Shown: positions 1-16,151 of the stretch, in pieces
How the letters are laid out: each line of letters begins with the position of its first letter
Numbering within the stretch: position 1 is the first letter of the stretch
NCBI GenBank assembly: GCA_964590575.1
Contig: CAZPWM010000073.1
Coordinates: forward strand, 1-16,151
DNA length: 16,151 nt
Source of the DNA: an uncultured archaeon
GTDB lineage: Archaea > Asgardarchaeota > Thorarchaeia > Thorarchaeales > Thorarchaeaceae
Reading direction: 5' to 3'
Notes under the pieces: model-generated
What the model was told of the DNA's origin: nothing
Databases searched by the model: none
What the model saw: only the letters and a program-made list of their open reading frames with translations
Translations under genes and position numbers: made by a program

Positions 1-8
1 GGCTTCGC

Positions 9-16
9 TATATATA
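9..16 (+). promoter_or_regulatory. TATA box of the small-ORF operon
   Basis: TATATATA about 33-40 nt upstream of ATG 49, which is archaeal promoter spacing. Confidence 0.55.
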
Positions 17-48
17 CTAAATCTGAGCAGTATTCCTTGTGAAATATC

Positions 49-150
49 ATGGCTCAAGCAACTAACTCACGAACAACATCTGCGCTGAAGAACAACAAGG
101 CAAAGGCTTCGACCTACGCCCTGATCCACGCTTACACCTATCGGAGGTAA
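49..150 (+). CDS. Small basic peptide 1, 33 aa (MAQATNSRTTSALKNNKAKASTYALIHAYTYRR)
   Basis: Hand translation; follows a TATA box; resembles the next ORF; its end CGGAGGTAA contains the SD for ORF2. Confidence 0.65.
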   Translation: MAQATNSRTTSALKNNKAKASTYALIHAYTYRR

Positions 151-154
151 TCGC

Positions 155-250
155 ATGGCACTCGCTAAGGCTGACAAGAACTTCTTGAAGGGTTCCCCTG
201 AAAAGAAATTCTCCACAGACGCTATCACCCGTGCTTACTTCCGGAGGTAG
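155..250 (+). CDS. Small basic peptide 2, 31 aa (MALAKADKNFLKGSPEKKFSTDAITRAYFRR), paralogue of peptide 1
   Basis: GGAGGT SD at 143-148; shared pattern MAxA..LK..KxSTxA...AY..RR; ends CGGAGGTAG. Confidence 0.7.
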   Translation: MALAKADKNFLKGSPEKKFSTDAITRAYFRR

Positions 251-256
251 ACTTGG

Positions 257-373
257 ATGACCCGGTCTTACACTCCTGAAAGCACAACCTCAGATCATGA
301 GGTTCAGAAACCCAAAACCAGAGATTGCAGCAAACTCTCTCTGATTGAAGTACTCGCGTTGGAAGCGACGTGA
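257..373 (+). CDS. Possible small ORF 3, 38 aa (MTRSYTPESTTSDHEVQKPKTRDCSKLSLIEVLALEAT)
   Basis: GGAGGT SD at 243-248; no similarity to ORFs 1 and 2, and it overlaps three hairpins, so it may instead be a structured 3' UTR. Confidence 0.35.
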   Translation: MTRSYTPESTTSDHEVQKPKTRDCSKLSLIEVLALEAT

Positions 374-390
374 GTACTGTACTCTTTTTT
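349..390 (+). terminator. 13-bp hairpin plus T6 tract ending the small-ORF operon
   Basis: AGTACTCGCGTTG(349-361)/GAAG/CGACGTGAGTACT(366-378); TTTTTT at 385-390. Confidence 0.6.
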
Positions 391-457
391 CAGACTAATT
401 TATCCAATTCCTCAGTTTCACATGAGCACAAATCAAGAATCAGTTAGAATTGAGAAA

Positions 458-579
458 TGGTGCCGAGGACGAGATTCGAACTCGCGAACTCCTACAAGAG
501 TGGATTTCTCCTTGGAGTTGGCCATAGGCAAACTAACAGATCTTGAGTCCACCGCCGTTGACCGCTTGGCTACCTCGGC
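458..579 (-). tRNA. tRNA-Leu(CAA), intron-containing, CCA encoded
   Basis: Acceptor GCCGAGG/CCTCGGC-A-CCA, anticodon stem GTGGA/TCCAC, anticodon CAA (545-543), long variable arm, T-loop TTCGAAT. Confidence 0.95.
506..541 (-). other. 36-nt tRNA intron at canonical position 37/38
   Basis: Removal restores the anticodon loop CTCAAGA; relaxed BHB (CUCA/GGAG) and an internal AGTT-GCC/GGC-AACT hairpin. Confidence 0.88.
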
Positions 580-602
580 CCACTTTGCAAGAAGATTCCA
601 TC

Positions 603-620
603 CCAATATAGCCGTTTTGG
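603..620 (-). promoter_or_regulatory. Putative BRE/TATA promoter of tRNA-Leu
   Basis: Minus strand CAAAACGG-CTATATTG about 25-40 nt upstream of tRNA G1. Confidence 0.4.
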
Positions 621-654
621 CTAAACTGCTTGAAAACTTCACTCGAATAATGAC

Positions 655-972
655 TTAGCTGGTTTCTAGATGTGGTCTTATCTTGGTATAGAAATCTGAG
701 ATTATCTTAGACCGATCATCCTCAGTTTCAAGAATGAACAATCGAATCTGCTGCCCTGCTTTGATTTCTTTCACGAGTCCCATATCAACGAGAGGTTGCA
801 TTACCCTGTGAATTGTGGAGTGTGCAAGTCCAGTTTCCTTCGCTAGTCTGCTCAGATTGAAGAATTCTTTTGGACGGTCTAGGAAGTGTTGGACAACACG
901 GGTCTGTGCGCGGGATGCAAATACTTTCTCGAGCAGCTTCTTCAACTCATCTTCGCCTCTTGTTATATTCAT
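655..972 (-). CDS. Winged helix-turn-helix transcriptional regulator
   Basis: HTH 'NLSRLAKETGLAHSTIHRVMQPLVDMGLV' plus a beta wing; ATGA overlap with the pyrH stop. Confidence 0.8.
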   Translation of the reverse strand: MNITRGEDELKKLLEKVFASRAQTRVVQHFLDRPKEFFNLSRLAKETGLAHSTIHRVMQPLVDMGLVKEIKAGQQIRLFILETEDDRSKIISDFYTKIRPHLETS

Positions 973-1664
973 TCTTTCGTGTTGTGCGTTATTCGGGTTC
1001 CAATCTTCTCTTTGTTGAATGCCTTTTTCAGATTCTCAAGTTTGTTACCGTTGAAAATCACAGTGGAAATTTTAGACCTTTCAACAATTCTAATTGCTAC
1101 TGGGTCAAACAGACTGTACTGACCTGCCTTTGTTCCCTCTGCAGACAGAATCGCTCTTAGTTGAGCAACATCAACACTGTCCAGTTTCTGAGCGTCCTTT
1201 TCCTCAGGGTTTCTATCGTAGACACCATCAACATTGGTAGCATTGAACAACATATCCGCGTTTATCAGTTCCGCCGAAGCTGCAGCTACTGCATTTGTTG
1301 ACTGACCGGGAATCATACCACCAAGTAATACAACCTTTCCAAGGTTGATTGCAACCTCAAGCTCATCATAATCATCAACGATTTTGGGATATGCTAGGTT
1401 GCCAAGAGCTGCACATAGCAACTCAGCATTATTCCTTGCTGCCTTAATCCCCAGCCAATCACACTGAGCCTCGTTTGCACCAAGTGCACGAGCTGCAGAG
1501 ATGTACATTCGTGCTGGTTTTCCACCACCAACAACAATAGCCAAAGAATGTCCGTCTTTAACCAGGGACCTTATCGAGTCAGCGTACTCTCTTAATCGGT
1601 CAATACGAATTTGACCGTCGTTGTCATAGAGGAGTGAACCTCCAATCTTGAGTACGGCTCTCAT
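969..1664 (-). CDS. pyrH: Uridylate (UMP) kinase, archaeal type
   Basis: VLKIGGS, VVGGG, DWLGIKAAR, PGQST, TNVDGVYDRNP and LFDPVA motifs; 231 aa. Confidence 0.93.
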   Translation of the reverse strand: MRAVLKIGGSLLYDNDGQIRIDRLREYADSIRSLVKDGHSLAIVVGGGKPARMYISAARALGANEAQCDWLGIKAARNNAELLCAALGNLAYPKIVDDYDELEVAINLGKVVLLGGMIPGQSTNAVAAASAELINADMLFNATNVDGVYDRNPEEKDAQKLDSVDVAQLRAILSAEGTKAGQYSLFDPVAIRIVERSKISTVIFNGNKLENLKKAFNKEKIGTRITHNTKE

Positions 1665-1709
1665 AGAATGTCCCCTGAAGCACTTACGAACATGTTCTTC
1701 TATTGACTA

Positions 1710-1728
1710 CTATTAATAACGCTTTCTT
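1710..1728 (-). promoter_or_regulatory. Putative BRE/TATA promoter of the pyrH-wHTH operon
   Basis: Minus strand AAGAAAGCG-TTATTAATA about 50 nt upstream of the ATG. Confidence 0.5.
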
Positions 1729-1782
1729 GAATAGACCAGTTTGACGAATTTTCGACTAGTTCAAAATGGCTCTAAAAGCCCT

Positions 1783-1923
1783 CTAGCGAGCCAAATCGTT
1801 CATTTCCGCCCAATCGGATACTTCATTTAGACGATTAATGTCGTCGTCGGTCAGCTTGAGCTCCTTGAGATTCTGTTCACTAAGCTTGGTTAGTTTTGTT
1901 TGTCCATAACTCTTAAAGGCCAA
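1783..1923 (-). pseudogene. 46-aa ORF (MAFKSYGQTKLTKLSEQNLKELKLTDDDINRLNEVSDWAEMNDLAR); small protein or aldo/keto-reductase C-terminal remnant
   Basis: Hand translation, TTG start; amphipathic 'EQNLKELKLTDDDINRLNEVS' recalls the AKR C-terminal helices. Confidence 0.3.
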
Positions 1924-1977
1924 TTACCTTCTTCGAGCCTGAGCGGCAGGTGCCGACCCTTGCTGACATCAAGGAGA

Positions 1978-4458
1978 ATGATCCTTTTGTCTAAACTAGA
2001 ACCGAAAATCAAGTCTAAACGCTGGAAGCCCGAAGCAGAGGCTGAACTACTCGAAAAATGGGCGAATGAAGACACATACGAGTTCAATATGGACTCAGGC
2101 AAATCAATATACACGGTGGACACACCACCGCCTTACCTATCTGGACCAATGGGTGTTCATCAGGTCATTCATTACACTCAGATTGACACAATTGCACGAT
2201 ATAGACGCATGCAAGGTCTCGAAGTTAACTTTCCACTAGGTATTGACCGAAATGGTCTTCCAGTAGAGGTTCGCGTTGAGAAGGATCTGGGTATCGTTAT
2301 GCGCGAAACCCCTCGTGATGAGTTTCTCCGTCTTTGTAAAGAACGCCTTGACGCAGATGAAACAATTACTCTTGGCAGTTTCAAAAGACTCGGTATTGCT
2401 TTCAACACCTATGAAGATGAAGGTAGTTATCGCACTGATAGCCCGAGATATCGGGCTGTGACACAGGCATCTTTCATTGAGATTTGGAACAAGGGTCTGG
2501 TCTATAGTGATTATCGTCCCAATAACTATTGTTTCGAATGTGGTACTACCATAGCTGACGCTGAAGTAGAATATGCAGAGCGTCCAACAAAACTCCATTA
2601 TCTACATTTCGAAGTGGAAGGACTGGAACCACTCGAGATTGCTACTACAAGGCCTGAGTTACTCTGTGCATGTGGTGCAATATTCGTTCATCCAGATGAT
2701 GCCCGGTACACAACTTATCATGGAAAGACTGCTACTGTGCCTATTTTTGGAATGGAGGTGTCAATTATTCCGAGTCCCACTGCACAGATGGAGTTTGGAA
2801 CAGGCGCACTGATGGTGTGCAGTTATGGCGACCAAGGTGATGTCATGGCATTCCGTGACTATGCACTCACTCCTATCCAAGCTGTTTCGACTGATGGTAC
2901 CATGACTGAGGCTGCTGGTGAATATGCGGGTATGACAATTATTGAAGCTCGTAAGAAGATAGTAGATGATCTCAAGGAAAAGAAACTCCTCTTCAAACAG
3001 GAGGACTCTATTCAAAGAGTGCCTCAATGTTGGCGTAGTCGTACTCCTATTGAGTTCATTGCTATGGATGAGTATTATGTGAAACAGACAGAATTCATTG
3101 AAGAACTTCACAAAATCGCAGCTGACACTCCATTCTATCCACCGTTTCATAAACAGATACTCATCGATTGGCTCAATCGAGTCACAGTGGATTGGCCAGT
3201 TAGTCGGAGACGATTCTATGGTACTGAACTCCCAATCTGGTATTGCAACTCATGCAAAGAGCCTGTGGTTCCAGAATTGACAGATGAACCAAGATATTAT
3301 CAACCGTGGCGAGAAGACCCTCCATTTACAAAATGTCCGAAATGTAATGCCGAGGATGGTTTCACAGGTGAAGATAGGACCTTTGATACATGGATGGACT
3401 CCTCAATAAGTGGAATGCAGGCTGTTGGATACATGCGTAATGACAAACTCTTCAAGAAGGCTTTTGATAATGTCATGCGGCCTCAAGGTAAGGACATCGT
3501 GAGGACTTGGCTTTACTATTCTCTGCTTCGAACTCTACAACTTACTGGCAAAGCTGCTTTCAGTGAGGTATGGGTTTCTGGTCATGTTGTGGATGATAAA
3601 GGGGAGGCAATGAGTAAATCAAAGGGTAACTCGCCGCCACCCATGCCTTTTGTAGAGAAGTATGGTGCTGATGCAATGCGTATCTACGGAGCTCTTGAGG
3701 CTGGTCTGGGTAGTGATGTCAGATTTTCTGAGGACCGTCTAGCAGGTGTATCAAAATTCATGACCAAGCTTTACAATATTGCTCGGTTTATCTCAATGTT
3801 CCCGATCCCCGAACCGATTGAATTCAAGAACTTGACACCTGTAGATCAATGGATTCTTGCAGAAGCAAATGCACTTGTTGAACGAATCGTACCCGAATGT
3901 AACTTGCTAGATTTCCATAAACCTGCTATTGAGATACGCGGCTTCACATGGAACTTCTTTGCAGATCATGTATTAGAGATGATAAAGGGACGTTCATTCA
4001 ATACAGATGGTACATTCACAGAAGAAGAGCAAAGGTCAGCTTGGTTCACTCTGCATGAAGTGTTGAAGATTATATCTCGAGCACTGGCTCCTATGACTCC
4101 TTTCATCACTGACAGAATTTACAGAGACCTCTATGATGAAACTGGTGTCCATCGGCATAGCTATCCCTCATATGAGAAGACTTGGAAATCCGACCTCGTA
4201 GAACATTCTGAATTACTAATGCAGACGAACTCGGGCTTTTGGAAGTTCAAACGTGAAGCAGGAATCTCTCTTAGACAAGGTCTTCCTGAGGCCTATATCT
4301 CCGAAAATCTGAAACCGTGGGCTAATGACCTTCAAGCTATGCACGGTGTTGAAAAGATTAGTTTTGGTAAACCAAAGGATGACAAGTTCGTGGAAGTAAC
4401 CCTTCCAGAGTCTGAAGATGTAATCTATATTCTTCCTCCTCTTGAAGAGAAAGAATGA
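1978..4458 (+). CDS. valS: Valine--tRNA ligase, archaeal type (start ATG 1978 or TTG 1987)
   Basis: DTPPPY, TTRPE editing motif, DTWMDSS, RPQGKDIVRTW, AMSKSKGN; GGAG upstream of the start. Confidence 0.9.
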   Translation: MILLSKLEPKIKSKRWKPEAEAELLEKWANEDTYEFNMDSGKSIYTVDTPPPYLSGPMGVHQVIHYTQIDTIARYRRMQGLEVNFPLGIDRNGLPVEVRVEKDLGIVMRETPRDEFLRLCKERLDADETITLGSFKRLGIAFNTYEDEGSYRTDSPRYRAVTQASFIEIWNKGLVYSDYRPNNYCFECGTTIADAEVEYAERPTKLHYLHFEVEGLEPLEIATTRPELLCACGAIFVHPDDARYTTYHGKTATVPIFGMEVSIIPSPTAQMEFGTGALMVCSYGDQGDVMAFRDYALTPIQAVSTDGTMTEAAGEYAGMTIIEARKKIVDDLKEKKLLFKQEDSIQRVPQCWRSRTPIEFIAMDEYYVKQTEFIEELHKIAADTPFYPPFHKQILIDWLNRVTVDWPVSRRRFYGTELPIWYCNSCKEPVVPELTDEPRYYQPWREDPPFTKCPKCNAEDGFTGEDRTFDTWMDSSISGMQAVGYMRNDKLFKKAFDNVMRPQGKDIVRTWLYYSLLRTLQLTGKAAFSEVWVSGHVVDDKGEAMSKSKGNSPPPMPFVEKYGADAMRIYGALEAGLGSDVRFSEDRLAGVSKFMTKLYNIARFISMFPIPEPIEFKNLTPVDQWILAEANALVERIVPECNLLDFHKPAIEIRGFTWNFFADHVLEMIKGRSFNTDGTFTEEEQRSAWFTLHEVLKIISRALAPMTPFITDRIYRDLYDETGVHRHSYPSYEKTWKSDLVEHSELLMQTNSGFWKFKREAGISLRQGLPEAYISENLKPWANDLQAMHGVEKISFGKPKDDKFVEVTLPESEDVIYILPPLEEKE

Positions 4459-4482
4459 TTGGACGACTATGGTTGTCCAATC
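4457..4482. terminator. Hairpin between convergent valS and OsmC genes
   Basis: GATTGGACGAC/TATG/GTTGTCCAATC, an 11-bp stem. Confidence 0.5.
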
Positions 4483-4489
4483 CTCTCAT

Positions 4490-4924
4490 TTATCCTACAA
4501 CAACCTCGTTCACATGTTCTGTCGGACATTTCATACTGTTCGTAACTAAGCAGTATTTTCCAGCTAGCTCAAGTGCCCTCTCAGCTTTAGACTTGAGGTC
4601 TTCAGAATCAACCTCAACTTTCGTCTTCAGAAGCAGTTTTGTGAACTGAAACCCCTTGTCAACTCTTTCAAGTGTGCCATGCCCCTCGCATGAGAATGAC
4701 TTGAAATCGAAACGCATCTTGGTAGTGAAGGTCACAAACGTGGTCATCAAGCAGGAGGTTGCAGACGCAACAAAGAGGTCCTCTGGTGAGATGATTCCCT
4801 CGGGTCCGTCAAACTCAGATGGGGTTGAGATCTCTACCTTTGGCTTGCCATCAATAATCAAATTTCCTATCTGACCATGCTTCCAGTTCACTGTAACCAT
4901 GTATTTATGCATATCATCAGTCAT
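4490..4924 (-). CDS. OsmC/Ohr family protein (paralogue B)
   Basis: SPEDLFVASATSC...AGKYCLVTNSM two-Cys signature; start at 4924 gives 144 aa, the same as its paralogue. Confidence 0.88.
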   Translation of the reverse strand: MTDDMHKYMVTVNWKHGQIGNLIIDGKPKVEISTPSEFDGPEGIISPEDLFVASATSCLMTTFVTFTTKMRFDFKSFSCEGHGTLERVDKGFQFTKLLLKTKVEVDSEDLKSKAERALELAGKYCLVTNSMKCPTEHVNEVVVG

Positions 4925-4977
4925 CTCTATCACTGCAACTCGCAGGTTCAAACCCGCCGAAAAAGGGTTTGGTTACG

Positions 4978-5412
4978 TCATTCAACGACAATATTAGTTT
5001 CATGCGAAACTGGGCATTTCATACTGTTCCCAATAAAGCAGTACTTCGCAGCCAGCTCGAGTGCTCGTTCAATCTTTCTCCGGTTGTCCTCAGAACCAAT
5101 TCCTACTTTGGCTGTCATCTCTATCTTTGTGACCTCGAGACTTCTTCCAACTTCTTCAAGAGTTCCTATTGCATCACACTCGAATGATTTGAACTCGATT
5201 CGCATTTTTCGTGTGAATTCAACAAAACCATTCATGTAACACATCGCGGCTGATGCAACAAACAGGTCCTCTGGAGAATGAAACCTGGCTTCTTCCGGAC
5301 CCCCAGATGGCACCCCTGTCTTAATCGCTACTTTTCCATCAACAGTAAGATTTCCACTCTTACCACCAGTCCAAACAAGTTTCACCGGGAACAACTTAGG
5401 GTCTTCACTCAT
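4978..5412 (-). CDS. OsmC/Ohr family protein (paralogue A)
   Basis: SPEDLFVASAAMC...AAKYCFIGNSM; GGAGGT SD upstream. Confidence 0.88.
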   Translation of the reverse strand: MSEDPKLFPVKLVWTGGKSGNLTVDGKVAIKTGVPSGGPEEARFHSPEDLFVASAAMCYMNGFVEFTRKMRIEFKSFECDAIGTLEEVGRSLEVTKIEMTAKVGIGSEDNRRKIERALELAAKYCFIGNSMKCPVSHETNIVVE

Positions 5413-5470
5413 GTGCTACACCTACCTCCATCCATGTAGTACTCAAGAAAAAGGATTCAGTCCTGGCAAA

Positions 5471-6247
5471 CTACTCTATCTTCATTGCTTTGAATACAGC
5501 AAAGAATGGAATCCTCCGCTCTCGTTCAAAGAACTGGTCATCTTCAGTAGGTTGAGGCTCTGCGAACTCAAGCAAACGAAATCCTGCACTTGAAAGCGAA
5601 TTGAGATATGTTGAAAGAGTCCTATGGAAAAAGCTGATAGGATCTGGGAAATTCTCTCCTTGCTTGGTCTTCCAATATCTTTCATACTCTATTTCTTCGA
5701 AGTATCGATCAACCTTGAAGTAGAGACCTGTACGCCTCTTTGTATCAGGGTCTTTTTCTCCCATCTCCCATGAACCGGGTCCATAGAAATTGAATGCTGG
5801 GTGAACAATTGAGAAGACAAGAATGCCCCCTAGTTTCAACACTCTATGGAACTCTTTGATAGCATCATCTAAACATGGAACATTCAGTAGGACGAGGTTG
5901 GATAGAATAATGTCAAACTCAGAATTGGGAACAGACTCGATGTAACAAACATTATCAACCCGATAATCTATCGTAAATTCCTCCTTCTCTGTCAGCTGTT
6001 CAGAGGTTTCTATAAGACGCTGTGACAAATCAATGGCTGTCACATCTGCTCCTTTTTTGGCATAGAACCTTGCCAAGTACCCCTCTCCACAACCTGCATC
6101 GAGGAATTTCTTACCTTTCACATCTCCCAAAAGCCTGTCTACACATGGATTGAGTATCTTTCTATGGTGTGGAGTGCCTTCACCATCAATAAGACCCGTG
6201 AAAACTTCAGCGTTGCTCTCCCATTGTTCACGAAATCTCTCGTCCAT
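5471..6247 (-). CDS. Class I SAM-dependent methyltransferase
   Basis: Motif I LDAGCGEG, AIDLS, FDIILS, RVLKLGG, SIVHP, FHRTLSTY. Confidence 0.9.
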   Translation of the reverse strand: MDERFREQWESNAEVFTGLIDGEGTPHHRKILNPCVDRLLGDVKGKKFLDAGCGEGYLARFYAKKGADVTAIDLSQRLIETSEQLTEKEEFTIDYRVDNVCYIESVPNSEFDIILSNLVLLNVPCLDDAIKEFHRVLKLGGILVFSIVHPAFNFYGPGSWEMGEKDPDTKRRTGLYFKVDRYFEEIEYERYWKTKQGENFPDPISFFHRTLSTYLNSLSSAGFRLLEFAEPQPTEDDQFFERERRIPFFAVFKAMKIE

Positions 6248-6291
6248 GACTTAGTGAGAGAACCAAGCTCTTCTGAACTTTTCGAAATTTC

Positions 6292-6693
6292 CTAGATCTT
6301 GTCCCATACCTTTCGAATACGTTTTCCAGTTTCTTCAATCAATGATTCCATAGCCTCTTGAGATGCGAGACCGACCTCAACGCCTACTTTCATTATTGAA
6401 GTATGGGCAACCTTGACCTTCCCATCTTCTTCGTAAACTGTGAAACTACATGGGAAGATTGTACCCATATCCTTTGAAATATCAAGGGCTGTCTTTGCTA
6501 GCTGCGGATTACAGACAAGAACTACTGTGTATTTGGGATAATCATCAATTCCAAGCTTTTGCTTTAAGATATCATGAACCCCTTTCGTGAGCTGTACACC
6601 AAACCCCTCACTCACACAAGCATCTTCAACTTTCTTCACGGCTTCATTGAACCCATACTGGACCTCTTTACGCAAAACATCGACCATAACCAT
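6292..6693 (-). CDS. DUF302 domain protein (start 6693 or 6687)
   Basis: 'EGFGV...VCNP..A...D.G..FPC...VYEEDGKV' family pattern. Confidence 0.8.
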   Translation of the reverse strand: MVMVDVLRKEVQYGFNEAVKKVEDACVSEGFGVQLTKGVHDILKQKLGIDDYPKYTVVLVCNPQLAKTALDISKDMGTIFPCSFTVYEEDGKVKVAHTSIMKVGVEVGLASQEAMESLIEETGKRIRKVWDKI

Positions 6694-6787
6694 ACCTGAC
6701 TCTTTTCCGTAAAATGGGTTTGGATAGGGAAGTGTTCCAATCACTATAATAGACGGTACGGGGTCACAAAATACTTGGTGTAAGCTA

Positions 6788-7987
6788 ATGGTTATTGAGG
6801 ATGACCAATCTCAACAAGATGAAATGAAGCATGACCCTGCTCATGTTTTCGGTGCAGCATCATTTTTGAACGATACTGGTTCGGATATGATTGCTCCTAT
6901 TTGGCCGACATTTCTTACAACACAATTGGGTCTCACTCAAGGCCAAGTGCAGCTGGTCGACGGTCTTGCCTTGACAATAACTTCTCTCTCCAAGTTAGGG
7001 GCTGGTTATGCTTCAGACCGCACTGGTAAGCGAAAAGTCTTCATCACACTAGGATACTCTCTATCAATGATTGCACGGATTGGATTTGTCCTTGCAACCT
7101 ACGCATATCAGCTCTTTCAGATAATCCTGTGGAAATCGATGGACAGATTGGGTAAAATGCGAGGTCCGCCTCGGGATGCTATAGTGGCGGGGCATGCAAC
7201 TGAGAAGAAGCGAGGAAGTGCATTTGGCATTCTAAGGGCTCTCGATACAGCTGGAGCTGTCTTTGGGACAATCATCACCCTCTTTCTGTTTCAACTTCTC
7301 GGGTATACAGGAATTATCCTCCTAGCTGTTATCCCTACATTTGGGTCCATTATTGTTGTTAGTGTTTTGGTGAAAGAAAAACGAGGGAAGGATGTATTCA
7401 AAGGAGTAAGTTTCCGAGGTCTCGACAGAAACCTGAAAATCTTCCTTATTGCCTCTGTTCTTTTCGCACTTGCAACCTTCAGCTACTCACTGTTGATTCT
7501 ATTCTCAAGCAACTTCGGATACACAGTGACACAACAGACACTTCTCTATTTGTTATTCACTACAGTCTATGCTGCTTCTGCATATCCTTTCGGATGGTTG
7601 TCTGACAAGGTCGGTAGAAAATTAGTCATGGCGTTAGCATTTCTATTTCTAATTCTGACTTCAGCATGGATTTATTTTGTGTTTGATCCATTGATGATAA
7701 TCCCCATGTTTGTATTCTTTGGTCTGATGAACGGTGCTTTAGATCCTGTTCAAACTAGTTTCGTAGCGGATTTAGTAGAGGAAGAACGTCGAGCTAGTAT
7801 AATTGGAGCATTCCAGATGGCTGTAGGCATCAGTGCATTTCCTGCTGGCCTAGTGATTGGGTATCTATGGGATTCATATGCACCTGTGGTTGCTTTTCAG
7901 TACTCAATTATTCTCACATTTTTGGCTCTCCTATTGTTGGCGCTTGTAAGAACAAAGAGAAATGGTGGTGGACCGGGCGAGATTTGA
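6788..7987 (+). CDS. MFS transporter
   Basis: About 12 hydrophobic segments; motif A GYASDRTGKRK and GWLSDKVGRK. Confidence 0.92.
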   Translation: MVIEDDQSQQDEMKHDPAHVFGAASFLNDTGSDMIAPIWPTFLTTQLGLTQGQVQLVDGLALTITSLSKLGAGYASDRTGKRKVFITLGYSLSMIARIGFVLATYAYQLFQIILWKSMDRLGKMRGPPRDAIVAGHATEKKRGSAFGILRALDTAGAVFGTIITLFLFQLLGYTGIILLAVIPTFGSIIVVSVLVKEKRGKDVFKGVSFRGLDRNLKIFLIASVLFALATFSYSLLILFSSNFGYTVTQQTLLYLLFTTVYAASAYPFGWLSDKVGRKLVMALAFLFLILTSAWIYFVFDPLMIIPMFVFFGLMNGALDPVQTSFVADLVEEERRASIIGAFQMAVGISAFPAGLVIGYLWDSYAPVVAFQYSIILTFLALLLLALVRTKRNGGGPGEI

Positions 7988-8042
7988 ACTCGCGACCTCC
8001 TGAATGCGAATCAGGCGATCTACCAGTCTGATCTACCGGCCC
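7966..8042 (-). tRNA. tRNA-Ala(CGC), CCA encoded
   Basis: GGGCCGG/CCGGTCC acceptor with the G3:U70 identity pair, CCTGA-TTCGCAT-TCAGG anticodon arm, TTCAAAT T-loop. Confidence 0.95.
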
Positions 8043-8067
8043 ATTCAGAAATTCCACCGCCTGACGA

Positions 8068-8081
8068 TTCTTAAAACCTTG
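8068..8081 (-). promoter_or_regulatory. Putative BRE/TATA promoter of tRNA-Ala
   Basis: Minus strand GACAAGG-TTTTAAG about 26-39 nt upstream of G1. Confidence 0.5.
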
Positions 8082-8105
8082 TCTACTGGGATGGAATGTT
8101 GTAGC

Positions 8106-8399
8106 TTAGATTTCGATACCAAAAGCCTCAGAAAACCTTTCCATTCTAATGAACTCTCTGAGAAACTCTCTTCCCTTCTCTGTTAGAAGGTAAATCCTAT
8201 TATCACTCTCTGGATTCGGTACATTGATGAGTTTTTTCTCAACCAGTTCATCGAGATACTGGGTCAATCTATCATGAGAAAGGTTTGCAGCATAGAGTAT
8301 TTTCGTCGGGCCTGCACCTTCCTCACCCTCACTCTGGATGGCACGCATCATATCAGCTAGGATGCGCATCTTTGAGCGATAGGCCCGTTTTCTACTCAT
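8106..8399 (-). CDS. Small archaeal winged-helix regulator (HTH_45-like)
   Basis: 'RSKMRILADMM...PTKILYAANLSHDRLTQYLDELVEKKLI...YLLTEKGREFL'. Confidence 0.85.
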   Translation of the reverse strand: MSRKRAYRSKMRILADMMRAIQSEGEEGAGPTKILYAANLSHDRLTQYLDELVEKKLINVPNPESDNRIYLLTEKGREFLREFIRMERFSEAFGIEI

Positions 8400-9034
8400 T
8401 CTACTCTGCCTGCCTTGACTAGCATGACCAGAAGTGACAAGAAGCCTAGCAGTTGCGTTACTTGACTCAATAGGTACATACCTGGATTCGTGAAGGTCAT
8501 AGCCACCATCATGTGACTAAGTAGGATGAGGACGAATCCAAGTAGAACGTAGAAAGCTAACCTACTTCGCGATGAGAAGTAGTTGATGATGGCTTGAATA
8601 ACAACTACAACGAGAACAAATATTGCTATGACCTCCAGATTTGAATCTACAATGATAGTAGCTAGGAGTAGGCTGACTCCTGTCATGTTCTCATTGTTCA
8701 ATGACTCTTGGTGACGTGCGGGTCTTGTTGCTATCACGAAAAGAAGATACGCCATGATTCTGGAGACACCATATGCAATCGTTACAATTGAAAGGATTGT
8801 AGTACTCGAAGGTCCTTCCACTCCATATTGAATAGCGAAATATAATGTTCCTATGACCCTTCCAAACATACCTGCCGAGAGAACTAGAAATCCCGTTGAG
8901 AGATCAGAGAGTTTCTTTTGGCCCGTCAGATTGTATGCTCGAGTAGCATAGATAGTCACAATCAATGCTATTATTCCGCTGAAAATTTCAAAGATCAGAT
9001 CCAATCTGATCAATGCAAATAGTCCATCTTGCAT
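8396..9034 (-). CDS. Integral membrane protein with about 6-7 TM helices, possible sensor
   Basis: Successive hydrophobic helices; ATGA translational coupling with the wHTH gene. Confidence 0.75.
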   Translation of the reverse strand: MQDGLFALIRLDLIFEIFSGIIALIVTIYATRAYNLTGQKKLSDLSTGFLVLSAGMFGRVIGTLYFAIQYGVEGPSSTTILSIVTIAYGVSRIMAYLLFVIATRPARHQESLNNENMTGVSLLLATIIVDSNLEVIAIFVLVVVVIQAIINYFSSRSRLAFYVLLGFVLILLSHMMVAMTFTNPGMYLLSQVTQLLGFLSLLVMLVKAGRVE

Positions 9035-9084
9035 TTGGTGACGCCTGTCCTAATCTTGTCAGTTTTTGGTCTTATTACCAGTGG

Positions 9085-9097
9085 ATGAATCATTCAT
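9085..9097. promoter_or_regulatory. Palindromic operator ATGAAT-n-ATTCAT, site 1
   Basis: Perfect inverted repeat 7 nt upstream of minus-strand TAATAAG (9077-9071). Confidence 0.55.
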
Positions 9098-9163
9098 GAC
9101 TTTTGGGTGATTCGGTGACATAATCCAGCACGGACACACAAACCTCTTGCGGATGGTTTTACT

Positions 9164-9193
9164 ATGTATGATTCATCTAGTGTAATCGTTCAT
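9164..9193. promoter_or_regulatory. Operator sites 2 (ATGTATGATTCAT) and 3 (TGTAATCGTTCAT)
   Basis: 12/13 match to the reverse complement of site 1 and 9/13 match to site 1; directly upstream of TTTATA 9200-9205. Confidence 0.5.
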
Positions 9194-9199
9194 CTTGGC

Positions 9200-9207
9200 T
9201 TTATATT
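9200..9207 (+). promoter_or_regulatory. TATA box of the secreted-protein gene
   Basis: TTTATATT about 30-37 nt upstream of ATG 9237. Confidence 0.55.
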
Positions 9208-9236
9208 CAAAATTCTCAATTCTAACTGAACAAAAT

Positions 9237-9791
9237 ATGAAGCATGCCAAGAGATTATTGACACTTGTTTCCGCCGTAATTATTGTCTTCCTAGTTGCGT
9301 TTCCCTCCTTCGCCACCATCGACGCAGCTTCGGTCCTAGAGTCCCCATCTGCCGCAACAGCGAGTATCGGGGACTCTTTCCTCATTCAGGCAAGAGGACG
9401 AGCCGGAGTCCAGACTGATGAACGAGAAGACTTTCAGATTAGTTATCTGACTGGGATGAATCTCGAATTCAAGATATTACGTAGAGGCGATAGAGGTGTT
9501 GTTCTTGAGGTCATTGGTGGCAGTTTCTCTCTCAACTCAACTGTCTACGCTTTTGAGGAAGGAATGGGCGTTGCTGGTAAACCTCAGAATGAGCGATTAA
9601 ACGGAACCGAACTAGTGTTCGGTTTTCGAATCAATGGGACTAGCCCTGAGGGCAATAGTGTAGAAATACTTCTTCTTGGAGGAGTAAGGCGGAACCAAGA
9701 CATCCGACCTATACTTATCATGAAAGGCCGTTTGATAGTAGATGACATTGCTTACGTATTTGGACAACTAGGCAGGATCAAAAGAGTCTAG
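9237..9791 (+). CDS. Hypothetical secreted or membrane-anchored beta-rich protein
   Basis: Signal peptide MKHAKRLLTLVSAVIIVFLVAFPSFA; alternating beta-strand patterns. Confidence 0.75.
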   Translation: MKHAKRLLTLVSAVIIVFLVAFPSFATIDAASVLESPSAATASIGDSFLIQARGRAGVQTDEREDFQISYLTGMNLEFKILRRGDRGVVLEVIGGSFSLNSTVYAFEEGMGVAGKPQNERLNGTELVFGFRINGTSPEGNSVEILLLGGVRRNQDIRPILIMKGRLIVDDIAYVFGQLGRIKRV

Positions 9792-9882
9792 AAAAAAAGA
9801 TGGAAGCTACCGACAACTGCAGGAAGCGGACAGGCAACCCTGAAACGCTGTGAGAGGCGGGGCAACTCCCCGCCCTTCCATC
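9792..9882. terminator. Multi-branched structured element / terminator between convergent genes
   Basis: GATGGAAG/CTTCCATC closes two internal hairpins; T7 follows on the minus strand. Confidence 0.5.
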
Positions 9883-9884
9883 AC

Positions 9885-12497
9885 CTATTCCTTTTTATCA
9901 ATCTTAAGGGTTGTTTCGATTTTGTCTAAGCGGTCCTTGAGTTTCCTATTTTCTTTCTCGAGTTCCTCTACACTTTTTCGGAGAGAGTCTATTTCCTTGG
10001 GCTCTTTCTTCTCGCTTAGCTTCCTAATGGCTATCCTGCATCTTCTTACAATACCACTCTCAGCCTCACTTTCAGCAATCTTTGATAGAGCTGAAATAAG
10101 AGACGAATCCTCCAAGATTGGAGCTGCGGCAATTGAGAATGTCCGGACACGATACGACTTGTCAAGAAACGTTCTCTCAAGAATCGATTTAATCTCGGGA
10201 TGATTTTCCTTGTAGCGCTTTCCTAGCCTAGCTAAAATGGTTGGAATGTGCCTTCTTATCCAATCACTTGTTCCAACCTTGAGATAGTCCTTAGCTATTT
10301 CAATGACATCTTCTCTCTCTGTTTCTGCAAGACCCTGTAATGCACCTACCTGTACAAGATCATGCCAACTGGGAGGCGCTTTCTTGAGGAAATCGACTAA
10401 TTGGTCAAAGGCTCTGTCGTGTTGGGTTTTGCCAATAGATGTAGCAGCAGCAGCGACTACAAAGTAACTCTCTTCGTCTTCTAGCATCTTCTTAAGAGCA
10501 TCAAAGGCCTTGTCATTCTTGTAGAATTGGCCAAGCGCTGTAGCGACAGCAGTTCTTGCCTTTGTGTTCTTTAGTGAAACCGCCTTGAGTAACTGCGTCA
10601 GAGCAACCTCTGATTTCAGAGAGCCGAGAACCTTTGCAATCTCAGATTGTGTACCCCAGAACTCATCTTTTAACAGGGCTTTTCCAAGTGCTTCTACAAC
10701 GAATGGTGTCGCTTTCTTCCCCAGAGCTTGCGCCGCTTTGATTTTCTGTATTGAGTTAGTTCCATTAAGCAATTGGTCTATCCACATTGGTTCAGGTTTA
10801 TCAATACTCCAGTCCATTAGGGTAGTATAGTCTGGATCTATGACAACCTGTATTGGTTTGTTTTTGAATGGATAATAGAAGCTGTGTACTCTTTCACCAA
10901 CCTGAACTGTGTATCGGGTTCTTGTTCCATTATCATCAATGAACTCAATAGTGAGCGGAAACCTGAATACTTCAGGAGTCATCCCATCATCTGTCTTCTG
11001 TGTTTGCTTTAACTTGACAAGAACGTGACCAAGTTTCTCATCATATGTTATCTTAATCTTGCATTCTGGATATCCTGCCTTGTACAACCATTGCTTGAAG
11101 AACCAACCGTAATCTTCTCCAGTTCTCTCTGTGAAAAGACTCTCGAGGTCATGAGTATATGCTGATTTATATGAGAACCTTGTCAACCACTCACCGAGTA
11201 TATTCCACCAACGGTCCTCACCGACCAGGTGCTTAAGCATATAGTATCTCCAGGCAGCTCCGGGGTAGAGATGAGCATCAAAAACATCAGTGCCTCGTTC
11301 CCACTCATTCTCTACTATAGGTCTACGATAGCGGTTTTTGTCTTCATCAAAATAAGACATCTGCTTCCCATACTGATCATAGAGATATTCCTCATATCCC
11401 AGCTCATGACGGTTCCACTCGTTCTGCATCTGAGTAGCCCATCCCTCATTGAGCCAACCATGGCTCCAGGTTCGACATGTTACAAGATCGCCTCCCCACA
11501 TGTGAGCTAGCTCATGAGATACCAGACCCTCTGATCTGAAGTCAATGTGTGTCTTTTCATCATGAAGAGTCGCATCAGTCTGCGTCGTAGCACTAACGTT
11601 TTCCATTCCACCAATAACAAAGTTAGCAGCAGTAATCTGAGCGTATTTGTCCCAAGGATATTCAACTCCGAGCTTGGAAACAAAGAATTTAATCATCTCT
11701 GGAGTCTGCCCAAAAGAACGGTACACCGTGTCTTTATCCCATTTCTTGTGCACATAATAACTGACCTCAAGCCCATCAAGATCATCCTTGTACTCTGTAT
11801 ACTCAGATGCCGCCACAGTCATTAGGTATGCCGGAATCGGCTTTTCCTGCACCCAGTGGAATGTTTCTGTATCATCGTTATTCTTCTTTCGTTCTTTGAG
11901 TCGTCCATTACTCATAGCATAGTATCCCTTTGGAACGGTTAGAATCGTTTCAGTCGGGAACTTGTGACTAGGATTATCATATATCGGAACAACATATCGT
12001 GCATAATCATCTTGCATCTGACTCCACACGCTTGTTTCAATATCTGGGAACTCAGGACATGGATTCGTAAAGTAGAGTCCTGTTCTTGGTTTGTCAATCG
12101 TATATACGAATGTGAGCTCTTCTGAATCTCCTTCTCTAAGTATTTTGGCCAAGTTGATGTACATTGCTTGGTCATCAGGGACCATCTCATAATCCAATAT
12201 GTTTCCCTTGGAATCTTTCACACTGGAGAATCTCAAGTCCATAGCATGAAGGAATATCCTCTTGAGCTCAGGCACAATTGAAGTGAGCTTGAGTGTGGAT
12301 ATCGCCTCCACATGCTCATTCTCCAGATCAATTTTGAAATCCATCTTCAGATGTTGGATGTCATAGTGCCGAGGAGGCGCCCACTGTTGTGTTGCTGTCG
12401 GGAATGTGAAGTCTGCTCTATCAGAAGCAAGTAGATTCTCAGCCTCACGAATACCCTCTCTCATCAATGACTCTAGATAATCATGAAAATCTGTCAC
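9885..12497 (-). CDS. pepN: M1 family zinc aminopeptidase with HEAT-like repeats and a C-terminal coiled coil
   Basis: GGMEN, HELAH-x18-E (WLNEG), YPGAA; HEAT repeats; heptad tail. Confidence 0.9.
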   Translation of the reverse strand: MTDFHDYLESLMREGIREAENLLASDRADFTFPTATQQWAPPRHYDIQHLKMDFKIDLENEHVEAISTLKLTSIVPELKRIFLHAMDLRFSSVKDSKGNILDYEMVPDDQAMYINLAKILREGDSEELTFVYTIDKPRTGLYFTNPCPEFPDIETSVWSQMQDDYARYVVPIYDNPSHKFPTETILTVPKGYYAMSNGRLKERKKNNDDTETFHWVQEKPIPAYLMTVAASEYTEYKDDLDGLEVSYYVHKKWDKDTVYRSFGQTPEMIKFFVSKLGVEYPWDKYAQITAANFVIGGMENVSATTQTDATLHDEKTHIDFRSEGLVSHELAHMWGGDLVTCRTWSHGWLNEGWATQMQNEWNRHELGYEEYLYDQYGKQMSYFDEDKNRYRRPIVENEWERGTDVFDAHLYPGAAWRYYMLKHLVGEDRWWNILGEWLTRFSYKSAYTHDLESLFTERTGEDYGWFFKQWLYKAGYPECKIKITYDEKLGHVLVKLKQTQKTDDGMTPEVFRFPLTIEFIDDNGTRTRYTVQVGERVHSFYYPFKNKPIQVVIDPDYTTLMDWSIDKPEPMWIDQLLNGTNSIQKIKAAQALGKKATPFVVEALGKALLKDEFWGTQSEIAKVLGSLKSEVALTQLLKAVSLKNTKARTAVATALGQFYKNDKAFDALKKMLEDEESYFVVAAAATSIGKTQHDRAFDQLVDFLKKAPPSWHDLVQVGALQGLAETEREDVIEIAKDYLKVGTSDWIRRHIPTILARLGKRYKENHPEIKSILERTFLDKSYRVRTFSIAAAPILEDSSLISALSKIAESEAESGIVRRCRIAIRKLSEKKEPKEIDSLRKSVEELEKENRKLKDRLDKIETTLKIDKKE

Positions 12498-12628
12498 AAG
12501 TGCTCACTCAAATATTGTCGGTCTAATAGGTCCGTTATGAAGGTTCCCTCGTGTACAAGTACATGCGTTGAGGCGAACAATGATATTCGAAACAATGCAT
12601 ATCTTCCTCTGAGCTCGAGGTTGCTAGA

Positions 12629-13420
12629 TTGCTGGTAGATGTTCATAATCACTTCTCTTACTACCAAGAGGATATTGAACGTGCTCTGAAGGATATTCGT
12701 GAAAACGGAGTTCTAATGGTCTCAGTATCAACCGATTTTCCATCCTACAACGACACTTTAGAACTTGCTAAACGTTCTGAGCTCATTCTCCCAGCATTTG
12801 GAATACACCCTATGGTTGCACACGAGCATATGAACCAACTTGACCTTATCCGGAAAACTGCTAACGATGCCTTGATGCTTGGAGAGATTGGCCTTGATAG
12901 GAAATGGACCAAGGATGCCTCACAATACTTCTCTCAGGAACTCCTATTGGAAACATTCCTAGAGTCTGCACAAAAATTAGACACGATTATGATTCTGCAT
13001 GTTGCAGGAGCTGAGAAAAAGGTTCTTTCCATGTTGGAGAATTATTCCATCAGAAATGCAATCATCCACGACTATTACGGTCCTATCGATCTAGTGGAGA
13101 AAATTATCGACACAAACCTATACTTTGCTTTTGATAGGAGTTATTTGGAATCATATACGCCCGAGATTTATGGATGGATGGAGCGTCTTGAGATTGTTTC
13201 TATGATACCTGACGACCTTTTCCTCATCGAGACCGATGGTCCAAACAAACCTCCCAGGAGAATGCCTTTTGAAGCATTACAGATAGTGGCAGAGCGAATA
13301 GCTGAGTTACGTAATACCACTGTGGAGGAGATTACTAGCCAGTCCACTAAGAATCTAATCACCTTGGTCAAAAATGACCCTCGACTATCAAAATATGCTA
13401 CCATTCTGAGACGAAGCTAG
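12629..13420 (+). CDS. tatD: TatD family hydrolase/nuclease
   Basis: DVHNH, GIHP, GEIGLD, ILH, IIH and ETDG motifs; GAGGT before the TTG start. Confidence 0.88.
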   Translation: MLVDVHNHFSYYQEDIERALKDIRENGVLMVSVSTDFPSYNDTLELAKRSELILPAFGIHPMVAHEHMNQLDLIRKTANDALMLGEIGLDRKWTKDASQYFSQELLLETFLESAQKLDTIMILHVAGAEKKVLSMLENYSIRNAIIHDYYGPIDLVEKIIDTNLYFAFDRSYLESYTPEIYGWMERLEIVSMIPDDLFLIETDGPNKPPRRMPFEALQIVAERIAELRNTTVEEITSQSTKNLITLVKNDPRLSKYATILRRS

Positions 13421-13466
13421 AAATCGCTAAAATGGCATCATTCAAGCCCCAGAAACGTCGCCCCTT

Positions 13467-13481
13467 GGAAAGCTTTTTATT
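13467..13481 (+). promoter_or_regulatory. Putative rRNA promoter (BRE GGAAAGC plus TTTTTATT)
   Basis: Purine-rich BRE followed by a TATA-like box upstream of the structured leader. Confidence 0.5.
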
Positions 13482-13504
13482 CGAACTTTCCGCGAGGGGA
13501 TTTG

Positions 13505-13808
13505 ATTTCGCGTCATACGGTGTCAGGCCGGAAGCTGTCGGCGAATGCCAAGCGATGATGGCTGGTGATTTCCAGACGCGAGTACAAGATGCGGACGTGA
13601 GATAGACTGGCACAGGGAGTGTCAGAATGCCCTCAGGTCTAAGAAACGCTCAACAGTGTGCAGGTATAATTTGGGTAAGCCATCTCTGCTAACCCCGTTA
13701 CGCCTGTACTTCATCAAGCAAATAATAGTTCAAAGTGTGTAAAAGATTGTACATGGTGACTGAATACTACTCCAGTCATACCTTGCTAAACATGTGCGAT
13801 GTGGACCA
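13505..13808 (+). other. Structured pre-16S leader (5' ETS)
   Basis: Hairpins TCGCGTC/GACGCGA, GTGCAGGTATAA/TTACGCCTGTAC and ATTGTACATG/CATGTGCGAT. Confidence 0.55.
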
Positions 13809-14682
13809 ACTCTAGTTGATCCTGCTAGAGGGCACTGCTATCGGCTTGGGATTAAGACATGCAAGTGGAACGGGCTCGCATCCGAGTCCGTCGCGAACGG
13901 CTCAGTAGTGTCGTTAACCTACCCTGTGGAGATGGACAACGCCGGGAAACTGGCGGTAATCCAGCATAGGAGCATCGTTCTGGAAATGATGTTGCTCTGA
14001 AATGAGTGTTCCAGGTATGTGGGACTTTTCGCCACAGGACGGGACGGCACCGGATCATACTTGTAAGTGGGGTAACTGCCCACTTAGGTTATGACCCGAA
14101 CGGGCGATGTAAGTCGTGGCCCGGAGAAGGGCACTGAGACAAGGGCCCTAGCCCCACGGGGCGCAGCAGTTACGAAACCTCACCAATGTGCGAAAGCACG
14201 AGTGGGCTAAGCCGAGTGATGGGGGATAACTCCATCTGTGGCGGATCCGTAATATGGACCGCTAGAAAGGAGAGGGCAAGGCTGGTGCCAGCCGCCGCGG
14301 TAAAACCAGCTCTTCGAGTGGTGTCCATGATTATTGAGCTTAAAGCGTTCGTAGCCGGTTCTGTAGGTCCCTGCTTAAATCTGGCCGCTCAACGGTCAGT
14401 CTGGTAGGGATACCGCATTACTTGGGGACGGGAGACGGCGACGGTATTCCGTAGGTAAGGGTGAAATCTAATGATCTACGGAGGACCACCAGTGGCGAAG
14501 GCGGTCGTCGAGAACGTGCCCGACGGTGAGGGACGAAACCCAGGGGAGCAAATCGGATTAGATACCCGAGTAGTCCTGGGCGTAAACGATGTCCGTTAAG
14601 TGTTGCATTGGCCACGAGCCACTGCGGTGCTGTAGCGAAAGCGATAAACGGACCGCTTGGGAAGTACGGTCGCAAGACTGAA

Positions 14683-15621
<939 letters not shown>

Positions 15622-16019
15622 GCTTGCGGTTTAATTGGACTCAACGCCGGAAATCTTACCCGCCCAGACAGCCGAATGAGAGCCAGACTGATGATCTTGC
15701 TCGACGAGCTGAGAGCTGGTGCATGGCCATCGTAAATTCGTGCCGTGAGGTATCAGCTTAAGTGCTGCAACGAATGAGATCCCTGCCACCTAGTTGCCAG
15801 CCGGGGGCTTCGGCCCTGACGGGGCACACTAGGGGGACCGCCAGCGAAAAGCTGGAGGAAGGTGGGGGCCACGGTAGGTCAGTATGCCGCGATATGGGCG
15901 GGGCCACACGCGTGCTACAATGGCAAGGACAATGCGTCACAACACCGAAAGGTGAAGTCAATCGCGAAACCTTGTCGTAGTCGGGATCGCGGGTTGGAAC
16001 TCACCCGCGTGAACCTGGA

Positions 16020-16049
16020 TTTGCGTATCACTTCGATGCGCAACAGGAG
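16020..16049 (+). other. 30-nt hairpin BHB intron at 16S position ~1339
   Basis: Removal restores CTGGA|ATCCCTAGTA; helix CCTG/CAGG, bulges GA|T and AG|A, 9-bp stem TTGCGTATC/GATGCGCAA. Confidence 0.9.
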
Positions 16050-16151
16050 ATCCCTAGTATCCGCGTCTCACTATGGCGCGGAGAATACGTCCCTGCTTCT
16101 TGCACACACCGCCCGTCGCTCCATGCGAGCGGACTTGGGGTGAGGTGTCGT

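Follow-up and report, generated by a model that had tools for sequence, protein, structure and literature searches.

The first 390 positions of the window, by which we mean the whole 16,151-nucleotide stretch that was analysed, are a complete, strongly promoted three-gene operon that encodes two paralogous basic microproteins, A and B, followed by a mostly acidic one, C. This cassette is a multicopy hallmark of a single Asgard family, Thorarchaeota. Two findings are new here: the third open-reading frame (ORF) represents a conserved third family, and at a paralogous locus A and B are coupled to the gene for an EntS-like MFS transporter. As for function, our tentative best guess, with a probability of roughly 0.35, is that A and B are trans-acting basic helical microproteins that work with an acidic third partner.

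The window is the start of contig C73 in a 3.4-Mb assembly of 194 contigs, and it also carries an SSU rRNA gene of archaeal type and a tRNA with an intron. Within positions 1–390, three small ORFs are accompanied by a TATA box and a T-run, all on the plus strand. The promoter and short 5′ leader (1–48) contain the TATA box TATATATA at 9–16, read directly from the sequence, and a conserved GTGAAATATC immediately 5′ of the ATG; the left edge of the window falls within a conserved upstream element (TGTGACCC...GTGGCTTCGC), which orthologues show whole. ORF A (49–150) encodes a basic peptide of 33 aa with a conserved C-terminal face, S-T-x-A-L-x-x-A-Y-x-Y-R-R, and ends in CGG AGG TAA, where GGAGG at 143–147 together with the TAA stop (143–150) makes up the Shine–Dalgarno (SD) sequence for B, 7 nt 5′ of the ATG at 155. 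ORF B (155–250) encodes a basic peptide of 31 aa with the pattern M-A-L-A-K...S-T-D-A-I-T-x-A-Y-F-R-R and ends in CGG AGG TAG; GGAGG at 243–247 and the TAG stop (243–250) form the SD for C, 9 nt 5′ of the ATG at 257. ORF C (257–373) encodes 38 aa, with a variable N-terminal part rich in Ser, Thr, Asp, and Glu and an invariant L-S-L-x-E-V-L-A-L-E-A-T-stop, and it is followed by a T6 run (385–390) that is the likely archaeal transcription terminator of the cassette. On the 5′ side the neighbour is a PolX-type polymerase gene, conserved across 12 orthologous loci, and on the 3′ side a convergent tRNA-Leu(CAA) gene occupies 458–579 on the minus strand. The order PolX, cassette, tRNA-Leu, HTH, and kinase is common to the orthologous loci across species.

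An initial annotation, made from the sequence, had described a hidden, self-contained operon of paralogous small peptides, a description that is borne out by the anatomy of the cassette and by the absence of its products from libraries of known families. Its coordinates for the TATA box, for A, B, and C (there ORF1, ORF2, and ORF3), for the GGAGG motifs, and for the T6 run were each correct when the sequence was re-read. The third ORF, listed there as possible, turned out to be a conserved gene with a family of its own, as seen in the orthologue alignment, the family-wide C matches, and dN/dS. The hairpin proposed at 372–384 (GAGTAC/GTACTC) did not survive comparison, as orthologues do not keep it.

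That A, B, and C are coding is near certain on comparative grounds. A DNA alignment of six syntenic orthologous loci showed that all three frames are retained and that the indels inside the ORFs are all multiples of three. For A, dN/dS was 0.37 over 15 pairs drawn from 6 orthologues, and for B it was 0.20 over 28 pairs drawn from 8; for C (28 pairs), the values were 0.78 over codons 2–21 and 0.15 over codons 27–38, that is, the last 12. Differences between orthologues fell at codon positions 1/2/3 in the numbers 68/80/150 for A and 198/138/363 for B. These patterns indicate that A, B, and C are all protein-coding and under purifying selection, in agreement with the protein-level selection suspected in the initial annotation, for which the retained frames, the in-frame indels, and the dN/dS of A and B speak directly, together with that of the last 12 codons of C.

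A non-coding reading would make the region a structured or regulatory RNA, or a DNA element, in which the open frames are incidental. It can point to the promoter, leader, and first 15 codons of A, which are conserved beyond the expectation for coding DNA (the stretch 1–48 exceeds coding DNA in conservation at 5 orthologous loci), and to the TGAGYRC past the C stop, which is also conserved. This reading is nevertheless highly improbable given the enrichment of differences at codon position 3, the restriction of indels to in-frame ones, and frames that stay open in hundreds of copies, with no internal stop in any listed A/B match. Likewise, no Rfam family was found over 1–390, and the B/C junction showed no conserved RNA structure (consensus −0.3 kcal/mol, 0 compensatory pairs). 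Separately, synonymous divergence is low at the 5′ end of A, and bases 1–95 have 96% identity to a paralogue in the same genome (C1:87830–87924), which hints at an added constraint at the RNA level. Bases 1–33 are identical to the end of another contig of the genome, C11.

Contigs of three metatranscriptome runs from three studies mapped to 52–267 at 97.5–100% identity, two of them without differences and one with five in 202 bases, and a fourth RNA contig mapped to 257–481 at 95% identity. Positions 1–51, 482–1449, and 1681–2000 had no contig cover in the four RNA runs, gaps that carry no meaning. The runs were selected for holding this stretch, and the contigs, which give neither transcript levels nor transcript ends, record presence in RNA libraries and nothing more.

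The likeness between A and B is not due to chance. A profile of nine paralogues from the same genome matched ORF A and ORF B with per-genome E-values of 4e-11 and 9e-13, indicating that the two are true paralogues, as the initial annotation had held. A motif scan and a profile search over all small frames located ten A/B family members at five loci of the genome: the window locus on C73 (A, B, and C), C29 (A, B, and C), C1 (a lone A, then A, B, and a 56-aa ORF), C43 (an A/B family locus), and C127 (A and B, followed by the gene for an MFS transporter). The slot behind A and B thus holds C, the transporter, or, on C1, another small ORF. In the whole 3.4-Mb genome there are only two occurrences of the C motif V-L-x-x-E-[AV]-T-stop, both directly 3′ of a B peptide.

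Beyond this genome, the nine-peptide profile found the A/B family in 24/24 genomes of the same genus and in 0/16 from other families. At the level of the order, matches were present in 69/85 family genomes and in 0/1 from the order's second family, and at the level of the phylum, in 63/76 family genomes and in none of 224 genomes across 29 other Asgard families. A broader profile of 29 peptides from several genera, applied to genomes at least 80% complete, detected A/B in 64/70 family genomes and in 0/261 genomes of 29 other Asgard families. Copy number is high, with 3–13 A/B matches per genome in the genus of the window. C was found in 63/85 family genomes at 1–4 copies per genome; when it was set against A/B as found by the nine-peptide profile in these 85 genomes, 62 had both, 15 neither, seven A/B only, and one C only. 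In other genera, the distinction between A and B and the order A, B, C were kept at 12 of 14 loci picked for long open frames over C, which makes the duplication an old one.

The remark in the initial annotation that no known family was recognised has stood up to wider searching. Searches of Pfam, NCBIfam, PADLOC, and PHROGs returned no families at E ≤ 1 for A, B, or C; a sequence profile search of the PDB found nothing for A/B and, for C, a single match at E 0.67, and the best score in the ESM Atlas was 0.84, under the 0.9 lead level. Against 1.84 billion protein-cluster representatives, the A/B profile gave 30 matches at E ≤ 1e-3, 29 of which are A/B family peptides of 29–90 aa and one an unrelated repeat protein; where the source names these A/B peptides, the name is "hypothetical protein". 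On viral contigs, the A/B profile produced one chance match inside a 405-aa capsid-like ORF, and C produced none. Full-text literature searching for Asgard or Thorarchaeota small or leader peptides found no paper on such peptides among the matches listed.

Three candidate identities were set aside. A toxin–antitoxin-like pair would be expected to show a patchy, mobile spread, and what is seen instead is conserved synteny, presence in 64/70 family genomes, and no cassette found on viral contigs. An HbYX tail, which activates the proteasome, has hydrophobic-Tyr-X as its final three residues, a pattern that fits only a B subfamily ending in ...[LMIT]-Y-R; A and B of the window terminate in Y-R-R and F-R-R, and other copies end in V-V-R. 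A PIP-box, checked by eye, failed because the aromatic pair is off register by one residue.

The way in which the genes are joined was compared in 16 cassettes. An SD-like motif precedes B and C in 16/16 and A in 1/16, and the motif for B or C always lies inside the last codons and stop of the preceding ORF. The spacer between A and B is 4–8 nt, and that between B and C measures 9 nt in one cassette and 6 nt in the other 15. C stops with TGA in all 16, and a run of at least four T follows within 30 nt of this stop in every cassette. The construction noted in the initial annotation, in which Arg-Arg-stop doubles as the SD of the next ORF, is borne out by these cassettes. Its caveat that the arginines may be kept for the SD also proved well founded: the final codon of A and B is AGG in 30/32 cases and AGA in 2/32, never CGN (0/32), and some subfamilies end in a single Arg, so that the terminal Arg is largely a by-product of the ribosome-binding site.

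In all three ORFs, conservation is strongest in the last 10–13 residues before the stop; in A/B it peaks at the extreme C-terminus and in the first five residues, with a variable middle. Given that the most conserved residues adjoin the stops, the nascent C-termini of A and B might act in cis, within the ribosome at termination, to tune the next ORF, which would be C or, elsewhere, the MFS gene. A ribosome paused at the stop would then cover the next SD and start codon, or hand over to them. Sequence features in favour are the SD inside the last two codons and stop in 16/16 cassettes, the spacers of 4–9 nt, and the position of A/B 5′ of the transporter gene at 28 of 29 loci. Precedent also exists, since the MFS exporters cmlA and fexA are under leader-peptide control and termination-stalling peptides include TnaC and the fungal arginine attenuator peptide. 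We nevertheless rate such a role, and the pausing or hand-over by which it would work, as possible but on the unlikely side. The cassette in the window, like most others, ends in the 38-aa C and then a T-run, with a convergent tRNA gene beyond it in the window. The N-termini M-A-L-A-K and M-A-L-T-T-N-S-R are conserved too, a leader does not need two ancient, distinct paralogues in a fixed order, and the MFS-linked A-like peptide in the second genus sampled keeps its N-terminal part better than its C-terminal motif. A termination-coupled relay, in which each nascent peptide would gate initiation at the next ORF, would be a second novel reading of these sequences.

In the window, B and C share a frame, with two codons between the stop of B and the ATG at 257. 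Among the 30 loci with the best C matches, B and C are in frame in all 28 that have a recognisable B, and the B stop in these is TAG in 26, TAA in one, and TGA in one. At the 14 loci picked for long open frames over C, however, B and C lie in different frames in 11, one more has a weak B, and two have none, indicating that the in-frame habit of B and C is lineage-bound. Programmed TAG read-through from B into C was rejected on the basis of these 11 out-of-frame loci, of a second in-frame stop in one lineage, and of the lack of conserved RNA structure at the junction. Some copies of C use TTG or GTG as the start codon. Recoding of the stop as pyrrolysine was also rejected: PylS_Cterm gave no match better than 22 bits, where the cut-off is 178, and TAG serves as an ordinary stop in this genome, closing 534 of 1589 long ORFs. 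Three database proteins are B–C "fusions" in which Q stands at the stop position; their sources are single ENA contigs, 748–1609 nt long, and we take the Q to be the gene caller's reading of TAG.

With GRAVY values of −0.74 and −0.73, A and B are hydrophilic; their mean net charges of +5.0 and +5.6 make them basic. C is mostly acidic, with a mean net charge of −1.8 and a range of −5 to +4. No membrane segment was found in A, B, or C; the top 15-residue Kyte–Doolittle mean is below zero for both A and B, and their amphipathicity is only moderate. AF2 modelled A as one long helix over residues 3–32 (pLDDT 74). The hypothetical B-Q-C read-through product was modelled with pLDDT 62 as two separate helices on the two conserved C-terminal motifs, not compactly packed, and with pTM of 0.22 for this product and 0.28 for A, no compact fold is predicted for either. 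A complex prediction of A, B, and C, with C as the partner, scored 0.06 against a mark of 0.32, a result that speaks neither for nor against an association.

At the paralogous locus on C127, the gene in the third slot instead of C encodes an EntS-like MFS transporter (PF07690, PF05977) and begins 5 nt past the B-type peptide. Orthologues of this transporter were found at E ≤ 1e-60 in 44/85 family genomes. Of 29 transporter loci (21 from the genus of the window and 8 from another), 28 encode peptides of the A/B family on the strand of the transporter and no more than 700 nt upstream of it, and the 29th has only 81 nt of upstream sequence. At 20 of these 29 loci, no more than 5 nt lie between the stop of the last peptide and the MFS start, or the two overlap. 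Match coordinates place the same peptide–MFS arrangement in three further genera. The N-terminal tail of the MFS protein is acidic and variable.

These observations are the background to the trans-acting role that we favour for A and B. Both would be soluble cytosolic peptides with a disordered or extended basic N-terminal part and a C-terminal helix, and the conserved helix face of small-xxx-small/aromatic type (A-[IL]-x-x-A-Y) would bind a partner. Tight coupling would cause A, B, and the third product to be made together in fixed proportion, with the third product supplying an acidic segment, either as C or as the acidic N-terminal tail of the MFS protein. A and B could then be trans-acting small-protein regulators or accessory subunits of the transporter, and C may be a free co-produced partner or a decoy. 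What speaks for this reading, in our view, is that the coupling is fixed, that the helix face is conserved, and that the peptide genes keep their place beside one transporter. We also counted in its favour that, as PMC10666635 reports, closely spaced co-directed gene pairs are enriched for subunits of heteromeric complexes. Several observations pull the other way. The AF2 models lack a compact fold, seven family genomes have A/B matches and none for C, and an MFS orthologue was found in only about half of the family genomes (the 44/85 above). Residues that abut the stops, with the next SD and start inside the footprint of the terminating ribosome, fit a cis role equally well. Since the net charge of C runs from −5 to +4, charge complementarity with A/B is not universal.

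Tandem paralogous cationic peptides of ~30 aa without a signal peptide, followed by a gene for an exporter assigned to PF05977 ("transmembrane secretion effector") or for a small peptide of mostly acidic character, would also suit a leaderless two-peptide signal or antimicrobial that leaves the cell. The MFS protein encoded behind one cassette would export the peptides whole or as a fragment, and where no exporter is encoded, C would neutralise them intracellularly. We consider this unlikely. A GRAVY of about −0.74 marks the peptides as hydrophilic, their amphipathicity is no more than moderate, and MFS pumps are not known to transport 3.5-kDa peptides. Bacteriocins are usually strain-variable, whereas A and B are under purifying selection and near-universal in the family, with conserved synteny, and none was found on viral contigs. 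Doubtful, too, is the more specific proposal of a secreted two-peptide signal or weapon, leaderless, exported whole or trimmed by the EntS-like MFS protein and held in check by a co-translated acidic C; if true, this would be the first description of a cell-to-cell system based on peptides in Asgard archaea.

The leading suggestion of the initial annotation, that the peptides are RiPP precursors, fares worse. Small paralogous peptides in tandem, with parts that are conserved and others that vary, would be in keeping with such precursors. A scan of 5–10 kb around each of the five loci of the genome (22 ORFs plus the window ORFs), however, turned up no radical SAM, YcaO, lanthipeptide synthetase, cyclase, or dedicated protease, and the upstream flank, which the initial annotation had proposed to inspect for genes of this kind, holds the conserved PolX gene. 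The helix-forming C-terminus is the conserved part, instead of a leader followed by a variable core. A RiPP origin is accordingly very hard to credit.

Eukaryotes have no closer known relatives than the Asgard archaea, whose small proteins are almost uncharted because gene callers skip ORFs shorter than about 40 codons. The cassette adds two new microprotein families, A/B and C, that are near-universal in Thorarchaeota and were not found in 29 other Asgard families. It has a clear anatomy of promoter, SD-in-stop coupling, and terminator, as well as a conserved genetic link to one transporter. Its uses include those of a marker for the lineage, a system in which to test translational coupling in archaea, and an entry point into Thorarchaeota physiology. 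Export of the peptides, or gating of translation by them, would in either case be new to this group if confirmed.

Among known systems, garvicin KS is the analogue that speaks for export of A and B. There, three leaderless structural genes (gakABC) are clustered with immunity and transport genes (gakIR, gakT), and according to its authors, protection inside the cell is required when peptides are leaderless (PMC6412029). The two systems share a tandem array of two or three paralogous genes, each for a cationic peptide of ~30 aa without a leader; a transporter gene is linked here at one paralogous cassette locus, and a small co-encoded protective partner is conceivable. The differences are the lack of sequence similarity and, for A and B, a hydrophilic character, purifying selection, a chromosomal location, and near-universality in an archaeal family. 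The transporter here is an MFS pump at only one of about five loci, and no membrane immunity protein accompanies it. Tested as leaderless bacteriocins, A and B do show a net charge of about +5 and no hydrophobic N-terminal segment, but the window cassette is flanked by PolX and tRNA-Leu instead of transport and immunity genes, and the negative GRAVY values of both speak against a hydrophobic or amphipathic membrane-active character.

In comparison with leader peptides, a larger regulated gene directly downstream is present at the MFS-linked paralogue and absent from the window cassette, and the residues adjoining the stops are conserved. The cassette resembles the cmlA, fexA, TnaC, and arginine attenuator leaders in those stop-adjacent residues, in having the next initiation region within reach of the terminating ribosome, and in that one paralogous cassette lies directly 5′ of an MFS exporter gene. 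It differs in having two or three tandem peptides of 30–36 aa conserved over their whole length, and most cassettes end in another microprotein and a terminator, with no attenuator hairpin found.

The coupled gene pairs of PMC10666635 share with the cassette a separation of a few nucleotides, a downstream ribosome-binding site within the upstream ORF, and lineage-wide conservation. Their commonest arrangement is an overlap of 4 nt or 1 nt, whereas the cassette has spacers of +4 to +9 nt with a strong SD, and its products are peptides of 29–40 aa and not enzyme subunits. Such spacers, with a strong SD, make fresh initiation as likely as re-initiation.

The role that we favour for A and B, in trans and with a partner, invites comparison with small proteins that bind and modulate transporters, such as AcrZ with AcrB in E. 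coli and sP36 with the ammonium transporter system in Methanosarcina. Partners of the AcrZ type are membrane helices, whereas A and B are soluble, basic, multicopy, and mostly encoded away from a transporter gene. What they have in common with AcrZ and sP36 is that all are lineage-restricted microproteins encoded near, or working with, a membrane transporter.

The junction between the second and third microprotein genes of the cassette, B and C, was examined at window positions 248-259 and in 28 related loci. In every best-matching locus (n = 28), C lies in frame with B and is separated from it by a spacer of exactly two codons, with TAG as the stop codon of B at 26 of the 28; this in-frame rule does not hold in other lineages. 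Three database proteins, all with short ENA contigs as their source, have the B stop read as Q.

The 5′ end of the cassette is repeated within the genome. Window positions 1-95, which take in promoter and leader sequence plus codons 1-15 of the first gene, A, are 96% identical to positions 87830-87924 of contig C1, the two stretches belonging to paralogous loci. Sequence shared with this 5′ end is also present at positions 1-33 of contig C11, and the contig break falls within the stretch. A gene for the polymerase PolX is found at the end of C11, which is likely the upstream neighbor of the window. Synonymous change across positions 1-95 is unusually low, which hints at gene conversion or at constraint at the RNA level.

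Repeated TGTGAC/GGTCAC half-sites, together with palindromes such as TGTGA-CCC-TCACA, occur 5′ of the TATA box at cassette promoters, as seen at positions 1-80 of the locus at the C11 end (L003) and at positions 1440-1510 and 1690-1800 of a C1 locus (L002). The sequence TGTGACCC, in the region upstream of the cassette promoters, is conserved among orthologues. These elements are a candidate operator for a regulator common to these cassettes.

Other small open-reading frames accompany the paralogous loci. The third cassette reading frame on C1 (L007, 8309-8479; also present at L018) encodes ~56 aa, is different from C, and gave no match in Pfam or PADLOC; its motif N-F-G-x-x-Y-K-Q-N is also kept in another species. 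Directly before the family member on contig C43 is a 35-aa reading frame (L005, 1397-1504) that ends in a diverged A/B tail, L-D-S-L-Y-Y-D-Y-A-R-I-K, and that is possibly a remote A/B-family member.

Beside the cassette, and convergent with it, is a minus-strand tRNA-Leu(CAA) gene with a 24-nt intron (458-579), which was called by Rfam and by ARAGORN with the intron option, and not by default ARAGORN. Elsewhere in the window, two tandem OsmC-like paralogues on the minus strand (4490-4951 and 4978-5412) adjoin genes for a methyltransferase and a DUF302 protein. At 13812-16104, the match to archaeal SSU rRNA is 2293 nt long versus 1478 positions in the model, and inside it a plus-strand reading frame (14749-15588) encodes 279 aa with a LAGLIDADG_3 domain (E = 7e-14). 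By these sequence features, the insert is an rRNA intron with a homing endonuclease gene.
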